A program made the translations under genes and the position numbers. A stretch of DNA of 59,621 bases from a virus. Its lineage: Duplodnaviria; Caudoviricetes. The DNA is taken from positions 1-59,621 of IMG/VR virus record IMGVR_UViG_3300049926_000063; one strand, written 5' to 3'. Below, piece after piece: positions 1 through 59,621 of the stretch (positions are counted from its first letter, which is position 1; the number at the start of each line of letters is the position of its first letter). The notes under the pieces were generated by a model, which was not told the DNA's origin, ran no database searches, and saw only the letters and a program-made list of their open reading frames with translations.

Positions 1-127
1 TACGTTCTCGATGATGGTCGCCGAGTTGTCTCGCAACGCGGCTTTCAAGCGGGCATCGGGATGAACACCAGCGGGGGTGCGCAGCGTTTGCTCAATTTTG
101 TGGGCTCTCTCGCCGAAAAGGGCATCG
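1..127 (+). repeat. Terminal overlap, identical to 59495-59621 (circular assembly overlap)
   Basis: Exact 127-nt identity tacgttctcg...aagggcatcg at both ends. Confidence 0.97.
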
Positions 128-822
128 ATTGCAAGGGTTTGGCGACGCGCATCAAGGACCCGATTAAATACGTCGCAACCTCTGGGGCTACGTCCGGGGT
201 CATCGGTCACGGATACGAAGCAACCACCCTGGCGGATATCTGTGATGTGATCTTGGCGGCGAGAAAGGCGGGGGCGCTGATGAAGCAGCAGTACCACCTT
301 GCCGACCAGTGCGAGATTCTGGTCAGGTCATTCGCGCGTGTCGGAATCATCGCGCTGGTCGATGAAGCAACCGGTTACCAGGATGCTCGCGAACGTGACG
401 CGCTGGCGAAGATTCTGGAAGCGTTCATCGCCAAAGAACTGCGACCGTACATCCGAACTTTCGAGCAGGATTACTACAAGGCAATCTGCAATCTAAAAGG
501 GTGGGAGTTCAAGACATCATCGCGACGGCCGCGAATCATCGGGAAGATCACCAACGACCTCGTGTACTCTCGGCTTGCTCCCGGCGTCTTGGAAGAACTC
601 CGGAAAAAGAACCCGGTCATCAAGGATGGCCGACGGGAAGCCAAGCACTTCCAATGGCTCAATGAGCAACGGGGGCATCCGGAACTGCAAAAGCACTTGG
701 CAAGGATCACCGGATGGATGGAAATGGCGAGTTCATGGGACGAGTTCTACAAGCTTCTGAACGATAAAAAACCTGTCTATCGAGGTCCGACGCTGTTCGA
801 TGACTTGCCCGAAGACGCCTAG
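1..822 (+). CDS. P63C-domain protein, 3' part (full gene join 59300-59494,1-822; 338 aa)
   Basis: Motifs CYVLDDGRRV, ARVGIIALVDEATGYQ, GKITNDLVYSRLAPGVLEELRKKNP, KHFQWL...GHPEL are typical of P63C proteins. Confidence 0.9.
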   Translation, partial: YVLDDGRRVVSQRGFQAGIGMNTSGGAQRLLNFVGSLAEKGIDCKGLATRIKDPIKYVATSGATSGVIGHGYEATTLADICDVILAARKAGALMKQQYHLADQCEILVRSFARVGIIALVDEATGYQDARERDALAKILEAFIAKELRPYIRTFEQDYYKAICNLKGWEFKTSSRRPRIIGKITNDLVYSRLAPGVLEELRKKNPVIKDGRREAKHFQWLNEQRGHPELQKHLARITGWMEMASSWDEFYKLLNDKKPVYRGPTLFDDLPEDA

Positions 823-1001
823 TCTGTCTTCTTCTTCGCCCACCGCGTCGCTGCTGCTTTCCTCGCAATCTCCGACCGCTGCTCCTTCGTGAGCTTCTTC
901 GCCCTGGCCGCGCCGCCCTTCAACCCGCCGAGCCTGCCCAGCGCCTGCGCATGAGGGTTTTTCTGTTGTTCAGTTGTAGGTGGTTTTTCTTTGCGTGCCA
1001 T
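819..1001 (-). CDS. Small basic protein (GGxKGGxARAKKLT.EQRSEIARKAA..RW family), commonly transposon-associated
   Basis: 60 aa; the same motif occurs at the P63C N-terminus; TGnTAGAAT box 6 nt before ATG. Confidence 0.85.
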   Translation of the reverse strand: MARKEKPPTTEQQKNPHAQALGRLGGLKGGAARAKKLTKEQRSEIARKAAATRWAKKKTD

Positions 1002-1017
1002 ATAACGATTCTACACA

Positions 1018-1032
1018 ACCGCTCAAGCATAA
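1018..1032. promoter_or_regulatory. 15-bp putative operator ACCGCTCAAGCATAA (inverted copy at 59181-59195)
   Basis: Perfect reverse complement of ttatgcttgagcggt upstream of the transposase. Confidence 0.7.
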
Positions 1033-1043
1033 AAAGGTCGCCC

Positions 1044-1982
1044 GTGTCAACCATTGATCCGATCGAGTTGGGGAAATGGCTTCGCGGCGAATGTAGGCGT
1101 TCGAAACTGGCTCGTTTTTCCCTCGGGTTCTGGCATAACTATATTCCGAAGCTATTTGGATGGACGGTCTCACCGCTTCGGATCGTTTTCGGCTCCATTC
1201 GAGGGGTCTTCTTTCTTTTCGTTAGCCTATCACCGATCTGGATCAAGTTTTACGACCACACCAGTACGCTCACTTGGACCGAAGCGATCACTTATTCCGT
1301 GATTCTTTTCGCGATGCTGGTTTACAACTTTCTTTACGACAAAATCGTTAAGGAGTATAAGCCAAAGTCTGTCGCAAACACCTTGAAACGCAAGCTCTCG
1401 CTTGAGCTCGGTGGCGTTGCGAATATGATCGGTGAGCTAGTTCGGCGGAAGTCCAAAGAGCATGCCACTGGAGTAGACGCAGCAACCGGAAAGATCCTTG
1501 AGTGCATTCGGGACGGCGCGAGAATCTACCTAGGCGACTACGAAGGTGCCCACGTTGAGGTTACTCTTTTGGTATTCGATGACCCGCAATGTGAGGCCAT
1601 GAAAATCGCCAACCGCACGACGCGATCACGACCGATTGGCAAGGTAAAGAAGTCTGAAGAGATCATGGCGTATTACGTTGCTAAGGGTCGAAAACACGAG
1701 GTGGTTCACGATTTTTTGGCCGATCCTCATCCATTTCCAAAGACAAGCCTCTCGGGAGACACGGCAAGTTATCGCAGTCTTTTGATGGTTCCCCTCCTTG
1801 ACACTGCGTCCGGAGGCCCCGATGATTGCGTAGGAGTAGTGACGGTGGACAGTTCGCGGCCGTATCATTTCTGGCCTGGACTGGCGGATGGTTTGGTCGT
1901 GGAACTGAAAGCTTACTTGTCACTGCTGGTTTTATTGCTAAACCTGAACGAACCGAACCGCCTCAAGCAAGAGGCTCCTTAG
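1044..1982 (+). CDS. Membrane protein with N-terminal TM helices and C-terminal GAF-like domain (transposon cargo)
   Basis: Two hydrophobic stretches; C-terminal YRSLLMVPL...CVGVVTVDS..PYHF GAF-like signature; GTG start at 1044 inferred. Confidence 0.65.
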   Translation: MSTIDPIELGKWLRGECRRSKLARFSLGFWHNYIPKLFGWTVSPLRIVFGSIRGVFFLFVSLSPIWIKFYDHTSTLTWTEAITYSVILFAMLVYNFLYDKIVKEYKPKSVANTLKRKLSLELGGVANMIGELVRRKSKEHATGVDAATGKILECIRDGARIYLGDYEGAHVEVTLLVFDDPQCEAMKIANRTTRSRPIGKVKKSEEIMAYYVAKGRKHEVVHDFLADPHPFPKTSLSGDTASYRSLLMVPLLDTASGGPDDCVGVVTVDSSRPYHFWPGLADGLVVELKAYLSLLVLLLNLNEPNRLKQEAP

Positions 1983-1993
1983 GGAAGGTGGTT

Positions 1994-2212
1994 ATGACTG
2001 CCACCGAGAATGAATCTCCCGTCTACGGTCCTATGCTGCCGAAGCTCGACCCTCAGGAAACGCTCGCCGCACTCGACCGGGGCGAGCTTCTTCGGATTCT
2101 CGCCGATGTCGAGGCTGGGCGACTCAGCGCAGATGAATTTCTCCAAATTCTGAACAGCCGTGAAAGCCGTCATCCGTTTCGCCAATTGCTCCATTTCTTC
2201 CTGAACCGATAG
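1994..2212 (+). CDS. Small hypothetical protein, operon partner of the GAF-like gene
   Basis: ATG after ggaagg; ILADVEAGRLSADEF resembles SHOCT-like helical hairpins. Confidence 0.55.
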   Translation: MTATENESPVYGPMLPKLDPQETLAALDRGELLRILADVEAGRLSADEFLQILNSRESRHPFRQLLHFFLNR

Positions 2213-2245
2213 CCATCGTAGGTAAACGAATTTACCTGCGTTGCT

Positions 2246-2274
2246 CCGCCCATGTGGGCGGCGTTTTCATTTTG
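2246..2274 (+). terminator. Probable intrinsic terminator
   Basis: ccgccc-atgt-gggcgg hairpin followed by T-rich tail. Confidence 0.45.
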
Positions 2275-2341
2275 TGGTCAGACCCCATTTTAAAGTCACG
2301 CCCCCGAATTTGTGGTCAGCGGGCATTTTGTGGGCAAAGCC
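2268..2341. repeat. Right TIR plus three subterminal repeats (WTTT-NNN-GTCA, 18-20 bp period)
   Basis: attttgtggtcag, attttaaagtcac, aatttgtggtcag, attttgtgggcaaagcc. Confidence 0.8.
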
Positions 2342-3268
2342 CTCAAGCAGGCTACTGGTTCGGATGGACCCAGCCTGTTCGACGCATTCGACTGGTTGCC
2401 GCCAGAGCCAACACGTCTCGAGTTGCTTACCCCTGACGATCTTTTCGATCACATTGTTGATCAAAGCAGTCTCGAGTCCTTCAAGGAAGACAAGCGGCTC
2501 GAGAGGAAGCCCGCCGGATTCGGTGGATCATCGCTGGCGGAATACTTGTCTATGTGGGCGAACACGCCGCCCGATGGCGGCCTCATGATCATGGGGATCA
2601 ACGACGATGGGTCGATTCAGGGCTGTAGAAAACTCTCGCCGAAAAAGCTGAACGAACTCGAGGCAATGCAGGACACGTGTCCCGATGCCAACTGCGTTAC
2701 CAAGCGGGTGCCGGTGGCCCTTCCCGACGGCACGCCCGATTTTGTCGTAGTCGTGCGTGTTTTTTACCGCAAGGGCCGTGCGGTTCGCACCCCACAAGGC
2801 ACTGTTCACGCACGGAGGGGCGACAGAAAGAAGAATCTTGGGCCAGAAGAGGCTCGAGAGCTTGCCATCGACAAAGGGGAGATCGACTTCGAGCAAGAGG
2901 CCTGCACCCGGCTCGAGTATCCGAGAGATTTCGACCGCGATGCGGTTCGGGCGTTTGCGGATAATGTCCGGGAAGTACTCGATCTCGAGACGGACGTATC
3001 TGACGAGACTATTTTGTCTGTTCGTCATTTGGGCGTGCTCAAGGGTAGCAAGTTAATTCCCAATATCGCGTGTGCCCTCTTGTTCGCAAAAGAGCCTGAC
3101 CGCCTCATACCGGGTTGCAAGGTTCGGTTCCTCCGCTTCGACGGGGACCAAGAAGGCAGCGGCGAAAAGTTCAACGCAGTGAAGGATATTTGGGTTGAGG
3201 GGTTCACAGTGCCTACCTGCCCTTCGAAAGCATCCCGGCTTCACGCATCGCGTTCAGCATGTCGATAG
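2312..3268 (+). pseudogene. Schlafen/AlbA_2-domain protein, probably truncated
   Basis: EDKRLERK...SMWANT...GGLMIMGINDDGSIQG AlbA_2 motif; recognisable sequence stops near DIWVEG (~3210); the annotated GTG start lies inside the transposon end. Confidence 0.7.
2342..2351 (+). repeat. Target site duplication CTCAAGCAGG (right copy)
   Basis: Identical to 57532-57541. Confidence 0.88.
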
Positions 3269-3488
3269 CCGGGGCGGTGGCCTTACCGATGCGCACCTGT
3301 GCCGTCTGCAAGGCCGATGCTTAGAATTCGGTGCAGTTGCCGGCGCGCACACGCGGCGCAGAAAAAAGGCTTCACGCGCCGGCGCTTTCGCTTGTCCAGC
3401 ATTCATTGACCCGGTGAGATTCACGGTGATCCAACTCGATCGCACGCACGACCACCTATGGCGAAGGTGGTCGCTGTGTTTCAGCGCC

Positions 3489-5141
3489 TCATCGATGCAG
3501 TCCTTCGGTCGGCGCGATCGGCCCGCGCTCGGTAATGAGCCCCATCGTCCGCAGTCGCCCGAGATTGGTCCCATAGCTGCCGCCGTTCGGATGCAACCCG
3601 AGGGCCTCGGCGAGTTCGTCGCGTGTGAGCGGCCGCGCGGCGGCGACCAGTGCGCGAATGATGTTCCGCTTCGGCTCGTCTTCCAGCGCTCGCAGTGCGG
3701 CATCGAATCCGGTCTCTTGGACCCGTGCCGTGCTCTGCCCGAGGTCCGTGAGCACGCATCCGGAGAGGTAGCCGTTCGACCGCAGGTAGCCGAGGTTCGT
3801 TCCGTACGATCCGCCGTTGGGGTGGATGCCGAGCCAACGCGCGACGCTATCGCGGTCGGCAGTGATGCCGCGAACACTGAGCATCAGAATCGTGTCGAGA
3901 ATGGCTTGCTGCGGACCGGTGAGTCCGCCGCTGGTACATTCGGCGGCTTTCGCGCGAGGAACTATACTGGTTCGAACCGGTGTTGCTGATTGGTGTTTAC
4001 CGGCCGCCGGTACACTTGGGCGGAACGCCGGCTGAGCTTGTACCGGCACTGCCGCCGCGATCGACTTCACCAGGCCGCGAACCTCGAGCGTCATCTCTTC
4101 GAATGTTTCGAACATCTTCGCCGCGACCGCCTCGGTTCGCTCAAGCTGTCCGTTCGCCAGCACGGGCACTTCAACGCGCACCTCTTTGATGACTTCCTCA
4201 GCCGGGCGTTCGGTCAGTTTCTTTTCAAGTTCTGCGATTCGCTTCCGCAACAGTTTCGGATCATTCGCCTCGGCCTCCTTCACAGCCTCGGCCATCGCCC
4301 GGTTCACTTCCGCCAGATCGATCGCGCCGACCGTCTTCGGTGACTTCACCCCGTGCTTCGGCGCCGCTGATGAATCGTAGGTCCAAATGCCGGGGAACTT
4401 CTCGCGGTGCAGGTAGTTGCCCTCCGGATACCACACCCATCCTTCGCCGCGCTGGAGTTGAGCCAGGGAGTCGAGCACCGTCTTGCCGCTGATGGGATCA
4501 CCCATGCCGTCGATCCAATCCTTGATCGCTCCGCGATCCTGCGGTGCAATCACGCGCATCGCAATAAGCGTGTCGGCACAGGTGAGAGAATCCTTGTGGA
4601 GCTTCGCCGGCCGCTGCGTGATGAGCATCCCGCGGATACCGCGCGATCGGCCACCGGACATGAGCCGGTTGCAGGCGAATAGCATCTTGCCGGCATCCAC
4701 GTCGTGAACCCGGCCTTGCGGCGCGAAGTAATGGGCCTCGTCGATCACGAGATGCAGTGGATTCTTGAGCGTTGTGTAGAGCGTGCCGGCGAAATCGATG
4801 AACCAGCGGGTATACTCGCCGACCGTGAAGCCCGAAGTGTCGATTACGACACTCGCGCCTTGCTCGGTGACCAGGCGGGCGACTGCGGCGCCAGATCGAT
4901 CCGAGAGTGGAACGTCGGCATGCTCGCCGCCGAGGAGCACAACGTCGAGGCCCTTGGCTCGACCGTCCGCAGCGAGGCGGAGCCCCCACCACGCCCCAGT
5001 CGGATCGATGATGCACGTCTGCCGTTGCTGGCGAAGAACGTGCTCGATGATCGCCTTCGCGCAAAACGTCTTGCCGGATCCAGTTTTCCCGAGGATCGCG
5101 ATGTGCTGGTCGAGCGCTGCCGGCGGGATGAAGAACTTCAT
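3489..5141 (-). CDS. HerA-like (DUF87) ATPase with coiled coil and tandem C-terminal wHTH-like repeats
   Basis: Walker A HIAILGKTGSGKT, IIDPTG, Walker B LVIDEAH, GRSRG, ITQRPA. Confidence 0.88.
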   Translation of the reverse strand: MKFFIPPAALDQHIAILGKTGSGKTFCAKAIIEHVLRQQRQTCIIDPTGAWWGLRLAADGRAKGLDVVLLGGEHADVPLSDRSGAAVARLVTEQGASVVIDTSGFTVGEYTRWFIDFAGTLYTTLKNPLHLVIDEAHYFAPQGRVHDVDAGKMLFACNRLMSGGRSRGIRGMLITQRPAKLHKDSLTCADTLIAMRVIAPQDRGAIKDWIDGMGDPISGKTVLDSLAQLQRGEGWVWYPEGNYLHREKFPGIWTYDSSAAPKHGVKSPKTVGAIDLAEVNRAMAEAVKEAEANDPKLLRKRIAELEKKLTERPAEEVIKEVRVEVPVLANGQLERTEAVAAKMFETFEEMTLEVRGLVKSIAAAVPVQAQPAFRPSVPAAGKHQSATPVRTSIVPRAKAAECTSGGLTGPQQAILDTILMLSVRGITADRDSVARWLGIHPNGGSYGTNLGYLRSNGYLSGCVLTDLGQSTARVQETGFDAALRALEDEPKRNIIRALVAAARPLTRDELAEALGLHPNGGSYGTNLGRLRTMGLITERGPIAPTEGLHR

Positions 5142-5226
5142 GACCACTCCTATTCGGCTTCGAACAACGCCGGTTGCCCGAGGAATCGCTCCGCGAGCAT
5201 TTGAGCCAGCACTTGAGCATGACACT

Positions 5227-5646
5227 TCACCGCCTGCCCATCACCGTGTCGTTCTCCCGCCTGAACGCTTTCCGCAAGCAGTCTGCCAAGTCGTCATTAA
5301 GTTCTCCCTGCCCGAAACCGAATTCGCGAGCCAGAGCATTCACCGATTCAAGTACGGCCTGCATGTCCTCAATCCTCTCTCGATACTTGCGGGCGGCTTC
5401 GAGAGCCGCATCTCGTTCAGCGTGGGCCGTGGCGAGTGATGTTTCGGCAGCGTGCAACAGTGGGCTCTTGCGGTTGATCTCGTCTAGGCACTTACGGCAC
5501 AACCATAGATGTCCATTTACCACGTTGATCCCGACGACAATCTCTGCCGCATACCAGCATCCACATGCTTCGCACTTTGCTCCGCTCGGTGGCGGAATCG
5601 TCGGCTCGCTCATTGGCCCGTACATCACAGACTCATCGCTCGGCAT
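5227..5646 (-). CDS. Hypothetical protein with CxxC pairs and coiled coil
   Basis: ORF track; ggaggg RBS upstream. Confidence 0.55.
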   Translation of the reverse strand: MPSDESVMYGPMSEPTIPPPSGAKCEACGCWYAAEIVVGINVVNGHLWLCRKCLDEINRKSPLLHAAETSLATAHAERDAALEAARKYRERIEDMQAVLESVNALAREFGFGQGELNDDLADCLRKAFRRENDTVMGRR

Positions 5647-5780
5647 CGTCGCGCCCTCCGAAAGTGGGGCCGGGTCTTACCGATTAGCTCCCACCTGCCC
5701 GGCTGCGATGGGAGCGAACTACTTATAAGGCACAACTGGCATTCCGTTTTCGTCAACAATGACTTCTCCTAGCCGTCGTT

Positions 5781-5960
5781 TCATTCCACATCACCCCCCT
5801 TCTCATCCGTTAGAACCCGCTTCGCTTCGGCCACATCTTCGGCGAACCACTCAGTCACAGCATCAGCCACGACATCACCGGTAGTGCATCCGCTCTTCAC
5901 TGCCCGGATCTTGATCGCCATTTGAATCTCAAGCGGCAAATCAAAGATCATCCGGGCCAT
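5781..5960 (-). CDS. Small RHH-like protein (59 aa, not in ORF track)
   Basis: MARMIFDLPLEIQMAIKIRAVKSGCTTGDVVADAV; ggagga RBS. Confidence 0.6.
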   Translation of the reverse strand: MARMIFDLPLEIQMAIKIRAVKSGCTTGDVVADAVTEWFAEDVAEAKRVLTDEKGGDVE

Positions 5961-6057
5961 CGTCGCGTCCTCCGTGGGTCAGGATTCGCCGAACCTCTCG
6001 GCGCGATTCTTGCTCCCTTGCACCATAACCGTGAACGACTACCCGCTACTTCTGGCA

Positions 6058-6486
6058 CTAGTTTGCTTCCCCGACGCGACGGTTGATGAGGCCGCGAGGC
6101 TCAGCGAGCATTCCCGCGTTTATCACCCGCTCGACATCCTCGATGGAGCAGACAACAGCGGCCACGCCGCCGGCAGCCAGGACAGCATCGAGGAACTGGC
6201 TCTGCCCCACCGTGGGCTTCCCTTTCGGCCGTTTCACTTCGAAAGCGCAGAACCGCCCGCAATAGACCGCCAGGATGTCGCTGACGCTCCCCGCCGAGCA
6301 TGAGACGGTCTTGAGCCGGCGACGACCATCAGCGGCTACGAGCACGCCTGAGTTACATCGCACCACCACGGCACCGAGCATCTCCAAGTACGCGATGATG
6401 TTTCGCTGGATCTCCGATTCCCGTGGCGGCGGTGGAGCGGTGCCTGCCTGCATCTTGGCCAGTTGCTTGGTGCTCAAACGGATCAT
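6058..6486 (-). CDS. VRR-NUC domain nuclease
   Basis: ESEIQRNII, GSVSDIL, FEVKRPKGKPT..Q..FL...GG.A.V..S motif. Confidence 0.88.
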   Translation of the reverse strand: MIRLSTKQLAKMQAGTAPPPPRESEIQRNIIAYLEMLGAVVVRCNSGVLVAADGRRRLKTVSCSAGSVSDILAVYCGRFCAFEVKRPKGKPTVGQSQFLDAVLAAGGVAAVVCSIEDVERVINAGMLAEPRGLINRRVGEAN

Positions 6487-6532
6487 GTGCTGTGTCCAAT
6501 TGTACAGTTCATAAGCAGGGATTATCCGACGC

Positions 6533-6724
6533 TCAGTCTTTGAGATCGACGTAGAGAGGCCAGCGGTGCTTCTTCAACTGTTCCAAGTGCTCTCGTCCGC
6601 GATCCGGTCCAACCGAAACGTAGATTTCACATAGAGCCTTAGTCGCGTCGGCCAATCGCTCCGGAGGAATCATCATGAGGAACTGACGAGCCGCACGCAT
6701 TTCCGTTTCCTGATCGTCACTCAT
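6533..6724 (-). CDS. Hypothetical protein
   Basis: ORF with ggag RBS in the operon direction. Confidence 0.45.
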   Translation of the reverse strand: MSDDQETEMRAARQFLMMIPPERLADATKALCEIYVSVGPDRGREHLEQLKKHRWPLYVDLKD

Positions 6725-6768
6725 CGCATCTTCTCCAGTTTCAGGCAACGGGTGGGATTATCGGACAC

Positions 6769-7948
6769 TCAAACCCCACAGATGCCGTCCGGCTCCAAGC
6801 TGAACAGCCCGCCACAGCCTTTGCGGTCGTTCATCGGCACCGTGAGGTCAACCATGTCGAGCGGCACTTTCGACCGGTGCAAGTAGGGCACGCCATTCAA
6901 TTCACCGCGAGCCATGCGGCCGGTGCGGTACGCCTCTCGGATGTCGCGATCGAAAGCAACCGTCTCGGCCCACTCTTCCGGCCGCGTCTCACGCATTTCG
7001 AGCCATTCGGCGTTCGTCCGGTATGGGCAGCATTTGCAAGCCGAGCGTGGCACGTTCCAAGCCCACGATTTCTTGTTCCAGTCCTTGCAGTCGTCGCGGT
7101 CCCATCCGTCACAAAAATCGAATCGTGCGTCAGGCTGTCGGCTTCGGTCCGGGAAGATCACCACGCCGAGAAGAGGAAACGATTTCAGTTGCCAGTGGCA
7201 CGGCTCCCAGACTCGCCGCGACTGCTCCAGCGGATCGCCGAGCAAGTCCGTTCCGAGCGTGGCCGTCTCATTCCGCCACGAGCCGGGAGCGGTCGCGCGT
7301 TGCGGCTCATCCGCACTGATACCGATCCAGGTGTTGACCGTGGCAGTCTTCGGGGCTCGCTGGCGGGGAAGCAGACCCATAACCACACGACGTAACCACC
7401 GTTCAATCGGCTCGATCTTGTATTCGCTGGTACATTGCCGGGGCATGATGCCGTCGGTCCCGTCCAACTTGTCGATGAACATTGGGATAGAGGCGTACCG
7501 TTTGACTTCGGAGTTCGCTCGACGCTGTGCGAATCGCACAGCGTCGAGCATGATGCCGTCCGAATTCGCGGCCTTCACAACGTCCAGAGTTCCGCCCTTC
7601 TTCGCGATGTACTCTTTGCACCGCTCCAGATGCGTGTATGTCTCTTCCCCTTCTGCGCCGGGATCGCTGAACACCCACCGTGCGGGCATGGGAATGTATC
7701 CATCCCCCGCGAGCGTCATGAGTGCCAGCACCAGGGCTTTTCTTTCTCTTGGTCTGAGCCTCGATGGGTGCTGTGCCGTTGCGAAAGCTGTCCACGACTA
7801 CATCATCGCTGTGGCCGGCGTCCATCAGGGCATCGGCAACCAGAGGCATCAAGTCACGCTGCCCGTTGACAATCGCCAAGAGCAAGCCCTTCACCGTCGT
7901 CGTGATGAACTCCTCTGAAATACCCATGAACTCACCGAATAGGCTCAT
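6769..7948 (-). pseudogene. PP-loop/PAPS-reductase-like (adenine nucleotide alpha-hydrolase) gene, frameshifted near 7730-7753
   Basis: VLALM...FSDPGAE...TYTHL, RQCTSEYKIEPI, WIGISADE, PRSACKCCPY motifs; the N-terminus is in another frame (starts 7948) and the SxGAGxQS loop is disrupted. Confidence 0.7.
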
Positions 7949-8226
7949 GCTGGCACCCTATTATTCCGACGATACTCCACACGCCCACCACTGAAGTTCT
8001 TCCAAACCGTCCAGCCGGGCGGCGCTTTGATGACACCGTTCACGAAGTCCACATTGCTGAAGCAACAGTCGATCTCGTGAATGCAGTCGGGACACGCCCA
8101 CTTACCGCACGTCGGGCATAGTTCCATCGCACCGAGAGGTGTACCGTCCTCTTCGTTGCATCGGTCTTTTGTTGACCCCTCAAGGCGGTCACAGACTTCA
8201 CAGGTTTTCTTCCCTCGCTTGCTCAT
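7945..8226 (-). CDS. Cys-rich hypothetical protein
   Basis: CEVC, CPTC, CPDC motifs; ATGA overlap with the next gene. Confidence 0.55.
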   Translation of the reverse strand: MSKRGKKTCEVCDRLEGSTKDRCNEEDGTPLGAMELCPTCGKWACPDCIHEIDCCFSNVDFVNGVIKAPPGWTVWKNFSGGRVEYRRNNRVPA

Positions 8227-8273
8227 ATCAACACCCCCTCCGGGCCACGCTGACGGACGCCCGCGATGTAGAC

Positions 8274-8966
8274 TCATTCAGTGGTTTCAATCGCCTTGAT
8301 GTTCGACAGCAGCCGGTCGAATAGTTGGTTCTCGCCTTCGGTTCTCGGATGCAAACGCCGCGCATCCTCCGCACGCCTTCGTTCGTACCCGCGCCATAGT
8401 CCAATGCCGTCAATGTTGTCGCCCCCGAGCGGTTCAGCCCAGTCTCGATACGTCCGCATCCTAGGCCGTTTCTTTTCCTCTACGGGATCTTGACACCGCA
8501 CTCGCTCGGATTGGTCAACCTTGCTGCCCGCTTCACATTTACCAGTCGAATCGCAAATCACGGCTACGGAGTAAATCGCGCGTCTGCGTTCTTTCTTTTT
8601 CGGGTTGTAGTATGGCACCACTGCACCTCGCCAAACGCAATACGAGTGCGGCACAATAACTAGGCCAACGCCTCCGCAAAGAGAACAGACTTCGCCAGCA
8701 TCGGCCGTTGTCGCCTGCATCGCCCTGGTTCGCTGGCGAACCTCGGCAAGTTCCTTGTGAATCGCATTCGTCAGTTCGTTCGGCCACTGAGGAACCCGGC
8801 CCTCAGAGACGAGCCGGTAAACGCATTCGCCGAGCTCGAATGCACTCGCAGACCAATCTTCGCAAAACACTCTCGCGTTTGCGCTGAGCACATCCGCGAA
8901 TCGTTCACCGCCTCCGAGGGCAGCATTTGCGATTGGCACCCATTCTGAAAACTGCTCAGAGGTCAT
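8274..8966 (-). CDS. Hypothetical replication-linked Zn-finger protein
   Basis: TAATG overlap with rep gene; CSLCGGVG motif. Confidence 0.65.
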   Translation of the reverse strand: MTSEQFSEWVPIANAALGGGERFADVLSANARVFCEDWSASAFELGECVYRLVSEGRVPQWPNELTNAIHKELAEVRQRTRAMQATTADAGEVCSLCGGVGLVIVPHSYCVWRGAVVPYYNPKKKERRRAIYSVAVICDSTGKCEAGSKVDQSERVRCQDPVEEKKRPRMRTYRDWAEPLGGDNIDGIGLWRGYERRRAEDARRLHPRTEGENQLFDRLLSNIKAIETTE

Positions 8967-9781
8967 TAGCCGTCCACCTGTTTTGCGAACTCTTCGAGGG
9001 TAGGAATCCGGGATTTGTGTCCGTTCACGCTCGGCTTCGCGCCGCGATCCTGAACACGAGCGAACCAACCAGCGAGGAACTTTCCCATCCCAGCCGGGGT
9101 TTTTCTTTTTGATGGCGAATCGATGCACCACTGACGCGCCTTCCGAGCTTCAGCGAGAACGTCAACGCCTGGAAAACTCTCGCGGTACTCGGCGAGTTTC
9201 GCGGCCGTGAGATTCCATTCTTTTGAAGACTGTTTCCCAACGACCGGAAAAGTCAAAACCGGCGGCTCGGACGCCGAGGCATCGCCCGGCTCCGAGCAGA
9301 TTGATTCTTGCTCTTGCTCTTGCTCTTGCTCTTGCTCTTGCTCTTGAATTGGCGAACGTTGTGGGCAACGTTCTCGAAACGTTTGGCGAACGTTTACCGG
9401 CAAGTATCGAAAATTGCTTGAAAACAGGTTAATTAGTGGTGTTTCAGGCAAGTCCTCCAAGTCCTTGAGATTACCAGCAAGCACATTACTGTTCTCGGGA
9501 GGGTTGTACTTCCACCATGTCGGGAAATAGAGGACTCGACGCTCTGAATCCCACTGCCAATTCATCGTTCGGCAGACGTTACCGAAACGTTCCGTAAACG
9601 TCTTCGGAGAGATGCCGCACTCCTCGGCGGCCATCGCCGGACTCATGACAAATATCCCGCAGCGGTTCACGGCTGGAGTCGTCAGGCAGTAGAGGCCGAC
9701 GAACTTCTCGCCTTCGGAGAGGCCGACGAACTTCTCGTCGCGCCAAATACGGGGGTCGATCTTGCGGTATCTCTGTGCCAT
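8966..9781 (-). CDS. Phage replication initiator (O-like/replisome organizer)
   Basis: YRKIDPRIWRDEKF..LS N-terminus, QE linker, C-terminal W......RKT..GM.KFL..W..R.QD domain. Confidence 0.8.
   Translation of the reverse strand: MAQRYRKIDPRIWRDEKFVGLSEGEKFVGLYCLTTPAVNRCGIFVMSPAMAAEECGISPKTFTERFGNVCRTMNWQWDSERRVLYFPTWWKYNPPENSNVLAGNLKDLEDLPETPLINLFSSNFRYLPVNVRQTFRERCPQRSPIQEQEQEQEQEQEQESICSEPGDASASEPPVLTFPVVGKQSSKEWNLTAAKLAEYRESFPGVDVLAEARKARQWCIDSPSKRKTPAGMGKFLAGWFARVQDRGAKPSVNGHKSRIPTLEEFAKQVDG
9306..9346. repeat. (TCTTGC)6+ tandem repeat encoding the QEQEQE linker
   Basis: Direct reading. Confidence 0.9.
9355..9602. promoter_or_regulatory. Putative replication origin iterons inside rep gene
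   Basis: AACGTT at 9355, 9367, 9378, 9389 and (A/G)ACGT(T/C) at 9575, 9586, 9597; 11-12 bp spacing. Confidence 0.6.
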
Positions 9782-9808
9782 CGCTGTGCGTCCTTGCTGT
9801 CAAAGTTT

Positions 9809-10261
9809 TCAGAAATCGTCAGAGTCAACCGTCTGGCGCTTGATGCCTAGTTCCTGGCGAAGTTGCTCAATCTCGATGGTCCACGATGGCGGTTCGTCTG
9901 CACACCCCTGGCCGCCAACCTTGTTGGAAACATCATCGAAGTCTTCGGTGAGGGAATTAAGCCTGTCAATGGCTTCGCCAAGCCGCTCGTCCATCTCATC
10001 CAGGCGGGGAAGTATCCATCGAGCCATTGCCACATAGGTTTGCAGTTCCGGAGTGAAGTTGAACCACTCGTTGCTTGCCTTCAGGTGCGCGAAGTCGCTG
10101 TGAAGTTTCGACTCCTTGCGCTTGTCGCCGGCGATTACCACCAAGAGGCGCAGCGGGTAGCAATTACTGGTCTGCAACTCGCCAAGCCGCTCCAGTGGCT
10201 CTCGTTCGGTGAACCCGATTTTCAGAAACGGAGCTCCGATAGTTTCAATGAAGTAGATCAC
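9809..10261 (-). CDS. GIY-YIG-like (T5orf172/MUG113) domain protein
   Basis: IYFIE....LKIGFT....RL.ELQT...E.KLH..F...NEWF. Confidence 0.85.
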   Translation of the reverse strand: MIYFIETIGAPFLKIGFTEREPLERLGELQTSNCYPLRLLVVIAGDKRKESKLHSDFAHLKASNEWFNFTPELQTYVAMARWILPRLDEMDERLGEAIDRLNSLTEDFDDVSNKVGGQGCADEPPSWTIEIEQLRQELGIKRQTVDSDDF

Positions 10262-10270
10262 AGTGGCTCC

Positions 10271-10570
10271 TTACTTGACCATCCGATACTCATACACGCC
10301 CACCGACCCGACAACTTTTCTTCGCTCGATGGTGTGCGATCCCCACCGTTCTTTTCGAAGGTCTCTGACTCTTGCCGATACCGACTGCGTAGACGCCGCT
10401 GCCCGCTCAGCCAGGCTCGGCAGCGTCCACCACGAGCCGTCGCCCAGGCAGGTCGCCACGATGTCAAGTTGCCGGGACAGGCGCGAGGCGTCAGCACCGT
10501 CGCCCGTCTCTTGGCCTCCCAACTCCTCTTCCATCGCGAAGACGTTCAGCAGGTTGATTGCGCCGTCCAT
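10271..10570 (-). CDS. Winged-helix DNA-binding protein
   Basis: WWTL..LA......SVSARVRDLRK..G.HTIERR...EYR. Confidence 0.7.
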   Translation of the reverse strand: MDGAINLLNVFAMEEELGGQETGDGADASRLSRQLDIVATCLGDGSWWTLPSLAERAAASTQSVSARVRDLRKERWGSHTIERRKVVGSVGVYEYRMVK

Positions 10571-10580
10571 GTTCACTCGC

Positions 10581-11363
10581 TCACGGGGTTCCGAGGTACA
10601 GTGGGATCGGTGACTTATCTCCAAGCAGAGCCCCCAGCGTCGTCTCCAGCCACGTCTCACCCGTCGTCCATGCCTTTTCGATCTCGCCGGGAAGAACCGT
10701 CAGCGTGAACCGCTCGTTCTCGGCGTTGAGATCCAGGTCGCACCGGATGACGGCGCGAGCGGGGAGACTGCCAGCCGAGAAGATCGGCACATCGAATTGC
10801 ACGACATCGGGGATGGCGTTCGCACCGGACATCTCAGCGATGTCGCTCCTGTTCATGCTCACCTTCCCCTTCTGCTGCTCGGCAACGACCGTCTTGCCCT
10901 TCTGGAGATTCACCTTGCGGACGTTGCTCAACAGGTCGTCGGTCGTGCTGCCGAAGAGCGTGGTGCGAAGGACGCGGATGAGTGCCGACTGGTCGTAGTT
11001 CCGGCCGCCAGATTCACCAGCAACGCCGATGAGGTAGGCGAGTTGCGGGCTTGGCGATAGGTCGAAGCGGCAGCGGTCAGCCGCTGGGTTGCCCGGTTCG
11101 TGGGAAGCCTTGACGCCGAGGCGCGAGAACCAAATGGTCGCCGGCTCACCGAGTTTCGTTGTCCATTCAACGAGCGTTTCGATTGAGCCAGCAATGTGGT
11201 CAACCGGCGGAGCCTCGGCCGTCACGAGCGTCAACTCTTCGTCGGCGCCTTGGACGTAATAGCGATTCTTCGGCTCGGCCGGGGCCGGAATGATTCGCTG
11301 GCTTGGCGGCGGTCCGAACTTCGACGCGAGGAATTCGAGCGAGTCTTTCGGGAGCATGTTCAT
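10581..11363 (-). CDS. Conserved phage protein (DUF2303-like position and size)
   Basis: Paired with the upstream small gene; ends in the IPLYLGTP motif. Confidence 0.55.
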   Translation of the reverse strand: MNMLPKDSLEFLASKFGPPPSQRIIPAPAEPKNRYYVQGADEELTLVTAEAPPVDHIAGSIETLVEWTTKLGEPATIWFSRLGVKASHEPGNPAADRCRFDLSPSPQLAYLIGVAGESGGRNYDQSALIRVLRTTLFGSTTDDLLSNVRKVNLQKGKTVVAEQQKGKVSMNRSDIAEMSGANAIPDVVQFDVPIFSAGSLPARAVIRCDLDLNAENERFTLTVLPGEIEKAWTTGETWLETTLGALLGDKSPIPLYLGTP

Positions 11364-11466
11364 CGAGTCCTTTCAGGTTGAGGGGAAAACGCTCCGATTC
11401 CCACCCCGCTCGGAGCAACACGGGAAATGAGGCGATTCGCGGTGCGCCGCGTCTCGCTAGTGGCTC

Positions 11467-11805
11467 TCAGTCGTCGGTAGCGCCAGCACCGGGAAGTGCG
11501 GCCTGGTCAGGGTTTTCAGAGCAGTCGGGATTGAAGATGAGACCGCCAGCACGCTCATCCACCTTGGCTCGCGTCTTCGGCGGCTTGTAACCGGGGATCT
11601 TTACGCCGACCTCGACATCGATCTCACATCCGGTTTCGTCGGGAGTGAATTGGATTTTCAGATTGAGCGTGCGGGTTTTGCCGTCGCCGCCACGTTCGAT
11701 AATGTCCTCCGTGACTCGCTTGAGTCCGGAGTCGATCGCCCGCCCAGCGTAGCCGTCGGCAAGCTGGGATAGGGTGATACCTTGAACGATCATCTTCTTT
11801 GCCAT
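11467..11805 (-). CDS. Conserved phage protein, partner of 10581-11363
   Basis: L..LADG......L.RV.EDI...KTRTLNLKIQFTP pattern; aagga RBS. Confidence 0.6.
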   Translation of the reverse strand: MAKKMIVQGITLSQLADGYAGRAIDSGLKRVTEDIIERGGDGKTRTLNLKIQFTPDETGCEIDVEVGVKIPGYKPPKTRAKVDERAGGLIFNPDCSENPDQAALPGAGATDD

Positions 11806-12156
11806 GTCAGGAATCCTTTCGAGTAGAGTGAATCGCTTAGACCCTTGCGGACTTCCCCGTCTCCGTAAGCGTCTCCATCTGCTTCGCTATGAACGCATCG
11901 AGATCCGCTTGGCTCAGGTGCGTCGTTGCCGAGTCGTTCTTTGTCTTGCGGTCCTGGAAGTCGCCTTTAGGTTTCTTTCGCTTCCGAAGCTCCTTGTGCC
12001 GCTTGCACCGCACAGAGCCGGGAACCGGGGGCTCTTTACACCCGTGGTCAACACACAGTCCGGCTTGCTTCTGTAGCCTGTAAAGGTCGCGAAGCCTCAG
12101 TTCCATAGATTGCTCCAACATCGTCAAGCTCAGTAGTGGTAATGTCTCGCGATTAT

Positions 12157-13317
12157 CTACACTCCCGCCGCCTGTAGCTTGGGTGCCTTCAGCCGCTTGC
12201 GGAAGTCGTCGTAGACTTGCAGACACTGAGTCGGGTTCAAGTCACCCAACGGTACCCCGTTGAACGTCTGGCAAATGTCATCGAGGAGCATCAGGTATTC
12301 GTACTCCTCGTGGGCCGCGACTTTCTCCGCGAGCTTGGCGAGGGCGGATGGCGAAATGGAGTCGGCATCAGTAGGGGTTGCCTTGGCTCCAGAGCCGTTG
12401 GTCTCGTTCAAAGTCGCCGTCGGGGGGCGGCTCTGCTCACCCTCCGGAGCCTTCGGCATGAGTTCGGCCTTCCGCGCATCTTTCGCAGCGACGTGCTTTG
12501 TCTTTTGATCTCCGTTCAGGCTCAGCCACAGCTTTTGCAAGTCAGGCAATCCCGCACACGCCTTGAATTCGGCGTCAATGTCGCGAGGCTTCTCCTCCGG
12601 AGCAGACAGCCACCAATCAAACAGCGGCTTCCAGAATTCAGGGCCGGGGCACTTTCCAACCTTGCCATCGAGAGCCGTGCAGCCGCGAACCTTTTCGACG
12701 TGCGCCGCGTGGTCCTCGGTATCCATGCGAACCACCACATCGAACTCATACTCAGCGCCGTCCCGCTGGTCCGTCTTCATGCCGACTTTCTTGATCTTGT
12801 CCTTGCCGTTGTTCCCCGCCACCCGCTCGTATTCGGACTTCACACGCATCGTGGAGATTAAGTGAGCTTTGCTGTCAGTCAGGGTCGCCAGCATGTTCCG
12901 CTGTGCTGGTGTGACACTGGCCCACCCGCCGAACTTGTCCCCGCGATTGCGCTGGGAGTAATCGTCCACCTGCTGCATTGCCCCATGCCATGCGTGAGTT
13001 AGCGAATCGAAAATAATGATGTCGTAGCCTTGCTGAGTCAGGTACTTGTAACACTCTGTGTAGCCGTCCGGGTTCTGTACTTCGGCCGGGATTTGACAGA
13101 CCTCGTATTCCCACTTCTCGCCGTCCTGAGTGATGCCGTCATAGAGGCCAGCCGATTCGTTCTCCGAGTCGGCGACCACGATCCGCTTGCCGATACCAGC
13201 CCGTCGCATGGCGAACGCCAGACGGAGAGCCGTGTAGGTTTTTCCGCTGCCGCTGAGCCCTTCGAGGTTGATTTTCAACGGGCGTCTGGAGCGTTTCGCT
13301 TTCTTCACTTCGAACAT
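12157..13317 (-). CDS. AAA_24 ATPase (Sak4-like recombination protein)
   Basis: GLSGSGKT, IIFDSLTHAW, TMRVK.EY, QRDGAEYEFD. Confidence 0.88.
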   Translation of the reverse strand: MFEVKKAKRSRRPLKINLEGLSGSGKTYTALRLAFAMRRAGIGKRIVVADSENESAGLYDGITQDGEKWEYEVCQIPAEVQNPDGYTECYKYLTQQGYDIIIFDSLTHAWHGAMQQVDDYSQRNRGDKFGGWASVTPAQRNMLATLTDSKAHLISTMRVKSEYERVAGNNGKDKIKKVGMKTDQRDGAEYEFDVVVRMDTEDHAAHVEKVRGCTALDGKVGKCPGPEFWKPLFDWWLSAPEEKPRDIDAEFKACAGLPDLQKLWLSLNGDQKTKHVAAKDARKAELMPKAPEGEQSRPPTATLNETNGSGAKATPTDADSISPSALAKLAEKVAAHEEYEYLMLLDDICQTFNGVPLGDLNPTQCLQVYDDFRKRLKAPKLQAAGV

Positions 13318-13359
13318 GGGTGGAAAACCTCTGATAAGGAAAACACTGGAACACATCAG

Positions 13360-13449
13360 TACGGTCGTGAGGATTCGAACCTCTCAGCATCCACGGCCCA
13401 CCCGAAACCATTTGGCCGCAACAAGCGGCCTGGGCCGTCGCCGACCGTG
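13360..13449 (-). ncRNA. tRNA-like structured RNA candidate
   Basis: Closing stem acggtcg/cgaccgt, T-arm GGTTCGAATCC, internal stem acggccca/tgggccgt; no D arm or canonical anticodon arm. Confidence 0.45.
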
Positions 13450-13453
13450 AAGG

Positions 13454-13645
13454 TTATTTCGTCTCGTGATAAGTGAAGATCACAACGCCCTTTCCGGGCC
13501 GAACCTCCACTAGAAACCTCTGACTCTTTGACTCGTAGACCCGGACCATTCCGTCCTCGGGGTCTTCACGCCAGTATGGTTCTTTGAGCAGATTCGCTCC
13601 GTAGTCAGACTTCATCATCATCGCGTCGATGTCGGCGTTCTTCAT
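13454..13645 (-). CDS. Hypothetical protein
   Basis: ATGA overlap, ggagg RBS. Confidence 0.5.
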   Translation of the reverse strand: MKNADIDAMMMKSDYGANLLKEPYWREDPEDGMVRVYESKSQRFLVEVRPGKGVVIFTYHETK

Positions 13646-14169
13646 GCGCAGGCCTCCGCAAACAATCCCACTTCTCCAAAGTCCGGATCGAACCATGACC
13701 CCGACTCGGTTTCTTGTTCTTCTTGTTCCGGCATACCCGCCCACGGCTTCGCGCCGTCTACCAAGCCCGCTGCGATAGCGCGACACGCAAGGCTCCGGTG
13801 CTTGCAAACGTCCACCTTGCACACCGTCGCCATGCAACTGCACTCGAAGGCGTTCGGGCCGACTGTCACGAGGTAGGGGCCGATGCGCTCATTGGGCGAC
13901 TTCGGGGGTTCGGGATTAAGATCCTCGAACACGAACTGGAAGCACATCCCTCCAATTACTTCCCCCATGAACACCACCTGATATTGGTCGCTGTAAATCT
14001 TGTTGCCGCTACGCTGGCCGCATTGCTGATGGATGCTCGCCGCGTAGTGGCCTTGGACGTTGCGATCCTTGCTGATGAAGCTGATGCCGGGCGTCCACAA
14101 TGCCCATCGACGGCTGTAGCTCGCCGTGGGGGTCATTTCCAACCACTGTTGATCCATCACAGTCAGCAT
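13642..14169 (-). CDS. SWIM zinc-finger protein
   Basis: FECSC...CKH motif. Confidence 0.7.
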   Translation of the reverse strand: MLTVMDQQWLEMTPTASYSRRWALWTPGISFISKDRNVQGHYAASIHQQCGQRSGNKIYSDQYQVVFMGEVIGGMCFQFVFEDLNPEPPKSPNERIGPYLVTVGPNAFECSCMATVCKVDVCKHRSLACRAIAAGLVDGAKPWAGMPEQEEQETESGSWFDPDFGEVGLFAEACA

Positions 14170-14226
14170 GTGACACCCCCACACTCCCCACGCCACCGGC
14201 ACGACGAATGATGATGACCACGAGGG

Positions 14227-14904
14227 CTATCGATTTTCTTCGTAGTTTCGTGCTGCCTTGACTTCGCGGAGACATTCTTCGCAGTAATCACCGTCCTTGA
14301 TGCCGTGTTCGCACGCTGTCCATTCGTCCCCAACGAGTAGTTGCAATAGCCGAATCACGTCCTGCCGAGTTTCAAGAACGAGTATCGCGAAGTGGCTCTC
14401 GCAAGGCCTCTCCAACGGTGTCAGGTTCGGGCCGTGCGACGGCGCGACCGTCCAGACGAACGGTCCGACGTTGTAGCCTTCCTCTGCTGAACGAATGGAA
14501 TGAATCGTCCAGTTGGCGTAGTCGATACCGCGTTGGGCATCCCTCCAGCCTTCCGGGCGAATGACATGAAGCCACTCGACAGTAATTGAGTGAGCGTGTT
14601 TGATCGGTTCTGGTTGCGGCTTCAGTTTGTCGGGCAAGCACGCATCGTGAAGGAAATACTCCGGATGAATCCGCGAGTCCTTCGGAGTCATGACCTTCCC
14701 GCACTTACCGCAAATCGGTTGATCCATTCGGTCCATTTCGTCTCCTTCGCGATGGTCATAAAGCCACTGAACAAGACGACGCGGTTCGGGGTCATTGAAG
14801 GCATCGTAATAGCTCTGACATTTGCCACATCGGACATCGCGGTCCGGAGCCATCGTGTTGCAGCACGTCCCGCATCCAAGGCATCGGTAGAAGTAAATCG
14901 TCAC
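14227..14904 (-). CDS. Hypothetical Zn-ribbon protein
   Basis: GTG start after ggaggg; several CxxC pairs. Confidence 0.55.
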   Translation of the reverse strand: MTIYFYRCLGCGTCCNTMAPDRDVRCGKCQSYYDAFNDPEPRRLVQWLYDHREGDEMDRMDQPICGKCGKVMTPKDSRIHPEYFLHDACLPDKLKPQPEPIKHAHSITVEWLHVIRPEGWRDAQRGIDYANWTIHSIRSAEEGYNVGPFVWTVAPSHGPNLTPLERPCESHFAILVLETRQDVIRLLQLLVGDEWTACEHGIKDGDYCEECLREVKAARNYEENR

Positions 14905-14917
14905 GCCGACACCCTCC

Positions 14918-14969
14918 GTGTAGCCGCTATTGCTATAGCCACTATTGCTACACCGATGGCGTTCGTCAA
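14918..14969 (-). promoter_or_regulatory. Internal promoter with tandem 15-bp operator repeats
   Basis: tagccgctattgcta / tagccactattgcta flanked by gtgtagc...gctacac; TTGACG on the minus strand upstream. Confidence 0.55.
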
Positions 14970-14996
14970 GCCTCTGCGCCCGCTTTTCCGATGGAA

Positions 14997-15254
14997 TTAC
15001 TTGAGAAGTTTGGTCAGGTCGATTCCGCGAATTCGGGCCATGCACCGGACGTGCTTGGCGTAGCTCAGCGTGATATGTTGCCGCTTGAATTTCGTGCCCT
15101 CGAAGCGAATGACGCTCCGAAGGCCGATGCCGAGTTCTTCGGCCATTTGGACTTGAGTTATCTTGAATGCCGCGCGAATCCGAGCGAACTGCGCCCCGGT
15201 CAGGGCGTCGGCGTCCATCGGCTCGCGTTTTTTGGGTGGGCTCACGGCTTTCAT
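14997..15254 (-). CDS. XRE-family HTH regulator
   Basis: FARIRAAFKITQVQMAEELGIGLRSVIRFE. Confidence 0.8.
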   Translation of the reverse strand: MKAVSPPKKREPMDADALTGAQFARIRAAFKITQVQMAEELGIGLRSVIRFEGTKFKRQHITLSYAKHVRCMARIRGIDLTKLLK

Positions 15255-15299
15255 TTCTTACTCTCGCTCGGCCCGTCCGGGTAGGGGTGTGGGGGGTCG

Positions 15300-16577
15300 T
15301 CATGATGGGGCGACTCCTGAAAACATCGAGGGCGTGACGGTGGCGAGTCGCCGGGAGCATAGGGCTACTTGCGACTCACGGAGATCGCAGCCGATGAACC
15401 GGCGGCCGTGCTCGAAGGCCGCGTGACAGACCGTGCCCGAGCCTGAGAATGGGTCACAGACGACGCCATTGGGTGGGGCGAACGACTTCACGAAGAACGT
15501 GGGCAAGTCCAAGGGGAACGGCGCTTCGTTGGAATGCGAGATCGCGTGGCCCATCTGACCACCACCGACGGTTAGCCGAAGAATCTCCGGCATGGACTCG
15601 TCGGCGACTTCGAGCAGCTTCAGGAGCTCGTAAACCTCGGAGAGCGAGTATTGGGGCTCGTATACGTTACCTGGATTCGCCATCGCGGGCGGAAGATAAC
15701 TCTGAACTTCGGTTGTGCCGTCCGGGAGTGGGGCGGTCATTAGCTTCCCACCTTCCCTAAGAACCTGCCGGTTAGCCACACCCCGCTGGCGAATACCAGA
15801 TGTCTCCCGAACATTCTTCGGCTTCGGTTGTTTGATCTTGTTCTGAACGCCCGTGTGCATCCCCTCCCGAAGCCACGCAGGAACCTCTTTGGCCTCGCCC
15901 TTCGAGGTCATCTTGTGTGAGGGCCTTGCTTTGCCGTTAGACTTGATGTTGCCATCTGCGTCTTTGTTCCCAGCGCCGGTATCCGATCCAATTTTCCCCC
16001 ACTGATTGACCCGCGTCCCATCACTTAGCATGTGACTCATCTCACCGCCTGGAGCCCACTTCGGTGTATGCCCGCAAGCCGTGTTGTCCGACCACGGCAA
16101 ACGTCCTTCCCGCGTGACACACAGAATCGGCTCATAGTCGTTCCGCAGCCAATCCGGCCCGCCAGAGCCGGGGATGCCGACACGGTGGAAGATCGGCGGC
16201 TTCCTCAAGTTGAAACCGGCGCGATGCAAGTCCGCGAACAGCAGGAACGGAGCTCCGGAGTAGCGATAGCCCCGCGTCTGGCCTTCGCAGTTGACGGCAA
16301 TCAACCCCCGAACTTTCGGAGCCGCCGCCGAAACAACGCGGACCATCCAATCGACCCATTGCTGACCGCCAACCATCTTTTCACCAATTCCGTATGTCCG
16401 GGCGAGCTCGTAAGGCGGGCTCGTGAATAGCAAATCAACCGAATCGTCGGGGAGCGAATCGAGGAACGCGACCGCATCCGTGGCCTCGCACGACCACCGT
16501 GCATCGCCGTTCAGTACATCGCTCGCCGTCGGCATCTCGATCGCCACTTCAATCACCTCTTCAATTGGCATCTTCAA
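15300..16577 (-). CDS. Beta-class amino DNA methyltransferase (SPPY, m4C/m6A) with long insertion
   Basis: DLLFTSPPY; APFP; VCDPFSGSGT; GRRFIGCDL. Confidence 0.9.
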   Translation of the reverse strand: MKMPIEEVIEVAIEMPTASDVLNGDARWSCEATDAVAFLDSLPDDSVDLLFTSPPYELARTYGIGEKMVGGQQWVDWMVRVVSAAAPKVRGLIAVNCEGQTRGYRYSGAPFLLFADLHRAGFNLRKPPIFHRVGIPGSGGPDWLRNDYEPILCVTREGRLPWSDNTACGHTPKWAPGGEMSHMLSDGTRVNQWGKIGSDTGAGNKDADGNIKSNGKARPSHKMTSKGEAKEVPAWLREGMHTGVQNKIKQPKPKNVRETSGIRQRGVANRQVLREGGKLMTAPLPDGTTEVQSYLPPAMANPGNVYEPQYSLSEVYELLKLLEVADESMPEILRLTVGGGQMGHAISHSNEAPFPLDLPTFFVKSFAPPNGVVCDPFSGSGTVCHAAFEHGRRFIGCDLRESQVALCSRRLATVTPSMFSGVAPS

Positions 16578-16855
16578 GGCTTCGCATCATCAAGTTTCAG
16601 GTCGTAATCGGGGTTCCAGATTCTGAGGATTGCGTCTCGTGTCATCGAGTAGAGCATTGATCTCTGCTGAGCCTCTTCCGCTCGAAACACAAAGCCATCG
16701 GCGGCCAGTTCGCCAGCGTGTTCTGCTGTCGATTTTGTCAACACGTCGAGCGCGGCGATCATTTCGACAATCTCGGATGTGGCCGAATATCCACATTCCA
16801 AGACTTCCTTCGCGGCATTCACAGCCGTTTCATCGGCGTAGTCTGCTACCGGCAT
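16574..16855 (-). CDS. Hypothetical protein
   Basis: Operon-coupled ORF. Confidence 0.5.
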   Translation of the reverse strand: MPVADYADETAVNAAKEVLECGYSATSEIVEMIAALDVLTKSTAEHAGELAADGFVFRAEEAQQRSMLYSMTRDAILRIWNPDYDLKLDDAKP

Positions 16856-16872
16856 AGTTCACACCTGATGGG

Positions 16873-17127
16873 TCAGGTCAGTTCGCATTCCGGGTGCGGA
16901 CCATTCTCAAGCATCTCATCGAAGCCAAGCTCCACGGACGAATTCTCGCCCACGATGTCCGATAGCTTCTGCTCCAAGGCGCACGCCGGGCAGTTGTCGT
17001 GGTGAACTGCGGGATGGTCTGGGCAACCCAATTCCAGCATCACGTCCGCCACCGCACCGAAGGCTTCGAAAAGAGCCTTGCGATGGTCTCGCATGTTCTT
17101 CGCAGCGGAGGCCGATAGTTCGTTCAT
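16873..17127 (-). CDS. Hypothetical protein
   Basis: ORF with gaggt RBS. Confidence 0.45.
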   Translation of the reverse strand: MNELSASAAKNMRDHRKALFEAFGAVADVMLELGCPDHPAVHHDNCPACALEQKLSDIVGENSSVELGFDEMLENGPHPECELT

Positions 17128-17241
17128 CGAAAGCACCTCGCTCGTTCAAACAGGTCCGTTCGCCCCACGACGGGCCGCTCCTCTTCCCTGCGAGCACGGA
17201 ACGCCAGCCGCGGCACCCCATTGGGTGGGGACGCGGCGGAC

Positions 17242-17742
17242 TCAAATGCCAGCCAGTCGCCATACATGCGTCGGACGCCAACCGCCGTCAGCGCGAGGTA
17301 TCGCTGCCGTGAGAGCGGGGACAATTTCTGACTTCCATGAATCAAACGTCCTGACCCCACCGTTCACGTCGAACACCATCGCGGCGTCACCGTCTGCCCA
17401 CGTTGCTATCCAGTGCGTCTGCCGGTATGCCCATTTCGGATTCATGCCGGGAACCGTCCACGGTCCCAACCACTGAATGCGAACGAGCGAGATTCGCGGC
17501 CGATAGAACAGCCCCTCGATGCTGATCGGTCCAGGCGTGAAGCTCTTGGACAATGCCGATAGAGCGGCTTTCATCATCGTTGGGCTCGTGTACCTCTTCG
17601 CTTCGAAGTCCGGAATGGCGTGGCGAACCGTTGATAGCGGCAGTTGCAAGGCGAACGCCAAGGCATTCGGCCCGCAGTTAGCGCCCCACTCCTCGTAAGC
17701 GGTTTGGGAGTCGGCTTCGGTGAATGGATAGATCAGCGTCAC
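17242..17742 (-). CDS. Papain-fold (C39-like) putative cysteine peptidase
   Basis: NCGPNALAF (Cys), THWI (His), VFD.N. Confidence 0.5.
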   Translation of the reverse strand: MTLIYPFTEADSQTAYEEWGANCGPNALAFALQLPLSTVRHAIPDFEAKRYTSPTMMKAALSALSKSFTPGPISIEGLFYRPRISLVRIQWLGPWTVPGMNPKWAYRQTHWIATWADGDAAMVFDVNGGVRTFDSWKSEIVPALTAAIPRADGGWRPTHVWRLAGI

Positions 17743-18275
17743 GACACGCCCTCCAGCAACGCCACGGCTTCCCGGCACTTGAGAGCCAGCATCCGCTCAC
17801 GGCCCGTACCCTGATCCTCGTAAGCGAGGTTTGCAAGGTAGCTGCCCGCGTCTCGCAGGGTTTCGGCGATGATGGCGCGATGGGTATGGGGCATCGATGG
17901 CAACTCATCAGCGAGCACCTGGCTGGCTCGTCGCAACGGCACCCGCTGGAGCCGCACGGCGTTCGACTTCCGGAGCCACTCCTCCAGATCCAACAACGCA
18001 TTGCCGGGTGAACGCCTCGGCGCCGTCTGGTGAATCACGGTCATCGTGCCCGGCAATCGAATCACATAGACGAACTGGCTCGCCGGCCCGTCCGCCATCA
18101 CGATGGCCTGCACTCGCAAATCGGCTTCTACGCTCAGCGGCACGGGGCAGCAGATGCACGGGCCGGGGCAGCGCGAGCGAGCCGGCGTGGGCTTCGCCCT
18201 TACCGTCGCCGCCACGGGTATCACTTCGGTGTCGGGTAGTTCGGTGGTCACGATGTGGCACTCGGGGGGTGTCAT
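17739..18275 (-). CDS. Hypothetical protein
   Basis: Overlap-coupled at both ends. Confidence 0.5.
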   Translation of the reverse strand: MTPPECHIVTTELPDTEVIPVAATVRAKPTPARSRCPGPCICCPVPLSVEADLRVQAIVMADGPASQFVYVIRLPGTMTVIHQTAPRRSPGNALLDLEEWLRKSNAVRLQRVPLRRASQVLADELPSMPHTHRAIIAETLRDAGSYLANLAYEDQGTGRERMLALKCREAVALLEGVS

Positions 18276-18832
18276 GGGGCGTCCGCCTTTATGGGGTTAA
18301 TGCACTTCGCGGTAGGCTCGGATGAACTCGGCTGCGAGCTCGGGAACGATTGCATTGCCGTAACACTGCACCTGTGAATTGCCGGGGAAAACCCCATGAA
18401 CCACGCGGCCCATTCCGGGTTCAGACGCCCATCTGTCGCGCCATCCAACTTCGCAACCGTCATAAGCAGCGGGTCGCTCCCCATTGAATCGGGCATCCGA
18501 CGATTGCCTTTCACAGTTCTCGCGTCCCTCTTGAGCAGAGTCGGCAACCCACCAAATCCGCTGTCGAATGTGTCTCGCGCCGACGCTACAAGCTGGGAGT
18601 ACCGCCTGCCCGCAGGCGTAGCCTTCTCTTTCCAGGTCATCGAAAACCAAGTCGAGCCATCCGTGGGCAATCGCCCTTTCAACTTGCTCGCCAAAAATGC
18701 ACTCAGGGCGGCACTCGCGGATGAGCCGGAACATATGGGGCCACAGATGTCGGTCGTCGGCGAATCCTTCGTTTCTTCCGGATGCTGAGAATGGCTGGCA
18801 TGGACAGCTTCCGGTCCAGACTGGCCGCTCAT
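18272..18832 (-). CDS. Alternative-frame beta-type chain of the C5 methyltransferase (start uncertain)
   Basis: Nested same-strand ORF carrying motif IX-like GRLNPEWAAWFMGF, which is absent from the main frame; its stop overlaps the next ATG. Confidence 0.65.
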   Translation of the reverse strand: MSGQSGPEAVHASHSQHPEETKDSPTTDICGPICSGSSASAALSAFLASKLKGRLPTDGSTWFSMTWKEKATPAGRRYSQLVASARDTFDSGFGGLPTLLKRDARTVKGNRRMPDSMGSDPLLMTVAKLDGATDGRLNPEWAAWFMGFSPAIHRCSVTAMQSFPSSQPSSSEPTAKCINPIKADAP

Positions 18833-19034
18833 CACTCCATCCAGCCATTCGAAGAGCGAGAGGCCACCCGCCGATGCCCGCGAAGAGATGCACTTGCGTG
18901 AACCCCTTGAGGTCGTCGGCCTGGATGTCTGCAATGCTGCGTTCATCGACTATGCCTTGAGGAATCAAACCTTCCGCCATCAGTTCCCGCAGCCACGCCG
19001 CCGCCTTCGGGTCAATTTCGTTGAACAGGTGCAT
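18297..19034 (-). CDS. C5 cytosine DNA methyltransferase, alpha-type chain
   Basis: LFAGIGG, GSCPCQPFS, GEQV, HIRQRIW, YGNAIVP. Confidence 0.9.
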   Translation of the reverse strand: MHLFNEIDPKAAAWLRELMAEGLIPQGIVDERSIADIQADDLKGFTQVHLFAGIGGWPLALRMAGWSDERPVWTGSCPCQPFSASGRNEGFADDRHLWPHMFRLIRECRPECIFGEQVERAIAHGWLDLVFDDLEREGYACGQAVLPACSVGARHIRQRIWWVADSAQEGRENCERQSSDARFNGERPAAYDGCEVGWRDRWASEPGMGRVVHGVFPGNSQVQCYGNAIVPELAAEFIRAYREVH

Positions 19035-19440
19035 CGCATTCCATCGCTGTGACTCGGCTCGTCGCCGTCTTCCGTCTCTCCACCGCATGGACCCGGCACA
19101 GCCATTGCCGCCGATAGCCACATTCCGAAGGGGCGTACCCCGGCACGATCGCGTCCGGGATGAAGTCGCCGTACTCGGCTGGCGAACCGCATAATTCACA
19201 GGATTTGGGGGTGTCGTTCATGCCACCTTGCCTCGCTTCCCGATCAACTCGTTCCGCATCACCTGCACATCACGACACCCGTCGAATCCCAACTTTGCTC
19301 GACCGTGCCCCACATCAACCACCGTCACGACGAATCTGAGACCGCCCTCGGGGACGACGTAGCCCAGCGGGGAGCGTCAGCGTTGTCCGTTCGCCGCGTC
19401 GCCTGGTGATCGTCAACATGGTCAGTTCCATCCGTGGTTG

Positions 19441-19722
19441 TCAGATTCCGTGCCCGGCCCAGAGATTGCCTTCCTGCTCCAGTTCGAACTCGACCGCCTG
19501 ACGACGCATCAGCAGCCATTTGATCTTCTTTTCAAGCCACGCAATCTGATATTCGACAACTTGAAGCAGCCGATCCCTAGCGGACTTCATCTCCGCGTCA
19601 ATCGAGTAGCATTCGACATCCTTTGGGTAATCGAGCGAAACCGGCTCCATCACTTCCTCCAGGGCATCACCCACTCTCGCACCCACTCCCACAGCGTCCT
19701 TCTTCCCGCGTTCTCCAGGCAA
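19441..19722 (-). CDS. Hypothetical coiled-coil protein
   Basis: ORF track. Confidence 0.4.
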   Translation of the reverse strand: MPGERGKKDAVGVGARVGDALEEVMEPVSLDYPKDVECYSIDAEMKSARDRLLQVVEYQIAWLEKKIKWLLMRRQAVEFELEQEGNLWAGHGI

Positions 19723-19820
19723 TCGAGGGCGTCTTCGAGGTCACGGAGCGTCATGGCGGCGACCCTCACGCCTGTATCCGACCCACTCTAATTCCGTCCG
19801 GAACCTCTTCAAGCGCCGTT

Positions 19821-20129
19821 TCACGTCTTCGGACGTTTGGGCTCCCGTGGGCTCCCGTGGGCTCCCGTGGGCGCGAGATTTTCTTCTTCGGGTTCCATTT
19901 CGGAGACATCTCCGACCACTAAACGCCCCTTCAACTCGACCGACAGCTTCCACCAAACCACGTCCGACCACGGCCAGAGGCGTATCCGGTCGGTGATCTT
20001 GCACGCCCGCGGGAACTCACCGGCCGCAATCAGTCTGTTCAACGTGCCGCGCGATAGACCCGTTTCTCGCACCACGTCGGCGAGTTCCAACCATCCACGC
20101 TCCGGTCCATCTATCGTCCGTGACGCCAT
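19821..20129 (-). CDS. AlpA-family regulator/excisionase
   Basis: LELADVVRETGLSRGTLNRLIAAGEFPR......RLWPWSDV..W. Confidence 0.85.
   Translation of the reverse strand: MASRTIDGPERGWLELADVVRETGLSRGTLNRLIAAGEFPRACKITDRIRLWPWSDVVWWKLSVELKGRLVVGDVSEMEPEEENLAPTGAHGSPREPKRPKT
19838..19872. repeat. (GGGCTCCCGT)3 tandem repeat at the AlpA 3' end
   Basis: Direct reading. Confidence 0.85.
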
Positions 20130-20174
20130 GACCTGACCCTTCGGCCGCCTGCCGCGAATGCGAAGATCCCGCCG

Positions 20175-20639
20175 TTACGAGTCGCCCTCTGGTTCAATCT
20201 TCACTGGCACCAACTTGGCGATCATCTTCTCGCGGTCCTTGTCCAACTTGTCGATCTCGCGATTGATCGCCAGAATGTCCGCAATCACAGCATCGTTCTT
20301 TGCGTTCTTCGAATAGACCGTGGAACCATCGACAACTTGGATTCCCTCATCTGTTTTGACGCGCAGGCGATCCCACCGACGGTAAGATGCAGTTGGCTCT
20401 ACAATCGAAGAAACCGTAACCGTTTTGAAATCCATGTGACGAAAGCCACCCGAATACCAAGCCTCGAACCGCTCAAACGGTTTTCCCTTCTTCGGAGTCG
20501 GCTTGTCGATTGCTTCCTTCGCTGCCGTCAACGACTTCGCCGTCCGCTCTCGACCGCGAAGAGTGAAGTGCCAGTCGTCGCTGTGCTCGTGGTAAACGAT
20601 CTCGATTTCATGGTGCGTTATTGAAGGTGCATCGGTCAT
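20175..20639 (-). CDS. Hypothetical protein
   Basis: gagga RBS; 154 aa. Confidence 0.6.
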   Translation of the reverse strand: MTDAPSITHHEIEIVYHEHSDDWHFTLRGRERTAKSLTAAKEAIDKPTPKKGKPFERFEAWYSGGFRHMDFKTVTVSSIVEPTASYRRWDRLRVKTDEGIQVVDGSTVYSKNAKNDAVIADILAINREIDKLDKDREKMIAKLVPVKIEPEGDS

Positions 20640-21223
20640 CGATCGAATCCTCTGAGAGTGATTTGGTTACGAACGGGCGAACACCGTCTTCAACGGCGGA
20701 AGCGGCCTTCCGAGGTCCACGAGAGACGCCATCCAACGCAATTCCGCCCAGTCCGCCTCATCGTCGCTGCCCCACGGAGAATCGGTGGAATCGAGCGGCC
20801 GCTCCTCGTCGTCCGGGAAAAGCTCGTCGGATAGATGCCGGGCCATGTGAGGGGATCCATGAGAGGGTGGAAGGGGTAGTGGTCACTTCGGGCGGTTTCC
20901 GGGTGTATGGATGGCTTCCGCGATGCCCAGACTTCGCCACGATGCTTGCAGCCCACCGAACACTTCCTGCATCGTGTGAGCATCACGAGGCGTCCGGATC
21001 AAACCACCCTCAAAAGCCTGGCATTGCTGCACAAGACTAGGCACGCCACCCATGCCAAGATCATGCGGGCCGTGGCCGAACGTAACGGTGCCGCATCGAG
21101 GGCACCAGAAGATGCCATAATCGCTGCCAGTATCGAACGATTGCGTCTCGTGATCGCATGTCGGGCAAGACATTTGGAAACTCCTCGTGGTGAAGGTGAA
21201 AATCTGCTCCCGTTGTGGCTCGC

Positions 21224-21577
21224 TCATGCCGTGGTCGCCGCACGGATGGCAAGCTCTGCTTGGGCGACCGCCGCATCCCAAACCATCTCCGCGTGATCGC
21301 TGCCGCCCCCACCGCACTCGATGAGCCGCTTGCACGCATCGAGCAGATCAGGAGCGGCCGCGAATAACTGTCCATTCGCAAGTTGCATCTCATCCCATTC
21401 CTTAGTCGGGAACTGAACCCATCTCGCCGCCCAAAGCATCACCTTGACCGGCTCTTGCAAGCCCCAAGGATTCGAGGTGTTCTCAAGGCGAAAACCCTCT
21501 GGAAGCGTCCCGAACAACTCCAAGCCAGCGCCGGGAGAATCTCGGCATTCCAGCGGTGCTGGTGTGTGCTTGCTCAT
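21224..21577 (-). CDS. Phage protein with MSKHTP...NxxLxAAAPDLL motif
   Basis: Common early-gene motif. Confidence 0.7.
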   Translation of the reverse strand: MSKHTPAPLECRDSPGAGLELFGTLPEGFRLENTSNPWGLQEPVKVMLWAARWVQFPTKEWDEMQLANGQLFAAAPDLLDACKRLIECGGGGSDHAEMVWDAAVAQAELAIRAATTA

Positions 21578-21610
21578 CGCCCCGCCCCCCGTGTTTCGTG
21601 TTGGTGAGAA

Positions 21611-21820
21611 TCAGCCAACGGTTTCGGCATCTGCGAGCATGGCATCCGCCACACAAAACGCCCACTCAACGACCTTGGACGGAGCCGGAATAATGGCACT
21701 GTCTCCAATGGAAAACCGCATGGCGGATAGTGCTTGACCCGCCAGCCACATTCGCAGCGTCATCCCGTCGTACTGCTCAGCACTTCGCGGGAAGGCTTGG
21801 CCTGATTTGTCGGTGGTCAT
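21611..21820 (-). CDS. Phage protein with AFP...GMTLR.W.AGQAL...ADAML motif
   Basis: Common early-gene motif. Confidence 0.75.
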   Translation of the reverse strand: MTTDKSGQAFPRSAEQYDGMTLRMWLAGQALSAMRFSIGDSAIIPAPSKVVEWAFCVADAMLADAETVG

Positions 21821-21858
21821 GGGGGCTCCAGTTCAGTACCCGAGCAAGAGGGTAATTG

Positions 21859-22350
21859 TTATTTGGTGAGGGATGCGCGAACTGTGTTGTTTCTCTGTTT
21901 CCGCACCGGATTGGTCAGAATGTCATCGATCTTCCATCCGAGTTTCAATCGGCCACGAATAGTTGAGCGACTCAAGCCTGTCGCTTCACACCACTGGACA
22001 AGGCTTTTTTCTTCACCTTTGAAGACGATTACCCTGTTGCGGCGAGTGTTGTTTGCCTGCTCTTTCCGCGTGGCCCACCGTACATTCCCAGGTTCGTAAT
22101 CGCCGTTGTTGTTCGGATAGCGATCAAGGCTGTGGGCAGGCGATGGCTTTGGCCCAACGTCATGCAGCCAGTTCGCGAACCCATCCTTCCCCAGCCATCT
22201 GGCACAAACCTTCACACCCCTGCCTCCATACAGGTGCCACCCGGCCGCTGTGCTGCAACAGCACCTGTATTTCATGCCAACGTAGCATCGGTACTCAGAG
22301 GTCCATCCAGTTCGCAGAGCATGGCCGTGTTTCGTGAGGTAATTCGCCAT
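21859..22350 (-). CDS. HNH homing-endonuclease-like protein
   Basis: YGGRGVKVCARW...SLDRYPNNNGDYEPGNVRWATRKEQANN. Confidence 0.88.
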   Translation of the reverse strand: MANYLTKHGHALRTGWTSEYRCYVGMKYRCCCSTAAGWHLYGGRGVKVCARWLGKDGFANWLHDVGPKPSPAHSLDRYPNNNGDYEPGNVRWATRKEQANNTRRNRVIVFKGEEKSLVQWCEATGLSRSTIRGRLKLGWKIDDILTNPVRKQRNNTVRASLTK

Positions 22351-22790
22351 CGAAAACGAAGCTCGGAAAGTAGGTTCGGGAGAAACACGAAATACCAAAC
22401 GCGAAGGCTCATTCGGGGGCATCCTTGCGAGGGTCACGAGCGAATCGGATCATCATTCCAGTTGCGGTATTCGGGATTCTCTTCGAGGAACTTCTCAAGA
22501 GCAGCGAAGGCCTTCGCTGCCGTCTTGAATGTCTTGCAACCGTGGTCCATCCCCTTCGGCATCGGAGGAAGTTCGATCACTCGCGGCTTTCCAACCGGCG
22601 GGTAGAGCAGGACAGCAAACACTGTGCTTTGCGTCATGGCTCGGGGCTCCAGGACAAGAAGATCGCCCAGAACACCAGCCCGCAACCGAGCGACCAGATG
22701 AGGCCGACCACCACATCACCGATCCGTTGCGTCTTCTCGGTCATGGCTGAGGCTCCGTTGCGGGTGGCGTCGTCTTGTCTCAACACGAGT

Positions 22791-22819
22791 ATCCTACTCC
22801 ACTGGTAAATACGTGTCAA
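22791..22819 (-). promoter_or_regulatory. Leftward early promoter
   Basis: TTGACA-17bp-TAGGAT on the minus strand. Confidence 0.7.
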
Positions 22820-22824
22820 GACTC

Positions 22825-22894
22825 TTGTAGAAAGATTTTCTACGGGTATACTACTTGGGTAGCCATTTGTAGACCAATCGCCTTTGTGTATGCT
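22825..22894 (+). promoter_or_regulatory. Rightward promoters with operator palindrome
   Basis: TTGTAG-16-TATACT and TTGTAG-16-TATGCT; GTAGAAA-gat-TTTCTAC palindrome. Confidence 0.5.
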
Positions 22895-22928
22895 GAATGC
22901 CGACAAAGCGGGGCTTATCATGACGGTT

Positions 22929-23189
22929 ATGGCAAAAGAAAAACCCGTGACGAAGCCGGTCGCACCTACGCCGGCCACCGAAGAAACTGCCGAAAAGTCC
23001 GGCCGCTCCGGACAACCCGTCAACATCTACGTGGACGATGACATCCGCGCCGCCGTGGACGCCTACATTCGGGACCACAACGGCAAGCACGACCACAAAG
23101 CCACGCTTCGGAGTACCATCGAGGCGTCGATTCGTCTGTATTTGAAGGCTCATGGCTTCTGGCCGTGGCCGAAGAACGGCCACAAGTGA
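22929..23189 (+). CDS. RHH repressor candidate
   Basis: PVNIYVDDDIRAAVDAY...LRSTIEASIRLYL; first gene of the divergent unit. Confidence 0.7.
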   Translation: MAKEKPVTKPVAPTPATEETAEKSGRSGQPVNIYVDDDIRAAVDAYIRDHNGKHDHKATLRSTIEASIRLYLKAHGFWPWPKNGHK

Positions 23190-23276
23190 TGTCGTTCTGT
23201 ACACCTTCCACTTTACCGCGTGTCTCGCCCCAAGGAATCGAAGTATTGGGTGTGATGTGCGGAAGAAGGGGCCAAC

Positions 23277-23513
23277 ATGAGCGAGCCACGGCCGGACCGA
23301 TGTGAGACGTGTCGTTTCTGGGATTTGCGAATCGGCGATTCGGACGAAGGGGCCGGAGTCTGTCGGCGTCATGCGCCTGTAGCGGCCACGCCTGCGGTGA
23401 ATGTTTCGCAGAAAGTTGAAGATCAAACTGCTTCGTTCCCCTCGTGGCCGTTAACGCTCAACGACGAATGGTGTGGCGAGTGGCAAGTGAAACCATCACA
23501 AGGGAGCCAGTGA
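23277..23513 (+). CDS. Small four-Cys protein (CxxCxFW...GxCRRxxP...WP...WCGE)
   Basis: Motif pattern; similar to 51090-51338. Confidence 0.7.
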   Translation: MSEPRPDRCETCRFWDLRIGDSDEGAGVCRRHAPVAATPAVNVSQKVEDQTASFPSWPLTLNDEWCGEWQVKPSQGSQ

Positions 23514-23515
23514 CC

Positions 23516-23725
23516 ATGCCTGACTACGACGACGAGCCGGCCATCAAGGACTTCCCCAAGATGGACCGCGATGACCTGGAGACATACGCCCGGCAGTTGG
23601 CCGAGCGGATTCTCGCGACAGAACGGGCAACCGTCGTCACTTCAGCGCCGAATTGGTCATCCGCCCTTTCGGACGCCATTCTGCTGGCCCACTGCGTGAA
23701 GGTGCTGGTGGAGGGCGATCCGTGA
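23516..23725 (+). CDS. Hypothetical protein
   Basis: Operon-coupled. Confidence 0.5.
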   Translation: MPDYDDEPAIKDFPKMDRDDLETYARQLAERILATERATVVTSAPNWSSALSDAILLAHCVKVLVEGDP

Positions 23726-23943
23726 GCGCTTGTCGAGACTGCGATAGGCTCCAAGCAAAGTTGGAGCAATCGAATGTGGACGCCGAACAGTACAGCAACG
23801 AGATGGCGGCGAAAGTACGGCGATTACGATCAGTTCTTGAGACGGTGCAACTTCGCTGCGGCTACATCATCGGAGCATGTCGCGGCGAAGAGGAAATGAG
23901 ACTCGAAGCTAAAGCGATTTTGGCACTCCTCACCGAATCGTGA
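23722..23943 (+). CDS. Hypothetical coiled-coil protein
   Basis: GTGA overlap. Confidence 0.5.
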   Translation: MSACRDCDRLQAKLEQSNVDAEQYSNEMAAKVRRLRSVLETVQLRCGYIIGACRGEEEMRLEAKAILALLTES

Positions 23944-24382
23944 GCGAATACCCCTCCGGGCCATTGTGAACCGGGTCATCGAGGTCCGTGAACAGTTCCC
24001 GGAGGGTGCGACGCAAGTCGCCAATCGTCCATCTCACGGTCCCATCTTCGGCCTCGTAATCGTGCCAAGCCGCCTTGAGTTGCAGGATGGTGAGAGGAAC
24101 CGGGGATGCGGCGAGCACTTTCAGAACGTCGAGCTTGCGGCCGTGAATCGGAACCACGGTGCCATCGAAGCGGGGCGTGGGGCGGGAGAAGTCCCAGCCA
24201 GGGATGGCGGCAGCCTCCGGATCAGTCACGGGCTCGGCTCGCTCCTCGGGCAGCGGCAGGGTGACGATCTTCCCCGTGGGGCCGTGGATCGTCAGATGGG
24301 TGATGAGGGTGCTGGGGGCGATGTGGCGAGCAAAATTTCGTGCGGCTTCTTGCAGGGCGTGGGCAGTGTCGATGGTCGTCAT
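23930..24382 (-). CDS. Protein with C-terminal OmpR-like winged helix
   Basis: LDVLKVLA...TVRWTIGDLRRTL...GYSL. Confidence 0.65.
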   Translation of the reverse strand: MTTIDTAHALQEAARNFARHIAPSTLITHLTIHGPTGKIVTLPLPEERAEPVTDPEAAAIPGWDFSRPTPRFDGTVVPIHGRKLDVLKVLAASPVPLTILQLKAAWHDYEAEDGTVRWTIGDLRRTLRELFTDLDDPVHNGPEGYSLTIR

Positions 24383-24552
24383 GGTGAGGCTCCGGTTGTC
24401 GGGCATCCGAGCCGCGTGGTGAATGGCAATGAGTTTGACGTGCGGTAGGGCGGTTGCGAATGTGCGTGAGCGAGATACTGTACAGGCAGTTCCATGACGG
24501 GCGGCAACGGGTAGTTTGGCTGAGCTCGGATGGCTAATAATGGGGGTGAAGA

Positions 24553-24849
24553 ATGAAGCCGCTGCCAATCGAAATCAACCTGCATCGAATAGAGACAGTC
24601 AGCGCCGAAACGGCCTATGAGGTCTATTTCGATGGGCAGTTGATTGGATACGTTTGGTCGCGACGAGTGCATAGTTATCGCGGTACAGAAGGTTGGAATC
24701 GCGGCCTTCGAATCGAAGACTTCAGCCCGATCCAATGGAGGTACAGCGCAACCGATGCCCCAGGGTATCGGATGGGGTCGTTGTGCTTGTCCCGGCGAAG
24801 TGGTGTGGATCGCCTGATCGAGCTTCACCGGGCTCCGAATCCGGCTTGA
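24553..24849 (+). CDS. Hypothetical protein
   Basis: ORF with gggggtg RBS. Confidence 0.5.
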   Translation: MKPLPIEINLHRIETVSAETAYEVYFDGQLIGYVWSRRVHSYRGTEGWNRGLRIEDFSPIQWRYSATDAPGYRMGSLCLSRRSGVDRLIELHRAPNPA

Positions 24850-24860
24850 CGGCCCCGCCC

Positions 24861-25060
24861 GTGCCGTGGCACAACACCCTCCGTCCTAAGTCCGTTGTGG
24901 GCCACGGAGATAGTTTCGGTGCATGGGTACTGGTATGAACCATACCCCATCGCCAGTGATAGAAGGAACTATCACATTTCTCCGTGGATTCTTCGGTTCC
25001 CAACACAGGTGACTGAACAAACAATCACCTACGTTGGCACAACGGGCACAACTTTGGCAC
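24861..25060. other. Putative attP region
   Basis: Non-coding gap before int; GGCACAAC direct repeats at 24868, 25036, 25045 (plus GGCAC at 25056) resemble arm-type sites; several internal palindromes. Confidence 0.55.
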
Positions 25061-25072
25061 GGAGGCCAAAAC

Positions 25073-26116
25073 ATGCTCGTTCGCGCCTGGTTCCGATCCT
25101 CTCGCAAACGGTGGTATGTGACGCACGACAACCGGCAACATCCTCTCAATGTGACCGATCCGAATGACCAAACAGGTGCCGACCTCGCGGCCAAAGCCCT
25201 GATCGACAAGCTGACCGGAATTGTTGCGGCACTGGCTCCGCAATCGTCTGGTCCAACAGTCTCCGAAGCAGTTGTTTCATTTCTGCTCGCGGCCCAGAAG
25301 CGTGTCGCCAGCGATCGATTGTTACACGAGACGATGGAATCCTACCGTCGGTGCCTTGGTGCGCTCACGGATGTCTTCGGTCATCGCGCCATCGTTTCGC
25401 TCACTCCTGACGAAATCGAGGAATGGGCTGGCTCGCGCGGCTGGTCGTCATCGACGCAGCACCACCACCTTGCGACCGTCCAGCGGCTGCTCGCCGGGGC
25501 GGGGATAAAACTGAAGATCCATCTGCCGCCGATGGAGAGCCGGGGAGCTGATACGGCTCTCACCGACGAGCAGTTCGCCGAGGCGCTCACGGCACTTCGC
25601 CGCCACGAGTGGGTGAAAGCGGACTTGCCGGAACTGCTCAAGGTGCTGCGGGAGTCCGGGGCACGACCCCAGGAGGTCGCCAGGCTCAAGGCGGAATCTC
25701 TGGACTGGGCGAATTCGCTCGCTCGCCTCAAGCAGCACAAGACGGCGAGGCATGGGGCGGACCGGATCATCCACTTCAACAAAGCGGCGATGGCGATCCT
25801 GGAAGGGCAGCGAATCAAGCACGGGGCCGGGTATCTCTTTCGCACGCGGGCTGGCAATCCGTACTGCGCGAACGTGATTGTGAGGCGACTCGTGGACGTG
25901 AGCGAACGACTTGGTTTTCGCGTGATCGCCTACGGGCTCGGGCGGCATTCATTCGCGACTCGCGCCCTGGAAGCGGGTATCCCAGACACGACCGTGGCGG
26001 CGTTGCTCGGGCAGAAGGGGACGGCCATGTTGCACAAGCACTATTCGCATGTGGGACAGAACGCGAGACTCTTGAAAGATGCCGCTGAGAAGGCGAGCAC
26101 CCAGAAGGCCGGGTGA
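25073..26116 (+). CDS. int: Tyrosine integrase
   Basis: SGARPQE (R), HKT (K), YGLGRHSFAT, LLGQ, KHYSH (Y); GGAGG RBS. Confidence 0.93.
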   Translation: MLVRAWFRSSRKRWYVTHDNRQHPLNVTDPNDQTGADLAAKALIDKLTGIVAALAPQSSGPTVSEAVVSFLLAAQKRVASDRLLHETMESYRRCLGALTDVFGHRAIVSLTPDEIEEWAGSRGWSSSTQHHHLATVQRLLAGAGIKLKIHLPPMESRGADTALTDEQFAEALTALRRHEWVKADLPELLKVLRESGARPQEVARLKAESLDWANSLARLKQHKTARHGADRIIHFNKAAMAILEGQRIKHGAGYLFRTRAGNPYCANVIVRRLVDVSERLGFRVIAYGLGRHSFATRALEAGIPDTTVAALLGQKGTAMLHKHYSHVGQNARLLKDAAEKASTQKAG

Positions 26117-26242
26117 CGTGGGGCCATGTTCGGCCCTCCCTGATGAGGTCGATAGTGGCACCGCAGACCTTATACATCTTGGCGATACTCTTGGATGTGT
26201 GGCCTTTCGCGCGAAAACTATTCCGGGAAATCCCGAATAAAT

Positions 26243-26284
26243 ACGGTACCGTCTATTGACACAGATTAAGCGGTACCGTAATAT
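26243..26284 (+). promoter_or_regulatory. Strong promoter with two CGGTACCG palindromic operators
   Basis: TTGACA(26256)-17bp-TAATAT(26279); ACGGTACCGT at 26243 and GCGGTACCGT at 26270. Confidence 0.78.
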
Positions 26285-26342
26285 ATAGGCAGTGAAGACA
26301 AGTGCGGGTGACAGCCACCTGCGAACCCCGAACCGGAGAACG

Positions 26343-26672
26343 ATGATGACGACGACCCTCAGCAACCTGACCTGCCCCGCCGGTAAGAGTGGCCTCGCGG
26401 TCGAGCCGTGGTCGAAGGGTGAGATCTACGCCGTGTGCGCGAACTGGGCGCAGGCGTCGGACCCGATCCTCGTGTACGGGCCGGATGGCTGGAGCGGCAA
26501 CGGGCGTCAAGTCGCGGACTACCGCCACCGCACGAAGGACGCTCTCCGGGCCATCATCATCGAGGCTATCGCGGTGAGCGAAGGCATCCCGTCCGACGAC
26601 GTGGACGACGACGAAGTTGATGGAATCGTGGACGACGCGACGGAAATCAGCGACGAAGCCGAATCGGAGTGA
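26343..26672 (+). CDS. Small acidic hypothetical protein
   Basis: ggag RBS; D/E-rich C-terminus. Confidence 0.7.
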   Translation: MMTTTLSNLTCPAGKSGLAVEPWSKGEIYAVCANWAQASDPILVYGPDGWSGNGRQVADYRHRTKDALRAIIIEAIAVSEGIPSDDVDDDEVDGIVDDATEISDEAESE

Positions 26673-26876
26673 ATGATGCGAACCTATCAATACCACACCG
26701 GCGAATGCGAATCCTGCCACGAAGTGCCCGACAACGGCGCTCTGTGGGTGACGACGGCAAGGGTGCTTGACTTCGGCGTGCCGGGCCTGATATTCGAGCC
26801 GAATCCAAGTGAGCCGAAGATGTGCGACGACTGCGAATTGATTGCGAGAAAGAAGGAGACGTGCCGTGCCGAGTAA
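26673..26876 (+). CDS. Small Zn-binding hypothetical protein
   Basis: CESC...CDDC. Confidence 0.55.
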   Translation: MMRTYQYHTGECESCHEVPDNGALWVTTARVLDFGVPGLIFEPNPSEPKMCDDCELIARKKETCRAE

Positions 26877-27075
26877 ACCAGCGAAGAAGAAGCCGGGCCG
26901 GGGCCGACCCCGCACCCGACCCGAGGGCGGCAGCTTTCGCGTGGACGCCTGGGAGCCGGAGCGCGACGCGATCAAGGCGGCGGCGGAGGCGGCTGGCATG
27001 TCGGTGAGCGATTGGGTGAGGCGCGTTGCGCTCAAGGCGGCGGGGTATCGCGGGCCGGCGGCGATCGTTACTTGA
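26866..27075 (+). CDS. RHH regulator with AT-hook-like GRGRP
   Basis: FRVD...ERDAIKAAAEAAGMSVSDWVR; aaggag RBS. Confidence 0.8.
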   Translation: MPSKPAKKKPGRGRPRTRPEGGSFRVDAWEPERDAIKAAAEAAGMSVSDWVRRVALKAAGYRGPAAIVT

Positions 27076-27082
27076 GGACAAC

Positions 27083-28069
27083 ATGACCGACCGCGACGCC
27101 CTACTTATGGCAATCGTTATGCAGCCTTACGAGGATTTGCCGAGGCTGATGTATGCAGATTGGCTGGAAGAGAATAGCGACTCTGAGCGGGCAGCGTTCA
27201 TCCGCGTGCAGTGTGAGTTGGCGAGATGCGAGCGGTGCGGTGGAGATGGACTCGCCCACGGATCAGACAGGCCATTCGAGTGGAATGACCACGCCGATTA
27301 CGGCAAGTGCGTAGTTTGTTGGGCGATTCGTGGGCAGGCCGGAAAGCTTCTCAATAGCAACTTCTGTTCGTGGGTTCCGCTATCGTGGCATCAAGGGTCG
27401 GGGGTTGGAATCCGTCGTGCCAGCGATTTCGCATGTGAGTTCACCGGCAGCTTCATTCGGACGGCATCATTCACTTGCGGCCTCATCTCTCACGTCACCT
27501 GCTCGTGGGCCGATTGGCTCGCCCATGCCCCGAAGCTCGTGTGGTGGCCGCCGAGGAAGTGCGAGAAGTGCAAAGGGAGCGGACGGCACAGAACGCCAAC
27601 GGAACGAAGGCAGAACAAGACGCTGACCTGCTCCGCCTGTCACGGTAAGGGCGAGATTCCGGGGGCGACGATGGAGTGCCCGAATTGTCGGGGCAATGGA
27701 CGGCATTTGTATGGCGAGTTTCCTAGCGGAGAATTGAACTACAGCGATTCCATCGACTGCCATATGTGTGTTCGTGGCCGCATCCCCGTCCCCTTCGAAT
27801 CGGTTGCGGCGACAGTACAGCCGATAACGGAGGTCACGCTGACGACGTGGCCGAACGATGTTCCGCCAGGATTGCTCGTATCTGGGACAAGTGCGGAATA
27901 CGTCAGGTGGCTTAGCGAGCAGTGGCCGCCGGTGGAGAAATGGCACCTTCCGACGCAAGGCAACCCGCTACGCATCACCCGCGAGATGGTGGTTGTCTCT
28001 GGTGGTCACATCGCCGCTGGTCAGGCCGTCTACCTCGGTGCGGACGGTCGGGCGCACCCAGTGCGGTGA
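27083..28069 (+). CDS. TIGR02996-domain protein with DnaJ-like CxxCxGxG fingers
   Basis: MTDRDALL.AI...P.EDLPRL.YADWLEE....ERA.FIRVQCELAR; several CxxCxGxG motifs. Confidence 0.9.
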   Translation: MTDRDALLMAIVMQPYEDLPRLMYADWLEENSDSERAAFIRVQCELARCERCGGDGLAHGSDRPFEWNDHADYGKCVVCWAIRGQAGKLLNSNFCSWVPLSWHQGSGVGIRRASDFACEFTGSFIRTASFTCGLISHVTCSWADWLAHAPKLVWWPPRKCEKCKGSGRHRTPTERRQNKTLTCSACHGKGEIPGATMECPNCRGNGRHLYGEFPSGELNYSDSIDCHMCVRGRIPVPFESVAATVQPITEVTLTTWPNDVPPGLLVSGTSAEYVRWLSEQWPPVEKWHLPTQGNPLRITREMVVVSGGHIAAGQAVYLGADGRAHPVR

Positions 28070-28215
28070 AACGAACAAGCCCACCCAGGGATTTTGCCTC
28101 CCCGAGCGGGCTTGGTACATACGCCCCGAGCCGGCGGGCCGTCCGGTCATGAAAGACCCTTCTTCCGCTGGCCTCTCTCACGATCAGCGGGCCGGACCCG
28201 GAGTTTACGGGGGCG

Positions 28216-28632
28216 TTACAATCCGCCGAATAAAGATATTAGTTGCGTTATCAGCGCAAGGATCGCGGGCAGGTTGTCGATGAGCCACTGGAAAACCCCG
28301 CCCCCGCCTGCGCCAGCCATCGGCGTCTTCAACCCCTTCTCGGCCAGGCTCGCCGTCAGGAATTCATCAGTCAACTGATCGTCCACGATCTTGCGGGCTT
28401 TGGCTCGGGGCATCCCCTTTTCGACCAAGCCGGCGATAATGTGTTGCCTGACAAACAACGTCACGACCGGGTGAGACTTCACAGCGGTTGGGGCGGCGAC
28501 GGGCTCGGCAGCGACGGCGGGAACGGCCACGGGAGCCGGGGTTGCCGTGCTCCGATTCCTTCGCAACAGCTGGGCATCGGCGACGGACGCGAGCCCGAGA
28601 CAGAGCACAAGGCCCAACAGGAACTTCTTCAT
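28216..28632 (-). CDS. Signal-peptide protein with C-terminal amphipathic helix
   Basis: MKKFLLGLVLCLGLASVADA; ends WLIDNLPAILALITQLISLF. Confidence 0.75.
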   Translation of the reverse strand: MKKFLLGLVLCLGLASVADAQLLRRNRSTATPAPVAVPAVAAEPVAAPTAVKSHPVVTLFVRQHIIAGLVEKGMPRAKARKIVDDQLTDEFLTASLAEKGLKTPMAGAGGGGVFQWLIDNLPAILALITQLISLFGGL

Positions 28633-28979
28633 GGTGTGAGTGACCTCTGGGAAAGACTCGGGGAAGGTTGCCCGGCGGAACCCACTGCACGCCTTTCCCC
28701 CTCGTGCATCAGCATCCCGCCGGGCGAACTAAATGATTGACGACCCGTGGCGATAGCCGCTATACTTCCAGAGCCTTCGGGTTGGTGTAACCAGAACGAT
28801 CAACAAATCAGCACGCCGAGAGCTGTCGATCCATCAACTCACCCGGATGATAGGGACCGGGAACTCGGAAGAGCCGTGGAGAATCGGGACTCGGCACTGA
28901 AGGCACTGGGCACGAGAAGCATCGCTACTCCGAACCGCATCACGACCCCGACAGCGAAAGTTGTCGGGGTCGCGGTGTT

Positions 28980-29501
28980 TCATGGACACCCGCCCGCACT
29001 TCGCGCCCCGCGATTCTTGAACAGTGGCAGCAGATGCCTTCGCCCGCCCGCGAAGATCCCGCTGCGGCTCGTCGTGGTGACGCTCGCCGTCGTGGTGGTC
29101 GAGGATGCACGCGGCGCGAAGGCTGTTGGGCATCCACCAGCCGGGCAGGATGGGCCCGCAGCGGTCAGGGCGAACGGATTGCTCACGGGATTGCTCACGA
29201 CGACCGTTTGGCCGGGCAGGGCAGTCTTAGGCCACGGAAGGGCCACTCCAGCGTGCGGAGCAGCCTTCCCGAGGTTCTCATCTCCGTGGATGAAGACGCT
29301 GCCATCGATACGGGTGTGGGCATGACTTCCCCTTGGCACCACGACAGCCGTTGCCTCGCGCCGTGGCGTCGGGACGACCTCCGGAGCCGTTGACCACGAC
29401 CAGCCCGAAGATGGCTCCCACGTCCAGTCGGCAAGAGCTCGCTGGGGCGCAAGGCACAGCAAAGCGGCGACAGCGATTGTCGCGAGAACGATTCGACGCA
29501 T
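28980..29501 (-). CDS. Signal-peptide protein with CPxGGCP motif
   Basis: MRRIVLATIAVAALL...ALA. Confidence 0.65.
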   Translation of the reverse strand: MRRIVLATIAVAALLCLAPQRALADWTWEPSSGWSWSTAPEVVPTPRREATAVVVPRGSHAHTRIDGSVFIHGDENLGKAAPHAGVALPWPKTALPGQTVVVSNPVSNPFALTAAGPSCPAGGCPTAFAPRASSTTTTASVTTTSRSGIFAGGRRHLLPLFKNRGARSAGGCP

Positions 29502-29527
29502 GGGGTAAGTACCTCCGTGATGGGGAA

Positions 29528-29977
29528 TCACATCCAACCAAGCCGCTTCGCCGTGAAGCGGAGAATCGAGCGAAGTTCGTCGGAATAGCCGAAACGCTTC
29601 TGGTTGATCTCGATGGATTTCTCAAGGCTTCCATCGGCGTGACGTTCGGTTGCCGCCTTCCAGTCTGCGAGCATTTCGATCAAATCCAGAAGGCTCATCT
29701 CTTGGATGCCGAGAGCGTAATGCTCGGGGTGGTGGCTATTCGCCGCGTAGTGGTGGTTGAGGGCGGGCTTCATGGCCGCGAGAAAGCCCTTGTACTCGTC
29801 GCTCCCGTAGGTGCATCCACGGAGCTTCGCCGTGAATTCCTCGAATACCTCACGCTCGGGGCTCTCCAGTTTGCTCGCATCATGAACTTCGGCACGACGA
29901 ATCAGATCCGTGGCGAGCGTCCCGAGCAGGGCCTGCACGCGGCGAATATGCTTCAGCGTTTCGACTTCAGCGATCAA
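29528..29977 (-). CDS. DUF5662-like HD-domain protein
   Basis: HI..V, HDASK...E, HHY..NSHHPEHY, EMLADW.AA. Confidence 0.82.
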   Translation of the reverse strand: MIAEVETLKHIRRVQALLGTLATDLIRRAEVHDASKLESPEREVFEEFTAKLRGCTYGSDEYKGFLAAMKPALNHHYAANSHHPEHYALGIQEMSLLDLIEMLADWKAATERHADGSLEKSIEINQKRFGYSDELRSILRFTAKRLGWM

Positions 29978-29980
29978 GAG

Positions 29981-30190
29981 TTATTCCTCCGGAGCCATCC
30001 TCGTCGGCCTGAACGCCATCGGGGACACCCCCCGCCATTTGATCTTGCACGCATCACAGACGCCGAATCCGCAGCTTGGGTTCGTCGCTGTGAACCAGTG
30101 CTCTTTCCCCAATCCCAAGCACTTGACCCTTGGCGACCGCTTCGAAGTCGCTCGCGGAACGAACGGCTTCAACACGACTTCTGGGCACAT
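29981..30190 (-). CDS. Small Zn-ribbon protein
   Basis: KCLG...HWF...VCDAC. Confidence 0.5.
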   Translation of the reverse strand: MCPEVVLKPFVPRATSKRSPRVKCLGLGKEHWFTATNPSCGFGVCDACKIKWRGVSPMAFRPTRMAPEE

Positions 30191-30202
30191 GGGCGAGCCC
30201 CC

Positions 30203-30592
30203 TTATCGCTTTCTCTCGGCGTCGCGCTTCGCTGCGTCCGTCGCCGCCCATTTCTTCTGCTCGCTGTCGAGCGACATATCACCCGCGGGCGGCGGATCAG
30301 GGGCGTTCGTGACGACCTTCGGGAAGCCGTCGCTGGTGCGCGATGGGTCGCCGACGTAGTTGGCTTCGCGAGTGGCGAGCCGGGCGTTCAGGTCGGCGGC
30401 TCGTTGTCGCCAGTCATCAATCACGGTCGGCACAATGCCCAGAATCATCTCGTCAACGCGGGCAACGAAATGAGTTATCCGTCGCTGCGACTGTTCGTCC
30501 GGCGCTTCCAGTGGGAGCATCGGCAGCCCCCACAGAATCGCACGAATCCGTTCGCGTTCAGCCAGAGCCACGTCTCGCGCTTCGTTGGTCAT
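30203..30592 (-). CDS. Hypothetical protein
   Basis: ATGA overlap. Confidence 0.5.
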   Translation of the reverse strand: MTNEARDVALAERERIRAILWGLPMLPLEAPDEQSQRRITHFVARVDEMILGIVPTVIDDWRQRAADLNARLATREANYVGDPSRTSDGFPKVVTNAPDPPPAGDMSLDSEQKKWAATDAAKRDAERKR

Positions 30593-32130
30593 GCTGCCAA
30601 CACCGCCTCCCGATCGAATCGACGGCGAGGAACGAGGTGCATCCCCGGACCCGGCGATTTGGCGGACTTCTTCATGGCGTCGATCACGGCGATCACTGCC
30701 TTGATCCCGTCGTCGCTGATCCCAAGGCCAGCCAATTCATCGGCCAGACTCGGTGTCAGCGAGCCGCCGGTGACTTTGATCTTCCAAGGGCCAGCGACGG
30801 TGATGGTTCCTGTGGAAGGGTCAGTGGTCACGGCACCCAGCACGCCCACAGGCGGCTGTGGAGGCACCACGCCGACGCTCACCACGACGCTCGCTGATTC
30901 AGTCGCCGTCTTCACCGTCGCCGTGTAGGTGCCCGCAGCGGCGTAGACGTGGTTCACCGGGTAAACGGTCGTCTGCTGCCCGTCACCGAAGTCCAGCTTG
31001 CCGCCGACGCCATTGCCCTGAACCAAGAACGCCACGGTAAGAGGCGGCTGACCGCTTGAGGGGGTCGCGGTCAGGGTCAGCTTGCCGGGGACAGGTGGGG
31101 GATTCGGGTCGGGCAGCGGCGGCACCGTGCCGTTCACGATCAGCGTCAAATCGGCCTTGAGGTCCGCGACCGTGATGCCGTTGGGCGCGAGGTTGTCGGC
31201 CCCATACCAGTCCACCGCCAACGTCGTGTAAACCTCATCGATCCATTTCTTCGAGGTAAAAGCGGCCCAGAGGATTCGCCGCACACCGCCCCAGGTGGAG
31301 ATCCAGACTCCTTTGTCATCGAAGCCGAATGCCTGCACTTCATGCCCGCCAACGATGCCAGAATTTGTAATCCCCCAGTCCGCGCCGTCATCGCTCTGAT
31401 ACCACGATTGAGGAAGCGACATTCCGACTTCGAGGTTGCCGAAGACGATCAGTGCCGTTTTCACCAAGTCCACGTTCAGGTGATCGACGGCCGCCGCCCC
31501 GTCCGTCTTGTGCCGCACGCCGCCGTAGAGGATGCCCTTGGACTGCTCCAGTTGATTCACCGCCGACATATTGCAGCCGTTGTCGCCGGCCCCGCAGAAG
31601 GCGTGGTAGTTCGTCAGAGCCTCTGAAGTGGTTTGGAGAACTTCCTTGCCCGTGTCGTTCGCCAAGGCAATGCCTACTCTGTGGCCCCGGCTGGAGAGGA
31701 CGCAGCAACCCTGCTGGTCGTTCCCGAGCATCGTCTTGAGGACGTTCGGAGCCTTGACGCCGTAGTTGACCGAAGCCGGTATCGGGGCGGCGCGAAGAGC
31801 AGTATCAACGTGCTTCGTGAGTCGAGGAAAATATCGGGTCTTGCCGTCGGTGCCGACGACCGCCCTGAAGTTGCCGTAGTCGAATTGCTTGATCGGCTTG
31901 GCCCGGCCGAGTTGGAATGGAGGGGCGGCCTTCTTCGGAGCCTCTTGCACACCCACGGGAAACAGCTTGCCCCAATGCTCGCCGAAGTCGCCGACGAACC
32001 GCTCTCGGGGCATGGGAGCTGGAATCGGAACCTCAGCTACCGCCGTCGGTTCAGCGGCAGGCGCGGCCGATAGAAGCCATACCGAAAGCAACGCCACGGC
32101 GCTAAACGAAACACGAATGATCCTCTTCAC
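30589..32130 (-). CDS. Secreted papain-like (C1-type) cysteine peptidase with PKD domain
   Basis: Signal peptide; GNDQQGCCV (Cys), GGHEV (His), STWG; LDFGDG...HVY..AGTYT PKD motif. Confidence 0.82.
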   Translation of the reverse strand: MKRIIRVSFSAVALLSVWLLSAAPAAEPTAVAEVPIPAPMPRERFVGDFGEHWGKLFPVGVQEAPKKAAPPFQLGRAKPIKQFDYGNFRAVVGTDGKTRYFPRLTKHVDTALRAAPIPASVNYGVKAPNVLKTMLGNDQQGCCVLSSRGHRVGIALANDTGKEVLQTTSEALTNYHAFCGAGDNGCNMSAVNQLEQSKGILYGGVRHKTDGAAAVDHLNVDLVKTALIVFGNLEVGMSLPQSWYQSDDGADWGITNSGIVGGHEVQAFGFDDKGVWISTWGGVRRILWAAFTSKKWIDEVYTTLAVDWYGADNLAPNGITVADLKADLTLIVNGTVPPLPDPNPPPVPGKLTLTATPSSGQPPLTVAFLVQGNGVGGKLDFGDGQQTTVYPVNHVYAAAGTYTATVKTATESASVVVSVGVVPPQPPVGVLGAVTTDPSTGTITVAGPWKIKVTGGSLTPSLADELAGLGISDDGIKAVIAVIDAMKKSAKSPGPGMHLVPRRRFDREAVLAA

Positions 32131-32519
32131 GGGAGGAACCTCTCAGTTTGTGGGAAGGGGAGACAACGGGCGAACGATTCAGACGATGACACCGCCGTAG
32201 CTCGTCTCACGATGCAATCGGAGACCAGCGAACCAGAGCCGCCACCCGTCGCACTCGCGGCGGAAGCCAGCCCACCACGGCGGGCAGATGGCGAACGATA
32301 TGCTTGCGTCGTAGTTGTCCGGCGCACCAACTCCCGGACCCCTGCCACGCCGCCAGATGAGACGGAAGAGGCGGTACAGTTTGTTGCCGGCGTCGAGGCG
32401 AAAAACAGTCTTGAGCTTCATGGGATTACCTCGTTTGGGAAGGGGTGACAACTCATTTCGCCCGGACACCCACCGCCCGTCCCCTTCCCAGGACACGAAC
32501 GGCGGGGCCGGGTGACGAA

Positions 32520-32732
32520 TCAAGGAGTGGCAGCCGGAGTATTAGCGACCACCGCTTCGGCAAGTGCGTCTCCGTGGGCCTTCAGGTTGTCGGCGATGGC
32601 CTGGATCGCCACCGGGTCGTTCTTCGCGGCGGCGATCATCGCCGAGAGGCTGCCGAGCAGCTTCGCGGCTGCGTCCTCGGCGTCGGTGTTCTTCGTGGCT
32701 TGGTCGGCCAACTTCTGCAGATCGGGAGTCAT
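32520..32732 (-). CDS. Small Ala-rich helical protein
   Basis: DP.AIQA.AD.L......LA.AV.ANTP pattern. Confidence 0.6.
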   Translation of the reverse strand: MTPDLQKLADQATKNTDAEDAAAKLLGSLSAMIAAAKNDPVAIQAIADNLKAHGDALAEAVVANTPAATP

Positions 32733-32770
32733 GGGAGCAGTCCTCAGAGAAAAGTTCGGGCGATTCGGGG

Positions 32771-32986
32771 TCAAGGCTTCGGAGTCGCGGCAGCCGTCGC
32801 GGCAGCCGTTGCTGCCGCGAGCTTTTCTTGGCTATGCTTCAACTGACCGGTGATGACCTGGATGGCATCGCCGTCCGCTTGGCAGGATCGGGCCTCGATC
32901 AGTTGCAGTCTCAGATCAATGCACTCCAGTTGATGCGACAGGGACCGCACCGCGTGGAGCATCTGGCTTTCGAAGTCGTGCATCAT
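32771..32986 (-). CDS. Small coiled-coil protein
   Basis: ggag RBS. Confidence 0.5.
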   Translation of the reverse strand: MMHDFESQMLHAVRSLSHQLECIDLRLQLIEARSCQADGDAIQVITGQLKHSQEKLAAATAAATAAATPKP

Positions 32987-33214
32987 CGTCTCCCTTTCAC
33001 GGCCTGCCGATTCGGAAGCACCCGCTTGTCGAACCGCTTCCAATAGGGCTCAAGCGAAGGGGGTGGTTTCCGCTTCTTTTTCTTGGGCGTCTCGATCACT
33101 GGTCGGGATCATCCACACCCGGATGCTGCATGAGCACCCGCTCGGCTGCCGCGTGCAGTCGGCATAGGTTCGCGTTCGCTTGCTGGAGCCTGTTCAACAT
33201 GGGATCGCCCTCCC

Positions 33215-33430
33215 CTAAAGCGCCAAGAGGAATCGAATCGCGAAGATCCCAACAACCACCGCCACGAGAACCCAAAGAACCCTCGGAAGCCAAGGCGGAA
33301 TGGTGTACCCGAGGGCCTGCGTCCAGATCAGGTAAAACACGGCCACAACGCCACCGAAGATCAGGAGGCCGATGAGCCACTCCTCGATTCCCCATAGGGC
33401 GATGGGCGGCAAGGCGAATAAGGCGGTCAC
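33215..33430 (-). CDS. Two-TM membrane protein (holin-like candidate)
   Basis: Two long hydrophobic helices in 71 aa. Confidence 0.55.
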   Translation of the reverse strand: MTALFALPPIALWGIEEWLIGLLIFGGVVAVFYLIWTQALGYTIPPWLPRVLWVLVAVVVGIFAIRFLLAL

Positions 33431-33458
33431 GGTTGCACCTTCCGGGGCGATTGGTGTT

Positions 33459-33887
33459 TCATCTCTCCGATCGCGGCGGCTCCGTGTCGCCGGGCTTGTG
33501 TTCGAGCTTCACCTGATCCCGGTCTCGCTGAGCGCTCTGCTCGTCGGCCTTGCCCTTCGCCTCACGAGCATCGCCCATCTTTTCCGTCAGGCCATTAACG
33601 TTGAGCCGCACTTCCTCGATCTGTTCAGCCAAGGAAGTCTGCCCTTTGGCCAAGTTCCCCATGTGGCTCGTACTGGTTGCGAGCGTCGTCTTCACTTCCT
33701 CCGCATGGCCCGCGACCAGTGAAGCGGCTTGCACGACCTTCTCGGCGACTACCGCGCCATCCGCTTTTGTCTCAGCCGCCGCATCCTTGACAGCGTTCTT
33801 CGTCCGCTGGTTCATCCACGCGAGCACAAGCGTCACCACCGCCGCGATGACCGCCTGCCACACAACATCGCTCACGGCGAACAGCAT
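33459..33887 (-). CDS. N-terminal TM plus coiled-coil protein
   Basis: VWQAVIAAVVTLVLAW; VNG..EK motif. Confidence 0.6.
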   Translation of the reverse strand: MLFAVSDVVWQAVIAAVVTLVLAWMNQRTKNAVKDAAAETKADGAVVAEKVVQAASLVAGHAEEVKTTLATSTSHMGNLAKGQTSLAEQIEEVRLNVNGLTEKMGDAREAKGKADEQSAQRDRDQVKLEHKPGDTEPPRSER

Positions 33888-33949
33888 CTGAAAAATCCCC
33901 GCAATCCGTGGCGTGTTCCGAATCGTTTTTGCGATGTACCGGGTAGAGG

Positions 33950-34213
33950 CTACTCAGCGTTCCAGTAAGGCACACCGGAGCTCGCGTTAAACTTGAGGAC
34001 ACTGTTGACCGTGGGAGGAGCAATTTCTCTCCAGATGCCGTCTTCGCAGTAGCCCATCGTTCCGGAGGCTTTTCCGACACACCACTCGGTGCAGTCGCAA
34101 GGAACTGAAGTCGGTGGGCCAGGTGGCGCCGGGTCTCCGAGCAACTTGTTCAGCTGCTCACCGATGGAATCCAGAGTGTGCTTTGCCTTCTTCTTCACTG
34201 GAGCCTTCGCCAT
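33950..34213 (-). CDS. Hypothetical protein
   Basis: MAKAPVKKK start after aggggg RBS. Confidence 0.5.
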   Translation of the reverse strand: MAKAPVKKKAKHTLDSIGEQLNKLLGDPAPPGPPTSVPCDCTEWCVGKASGTMGYCEDGIWREIAPPTVNSVLKFNASSGVPYWNAE

Positions 34214-34625
34214 GACTATTCGCCCCCTGTGTGTCGCCGTTCTGTGCCTTGTACTGGGCTGTGGCCCGACTACCCAAACCCATCGACCCGCCAAGCAAGT
34301 CGGCTGGGTTTCACTCGTCCACGAGTACCGAGACAACCCGAAGAACGCCGACGCCGAGTATCTAGACCAGACCATCCAGATTTACTTGCCCGCACTGGCC
34401 TACCGCGTGGAACCAACCCACATCTCCGCCTACCACGGACTCGACAACACGCCGGGCGCTCTGCTCTTTGAATGCGAGGAACCGTTGCCCTCGAACAACA
34501 AAGCCGCCCTACTCGTTACTGGCCGTTGTTTGGGCTGCACTCGGGACGGCATCGAGAGGGCGAACAAAGTGGTTTTTTTCATTCGTATCGCGGACACGCA
34601 CATCACGGTACTTGCTTCGCCGTGA
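34212..34625 (+). CDS. Lipoprotein with tRNA_anti-like OB fold
   Basis: Lipobox VLG|C; LVHEYRDNPKNADAEYL...VTGRCLG. Confidence 0.7.
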   Translation: MTIRPLCVAVLCLVLGCGPTTQTHRPAKQVGWVSLVHEYRDNPKNADAEYLDQTIQIYLPALAYRVEPTHISAYHGLDNTPGALLFECEEPLPSNNKAALLVTGRCLGCTRDGIERANKVVFFIRIADTHITVLASP

Positions 34626-35106
34626 GCAACTTCTCAATCCTTCCCATCGCGTCGGCGGTCAGCTTCATCTGATCGCCCGCCATTTTCATTTGCTCGAAAG
34701 CCGCCGCCAGCTTGCCCATCATGTCCCGGTTGTCGCGGCTGATCCCTTCCAGGCTGACCCGGTACACGTCGCGGTCGTTCTGCCTGTCTTGGCGGTCCTC
34801 GCGCCTCTGCTCGGCGGAAAGCTGCTCGGCACGAATCACATGGAGCCGGTACTCCTGCCGGTCTTCCTTGGCGTCTGCACGGAGCCACATGAAGGCCATT
34901 GACATCCCGATACAAATCAGCACCATCGCGGTTGTGTTCCCGTAGTCTCGCAGCACGCCTCGCAACCCCATCCCACCGTAGTTTGCGGTTTCTACCGCTG
35001 CTTCCACCGCCGCACCTGCTGCCGTTCCCATCGCTTGATGCAATTTCGTCCCGCTGAGAGGTTCACTCGACATCGCGGCTACTCCAGGGGCGAAAGCATC
35101 GGGCAT
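34603..35106 (-). CDS. Single-TM coiled-coil protein (BhlA/holin-like)
   Basis: TM AMVLICIGMSMAFMWL followed by a charged coiled coil. Confidence 0.55.
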   Translation of the reverse strand: MPDAFAPGVAAMSSEPLSGTKLHQAMGTAAGAAVEAAVETANYGGMGLRGVLRDYGNTTAMVLICIGMSMAFMWLRADAKEDRQEYRLHVIRAEQLSAEQRREDRQDRQNDRDVYRVSLEGISRDNRDMMGKLAAAFEQMKMAGDQMKLTADAMGRIEKLLTAKQVP

Positions 35107-35224
35107 CTCGTTGTCACTCCATTGAACAGGGATGCAAATCGCCTACCGAAGTACGTCCAAGATGCTGCCGTTGTATCACTTTTTGTTACCGATTGCAACG
35201 AAGTTCTACGCAATGTGAAGTCGT

Positions 35225-35246
35225 AAAAAAAGCCGAACCAATCGGC
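35225..35246 (-). terminator. Intrinsic terminator of the morphogenesis operon
   Basis: gccga-ttggt-tcggc plus T7 on the minus strand. Confidence 0.6.
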
Positions 35247-35271
35247 CCGGCGAAGGGAAGAGCAGGTCGTC

Positions 35272-35598
35272 TTAACTCGTCGGCACGACGTTGACCGTGA
35301 GTTGCCCCGCAGCGAGGGGCTTGACGCTGCCCACGTTCGTGCGCCTTAGTGCCCAGTACCATTCGCCACCGAGGTAAGGGGAACCCGTGAGGGTGTCAGT
35401 GTCGGCCTTGCTCAAGAGCATCGTGATCGTGACGGTGGAGATACTCGGGGTAAGAGCAAGGACGTGCGGTGCGCCCGGAGCCGTCGAAATATAAACGGCC
35501 AGCGAATACCCGCTCGCATCCACGGTCCCAACTAACGGCTTTTCGTTGTCGCCGTCGTTGTACGCTTCCCAGATTTGGGATAAGACTGGTTCAGCCAT
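35272..35598 (-). CDS. Small Ig-like (BppU-like) virion protein
   Basis: ITMLLSKADT..L...WYWAL...LAAGQLTV. Confidence 0.55.
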   Translation of the reverse strand: MAEPVLSQIWEAYNDGDNEKPLVGTVDASGYSLAVYISTAPGAPHVLALTPSISTVTITMLLSKADTDTLTGSPYLGGEWYWALRRTNVGSVKPLAAGQLTVNVVPTS

Positions 35599-35601
35599 GA
35601 T

Positions 35602-36942
35602 TTACGCATCCTCCCAAGAACCTTGCACCGTGGGATCAACCCAGAGCCCCGCTACTGTTGGATCGGACCACGTTCCAGCCACATCGGTATAGGGGTCGTT
35701 TGCTGATATTGTAAACGTCGCCGTCCCCGCACACACCGCCGCCGCCACAATCAGCGATCCACTTCCGCGCGAGATCGACGCCGCGAAGTGAGCCGACCCA
35801 CTGAACGTCGCGTGTCCCGCCGTCAACACGGCCGAGCCGTGGTACACCGGTGCGGTGAATGACGCTGATCCGGACGCTGTTGCATGGCCGGCGGTCAAAG
35901 CCGCAGTGCCGTGGTAGGTTGGCGGTGTGAACGTCGCCGAGCCGCTCGCGGTCGCATGACCGGCCGTCAGGCTTCCCGATCCGCTGTAGACGGCCGTCGC
36001 GAAGATCGCGGTGCCGGCGAGCGTGGCGTGTGCTGCGGCCAGCGTTCCCGAGGCGTGATAGACCGGGGCCGTGAAGGTCGCCGAGGCAGACAGCGTTGCG
36101 TGTGCCGCTGCCAGGCTGCCGCTCGCGTGGTAGACGGGTGCCGTGAACGCGGCGGACGCCGCGAGGGTCGCATGTGCGGCAGTCAGGGTGCCGCTGGCGG
36201 TGTGCGTGCCGGGGGAGTAGGTTGCGGAGGCTGACAGCGTGGCGTGGGCGGCGGTGAGCGTGCCAGAGGCGGTGTAGGTTGCACCGCCACCACCGAATCC
36301 GTACTTCACGTTCAGATAGGCAATGACCGATGCGCGATCCGTCGAGCCGAGGGCCGAGTCGTAGACGATTACTTCGGCCACGTCACTGGGAGCGGCGTTA
36401 TAACCAATTTCTGGCGATGTATTCCAGCCAACAGTGTTTGATCCCGTGCTGAACTGCACCCCATCATTGAGCCGTAGTTCCCAACCGCCCGCCTGCGTAA
36501 TGACGCCGAATATGTGGAAGGCCGTTACTGGTGTAATTGGGGCTCCGCAGGACTTACGCGATGTGCTGCCCGTGCCGATATAAATGTTGCCGTCGCCGAA
36601 CGGATAGAACTCAGTGTCTCCATCGTTGTCCCAGTTTTGAAATAACACTCCAGAACTGGCGGTTTGTTTCACAACAGCAAAAATCGTGGCCGCCGAAAGC
36701 CCCGACATCCAGTTCGTAAACGTCATCGTGTACGTGTTCGTGAAATCAAATCGAACGATTGGCTTGGAGTTGACTTGATTCGTTTTGAATAGCGGCCGAA
36801 ATGCACCCGCTTGAACCGAGCCGTCGTTACCCTGGCCGGAAGCGTCGGGCCACGAACCGACGGGATCGTTGTCGGACAAACCCAAGGCGTCGGCGGCGAG
36901 CCACAGTTTGCAGCCTGAAATGTCAGTCGGCTGGAAGGGCAC
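35602..36942 (-). CDS. LamG/ConA-like receptor-binding protein with 22-aa beta repeats
   Basis: LWLAAD...V.SWPDASG.GN, AEVIVYDSAL...YLN.KYG; about nine YxxSGxLxAxHATxxxSAxFT repeats. Confidence 0.8.
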   Translation of the reverse strand: MPFQPTDISGCKLWLAADALGLSDNDPVGSWPDASGQGNDGSVQAGAFRPLFKTNQVNSKPIVRFDFTNTYTMTFTNWMSGLSAATIFAVVKQTASSGVLFQNWDNDGDTEFYPFGDGNIYIGTGSTSRKSCGAPITPVTAFHIFGVITQAGGWELRLNDGVQFSTGSNTVGWNTSPEIGYNAAPSDVAEVIVYDSALGSTDRASVIAYLNVKYGFGGGGATYTASGTLTAAHATLSASATYSPGTHTASGTLTAAHATLAASAAFTAPVYHASGSLAAAHATLSASATFTAPVYHASGTLAAAHATLAGTAIFATAVYSGSGSLTAGHATASGSATFTPPTYHGTAALTAGHATASGSASFTAPVYHGSAVLTAGHATFSGSAHFAASISRGSGSLIVAAAVCAGTATFTISANDPYTDVAGTWSDPTVAGLWVDPTVQGSWEDA

Positions 36943-36950
36943 GGCTCACC

Positions 36951-37289
36951 TCACACAATGCCGTGCATCCCACACGCCTGATCGAGCGCCGCGCCGGCAG
37001 CATCCCCCTGACCAGATGCCTTGGTGAGAATGTTGAAAAGGGAGTCGATCTGTTGCCAGCTTGCCATCGCTGCCGCGTTCGCGTCGGCATAGTCGCCGGC
37101 GGTGAACTTACCGCGCGAGGCATACTGCGCGAAGTGAGCGGCCGTATCAGTGGTACCGTTGCATTCGGCGATTATCACTTTGCGAATGTGGTCGAGTTGC
37201 TCACGGGCCAGCCGAAGGGCGGACAACGCGCCGTAGACGGCGCGACCTTCGTCTGTCGTTCGGTCGAACGGGATAATTGCGGCGGCCAT
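36951..37289 (-). CDS. Hypothetical protein
   Basis: aaggg RBS, operon context. Confidence 0.55.
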   Translation of the reverse strand: MAAAIIPFDRTTDEGRAVYGALSALRLAREQLDHIRKVIIAECNGTTDTAAHFAQYASRGKFTAGDYADANAAAMASWQQIDSLFNILTKASGQGDAAGAALDQACGMHGIV

Positions 37290-37371
37290 GGTGCCCTTTC
37301 GGTCATTCGTGAGAAAGGATCGTATCACCAACTCAACCGGCTCATCCACTAGTCGCGGTCCACCTGCATCG

Positions 37372-37797
37372 CTACACCTTGTCGGTTGTAAGAGGTTCGC
37401 GATCAAGATTAAGTTCCCTGACAACCCACAATAAATGGAACGCCATGTTCCGCAACTCGGCATCCTTCACGGGATCAATCGCGTCGAACAGCCCCGGCTT
37501 GCCCTCCTTCTCGCCGCCCAGTGCGTCCAGTTCATGCCCCCAAGGGATGTGCTGATCGAGTGCCGCGACGTGCTCCGGTTGCATCTTCACGACGATGCCC
37601 GCGCCGCTGGGGTGAGCCGCCGTGTGCGTGCCGACCGGCTCCGGCAACGCCCACCACTTCTCGCAGCACGTCAGCAGTAGGCCGCAGGCGTCCTTGACCG
37701 GGGACGACGGTAAGGCGGCGATGCGGGCCTTGTAGGCCGCGATTGTCTCGTCGCTGAGCGGGGGGGCGAAACTGCCCCCGATGGTAGACTTGGACAT
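37372..37797 (-). CDS. Hypothetical protein
   Basis: Operon context. Confidence 0.55.
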   Translation of the reverse strand: MSKSTIGGSFAPPLSDETIAAYKARIAALPSSPVKDACGLLLTCCEKWWALPEPVGTHTAAHPSGAGIVVKMQPEHVAALDQHIPWGHELDALGGEKEGKPGLFDAIDPVKDAELRNMAFHLLWVVRELNLDREPLTTDKV

Positions 37798-37807
37798 CGA
37801 AAACCCC

Positions 37808-38230
37808 TTAGCTGATCGGTTCTGTGACGGTGAGCGAACTTATGGCGATAGTTCCGCCACTGACAATTACGTTATTATCAAACACCAAATCAGTTCCGCT
37901 TGTGCCGCTATTGCCCTGCGCCAACGCCGCTGTATCGCCGCCGGCCCCGGTGTAGATGCGAAAGTAGCCCGCCGTCCCCGAGGCGTCGGCGTTGGTGTCG
38001 CTGCTGATGGCGCTCGCCGTGGCGGTGCCCGAAGAAGAGGAACCGAAGGCCGGATTTGAGAACAGGTTGGTGCCGAGGAGCGTGCCAGAACTGGCGTCGG
38101 ACACATTGGTAGGTTGCGCCCCGGTGCGGTGCTCCAGGCGACCCGGAGGCGTGCCGCCGTCGATGGCGTCCACGATGCCGTCGCAGGCACCATTCCGCAT
38201 CGTGGTACCGAGCTTGAAGAGTAGGGCCAT
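37808..38230 (-). CDS. Conserved virion protein (RNG..D...L...TG.QP...GTAGYFRI)
   Basis: Motif common upstream of tail-fibre genes. Confidence 0.65.
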   Translation of the reverse strand: MALLFKLGTTMRNGACDGIVDAIDGGTPPGRLEHRTGAQPTNVSDASSGTLLGTNLFSNPAFGSSSSGTATASAISSDTNADASGTAGYFRIYTGAGGDTAALAQGNSGTSGTDLVFDNNVIVSGGTIAISSLTVTEPIS

Positions 38231-38302
38231 TTGGCATCTCGCAAGAGTCTTCTTGTGCTGCCGTCCGTTTTATCACATTTTAGGACCGAGTTCAAAGGAG
38301 TT

Positions 38303-39574
38303 TTACGCGAGATGTGCTGCGTCGTATTCCCAGATTTCGCACCAGCGATCATGGATTCCCCCCGACACCAGCCACTTGCCGCCTTCGAGGATGGCCCCAC
38401 ATACGAACCAGTTGGCAACCAGCCAGTTCCCCCGCGTTGCTCGATCCCCCCACGCAATCGGGTCAGGAGTTTGAGAGATGACCTTGAAAGGAGGCTTCGC
38501 TTCGAAGCGGTAGACCCCGCAGTTGTACGTCGTCAGGCCAGCGATCTTGCGTTTGCCGTGGAAGAAGGAGACATATTCGTCATCAACTCTGAACGGGGCC
38601 GCACCGCCACAGAGCCTTCCACCGCTCCAGGGGAATAGGTTCTCGCTTTGGTGGGCATCCATAGCCGCCCCGGTTCGCGCATCTACCTTGAGAATCCAGT
38701 GTGGCGAGATTGTGTTTACCGCGAACAGCTCCCCGTCATGGGAGAAGAAGTTGACGTTCTTTTGCCAGAGGTCGCGCCGTGGATAATCGAGAAGGATCAC
38801 GCGATCAACGGACAGATCATCGCGGAGCAGGGCGAAGAATTGCGAGCACGGGCCGGCTGAACCTTCGACACCTGAGAAGGCGACGTAGAGACGGTCTAGG
38901 TGCGTAAAGAACCGGGGATCTTCGCGCCCGTGCTTGGCTTTCGAATGCGGCAGGTCGAGTTTCTGAGACGGGCCGGGGAGATAGTCTGGCCCATGCAGTT
39001 CGCAGACGTGAATCTCGGCATCAGTCCACCCGACCCGGTAGGCCATCAGGAGGCGGCCGTGCCATCGAATGATCGAGGCGTTGGAATGGCGGTTAGATTT
39101 GTGTGCGGCGAGTCTTTGGGAATCAATCCTCATCTTCCTCAAGGGTGCTGGAAAGTCCTTGGGGGGAAGGGCGACCACCTCCGAGGTCGCGGGCAGACGA
39201 ATGGGCTCTGCTCTACTCGTGCAGTCTCGGCAGCAGGGTATTCCGCCTTCTTTGGCTGGCAGTGTCGCCGTGCATTTGCCGAACTCGCTGCACGCCAGCA
39301 CCGGCAGCATGATGCCATCGGCACACTTCCCGCATTTCACCCGATCGCCAGTGGGAGGGCCACGGTGGATGCAGGGATAGGTTGGCAACGGAGTCGCCAC
39401 TCTTACCTTCCTTAGCCTCGCCTCCATCACCACGCCATCGCCGCCCCACGCCTTATTCATGGACTCATTCGTCGCCGCGTGAAAGCACTGGACGCACGAG
39501 TACGCGACGACGGTATCGCGCACAACGGTCACGCCTGGCGATTCGCACTTACAAGGCTGGTGGGGCAACCTCAT
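38303..39574 (-). CDS. GH130/GH43-like five-bladed propeller glycosidase with Cys-rich N-terminus
   Basis: NASII, GREDPRFF, WQKNVNFF, LCGGAAP, FFHG, FVCG. Confidence 0.78.
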   Translation of the reverse strand: MRLPHQPCKCESPGVTVVRDTVVAYSCVQCFHAATNESMNKAWGGDGVVMEARLRKVRVATPLPTYPCIHRGPPTGDRVKCGKCADGIMLPVLACSEFGKCTATLPAKEGGIPCCRDCTSRAEPIRLPATSEVVALPPKDFPAPLRKMRIDSQRLAAHKSNRHSNASIIRWHGRLLMAYRVGWTDAEIHVCELHGPDYLPGPSQKLDLPHSKAKHGREDPRFFTHLDRLYVAFSGVEGSAGPCSQFFALLRDDLSVDRVILLDYPRRDLWQKNVNFFSHDGELFAVNTISPHWILKVDARTGAAMDAHQSENLFPWSGGRLCGGAAPFRVDDEYVSFFHGKRKIAGLTTYNCGVYRFEAKPPFKVISQTPDPIAWGDRATRGNWLVANWFVCGAILEGGKWLVSGGIHDRWCEIWEYDAAHLA

Positions 39575-41259
39575 GACACGGTGATCCCCGAAGTGCCGAC
39601 GGGGAAGCTGGTCGTTGGGAAGGCCAGGGCCAGCGGGCCGCATGAATGGGAAGAGGCGTTCTCTTGCCCGGTGATGACAGACGACTCAACGCGGTCCAGC
39701 GTCCAGCCGTTTATGGCCGAGCAAGTCAAGGAATAGAAAACCGTGCCGCTGATGGTAAAAGTTGCGAACGCACTGCCCGTGCAGAAATAGGGGAAGTTGC
39801 TGACGTAGGAGCCCGCGTCCACCCCCCCGACAATCACCAGAGTCAAGGAAATCCCACACGAGTCGGGGCAGCACTCAGCAGGCAGGCCACCACTACAAAC
39901 CGCTTCGCACGCCGCGAGGCTCGCGTAGGGACCGCTGCCGTCTCCAGGGTCTACGCAGTTATTTGAGAAATCGCACTTCCAAGTGGGAGTAACTCCGCAA
40001 GCGATTTCGCAATCGAGAAGCGTTGGATAGGCTCCCGTTCCGTCGCCAGGATCGACACACGCCCCGGTATCGCAGTTCCATGATGGATCAGGCGGTTGAG
40101 GGACATCGCACCCATCCGCTGCATCTGCCACTGTAAATGAGTACGGGAGCGGATCGGTTGTTATGCAAGGACAAAAATCTTCGCCGTGGAGAGTGAACCC
40201 TGTAGTTCCCGATCCGGAAATCGGAAGAGGAGTATCGCAATCGGTAGCGGCAGACCCACCGAACTCACAATCTGTACCGAAAAATACCACTGTCCAACTA
40301 ATACCTGCTTCGCCGACACATACAAAAGACAACAAGATGCTATAAGGACCACCGAATCCAGGGGTGGAACCGATCCAACCTCCCTGACTGGCATTCCAAA
40401 CCAGAACAGCAGTAAAGGTAATCGGTCCAGGAGGAGTGTCGCTGCATTCCAAGGTGTAATTCAAGCATAGTCTCTTCGGGAAGGTTAAACCTGGACAACA
40501 AGAATTAGGAATTGTGCAAGCAACCGGATCGCAAGTAGCCCGCATCTTAAACATCCCGTCAGCACAAGCCCCTCCCGAGGTTCCGACGCAAAGAATCGCC
40601 CCGCCCCCTGTAAATTCCGAGAAGCTACTCCCACATCCAGACCACGCAAGGCAGACGGTCGTAAGGCCAGACCCGGAGCCAGTTGAGAGCTGCAGGCGCG
40701 GAAGTTGATGATCGCAGTCAGGCAGGAAGAACGACACATCCCAGTCGATGCCACCGAGGGTTAGTTGGCTATCACCGATCCACTCCGTGTCTGAGGATGA
40801 GACCAGCACAAGCGTCTGGCTCGTGTCGATACCCGAGCACCGCCCTGTAGCCGCCCCGGTAAAGCTCAGCGTCAGGCAGTCGGTATCGGGGTTGAGCCAC
40901 GCGAGGGCGGAACAGTCGGAGCCGAGAGACGTTCCACCCGTCACCGCCGTCTCGTAGACGGTTTGGCCCGTGACGGCACCCTTCATCCGAATCCAGACGT
41001 AGGACGGAATTTCCAGCACTGCGTCGTTCGCGTCGATCAGGCAGTTGGAGAAGGAAGTTGCCGAAACGTAAGCAGCGGCGCGAGGTGGCGTGGCGTCTTG
41101 GGATTGCCCAGTGAGCGGATCGAATCCCTGCTCCGTCCAGTCGTACACCGGACGCCCAGATAACGCCCCCGAGGCCGGGGTATTCACCGCTGTGACCTTC
41201 GCGAGCAGGATGCCCCGATAGTTCTGCGCGGCGTCAGGGGTCGAGTTGATCCCAGGCAT
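39571..41259 (-). CDS. Cysteine-rich tail-tip/fibre protein
   Basis: Follows the tail gene; many Cys; two W.C....CVDPGDG.G.Y..L..CE..C repeats. Confidence 0.65.
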   Translation of the reverse strand: MPGINSTPDAAQNYRGILLAKVTAVNTPASGALSGRPVYDWTEQGFDPLTGQSQDATPPRAAAYVSATSFSNCLIDANDAVLEIPSYVWIRMKGAVTGQTVYETAVTGGTSLGSDCSALAWLNPDTDCLTLSFTGAATGRCSGIDTSQTLVLVSSSDTEWIGDSQLTLGGIDWDVSFFLPDCDHQLPRLQLSTGSGSGLTTVCLAWSGCGSSFSEFTGGGAILCVGTSGGACADGMFKMRATCDPVACTIPNSCCPGLTFPKRLCLNYTLECSDTPPGPITFTAVLVWNASQGGWIGSTPGFGGPYSILLSFVCVGEAGISWTVVFFGTDCEFGGSAATDCDTPLPISGSGTTGFTLHGEDFCPCITTDPLPYSFTVADAADGCDVPQPPDPSWNCDTGACVDPGDGTGAYPTLLDCEIACGVTPTWKCDFSNNCVDPGDGSGPYASLAACEAVCSGGLPAECCPDSCGISLTLVIVGGVDAGSYVSNFPYFCTGSAFATFTISGTVFYSLTCSAINGWTLDRVESSVITGQENASSHSCGPLALAFPTTSFPVGTSGITVS

Positions 41260-41926
41260 ATGGGATAGAATAACGAAGTTTCACACGGTATGGCAGGGTA
41301 AAACCGCCAGAGCGCACGAGGCCTTCCCCGTCATCATCAAGTAAGAAGTAAGACAGGAAGAACCAATCAGACTGCTCCGTCTTGTCGTCAGTGTCTTTGA
41401 GCAGTTCGCGCCCGTCGCCGCAAACCCCGTACCCTCAGTTTTCGAGACGAGAAGCCAAAGCTCTCGTTGCTCGGATGAACCGTGTCCCGGATATAGGCCT
41501 CAAAACATTGCCGGGAAACTGCCGTGGTCATCAGCCATCGGCAGACTGAGGTTGGTTGCTCGTTTGCACCGAGGCGAGCTTTTAAGCCCCGGCCACCGTG
41601 CGGACGAGCGTTTAGGCTGTTCAGCATCGCGCCCTCCGCGCGACTACCGCTTTTGATCGGGAGCGTTCGTCGGACCCACGAACCCGCGACGGGTGGACTT
41701 TTTTTCTTGAAATGCGATTCGGGCGTGATAACATGCCGTTGTCGCTTCAAAAGCACAAGCCGCCGCGAGCTACCCGTCGAATAGGTCTCGCGGCGGTTCT
41801 GTTTTCCCACTTCGGAAGCACCGCGTCAAACAAAATCTGACGATCTCCGCAAGAAGTTGAACAAATCGGCGAATCCCTTGCATTCCTCTCGCGGGAGCTC
41901 GAAGATGCCCCCCGAGGAGGACCGCC

Positions 41927-42400
41927 ATGTCCGACGGTGACGATATGATCGAAGCGATGCAGCAACGACGGCAGGCGAAGGCGGCGAAAGCCTCCCAAAA
42001 ACGAGCCGTGATCCTCGTTGGCGTAGCTCTTTTGGTTCTGGTCGGCGGAATGATCGCGGTGGCAGTGTTGCTGGCGAGGAAGCCAATTCTAACCAACCGG
42101 CCCGACGTGACGATGCAGGCCGAAGAGATCATGGTTCAAATTGCCGAGAACCCCGCTAGTACCACAAAGTACCAGGGGAAGATTGTTCGACTTACCGGCA
42201 CCCTTAATGAAGTCACATCAAATATCCAGGGGCAGTGTTTTCTCACATTCAGAGGAAACGGCCGATCCCCTCGTTGCGCTTTCAATGATCCGTCTGTGCT
42301 CGCAAAGCTGAAGCGAGGGGATCTTATCACCGTCCAAGGAATGCTCGTTACCGACGGCGGAATGGTCGATCTATCTTCGTGCTCCCTCATCTCGCCCTAG
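41927..42400 (+). CDS. Membrane-anchored tRNA_anti-like OB-fold protein (moron)
   Basis: TM helix; ENPA...KYQGKIVRLTG...LKRGDLITVQG...LSSC. Confidence 0.75.
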   Translation: MSDGDDMIEAMQQRRQAKAAKASQKRAVILVGVALLVLVGGMIAVAVLLARKPILTNRPDVTMQAEEIMVQIAENPASTTKYQGKIVRLTGTLNEVTSNIQGQCFLTFRGNGRSPRCAFNDPSVLAKLKRGDLITVQGMLVTDGGMVDLSSCSLISP

Positions 42401-43563
42401 TTATCCCCTGCCGTCGTCGGACCGCCAGCCACATCGGGATCTGAAAAGAGCGCTTCCAGTGGGAAGCTCAACCAAGCTGGAGCTGTTTGAACCGTCTGTG
42501 GTGGGGTCGTCACGCTCCTCACGGCATAGTAGAAATTATTATCAGCAAGGTTAGGAAGCAAATTATGACCAGCCGCAACATAGTTCTTGTTAGTGATCGT
42601 CGCGCCGAGCGAACCGGACTGGTAGCGATTAGTCAGCAGGAAGTTTAGTTCAATGTCACAAAGCCTCGCATAGTTGATCGAGGAAGCGAAGTTGGGATCT
42701 CCGGTCGGCAACGACTGGATGTCGTTCGTTGGCGGAGTGTATTTAGTGACGTTGTACCCGAGGTATAGTAGGCTCCCGGCAGGCCAGTTCCACCATGCGT
42801 TCTGATTGATTCGGCCGCGCCAGTTTCGATTCGGACCACCAGCAATGTAGCTGTTTGTGCTGGTGATATAGCGCCACGGCACCTGAAACCAACGAACCTT
42901 AAGAATCTGATCGGGAAGCCACATCCAAGGCGGACTCGTGAACGGAACGAAGCCGTCGGTATTACCCGAGATGACAAGATTCAGCTGACCAGTCTGTCCC
43001 TGGATCGTGTTCTCTTGCGGGAAGAAGTCGTAATCGACGTATCGCACCCACTCTGGCGAATAGGTGAAGTTGTTCTGCGACCCGTTTTTCGTGAACCATT
43101 GACCGTTCAGTGCCGGCGAGAATGACCCGTCTTGCAAAATCGGGTACGGCCGCGAAGTGAACTCAACCCCGACTTCATAGGCATTTTCTCCGAGATATAC
43201 CTCGTAGTCCGCGATTGGGCGATACCCTATAGATGGGTTCGATGGGGCTGATCCAGTTTGTCGAATCGCCCGCGACACCCCTTGCCCCACAAAGCTGGCG
43301 ATCTTGCTTGCGTACATGTAGGGAAATTTCGGGTGCGTTGTCGGAATCAGCCGACTCATCGACTGGTTAGCGGGAGACTGACCGGGCTTGTTGGTGGCGA
43401 ATGGGTAGGTATAGCCGAGGATGTCTTGGACCGCGTACTGAACTGTAGAGCTGTCAACCGTGTTCAAATAGTAGTACGCCTTAGCCGATCCCCCCGTCAT
43501 ATCAAACGAGAAGTTCGTAACCGCATTATCATCATGCTTTTCGTTGTAAACGAAATTCGGCAT
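42397..43563 (-). CDS. Tail protein (distal/hub region)
   Basis: Directly after the tape measure gene; HPKFP, GSLLYLG motifs. Confidence 0.6.
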   Translation of the reverse strand: MPNFVYNEKHDDNAVTNFSFDMTGGSAKAYYYLNTVDSSTVQYAVQDILGYTYPFATNKPGQSPANQSMSRLIPTTHPKFPYMYASKIASFVGQGVSRAIRQTGSAPSNPSIGYRPIADYEVYLGENAYEVGVEFTSRPYPILQDGSFSPALNGQWFTKNGSQNNFTYSPEWVRYVDYDFFPQENTIQGQTGQLNLVISGNTDGFVPFTSPPWMWLPDQILKVRWFQVPWRYITSTNSYIAGGPNRNWRGRINQNAWWNWPAGSLLYLGYNVTKYTPPTNDIQSLPTGDPNFASSINYARLCDIELNFLLTNRYQSGSLGATITNKNYVAAGHNLLPNLADNNFYYAVRSVTTPPQTVQTAPAWLSFPLEALFSDPDVAGGPTTAGDN

Positions 43564-43577
43564 GGACGCATTCCCAC

Positions 43578-45110
43578 TTAGTTACCGATGATTCCGCCGA
43601 GCACGCGTCCCGGCATTCCGCCAATGTCCCAGATGCTGGGGGCGGGGCCCGGCTTGTCGGGCAATCCGCCTCGTCCCGCGCCACCCACCCCCGGAGCAGC
43701 CGCCGCATTTCCGCCGCCGACTCCAGGAACCATCCTTCGAACCGCATCGCGAATCTCAAGCATGATGTCTTTGATGCTCACCCCATTCTTCGCTGCATCC
43801 TTCATGGCCTCCAATGTCTTCGCCCAGAACTCCTGCTGGTTCTTCACGCCGCCTTGACCAGCGGCCCCGCCCGCCGTCGCTGCCGCGAGAGCGAGATCCT
43901 TCGACAACTGTTCAAGGTTTTTGATCTGAGGCGTCTGCGCCGCCGTATCACCTTTGGCGTTTGCCCTCTTGTCGATGGAGTCAATCAGGGCCGCGACGAC
44001 ATCATCAAGTCCCGCCAACTTCGCAAGCATGACCGCAAAGACGTACATATTTCGAATGACGTACTGAATGGCGCGAGTAAGGGCGTCCATAATCCCTTGA
44101 ACGGGGAAAACGCTGGAGATCAGCGCCACGATAGAATCGACTACCGAGTTCACCACCACTTCGAAGATGTTGAACGCTTCGTCAAGGATCTGGAAGGTTT
44201 GATTCAGCGCTTCGAGGACTTTGTTCAAGACGCGAACTATAATGCCCAGCCCAGACAGTTCGAAAAATAGTCTTGAAAGCAGTATCAAGCCGCGTGTAAT
44301 GAGCGTCGTTGCATTGAACAACCCAATGAGCGTATTCACGATCACCAACACAACATCGCTCATCGGCTTCAATGCCGACGCCAAGGAAGTCAACAGGTTC
44401 CCCACTTGCCGAAGCACACCGAGAAGAAGATTCGCGAAGATGTCCGACAACTGCTGGATCAGCGGAAGCAGGTTGGCAATAATCGGCTTGAGGATGGCCG
44501 CGTATTGCCGAGTCACTTCCGTCAGGTCTTGGAAGAGTGGAACAAACGCCCGTCCGATGGTTGCCCCGAGGTTATCGAGAGCCTGCTGAAAGATCAAAAT
44601 CACAGCGGGGTTGAAAAGCCGTACAAGCCCCTCCAGCTTGTGAAACTCCCTTTCTAAAACGCCCGTAGCTACAACAAGGATTCCCAAAGCCGCCGCCGCG
44701 ACTGCCCCAATAGCTGCTAATCTCCCCAAGGCACCAACGCCACCACCAGCGGCCGCCGGAGTAGATTCAGCAACCTCAGCGGTGGGATGAACTTCCTGAG
44801 CCATGCGAAACATGGCCGCGATGAGCCGGTCAATCTCGTTTACCAAACGGTTCGTTGCCGTTAGTTGACGGTTGAGCGCCTCCACGAGTTGAGAGGTCGT
44901 CTTGTCCTTTTGCGTATCGACTACCGTATCATCGGTGGCAGCGAGAAGTGAAAGCTGACTGATCGCGGCGATCAGCGGGTTGAATGAGCTGATGAACTTG
45001 TCGAGTATAGCCCCGAGATTCCCGATGATGCCCGGCAGTTCCCCAAGATGGCCTAGGACTTGCTCAAGAACAGTGTCTAAGTCAGGTGGATTTGTCGTGC
45101 TCTTTGCCAT
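43578..45110 (-). CDS. Tape measure protein (short, 510 aa)
   Basis: Helical/hydrophobic; follows the frameshifting chaperone pair. Confidence 0.7.
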   Translation of the reverse strand: MAKSTTNPPDLDTVLEQVLGHLGELPGIIGNLGAILDKFISSFNPLIAAISQLSLLAATDDTVVDTQKDKTTSQLVEALNRQLTATNRLVNEIDRLIAAMFRMAQEVHPTAEVAESTPAAAGGGVGALGRLAAIGAVAAAALGILVVATGVLEREFHKLEGLVRLFNPAVILIFQQALDNLGATIGRAFVPLFQDLTEVTRQYAAILKPIIANLLPLIQQLSDIFANLLLGVLRQVGNLLTSLASALKPMSDVVLVIVNTLIGLFNATTLITRGLILLSRLFFELSGLGIIVRVLNKVLEALNQTFQILDEAFNIFEVVVNSVVDSIVALISSVFPVQGIMDALTRAIQYVIRNMYVFAVMLAKLAGLDDVVAALIDSIDKRANAKGDTAAQTPQIKNLEQLSKDLALAAATAGGAAGQGGVKNQQEFWAKTLEAMKDAAKNGVSIKDIMLEIRDAVRRMVPGVGGGNAAAAPGVGGAGRGGLPDKPGPAPSIWDIGGMPGRVLGGIIGN

Positions 45111-45866
45111 GATATTTGTCAGCGATCTCCTGCCGCAATCGCTGGTACTCCTCGTCCGTCATGGCGCAACCTGGGAAGTTCTTGAGGAAGGCTAGGTTCT
45201 GGTATTCGCTTTCCTCCGTCGCCGAGCCTTCAGGAGATTCAACCGCTGGCATCGGAATCTCAATCGTTCCGTCCTTCGCCCGCTTGTGGAAGTAGACTTC
45301 GTGGAACTGTCTGTCTGTCAATTCCAGAATCTTGTCCTGAGTCAACCGGAACCGATCCGCCAGTAGCGCAATCCTTGCCGTCGTGATGCCTTCAACTAGG
45401 CCGACGACTGCGGGCTCTCGCCCGGTTGGACTTTTGGGGCGTTTGGGGTCTCCTCAAACTTCACGCCGGGGAACGATTCCTTCATCACCACCCGGAAGAC
45501 GGTCAGAACTTCCGATTCGTTGCTTAGCAGGGCTTGGAGCACCTCTTGAGCATCGCACCCCATGAGGAGCGAAAGGATCAGGACGGCCCCTTGTGGCGAC
45601 TGAATGGCCTTCTTGCCGCGTGAGCCCTCCATCGCAAAATCACCGTCCTCGTAGGCCTTCGCAAGCTTCTCCATGAGGCTGAGGTATTGGTCGGGGTCCA
45701 GGTCCTCGCGGAGTGCCTTGCACCCTTCTCGCGCTTTCTGAAACAGCGCCTTCTCGAAAGCAATCTTCACGGCTTGAGTGACGAGCCCGACGGAGTATGT
45801 CTTGCCGTTGGCCGAGATCGTATGTTTCGGGGCCGCCCCACCAAGAGCGTTACTCAGTTCCGACAT
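45082..45866 (-). CDS. Tail assembly chaperone G (45396-45866) and -1 frameshift extension GT (to 45082)
   Basis: C CCA AAA slippery heptamer at 45432-45438; the -1 frame is open into the 45082-45345 ORF. Confidence 0.8.
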
Positions 45867-45881
45867 GAAGCCTCAGAAATC

Positions 45882-46250
45882 TTAGGTGATAGCAGCCGTG
45901 AAGGAACCGGACGATTGGGCAGTCACCGACACACGGGCCGCGTCCTCGATGTCCTGCGTTGGATCGATGGACTCCACAATCGCCGATAGGGTCAACGTGA
46001 TGGCACTCGAAAACTTGCACACGAACACATAGGTAGCCCCCGCCGTCAGAGGCATGTTCCCACCGTCATATGGACCATCGAGGGTCAACGTTGCGGACAG
46101 CAAGCCGGTTACAAGCTGCTGGTAGACGCTCGTGAAGTTGTTGACCTTGGGCAAGCCAGACTTGAAACTCAGCTTCCACTTGCCGAATGCGTAGGTCACA
46201 CCGCCAACGGTTGTACTTCCGGCGATCCCGCTGATCGGATTGAACGGCAT
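45882..46250 (-). CDS. Tail tube protein
   Basis: 122 aa beta-rich; precedes the chaperones. Confidence 0.7.
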   Translation of the reverse strand: MPFNPISGIAGSTTVGGVTYAFGKWKLSFKSGLPKVNNFTSVYQQLVTGLLSATLTLDGPYDGGNMPLTAGATYVFVCKFSSAITLTLSAIVESIDPTQDIEDAARVSVTAQSSGSFTAAIT

Positions 46251-46266
46251 GGCGTTGCTCCTTCAA

Positions 46267-46677
46267 TTAGGCGTGGACAACGCCAGTCGCTTGCTTCGTA
46301 ACAACGATGATCGCGGCGGTCGTCGCGTAGCCGACAATCGAAAGGTAGTTGGTGCTCGCGATGTCCGCCACGGGGCAAATGCCCCCGGCGGTTGCACTCA
46401 CTATGTAAACGGTCCCCGCAACGACGGTGCCCCCAATTGTGAGGGTGCCTCCAATTTGAACCACGACATTCTGACCGGCCGATGAACCAGTTGTGGCAAT
46501 TCCGGCAATGGCAGCTTCAGCCGCCGTGCCGTCCATCTGAGACTTCCAATATCGACCGTCGGAAGACTTCAAATAGACGGCCATGCCCGCTGTAATGGTT
46601 TCCCCAGAAATTCCATTCAGAGGCTGAGCATCTGCTCCCGGAACAACATTCGCTGGGGTAATACTTACATCCGCCAT
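46267..46677 (-). CDS. Decoration/cement-like virion protein
   Basis: GETITAGMAVY...GIA...AGQ...Y.VS.TAGGI.P..D. Confidence 0.6.
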   Translation of the reverse strand: MADVSITPANVVPGADAQPLNGISGETITAGMAVYLKSSDGRYWKSQMDGTAAEAAIAGIATTGSSAGQNVVVQIGGTLTIGGTVVAGTVYIVSATAGGICPVADIASTNYLSIVGYATTAAIIVVTKQATGVVHA

Positions 46678-46689
46678 CTCGAAGCCTCC

Positions 46690-47196
46690 CTAAAATCCTT
46701 CACCGACTAGAGCAACCTGCGTTTTGAACTTTTGACGGAGCTTGTGGACCCGTTGGTCCAAGTAATCGAAACCCGCGTAGCTGTGCTGATCCGTCGTTGG
46801 CACGGCAGACATCCACTGATAGGGCGTCGTCAACGTCAGCGTCGCAAAGGCCAATCCGTTCCTTGCGTTCGGCTTAAGCCCATTCCAGAGAATCGCGCCC
46901 ATCGCCGTGTCGCAATCCCCGAGCGACACATAGTAGACTTCCAAAGCGAATGCACCGTTCAGTATCGCGTTCTGGCCCGGCGTTCCGCTGTCAGTTCCAA
47001 ACGTCCATTTGGACGTCCCCCCAAGATCCTCAATGATCGTGTAAGGCACTCGCTGTTGGCTCCCCGTTGCTCCCTCCTGCGGTGCCTCATCCAACCAAAT
47101 CGGCGGCCTCGATGTACTCAGCCCGCCAGGGAACAATGTCGCCGTGAGCGTCTCGTACTTCGCAACGATGGCCGCGATCACGCTCCCCGATGGCAC
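46690..47196 (-). CDS. Tail terminator-like protein
   Basis: Position; DEAP...PY.I motif. Confidence 0.55.
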   Translation of the reverse strand: MPSGSVIAAIVAKYETLTATLFPGGLSTSRPPIWLDEAPQEGATGSQQRVPYTIIEDLGGTSKWTFGTDSGTPGQNAILNGAFALEVYYVSLGDCDTAMGAILWNGLKPNARNGLAFATLTLTTPYQWMSAVPTTDQHSYAGFDYLDQRVHKLRQKFKTQVALVGEGF

Positions 47197-47209
47197 AGTC
47201 GGCCTCCAC

Positions 47210-47560
47210 TCAAAGCAACTGGCTCACGTCCAAATAGGTCAACGCTGGTATCGTCCCCATGGCGCTCACCCGCCCGCTTCGAATCCCCTCGATCTTGAAG
47301 CTCGCCCCGGTGTCGTCGGCGACTACCTTCCACCCGTTTTGTGGAGTGGCTGTCAAGGCACTGGACAAGATCCCGATCGTGTGCGTTACAGCTATCTGCA
47401 TCTGCGCGAACAGCAGCCGCGTGTTAGCGCTAGCTGTGTTAATCAGGCACGGGCAGGCGGCCTGCTCTAGATGGTACGTCGTCTTCGTTCCCGCCCCGGC
47501 ATCCTTCGCGTTCGTGCTGCTGTAGAGGCTGATCGCGTGTGGGGGGTCGTCGTACAGCAT
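47210..47560 (-). CDS. Head closure protein
   Basis: Position and size; THTI...FKIEGI. Confidence 0.6.
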   Translation of the reverse strand: MLYDDPPHAISLYSSTNAKDAGAGTKTTYHLEQAACPCLINTASANTRLLFAQMQIAVTHTIGILSSALTATPQNGWKVVADDTGASFKIEGIRSGRVSAMGTIPALTYLDVSQLL

Positions 47561-47570
47561 CGCACATTAC

Positions 47571-48302
47571 TCACGGCCGAATGCCCGTTGGGACTATCGG
47601 CTCCCGATAAGCAGCCAGCAGCTGCCTCGTCGTCCCAAGGCCCGGCATCTGCAGCGCCCCGTAGGCTTCCACTTGCATGGCATCAAGCGAATAGGAGTCA
47701 CCGTTCCATGATTCCGAATTCACCACCATGCCACCGAGTTTCGCATTCCGTCGCAACCACGCCGCAAGTTCAATGACCGCCATTTGCAAGTCGGCCGGGA
47801 TCGCCGCGTAACCGTTGGTATAAGTCACCTTCACGCATCCCGGAATTCTCGGCCAGTACGCAGGCGTCACACCCCAGTTTCGCAAGCCACCCCAGTAAAG
47901 AGTCGGGCCTTGTGGCGATCCTCCCGGAGGCATCGCCCACCACCACCCATTGGTCAATGGCTGGCGCATCCGAAGAATACCGCAGGCATAATCGACTAGG
48001 TAGTTAGTCCCTAGTGTCAGGACTGTATCAGTCCCAAAGGTATCGGGAATCTGACCCCATCCACCCGCGCCATCGACCCGGATTTCACTGACACTCAAAG
48101 ACACCGGCAAGCCCGGCATCACGATTTCATTAACCCCAGAACCATCTAGGTACTTAACCGTCCCTGTCACTAGCTCGGGGTTCCACCGCAGGTATTTCTT
48201 GACTGCGGCATCGGCAGCGGAGACAAACATCTGGTCCGCGCCCGATCCCAAGCTGCCAACACCGACTGCCGCCTGGAATGTCGGGAGTTGAACGAGGGCC
48301 AT
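47571..48302 (-). CDS. Head-tail connector (gp6-like)
   Basis: VKVTYTNGY..IPADLQMAV, LAAYR. Confidence 0.75.
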   Translation of the reverse strand: MALVQLPTFQAAVGVGSLGSGADQMFVSAADAAVKKYLRWNPELVTGTVKYLDGSGVNEIVMPGLPVSLSVSEIRVDGAGGWGQIPDTFGTDTVLTLGTNYLVDYACGILRMRQPLTNGWWWAMPPGGSPQGPTLYWGGLRNWGVTPAYWPRIPGCVKVTYTNGYAAIPADLQMAVIELAAWLRRNAKLGGMVVNSESWNGDSYSLDAMQVEAYGALQMPGLGTTRQLLAAYREPIVPTGIRP

Positions 48303-48322
48303 GAATAATCAGCCCTCCCCAC

Positions 48323-49093
48323 TTAGGCAGCCACGGCTTTCAGAACCGCGAAATTGAACACGGGGGTTTCCGTGGTCGTGCCGCCCGTGGTGAACGAGGT
48401 AATCTTGAATGAGCCGGCGGCGACGGCCGTCACGAATATCTCGTAAAGATCTGTGCCGGATTTTTGGCTCACAATCACAGTGTCCGTTGCCGCGACGGTG
48501 GAGTTCGTGACGGTAAACGATGCTGGTGTGGCCGAGCCCGCTGCGGAAATGAGCGTGATCGCCCCGCATACGTCGTTGAGCGTAACGCCCGTGGTTCGAT
48601 TGGTGCCTTGCGTGACGGCACCACCAGCCCCAGTCGCGTAGCCGACGCCGCCCGTGGCGCTCGAACTCGTGACCGCTCCACTCGCGGCCACGCTCGTCGG
48701 TGTGGCGCTAACAGATGCACCATTCAGCGGTGCAATCGGGGCGGTCGTCCAGACGCCGGTTTTCACGGTCATCGGGCACGAGCCAGAGGAAAAGGCAGTC
48801 GCCAGGAACCGTACCGCCGTCATGCCTTCGATGTTGAAAATCCGCCCGTACTTCGGCGTGGACGTGCTGATCGTGATTGTCGTGCCTGCGGTGATGATCG
48901 CGCCCGTGGAATCGTAGCTGGCACAATCAATCCACGAGGTTCCATCTGGGGATACCTGAGTCTTGCCGGTGATGCCGACGTAGGTTCCAGCACCGGCAAA
49001 CCAGACGGCTTCGGTGTCCGTCACGGCCAATGTCGTCGGGCACGAAGTGCTCGTCGTCGTAATGCTCGTCGTCGTGCTGCTGCCTTGTGCCAT
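48323..49093 (-). CDS. Thr/Ser-rich head-associated protein
   Basis: GGAVTQ.T.RTTGVTLN motif; position after the capsid gene. Confidence 0.55.
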   Translation of the reverse strand: MAQGSSTTTSITTTSTSCPTTLAVTDTEAVWFAGAGTYVGITGKTQVSPDGTSWIDCASYDSTGAIITAGTTITISTSTPKYGRIFNIEGMTAVRFLATAFSSGSCPMTVKTGVWTTAPIAPLNGASVSATPTSVAASGAVTSSSATGGVGYATGAGGAVTQGTNRTTGVTLNDVCGAITLISAAGSATPASFTVTNSTVAATDTVIVSQKSGTDLYEIFVTAVAAGSFKITSFTTGGTTTETPVFNFAVLKAVAA

Positions 49094-49145
49094 GATCGAG
49101 GGCTCCGAGAAGAAGAAGACGAAGAGCGCGAAGTGTCGCGCTTGT

Positions 49146-49544
49146 TTACTGACTGATGTACTTCAATTGTTCCATCACGTTGGCGCTGTAGTATCCGCCC
49201 GTACCGGGGCTGCCGGTCACAGTGCTGACCACACGCACATATCGCAGCGTCCGCTGAAACGAGACGTATTGCACGGAGCCTGCGGTCGTGGTGGAACTCA
49301 GCACGATCGCCGAGTCATCGGGGATCGTTATTGTTGAGAAAGTCGAGTTGTCCGCCGACTCCTGCACACTGATCGTGTGCGTGCCGTCCGTGATGGCACC
49401 GGCGGTGACTTCGACGGAGCAGAGCCCATCGCCGTTCAAAAGGTCAACGCCCGTCCCGGTCTGGGTGGTCGTGATAATCACTGCGGGATTGATGCTCGCC
49501 GCAACGACGAGATTCGTTTTCGGGTCATGAAAGAACATCGACAT
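49146..49544 (-). CDS. Capsid cement/decoration protein (Bbp16-like)
   Basis: VQESADNSTF...RYVR. Confidence 0.6.
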   Translation of the reverse strand: MSMFFHDPKTNLVVAASINPAVIITTTQTGTGVDLLNGDGLCSVEVTAGAITDGTHTISVQESADNSTFSTITIPDDSAIVLSSTTTAGSVQYVSFQRTLRYVRVVSTVTGSPGTGGYYSANVMEQLKYISQ

Positions 49545-49584
49545 TAGCAGGCTCCGAAAGAGTGATCGAGTGTATGGCCTTTTC

Positions 49585-51009
49585 TCACGCGATGGTGATT
49601 GCGTCGGCGAAGGCGAACGATGCCGCGTGCCGAGGGCCGGCGTCGATGAACTGGAAGCAGTAGATTTCCGTAGTCATCGTGCTCATGAGCGAGTACGGGT
49701 TCACCATGAATTCCATCACACCCAATCGGCCCACCAGCCAGTCGGGGAAATACCCAAGAATGACGTAGGTCTGAGCTCCCGATCCCCGCGTCGCCGAGAC
49801 CTGGCTCGACCACACAACCTTGCTGCCGTCGAGCGTTCCGGCAGCAGACAGGCCACCGTCCGAAATGTCGCGTGAGAATCCGTTGAATACGAACGCGCCA
49901 GCCTGATCGCCTGGGATCGGACCGTCCGCGCGACGATTCCGGAGCTTCGCCCACATATTCTTCCGCATGACGAATGCGTTGGGAGTCACTTCGTCGGGCA
50001 GAATCGCCCACATGCCAGCCACGTCTTGCGGCGAGAACGTACTGCCAGCACCTGTCACGCTGTACGCCAGCAACTTATCCACGTTCTGCGTCCAGACCGT
50101 GGCGGTCGGGTAAGTGATGAGCCCCTTGATCTGCGTTCCGCCCGTGCCCTGGAGTTGGGCCAGGTCGGCCAGCAACGCCCCTTGTCGCGCCATGTCCATA
50201 CGGACCATGCCATCGACGTTGGAGTCCGAGAACCGCATGAGTTCCACAGTCAGCGGAACTCGCAGAGCCGCCTTCTTCGCCGAGAGGCTAAGGCTCCCAG
50301 TAACTTCCTGACTGGCGGTCACGCTTGCCGTCTCACCGACCCAGTAGGCCGTTGCCCCGCCGGTCAGTTTCGGATACTGCATCATCCCATTGGGCGGCAG
50401 CGTCACGTTCGTTGCGCCTACGCTGCTGAAAACCTCGAGGTTGCGCTGGAGGTCGATCAAATCACCGAGCGTCGGCGGCGCGACCGTGCTTCCACCCGTG
50501 AGGTCGGAAAGTGTGTTCAGGCTCTTCGTCGCGAGGTTCGACAGATCCCCGTTGCCGTTCGCGTGATGTCGCAGTTCGTCGGGATCAAGACCCTTGACCG
50601 TGAGAATCCGCTGGTTGATCTCCTTCCGGAGCATGTCCGCGCCGGGGATGTCGAAGCCCTTCGGCGTGTGCGTCGGGAGGAAGCCGCACGAAGCGGGCAC
50701 AAGAAGCCGCCCGATCGGTCGGTTTTCGAACGGGTAGAACGCGCCGTAAATATCGCCGATCTTCTTGGAGAGTTGAACTGCCTCGCGAACATCCGGGTCC
50801 GTTTCGTCAATTTGGCCCGCACAGTACGCGATTGCCTTTTGCACACTCACGCCGGCCGAGGAATCCGACAGCCGACCCTCGCGAACGGTGGGAGCGTTGT
50901 TGATGAGTTTCGCGATGGTGCCCGCGCCCTTGGTGCGCGCCCCAGTGACGGGCTTGGTGGTCAGGGCTTGCGCGGCGGCGATTGCTTCCTTCAGCTTCGA
51001 CATGGGCAC
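49585..51009 (-). CDS. Major capsid protein (HK97 fold)
   Basis: TGG..V.P, AYWVGE, LSAKK, ELMRFS, LQGTG...KGL. Confidence 0.9.
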   Translation of the reverse strand: MPMSKLKEAIAAAQALTTKPVTGARTKGAGTIAKLINNAPTVREGRLSDSSAGVSVQKAIAYCAGQIDETDPDVREAVQLSKKIGDIYGAFYPFENRPIGRLLVPASCGFLPTHTPKGFDIPGADMLRKEINQRILTVKGLDPDELRHHANGNGDLSNLATKSLNTLSDLTGGSTVAPPTLGDLIDLQRNLEVFSSVGATNVTLPPNGMMQYPKLTGGATAYWVGETASVTASQEVTGSLSLSAKKAALRVPLTVELMRFSDSNVDGMVRMDMARQGALLADLAQLQGTGGTQIKGLITYPTATVWTQNVDKLLAYSVTGAGSTFSPQDVAGMWAILPDEVTPNAFVMRKNMWAKLRNRRADGPIPGDQAGAFVFNGFSRDISDGGLSAAGTLDGSKVVWSSQVSATRGSGAQTYVILGYFPDWLVGRLGVMEFMVNPYSLMSTMTTEIYCFQFIDAGPRHAASFAFADAITIA

Positions 51010-51089
51010 GGCTCTCCGGTGATGTCACCAGGGGGCCGTGCTAGCTGCTTTCGCAGGGCTTCGGATGCCGCAGGGGAACTGTTTGTCGT

Positions 51090-51338
51090 CTAGCGGCTTC
51101 CCCGCCCGCAAGCGGGTAGAGTCGCCAGTGTCAATCCGTATGAAACAAGTGGCCCGGTCATAGTCACGATACTAGGCGGCGATTCAGTGCAGTAGCCTCG
51201 TCGTTCGTCGGCAAGGAATCCTAGATCGCCTTCCTTGATTTCCTTCCACCACCTGCATTCGCTGCACGTCGAAGGACGCGAACCAGCATCGTGATCCGTT
51301 TTCGCCGCCACCTGCTGCGGTCGATTGCCTTTACTCAC
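51090..51338 (-). CDS. Small four-Cys protein
   Basis: CSECRWW...GYCTESPP...ACG. Confidence 0.55.
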   Translation of the reverse strand: MSKGNRPQQVAAKTDHDAGSRPSTCSECRWWKEIKEGDLGFLADERRGYCTESPPSIVTMTGPLVSYGLTLATLPACGRGSR

Positions 51339-51508
51339 GGTCTTACCTTCACGAGCTCGGTAACAACCTTCGGCGGCCCGTTGGGTGTCCCTTCCCGAAC
51401 GTTCACAATCACGCTCACGGTGCCTGTGCTCCCATCCTTCGCCGAGAGGATCGCGGCATCGAGGGCTTTGTGAGCCAGGGCAACAGAGTCGGGCTTCGTG
51501 TCACTCAT
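51335..51508 (-). CDS. Small protein (57 aa, not in ORF track)
   Basis: ATGA/GTGA overlaps at both ends; GTVSVIVNVREG. Confidence 0.55.
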   Translation of the reverse strand: MSDTKPDSVALAHKALDAAILSAKDGSTGTVSVIVNVREGTPNGPPKVVTELVKVRP

Positions 51509-52662
51509 CGGGCGGCAATGACCTCCGCGACTTCTTCCACGGTCGGTCGGTCAGCGAGTGCCGCTTCGAGTTGATCGATTCGCGCCTGTTGAGCGACGAT
51601 CTGCGAAGACAGGCTCTCCTGCTGATCGGCGTAGCCCTTCATCACCAACTCAGCCTCTTCCTTCGCGACCTCGCGGAAAGCCTTCTCGACTTCCTCCGGC
51701 TCGTCCCGCTTTTCTGATTCCGATTCGTCGCCCTCATCGTCCCCGCTCTCCAAACCCTTGTACTTCATGTGGTCGGAGTGGGCCGTCTTGATGCACTTCA
51801 TGCACTTCTTGTGCTCTTCCGGATCGTCCGTCTCGAACATCTTCGCAAGATAGCCCTTGGCGAGTTCGTGGAACATGACGCCGGAGGAATCGTCCGTGTC
51901 CTTCGACTTGCTGGATTCTTCGGCCTTTGTGCTGAGCGCCACGGCTACGGCCGCCACGTCAACGTTGGCCGGAATGACAGCAGTCGTCGCATTGTTCGCG
52001 ATGTCGCTTGGTTTGCTCACTGGTCCGGCTCCCGTGGGTGCGGATATAGTAACATCCCTAAATGCCTGCTCTGGGAAAAACGGCTTGAGAGATTTGGTCA
52101 CAAGATTGGAAACGCCCCTCTGCATCAGACCCGCCGCCGCTGGCATATTGATCCAGGCGAGAGCCAGAGCGCCAGGACAAGCCGGCACGGGGATGGCCGA
52201 TGTTTCCCGTAGCTCCCCGCCCGTGACGAGCTTGAGTTGCTTGCGGATGCCCCAGGCCGAGTGGGCCTTGTCCGCTGGAATCGTCCGGTAGCCATCTTTG
52301 ATGAAACCAACCGAAGCACCGCGAAGAACGCCTTGTCGATACAAGGACTCAATCTCTCTCGCTTGGGGCGTATCGGCGAAATACCACTCTTGGACCATCC
52401 GTGGCATCCCGCCGTTGTCTTCCACCCAACAGGTAAAGTTCCCCGCCGGGTCTTCGCATTTCGCAACGGGGAACTGCTTCTGATCGTGAGCCCAGAGGAC
52501 AATGGGGTTCTTGCGATAAGCATCCAAGCGAAGAGTTGATGGGTCAACTACTTCGCCGTCAGAGTCAGGTTCCGCGATGCTCGCGACGATACGCAGACAC
52601 CCCTTCACCTCGTCGTAGGCAGCTTCGCTGGTCGCGAGCTTTAGTGAGAGCGGAGCGGACAT
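51505..52662 (-). CDS. HK97-family prohead protease with acidic scaffold-like C-terminus
   Basis: DSDGEVV, NPIVLWAHD, GASVGF, ETSAIPVPA.P.AL. Confidence 0.9.
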   Translation of the reverse strand: MSAPLSLKLATSEAAYDEVKGCLRIVASIAEPDSDGEVVDPSTLRLDAYRKNPIVLWAHDQKQFPVAKCEDPAGNFTCWVEDNGGMPRMVQEWYFADTPQAREIESLYRQGVLRGASVGFIKDGYRTIPADKAHSAWGIRKQLKLVTGGELRETSAIPVPACPGALALAWINMPAAAGLMQRGVSNLVTKSLKPFFPEQAFRDVTISAPTGAGPVSKPSDIANNATTAVIPANVDVAAVAVALSTKAEESSKSKDTDDSSGVMFHELAKGYLAKMFETDDPEEHKKCMKCIKTAHSDHMKYKGLESGDDEGDESESEKRDEPEEVEKAFREVAKEEAELVMKGYADQQESLSSQIVAQQARIDQLEAALADRPTVEEVAEVIAAR

Positions 52663-52665
52663 GAC

Positions 52666-52887
52666 TCAGGAACCCTCCACAATAGCAGGCGAGGTGATCT
52701 CCGCTTCGCACCACAGCGCTTCAAGATTCTCTGGAATAGTGGCAATGGTCAGCACGTTGAACGGGCGGCTGTGCAGGTCGGTTACTTTAACGTAATCTGT
52801 CCCCACGAGGATCGTGCCGCTGAGTTTGTTCTCTGCGAAATACTTCTCAATTGCACAGCAAAGCTCGTATGCTCCGACCATGTTCAA
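52666..52887 (-). CDS. Hypothetical protein
   Basis: Overlap-coupled. Confidence 0.4.
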   Translation of the reverse strand: MNMVGAYELCCAIEKYFAENKLSGTILVGTDYVKVTDLHSRPFNVLTIATIPENLEALWCEAEITSPAIVEGS

Positions 52888-55154
52888 TGACTCCCATTAC
52901 GCGATGCGGCCAGTCGATGCCGCGTCGTCATTGCCCCGCCGTGAGTAGCCTCAGAATTCGGATTGCCCTGCGATCCATGAGCGTTGTAGGAATTCTCGTA
53001 GTCTAGCAGAGCCCCGAAGTCGAACGGGTCGAGGTGCTCATAACGCGATTCACTATTGAGGCGCTCCATCTCATTCTTCGCATGGCGCAGTAAGGATTCC
53101 GCCATCATCTCGCGTTTCTTGGCCTGTATCTTCTGGCCGTCTTCGTGTGTGGTAAACGACGCGGCGAGCTTGAGCCGAACCGAACGCAGCTCCTGCACCG
53201 TTAGGTGTGGTAGATGGTCAGCCAGTTCTGAAAAGTGGCTCGCCGGCACTGCCTCGCCACCACGACGCGCCGAACTGATTTCATTCGAAAGCGACTGAAC
53301 TTTCTTAAGCCTCTCGCTGCGATCCACCCGCTTGCGCTCGGCCTCTTCCTTGGCCTCACCGCGTTTAGTTCGCCCGGTATCCGTCTCGCCGCCAAGAGCC
53401 GCATCGATCTTCGGCCTTTCGTGGATCTTCTCTTTCGACAACCAGCGCCCGGCGTCGTCGCGCGGATGTTTAGCTGCGTCCCAGGACTTCGTTGCCAACG
53501 CCTCCGGATGCTCCAGCAAATACCGCAGGAACTCAGCAACCTCAGAGGCGTGCCCATTATCCGGATCGTGGTTCTTCGCTTCGATCAGGGCGTCAGCGTA
53601 GGCGAGTAGGACAACCTCGTTGTGTGCAACCGATTCCTCACCCTCATCCTCGCTCTTCATCCCCTTGAGTGAAACATCTGGCTCCGTATCGCCACCCATG
53701 TTGTCGAATGGTGCTGTGAGGCTAACCCCGTCTGGTCCAACTGCTCCCGCTGGCGCTTCCCCAGGATTCACGAGCCCACCGGCAACCAGCGGCCGGTCGT
53801 AAATCTCTTCTTCGAATGGTTCCAGTTGCAAAACATGGGTCCGATAATCATTCGGGGCAACGGCGTTGAGAACTCCGCCGATCTGGTAGTCCTGTCGCTG
53901 GGCATCGGGATCAATCGGCGTGTCGTCTTCGAAGAAGATTTTCGCATTCGAATCGAAGAGTTTAGCCAACTTCTCCGTCAGCACCGCAGCCCGTCGCCTT
54001 CTTCTGGGATCAATGGTAGCGATCCCGACATTTGCCATTGCCGCGATTGCAGCGGCCCGCGTCGTCACGCTCCCGAAACCCATCACGACTTCATCGAGCC
54101 CCCACTGGCCCATGATCCACTTGCGGGCCATGTCCACAGAGGACATGAATGCCAGCTCGTGATCGCCAGGCGGAGGAACCCACTGCAAGCCGCCTTCGAG
54201 GATGAGTGGCCGTCCGAAGTTGCCCACGCCGGCGTACTTGGTGAGGAAGCGGCTTTCGATCCGGTTGATCTGGGCATCATCGAGCGGAGCCGTGGCGACT
54301 GAGCTTTGCAGCACCCCGTTGACGTACACCCCGTTATCAAGGCCATAATTGCGAGCGGCAACCGTCTTTTCGTAGCTATCAACGGTATTCGCCATCGCTT
54401 GTAGGGGACTGGCAGCGTAAATCTTGCTCAGCGGGCTCGGCATCTTGTTCCAGATGATTTCGGCAGGATCGAAACGGACCACGCCAGAGGTTGACCCCCC
54501 GCGCGGCGATACCTCGAAGTAGTCAACGAGCTTCTCTTTCCCAAGGCAAATCGGCTTGATCCAGTTCGAGGGGATGACCCAGAGTTCACTCACCCTCCCC
54601 GCCCCATCCGTCACCATCCAAATGAAGTCTTCCCCACAGAGACAATTGAACAACTCCGCTTCATACCACAGGCTCACGCCAGTTTCCGGGTCGTTGGGGT
54701 TGCTGAGAAGCTGCACGAGGGGATCGGACTCATCAAGGAACTCATATTCCTCGTGTGCCTTGGCCGGCCCGATAGACTTCGTCTTCCACCATCGGGGCGC
54801 AAAGGCGCGAGCATCAGGCGGGGACGGCTCCCGCCCCAAGAGAAATGCTTTCTGCGCGAACTTGTATGACTTTTCTTCAACGGGGGAGACGGTGAGAACC
54901 GCAGTCGGTGGGGTCTTACTGATCCTCCCGCATATGTAGTCAATGCACCGATAGTTCCATTCGCGGAAGTGCTGGACTTGCTCGACCTTGCTATTCGGCT
55001 GGATGCCGTACCCGTTGGACCCCCAAGAGCCAACCATTCTCGCCATGCCCGGCTCGCCCGGTGGTACAGAGTTGCCCTTGTCGCTCTTCGTGGAAAACAA
55101 ATTCTTCCCGAAGGTAACAACGGAATCGTACAGACGGGCAAGTCGGCGAGGCAT
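52884..55154 (-). CDS. Portal protein with C-terminal extension
   Basis: LL.NPN, GEDF, ELWVIP, SPL.A, ILEGG; extension begins near WDAAKHPRDDAGRW. Confidence 0.9.
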   Translation of the reverse strand: MPRRLARLYDSVVTFGKNLFSTKSDKGNSVPPGEPGMARMVGSWGSNGYGIQPNSKVEQVQHFREWNYRCIDYICGRISKTPPTAVLTVSPVEEKSYKFAQKAFLLGREPSPPDARAFAPRWWKTKSIGPAKAHEEYEFLDESDPLVQLLSNPNDPETGVSLWYEAELFNCLCGEDFIWMVTDGAGRVSELWVIPSNWIKPICLGKEKLVDYFEVSPRGGSTSGVVRFDPAEIIWNKMPSPLSKIYAASPLQAMANTVDSYEKTVAARNYGLDNGVYVNGVLQSSVATAPLDDAQINRIESRFLTKYAGVGNFGRPLILEGGLQWVPPPGDHELAFMSSVDMARKWIMGQWGLDEVVMGFGSVTTRAAAIAAMANVGIATIDPRRRRRAAVLTEKLAKLFDSNAKIFFEDDTPIDPDAQRQDYQIGGVLNAVAPNDYRTHVLQLEPFEEEIYDRPLVAGGLVNPGEAPAGAVGPDGVSLTAPFDNMGGDTEPDVSLKGMKSEDEGEESVAHNEVVLLAYADALIEAKNHDPDNGHASEVAEFLRYLLEHPEALATKSWDAAKHPRDDAGRWLSKEKIHERPKIDAALGGETDTGRTKRGEAKEEAERKRVDRSERLKKVQSLSNEISSARRGGEAVPASHFSELADHLPHLTVQELRSVRLKLAASFTTHEDGQKIQAKKREMMAESLLRHAKNEMERLNSESRYEHLDPFDFGALLDYENSYNAHGSQGNPNSEATHGGAMTTRHRLAASRNGSH

Positions 55155-55191
55155 ATGGGGGTCTAGTGTAACGCGGGGGAATGCCTGCTGT

Positions 55192-56529
55192 TTAACGGAC
55201 GTTCGGCACGGGCAGCGTCAGCTCTGTAATACAGCCGCTACATGAATCCACAATGTCATCGTGATTGCCGAGCGGGAACCCCCGGTGCTCGTCCAAGAGT
55301 GGCTTATTCCACTCGGCCTGCACCATGCGGGCGTTGCCTGCCTCTATCTGCGCCCCCCACGGTTCCGCCCGTTCCGCCTTCCCACCCTTCGGGGAAACGG
55401 CGAACGCCGGCCATCCCGCGAGGTCGTCTGTCACAATCGACTCGGCTGCGATCTTCCCACTAGCCCCGCCTTCACGCTCGATGCGAATGGGCACCGAGCG
55501 ACCGTCCATGAGGGCCGTTTGTTTGATTAGCTGCCGAACCGCTTTCGGGCCGATCCGGTCTCGTCGCACATCCAGTATCCAAAAGCTCCCATCCTTGTGC
55601 CTTCCCATGAGCGTACCGACTGTCCAGTCTGGGTCCGCGCCGGCCTGCTTCTCCGTGGCCGCGAGATCCCAAAATCGAACACGGCGGGTGAACTGATCGG
55701 CGGTTGGCGCGGCAGGTATCACTTGGATGCGCTCTAGGTGCTTGAAGAACCCGCCTTCAATATCCATCGGAACTTGCTGATACTGCGCCGCGAACCACGT
55801 TGGCGATAGGTTACGTTTCTCTTCGAGGACAGCGATGGGATATCTTGTGGGCCACAAGGCTTCGCCTACTTTCCTCCCAAGAACATCCCCCTCTTTCGCG
55901 AGCGCCGGCAGTTCTATTTCTTTCCATCGCCCCGGCTCGTGGGCGCGAAACCTACCCGTCGGGTCGTCGGTGTGCCATCGTTGCGCCGTGTGTAATACCG
56001 CAGCTCCAGGTTCCAACCGCGAATACGCTGTGCTCACAATCCAGTCCCAGGTGTGCTCGCGAATTGTCGGTGAGCAGGCTTCCTCTGAATTCTTCAACAG
56101 GTCATCGAAGATCATCAGATCGGCACCCTTGCCGAGAATAGCGCCGCCGCGACCCGCAGTTTGCATTCCCCCGCCGTGCTTCGCGATCTCCCATCGATCC
56201 GCCGCTTTGCTATCACCCATCATGCTGACGCCAAAGTGCGGCCCCCAGCGGATAACCAAATCTCTGACCTTCCTTCCCCATTGGGCGGCAAAGCCGGCTT
56301 CATAGGAGCACAGCAGCACTCGCCGCCACGGATGCACCAACAGGAACCATGCGGGGAAGAACTGAGAAATGAGTATCGATTTGCCGTGCCGCGGCGGTGC
56401 CAGGATGTTCAACCGATCACATCGCCCCGCCGCCATCGATCGGAGGTTCTTGTTTATCAACCTTAGGTGCGGTGGAGTCTCCCACGAGCGGAGAGTGAGA
56501 GCCCCCAACTTAGCCGGACTGTCCACCAT
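55192..56529 (-). CDS. Terminase large subunit
   Basis: APPRHGKS, LMIFDD, QRWHTDD, AQYQQ.P, WDLAA, HDDIVDS. Confidence 0.95.
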   Translation of the reverse strand: MVDSPAKLGALTLRSWETPPHLRLINKNLRSMAAGRCDRLNILAPPRHGKSILISQFFPAWFLLVHPWRRVLLCSYEAGFAAQWGRKVRDLVIRWGPHFGVSMMGDSKAADRWEIAKHGGGMQTAGRGGAILGKGADLMIFDDLLKNSEEACSPTIREHTWDWIVSTAYSRLEPGAAVLHTAQRWHTDDPTGRFRAHEPGRWKEIELPALAKEGDVLGRKVGEALWPTRYPIAVLEEKRNLSPTWFAAQYQQVPMDIEGGFFKHLERIQVIPAAPTADQFTRRVRFWDLAATEKQAGADPDWTVGTLMGRHKDGSFWILDVRRDRIGPKAVRQLIKQTALMDGRSVPIRIEREGGASGKIAAESIVTDDLAGWPAFAVSPKGGKAERAEPWGAQIEAGNARMVQAEWNKPLLDEHRGFPLGNHDDIVDSCSGCITELTLPVPNVR

Positions 56530-56794
56530 GCTCGCCGTCAACCTCATTGAGCTTGTCACGGACATCTTTCCCAAGAGCGTCATCCAGATCAATCTTCATG
56601 CTCACATCTTTCGGGAGCATCTTGACCCAGAGGTGATAGAAGTCGCCGCGATTCTTCCGTCCCCAGTTGACAAGCGACTCCACACCGCCGAGTTCTTCAA
56701 ATGCAGTCTCCAAGGCTGTCTTTACCGAACTCGTGAGTTTGTTCGGCTTGCCCTTGCGACTACCCGCCAGCTTGTTTCCCTTTGCGAATGCCAT
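56510..56794 (-). CDS. Terminase small subunit candidate
   Basis: F.KGN..AG.RKGKPNK.T...AFEELGG...FY.L..K.LPK; directly upstream of terL. Confidence 0.75.
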   Translation of the reverse strand: MAFAKGNKLAGSRKGKPNKLTSSVKTALETAFEELGGVESLVNWGRKNRGDFYHLWVKMLPKDVSMKIDLDDALGKDVRDKLNEVDGEHGGQSG

Positions 56795-56800
56795 GTCTTT

Positions 56801-57226
56801 TCACGTCACTTTGACAATTCGCCGCAGTTCCCGTCCCGCCGCATCACTCGCTATTCGCAAACTCGCATACGGCCCCGGTAGATGCACTTCAACGCCCCGC
56901 TTGCGTGCCTTCACCGCCCACCCACCGGGCACCATGAAATACCACCGACAGCGAATGCGTACAGGGATATCGCCGCTCGCAATCATCGCTGTAATGGCTT
57001 CCCAAGGCGTCATCCCCGTCGCCCAGAGCGATCGGAACTTTTTCCCAACTACCGCTGCCTCTTTTGCTGTTCGGTAAGTGCCAAGATTGATCGATGGCAC
57101 TATCCTCTTCGGTCCAACGTTGACTCGCTGTTGAAAGTAGTCACTATCGAGGCGGATGCGCCGCACTCCCTTCGGCAGCCACGGCTCCCGCCATTCCCGG
57201 TGCGAGCAACGCATCAAATTCCCCAT
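56801..57226 (-). CDS. AP2-like DNA-binding protein
   Basis: LPKGVR...FQ.RV...INLGTY.TA.EAA; second degenerate repeat. Confidence 0.5.
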   Translation of the reverse strand: MGNLMRCSHREWREPWLPKGVRRIRLDSDYFQQRVNVGPKRIVPSINLGTYRTAKEAAVVGKKFRSLWATGMTPWEAITAMIASGDIPVRIRCRWYFMVPGGWAVKARKRGVEVHLPGPYASLRIASDAAGRELRRIVKVT

Positions 57227-57531
57227 CGTCCGCTCGTTGCTGCTCAGGATACCACATTCGTTCAACCGTGTTCTACACAATTTTAGGTGCTGTCCTAGCT
57301 TTGCGTTGCTGATTCGAGAGCCTTCCGCCGCTCGGCAAAGCATCGACTGCACATCTCCGGCATCGAATCGAGAATGTAAGTGGACTCAACGTCGAATGGA
57401 ATGCAGCCGTTGACGATTGGCAGTTTCGCGGCTTCTGCTGGTGAGACATTGAATCGGAAGAAGTTGCCCTCCGAAACAGTATCGCCAAGTTCCACGATGA
57501 TTGCTTCCGGCAGTTTCCCGTTCGGTAACAA

Positions 57532-57541
57532 CTCAAGCAGG
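57532..57541 (+). repeat. Target site duplication CTCAAGCAGG (left copy)
   Basis: Identical to 2342-2351. Confidence 0.88.
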
Positions 57542-57567
57542 GGCTTTGCCCATAAATGCCGGAATGG

Positions 57568-57605
57568 CAGGGAATTTATAGTCAGACCAGGGAATTTAAA
57601 GTCAG
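57568..57605 (+). repeat. Two 18-bp subterminal direct repeats CAGGGAATTTAWAGTCAG
   Basis: 57568-57585 and 57588-57605, one mismatch. Confidence 0.85.
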
Positions 57606-57642
57606 GCTTTCATTATTCTAGAGGCTCGGCTATCGGCGGAGA

Positions 57643-57942
57643 ATGAGGGTAAGTCTTTCAGCGGTGATGGCAGCATCGATTTGCCTGGCTTTGCTCCCAG
57701 GGTGCGGCACCGCCCAGAATATGACTCAGAGTTTCGAGGTGTACGGTGGGGTGAAACGGTCCGTTGCGAAATTGAAAGAGAAGCCGGAAGAGACAGAGGA
57801 AGTGCAACCGAAGAGATATCCGATTCCCGTTTATGCGGCGGATGTGGGGCTGTCGGCAATTGGGGATACTCTGACCCTCCCCATCACGCTACCGATTCAG
57901 ATTGTGGTTGGCATCTTCATCTCGATTGCTTATTTCACTTGA
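57643..57942 (+). CDS. YceK/YidQ-family lipoprotein (transposon cargo)
   Basis: Lipobox LPG|CGT; VYGGV; D..LS.IGDTLTLP. Confidence 0.82.
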   Translation: MRVSLSAVMAASICLALLPGCGTAQNMTQSFEVYGGVKRSVAKLKEKPEETEEVQPKRYPIPVYAADVGLSAIGDTLTLPITLPIQIVVGIFISIAYFT

Positions 57943-57945
57943 CGG

Positions 57946-59172
57946 CTAGACGGGGAACCGCACGATTCGCGGTTCCTCTTCCGTCCGGGTGAACCCCAAG
58001 TCGATCCCGAGTTCGTGCGTCTCGTGAATACAGACGACCACGTTGTGCGCCACGATCTTCGCCAGCACTTCGTTCTTGCAAGCCACGTCCGTCTTAGAGC
58101 GAACCGCGTCCCCGAACTTCCGCTTGATGGCGCTGAACGTGCTTTCGACGTTCGAACGGAGATGGTACTTCCGAAGGTACTCATCTCGGTTCAGCGTGAA
58201 CATGGCGTGCATCTTCTGCCAGATGCCGGGGCCGTTCTCGCCGCGTGAGTTCACTTTGAAGGCGAAGTACGGCACCGCCCCGAGTCCTTGCGTGAACTCC
58301 ATGTTCTCGAAACTCAGATAGCCCTTGTCGGCGCTCACTTCGTCCATGCGGAAGTTCGTCGCCGTGGTCGCGGCCAATTGCTTGAACAGGGTCGAGTCGT
58401 GCCCGCCGTCGATCTCGCACGCCATGACCGCGTTCGTCTTAACGCCCGTCATAATGTGGCACTTCACCCACTCCGCTTTCGTTCGCTCAACGCCATACTT
58501 CGCATCGTACCAGCGTGCGAACTTGTTCGTGCTGAACCCGGTGCTATCGGCGGCGAACTTCGTTTCGACCACGCGAAGAGGCAGGCTGGAACGGATCACA
58601 AGCTCCTTCAAGGTCTTCGTGGTGTTCGGGTCTTCCAGGGTCTTCGCAATCGAGTTGTAGTGCGGGGCCATGTGGATCAGGCCATCGTCGCGGGCGTTGT
58701 TCATATCCGTCTGGAAGCGCCGCCCGCTGAACCCACTGTAAACCTTGTAAATCGCAGCGAAGATCGCCGCATCGTAAGGCAGGGCAGGACGGCCGCGACC
58801 GCTGCGAGGCATCCACTCGATACCCTCGCAGAGATCGCCGAGCAGCTTGAGGAACAGACCCTTCTCGCGGGTCTGCGAAAGGTTGTACGCTTCCCAATTT
58901 TGGCGATATGTCGGGCGCGGTCCCGGTGGGGTTACGTCTTTCGCTTCCGGAATCGGCGTACCGCGATTGCGTTCGCGCACGAACTGGACCGCGAAGCAGT
59001 GTTTGCAGAACAACTGCCGTTCTTCGAAGTCCGGGCAGGTGCATTCCGTTCCTTCGTTGTTCACCTTGTAGCCGCCCTCATGGCTGGCAGACGGAACGTA
59101 GAAGTACGTTTTTCGCTGTTCGATCTTGGCTTTCGCCGCAAGCTCAAGACCTTTAAATTCTCGGGTGTCCAT
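57946..59172 (-). CDS. DDE transposase (IS5/IS4-superfamily) with N-terminal SWIM finger
   Basis: CTCPDF...CKH; RPTY.QNW.AYN; ADSTGF (D), SADKGY (D), YH.RSNVESTFS.IKRKFG (E). Confidence 0.9.
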   Translation of the reverse strand: MDTREFKGLELAAKAKIEQRKTYFYVPSASHEGGYKVNNEGTECTCPDFEERQLFCKHCFAVQFVRERNRGTPIPEAKDVTPPGPRPTYRQNWEAYNLSQTREKGLFLKLLGDLCEGIEWMPRSGRGRPALPYDAAIFAAIYKVYSGFSGRRFQTDMNNARDDGLIHMAPHYNSIAKTLEDPNTTKTLKELVIRSSLPLRVVETKFAADSTGFSTNKFARWYDAKYGVERTKAEWVKCHIMTGVKTNAVMACEIDGGHDSTLFKQLAATTATNFRMDEVSADKGYLSFENMEFTQGLGAVPYFAFKVNSRGENGPGIWQKMHAMFTLNRDEYLRKYHLRSNVESTFSAIKRKFGDAVRSKTDVACKNEVLAKIVAHNVVVCIHETHELGIDLGFTRTEEEPRIVRFPV

Positions 59173-59180
59173 GAACTCAA

Positions 59181-59195
59181 TTATGCTTGAGCGGT
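59181..59195. promoter_or_regulatory. 15-bp putative operator over the transposase promoter
   Basis: Overlaps a CATAAT box 7 nt before ATG; inverse of 1018-1032. Confidence 0.7.
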
Positions 59196-59220
59196 CATGA
59201 ATAATCGAGGTCAGTAGCGA

Positions 59221-59269
59221 ATGCTTTCAAGAAAGCATCGTTGACAAAATGCTATCTAGTTAGCACAAT
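59221..59269 (+). promoter_or_regulatory. P63C promoter with two TGCT-N8-AGCA palindromes
   Basis: TTGACA(59241)-17bp-CACAAT(59264); atgctttcaagaaagcat and tgctatctagttagca. Confidence 0.78.
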
Positions 59270-59299
59270 GTAGGGAAGTCCAAAACCGGGAGGAATCCG

Positions 59300-59621
59300 A
59301 TGAGCGAAGAGAAGAAAGTCGAAAACTCGATGGCATCACTCGGCGGCAAGGCGGCGGCGGCCAACATGACCGCCACCGAACGCCGTGAGCGGGCGAAACT
59401 GGCGGCTGAATCGAGATGGTCTGCAAAGCTACCGAAGGCAACGCACGGCGACGCGGATCATCCGCTTCGCATCGGGGAGCTGGAGATTAGTTGCTACGTT
59501 CTCGATGATGGTCGCCGAGTTGTCTCGCAACGCGGCTTTCAAGCGGGCATCGGGATGAACACCAGCGGGGGTGCGCAGCGTTTGCTCAATTTTGTGGGCT
59601 CTCTCGCCGAAAAGGGCATCG
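59300..59621 (+). CDS. P63C-domain protein, 5' part (continues across the origin)
   Basis: GGAGG RBS; MSEEKK...LGGKAAAANMTATERRERAKLAAESRW...LRIGELEISCYVLDDG in frame with 1-822. Confidence 0.88.
   Translation, partial: MSEEKKVENSMASLGGKAAAANMTATERRERAKLAAESRWSAKLPKATHGDADHPLRIGELEISCYVLDDGRRVVSQRGFQAGIGMNTSGGAQRLLNFVGSLAEKGI

Follow-up and report, generated by a model that had tools for sequence, protein, structure and literature searches.

The Element and Its Boundaries

The window analysed here is the whole of the IMG/VR record IMGVR_UViG_3300049926_000063, a stretch of 59,621 nucleotides. The first 127 bases of the record are identical to the last 127 (59495-59621 repeats 1-127), and the genome is therefore read as circular, with a length of 59,494 bp. 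It is the genome of a tailed soil phage, and it harbors an element of 4,294 bp that crosses the record origin, running from 57542 to 59494 and continuing from 1 to 2341. The element adds 7.8% to the phage genome, and its insertion point lies in a small phage gene about 950 bp upstream of the large terminase gene. An earlier note on this DNA had proposed a transposon with precisely these limits, and they are confirmed by the 127-base overlap together with the paired ends and the perfect duplication described below.

The inverted ends (GGCTTTGCCC...) pair at 14 of 16 positions without gaps; the left end reads GGCTTTGCCCATAAAT, and the right end, as its reverse complement, reads GGCTTTGCCCACAAAA. 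The left terminal inverted repeat, GGCTTTGCCCATAAATGCC (57542-57560, plus strand), is the one on the 3' side of the transposase gene, whereas the cargo-side end (2270-2341, minus strand) comprises the terminal inverted repeat at 2323-2341 and two further direct copies of TG(A/C)CCACAAA(T/A). A motif scan thus counted three copies of this end motif at the cargo side and one at the other end, against 0.2 expected from shuffled sequences, and detected no copy next to the transposase gene. Two direct copies of GGGAATTTA(T/A)AGTCAG, noticed by eye close to the left end on its inner side (57570-57605, plus strand), are possible transposase-binding sites. Read directly from the sequence, a perfect 10-bp target-site duplication, CTCAAGCAGG, flanks the element, with identical copies at 57532-57541 on the left and 2342-2351 on the right. 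An alternative reading of 8 bp seems less likely than 10 bp, because the relatives described below give 9 or 10 bp.

The Transposase

The transposase gene (57946-59172, minus strand) encodes a protein of 408 amino acids, which was characterized with Pfam and NCBIfam and compared with 39 homologues. As the earlier note had stated, the enzyme is intact and carries a SWIM zinc finger in its N-terminal part: Pfam places the finger at residues 35-62, with the residues C44, C46, C56, and H58, and the DDE_Tnp_1 core (PF01609) at residues 205-377 (E 4.9e-16). The catalytic residues are D209, D282, and E343, and the signature is Y336-R339-E343-K350. Among the 39 homologues, D209, D282, E343, R339, and K350 are invariant, Y336 is nearly so, and the finger residues C44, C46, C56, and H58 are invariant or nearly so. 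The protein is full length and contains every residue that is invariant in these homologues. Neither a Mutator or MULE core nor an IS256-type core was found, as Pfam at E <=0.01 listed only DDE_Tnp_1 and SWIM.

The best NCBIfam model, IS5_2 (NF033579), matches the transposase over profile positions 2-287 of 289 with 97.9 bits, which is below the cut-off of 140. Three homologues scored 114.2, 114.9, and 101.8 bits, and thus all four proteins tested remain below 140. NCBIfam listed seven transposase families and no others; for membership of the ISKra4, IS1182, IS4, and ISNCY families, the score lay below the cut-off (IS1182, 39.8 against 270 bits; ISNCY_1, 35.6 against 325; IS4_1, 31.2 against 115).

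When genome contigs were scanned with the single protein, no match was obtained, whereas an alignment-based scan did find relatives, the nearest being transposases of Urbifossiella (67%), Isosphaera (66%), and Gemmataceae (58%). A tblastn search of a phage collection gave no match to the transposase, and a plasmid collection returned only distant IS5-like matches, none of which covers the SWIM part. More than 4,400 proteins of this IS5-type branch are detectable, and the source names of the transposase homologues say only 'transposase'.

The Passenger Genes

Five passenger open reading frames (ORFs), all of them open, lie inside the ends, and together with the transposase gene they give the element six ORFs. 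The labels proposed for the passengers in the earlier note hold. The first ORF (57643-57942, plus strand; 99 aa) is YceK-like (DUF1375), and its lipoprotein-like signal ends in LLPGC. It matches PF07119 at E 1.4e-4, scoring 22.5 bits where the cut-off is 20.3, and has no PHROG or PADLOC match. The P63C gene extends across the record origin on the plus strand; its 5' part, taken from the ORF list, occupies 59300-59621 and covers phrog_2384 positions 4-92, and its 3' part occupies 1-822 (Pfam P63C, E 6.9e-31; phrog_2384, E 3.1e-83). Joined, the two parts encode a protein of 338 aa. A basic protein of 60 aa (819-1001, minus strand) can be likened to the N-terminal motif of phrog_2384 proteins, matching positions 8-40 of that family at E 3.6e-8.

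The next ORF (1044-1982, plus strand; 312 aa) encodes a membrane-GAF protein in which hydrophobic helices at the N-terminus and a long helix precede a GAF fold at the C-terminus. A fold predicted from the single sequence was not usable (mean pLDDT 38). With 169 homologues at hand, AlphaFold2 run on 50 sequences gave a mean pLDDT of 91.8, and in a Foldseek search of the PDB with this model all the top matches listed were GAF domains, the best being 3ci6_A (E 3e-6). Pfam GAF did not match the protein itself and matched four of 50 homologues. The GAF label is thus supported by the predicted fold. The last passenger ORF (1994-2212, plus strand; 72 aa), taken from the ORF list, is located 12 bases 3' of the membrane-GAF gene, and the two probably belong to one operon; no family match to it was found in Pfam, NCBIfam, PHROG, or PADLOC. 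PADLOC gave no credible match for the window's passenger proteins, its sole listing being P63C at E 0.008, and no resolvase, TnsABC-type protein, or Tn3-type transposase was matched among the ORFs of the element.

The Interrupted Phage Gene

On both sides of the element lie parts of one minus-strand phage ORF. Its C-terminal 78 codons are found at 57295-57531 and resemble the homologue P0122 (101 aa, 68% identical), and its N-terminal part, of up to 41 codons, is found at 2342-2464, in frame with the former after excision. In-silico removal of the 4,294 bp together with one copy of the duplication restored this ORF in frame. The rebuilt ORF aligns across the junction with P0122, which is uninterrupted, the part upstream of the junction contributing eight aligned residues, four of them identical; the phage gene was therefore split by the element.

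The earlier note had looked to an empty allele as a check, and this was borne out at the protein level only, by P0122. At the DNA level the search for an empty allele was negative: exact matching of the 25-base left flank against viral and metagenome contigs yielded no second copy, the flanking genes are absent from related phages found via their terminase (L115-L122; TerL 64-69% identical), and a search with the AlbA_2 protein of the right flank returned no viral relative. In a separate assembly, a Logan contig of 10,348 bp spans 55000-59621 with identical sequence and extends past both ends of that stretch. The run it belongs to, possibly from the same sample as the source, offers contigs only, with no usable depth, and among these contigs neither a second copy of the element nor an empty allele or polymorphism was found. 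The insertion may well be recent, because the duplication is perfect, the transposase intact, and the two in-frame halves of the ORF still open.

Relatives of the Element

Relatives were examined in 114 places under a fixed rule for ends: GGCTTTG with at most one mismatch, an inverted match of at least 12 of 16 positions, and a flanking duplication with at most one mismatch. Under this rule, 79 of the 114 places are bounded by the same ends and a duplication, and when the flanks were shuffled, the same search returned 0 of 114 all three times. The duplication measures 9 bp in 60 of the bounded elements, 10 bp in 17, and 8 bp in two; the 10 bp of the window is therefore a minority length. Their own length ranges from 2,015 to 7,778 bp (median 3,891). 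No bare insertion sequence (IS) of about 1.3 kb occurs among the 79, and the shortest with a full transposase measures 2,095 bp. Among the 35 unbounded places, 16 have long flanks and a full-length match, and therefore some relatives may lack such ends or have diverged ones. As a separate observation on target sites, about ten of 77 contain hairpin-like palindromes; the window's site does not, with three of 19 symmetric pairs.

Two relatives on one contig, L009 and L010, share 99.8% identity along 3.8 kb and occupy separate sites, each with a duplication of its own, one of 9 bp and one of 10 bp. Their comparison therefore shows that the whole unit moves with its cargo; this applies to that pair and not to the window's copy.

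Cargo is almost never common to the relatives. Clustering of 351 cargo ORFs gave 276 clusters, of which 255 are singletons, although the ORF calls are rough and some of the frames are spurious. The earlier note had proposed looking in homologues for the same ends, the duplication length, and variable cargo, and the bounded elements show such ends, duplications of 8-10 bp, and variable cargo. Of the cargo ORFs, 198 measure at least 100 aa, and a Pfam scan of 150 of these found N6_Mtase (9), Eco57I (4), and N6_N4_Mtase (2), along with BamHI, BglII, AIPR, HSDR_N, and SocA_Panacea once each, and the PADLOC listings of methyltransferase and type IIG families agree with this. The cargo of relatives thus often includes genes for restriction-modification or other defence. 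In place of the window's passengers, the closest relative with DNA, L124 (79% identity on a transposase fragment), has HEPN, GmrSD_N, and N6_N4_Mtase genes. A P63C gene is found at the same position in another bounded element, L106.

Comparison with Known Elements

The closest named elements are found in the IS903-like branch of the IS5 family. The window transposase shares with IS903-like enzymes the DDE_Tnp_1 core and the Y-R-E-K signature. ISVa2 (1,054 bp) and ISSod12 (1,058 bp) begin with GGCTTTGTT, and the heptamer GGCTTTG is common to them and to the ends in the window. These shared ends and the whole-profile match to NF033579, below cut-off as it is, support the IS5 relationship that the earlier note had named. 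Clear differences also exist. ISVa2 and ISSod12 pass that model with 387 and 378 bits, whereas the window transposase and its homologues fall below the cut-off (98-115 against 140 bits), and identity to transposases of the ISVa2/ISSod12 type is 22-26%. The window enzyme has about 90 extra N-terminal residues, which include the SWIM finger. Window-type elements measure 2.0-7.8 kb and contain passengers, in contrast to the IS903-like IS of about 1.05 kb with one gene (about 300 aa), and the window element, unlike these, has repeated sites inside its ends. For IS903B, a published account gives a target duplication of 9 bp (PMC9769513). This length is the commonest one in the window family (60/79), with 10 bp in 17/79 and in the window itself.

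Passenger genes inside the ends of an IS define the IS-derived unit transposons, or what ISfinder terms a 'transporter IS'. Like the window element, a transporter IS has one IS-type transposase, short inverted ends, and passengers that move with it. Cargo-bearing transporter IS are typically exceptions within families of bare IS, whereas no bare form occurs among the 79 bounded elements. Tn7-like and Tn3-family transposons also carry defence genes, and they resemble the window family in their variable, defence-rich cargo and in the several repeats, putatively bound by the transposase, at their ends. They differ from it in producing a 5-bp duplication rather than one of 9-10 bp, and the window family relies on a single small IS5-type transposase. 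In eukaryotes, Mutator-like (MULE) transposases carry a SWIM finger joined to a DDE transposase, as the window enzyme does; the latter differs in the N-terminal position of its finger and in its DDE_Tnp_1 core.

Interpretation and Alternative Explanations

We interpret the element, with a probability of roughly 0.9, as a non-composite (unit) transposon with one IS4/IS5-type DDE transposase, closest to the ISVa2/ISSod12 (IS903-like) branch. One transposase and the passenger genes lie between a single pair of ends, with one duplication. The unit transposon proposed in the earlier note is supported by the recurrence of this architecture in 78 further places.

The far 'end' could instead be a solo remnant, with a small IS adjoining phage DNA and with the P63C, membrane-GAF, and small genes belonging to the phage. 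P63C (phrog_2384) is indeed a typical phage protein family, and tandem or adjacent copies of such elements occur elsewhere (L004, L124). Nevertheless, the 10-bp duplication flanks the outer ends, the end motif is confined to these two ends, and no relative is a bare IS. The exact excision of 4,294 bp with one duplication copy restores an ORF that has an uninterrupted homologue, and the P63C gene is equally placed in L106, which is bounded. A small IS beside phage genes is thus very improbable. Even less credence can be given to an assembly artefact in which a transposon of a host chromosome was misjoined into the phage contig. The overlap of 127 bases falls within the element and resembles an assembler's circularisation overlap, presumably linked to its word size, rather than a physical phage end. 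However, the separate Logan contig spans 55000-59621 unchanged, albeit in a run possibly from the same sample, the element occurs in no other contig of that run, and a chimera would not yield a precise 10-bp duplication or in-frame closure of the ORF.

Another explanation accepts the insertion as real and regards the element as now immobile, its cargo having no role in the phage or its host. The matching run has no second copy among its contigs, and the copy may be a dead-end variant, since it enlarges the genome by 7.8% and breaks a gene. Against this stand the full-length transposase with all its invariant residues, both intact ends with their duplication, and passenger ORFs that are all open. 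We consider immobility unlikely, while granting it considerably more weight than a solo remnant or an artefact.

Returning to the unit transposon, the transposase would bind at the GGCTTTGC... ends and at the TG(A/C)CCACAAA(T/A) repeats that adjoin them on the inner side. Everything between the ends would then be moved into a target opened by a staggered cut of 9 or 10 bases, the repair of which would create the duplication. The bacterial host, which is probably a planctomycete, may have been the source of the element, and the cargo may serve exclusion or defence. This copy sits in a small tailed-phage gene and brought in five passenger genes. The earlier note's statement that it delivers morons holds for the delivery of genes, which may or may not be expressed or of use to phage or host; the insertion also breaks a phage gene.

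A literature search found no published description of this family, in agreement with the earlier note's view of a poorly described lineage, and the family is apparently large and unnamed in the literature. A broader proposal, which we put forward tentatively and hold at somewhat less than even odds, is that this is a very large undescribed family related to IS903, characterized by the SWIM finger at the N-terminus of the transposase, by GGCTTTGC ends and repeated sites inside them, and by duplications of 9 or 10 bp, and seemingly never occurring as a bare IS. It might be a general means by which restriction-modification, HEPN, GmrSD, Abi, and toxin-antitoxin genes are shuttled between soil Acidobacteriota, Planctomycetota, and Alphaproteobacteria and their phages. 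The lipoprotein, P63C, and membrane-GAF module of the phage copy might then be exclusion or defence cargo, gained at the cost of one small gene.

IS5-type elements are usually regarded as bare one-gene insertion sequences, whereas this branch appears to be built for gene carriage, with defence genes making up much of the cargo. With one protein of 408 aa and short, defined ends, it should be easy to test at the bench. With this family, the list of known defence-system carriers would gain a simple vehicle based on a single protein, and this in soil phyla for which the catalogue of mobile elements is poor. That one copy lies in a complete phage genome suggests that such vehicles pass from cells into phages, and that a single insertion event can provide a phage with new membrane and sensor proteins.

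The Element and Its Genes

The first 127 bases of the window are identical to its last 127, and the record therefore represents a circle of 59,494 bp, which IMG/VR classifies as a virus with direct terminal repeats and 100% completeness. As it encodes a large terminase, a portal, a major head protein and a tape-measure protein, it belongs to a tailed phage. Since the 127-base overlap falls within the transposable element, it is read as an assembler circularisation overlap and no physical genome end; its length is presumably tied to the assembler word size.

The element (57542-59494 and 1-2341; 4,294 bp) has a G+C content of 55.1%, compared with 59.0% in the remaining genome. Its left end at 57542 reads GGCTTTGCCCATAAATGCC, and its right end at 2341 reads, in reverse complement, GGCTTTGCCCACAAAATGCC, an ungapped match to the left end at 14 of 16 positions. 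CTCAAGCAGG is present at both flanks. The motif TG(A/C)CCACAAA(T/A), with an expected count of 0.2, is present in three direct copies within 72 bases of the cargo-side end; the opposite end has a single copy, along with two copies of an unlike-looking 16-mer that were noticed by eye only. The related element L009 carries a triple repeat of the same kind, and such repeats are putative multiple transposase-binding sites.

The minus strand encodes the 408-aa transposase, in which Pfam identifies SWIM at residues 35-62 and DDE_Tnp_1 at residues 205-377. The enzyme looks intact, because the SWIM ligands C44, C46, C56 and H58, together with D209, D282, E343, R339 and K350, are invariant in 39 aligned homologues. 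Five passenger genes accompany it, and the labels proposed for them in the earlier note hold, given the family and structure matches described here. A 99-aa lipoprotein-like ORF matches DUF1375 (YceK family), barely over the cut-off, and the 338-aa P63C protein, whose gene spans the origin, is a member of phrog_2384. A basic 60-aa ORF (819-1001, minus strand) resembles the N-terminal motif of phrog_2384; it has this short motif in common with the P63C N-terminus (59300-59440, plus strand) and could represent the module encoded separately. The 312-aa protein gave no family match when searched itself. Folded with 50 of its 169 homologues, it yielded a confident model (mean pLDDT 91.8), for which all top matches listed among solved structures are GAF domains (best 3ci6_A, E 3e-6), and a Pfam GAF match was obtained for 4 of the 50 homologues. 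The last, 72-aa ORF starts 12 bases after the 312-aa gene and has no family match.

The Target Site

When the element and one copy of the duplication are removed, 57295-57531 joins 2342-2464 on the minus strand in one open frame of 119 codons. The 78-aa part of this split ORF has a single homologue, the uninterrupted 101-aa protein P0122 (68% identity), and the 82-column alignment of the rebuilt ORF to P0122 (E 4e-39) begins 8 residues ahead of the junction and extends almost to the end. This alignment across the junction supports the view that the element split a phage gene, although the part that crosses the junction is short (8 residues, 4 of them identical). The empty allele sought at the DNA level following the earlier note was not found for this insertion. 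In the only run containing this stretch (examined as contigs, and possibly its source), a 10,348-bp contig covers 55000-59621 without difference, and no second contig with the element was present in that run.

Two further phage genes were also recorded. Adjoining the insertion, 2396-3268 (plus strand) encodes a Schlafen/AlbA_2-domain protein that matches a pAgo-associated PADLOC profile and, in PHROG, a 'DNA helicase' family. The 578-aa product of 3489-5225 (minus strand) matches a second terminase-large-subunit PHROG, phrog_2666, in the ATPase part only; the packaging module (55192-56592) is far away.

A Family with Common Ends and Duplications

Among 8,000 candidates scored, more than 4,457 relatives of the transposase were found at E <= 0.001; most carry the SWIM and DDE_Tnp_1 pair, and source names call the homologues 'transposase', nothing more specific. 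We examined 114 places (79 loci from species genomes, 34 from viral contigs and the window), requiring GGCTTTG with at most 1 mismatch on each side of the transposase gene, an inverted match of at least 12/16 and flanking duplication copies differing by no more than 1 mismatch. This test for shared ends and duplications, suggested in the earlier note, showed 79 of the 114 places to be bounded, namely 57/79 genome loci, 21/34 viral loci and the window, while shuffled flanks under the same rule gave 0/114 in each of three shuffles; in 19 of the 35 unbounded places the flank is short or the gene partial. GGCTTTG-type ends are a signature of the family and not a product of chance.

The duplication measures 9 bp in 60 bounded elements, 10 bp in 17, the window element among them, and 8 bp in 2. 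Two elements on one contig, L009 and L010, occupy different sites, with 9-bp and 10-bp duplications, and share 99.8% identity over 3.8 kb. The element is thus mobilised as one unit, cargo included, which is shown for these relatives rather than for the window copy, and the 10 bp of the window lies inside the enzyme's normal range. About 10 of 77 insertion sites (e.g., L062, L078, L024 and L057, with L043, L046, L053 and L036 among others) fall within the loop of palindromic, hairpin-like sequence of the CCCTCT...AGAGGG type, which suggests that some family members prefer such targets; the window insertion site is not palindromic.

Several related loci showed unusual arrangements. In L124 (600-700), the closest metagenome relative, a transposase gene represented by its 3' part and a right end are followed head-to-tail by a 9-bp spacer and the left end of an element with a transposase from 4216, an arrangement that may reflect two elements in tandem or a circle. 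L004 (6075-10563) holds a complete 4,346-bp element that has 69 bp of its right end repeated on the left and 56 bp of its left end repeated on the right, with identical 9 bases between the element and each copy; another transposase gene, 89% identical, lies further on. Insertion seems to have occurred more than once into one duplicated target. An 80-residue transposase piece (residues 315-394; 97% protein identity to that of the window) in metagenome contig L127 (715-967) is probably a remnant.

Placement, Mechanism and Host

The NCBIfam model that fits the transposase best is IS5_2 (NF033579); the match covers positions 2-287 of its 289 and scores 97.9 bits, below the cut-off of 140; three further family members score 102-115 bits, whereas ISVa2 (387 bits) and ISSod12 (378 bits) pass. 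In the plasmid collection, the only matches were the IS5-like transposases ISVa2, ISVpa3, ISSod12 and ISSpu11 (22-26% identical). ISVa2 (1,054 bp) and ISSod12 (1,058 bp) both start GGCTTTGTT. The proposed IS5-related lineage is supported by the terminal heptamer and catalytic fold common with IS903-like ISs, from which the window lineage differs in its sub-threshold model score, its SWIM extension, its size and its cargo. For IS903B (IS5 family), 9-bp direct repeats are reported (PMC9769513); this is also the usual duplication length in the window lineage, the window element itself having 10 bp. No description of a SWIM-DDE/IS903-type cargo family was found in the openly accessible literature.

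If it acts as the well-established IS4/IS5-group DDE_Tnp_1 transposases do, the enzyme would bind the element ends, cleave them and transfer the strands into a target staggered by 9 or 10 bases; a role of the SWIM finger in end recognition is our guess. The host is probably a planctomycete, since the closest relatives of the transposase are encoded in Urbifossiella, Isosphaera and Gemmataceae MAGs. The genome of the cultured Limnoglobus roseus has six transposase matches, two of them near full length.

Cargo as the Rule

Bounded elements span 2,015-7,778 bp, with a median of 3,891; those that have a full transposase start at 2,095 bp, and there is no bare IS among the 79. Cargo varies among the homologues: the 351 cargo ORFs from a crude ORF call fall into 276 clusters, of which 255 are singletons and the largest is present in 11 elements. 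Of the 198 cargo ORFs that reach 100 aa, 150 were scanned with Pfam, which found N6_Mtase (9), HTH_3 (6), Eco57I (4), Peptidase_M78 (3) and N6_N4_Mtase (2), and BamHI, BglII, AIPR, HSDR_N, SocA_Panacea, thymidylate synthase, DHFR and protein kinase once each; PADLOC agrees on the methyltransferase and type IIG families, and most cargo ORFs had no match. L124, the closest relative among the fetched DNA (79% identity on a transposase fragment), carries HEPN (RiboL-PSP), GmrSD_N and N6_N4_Mtase genes, none common with the window. P63C is the only one of the five passenger proteins of the window to recur in the fetched loci: that of L106 is 44% identical and likewise lies upstream of the transposase gene, in divergent orientation.

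These comparisons establish the anatomy of the element, family-wide ends and duplications, whole-unit movement of a relative and variable cargo. Cargo is the rule in the SWIM-DDE family, and, judging solely by the company that cargo keeps there, the passenger genes of the window may serve exclusion or defence.
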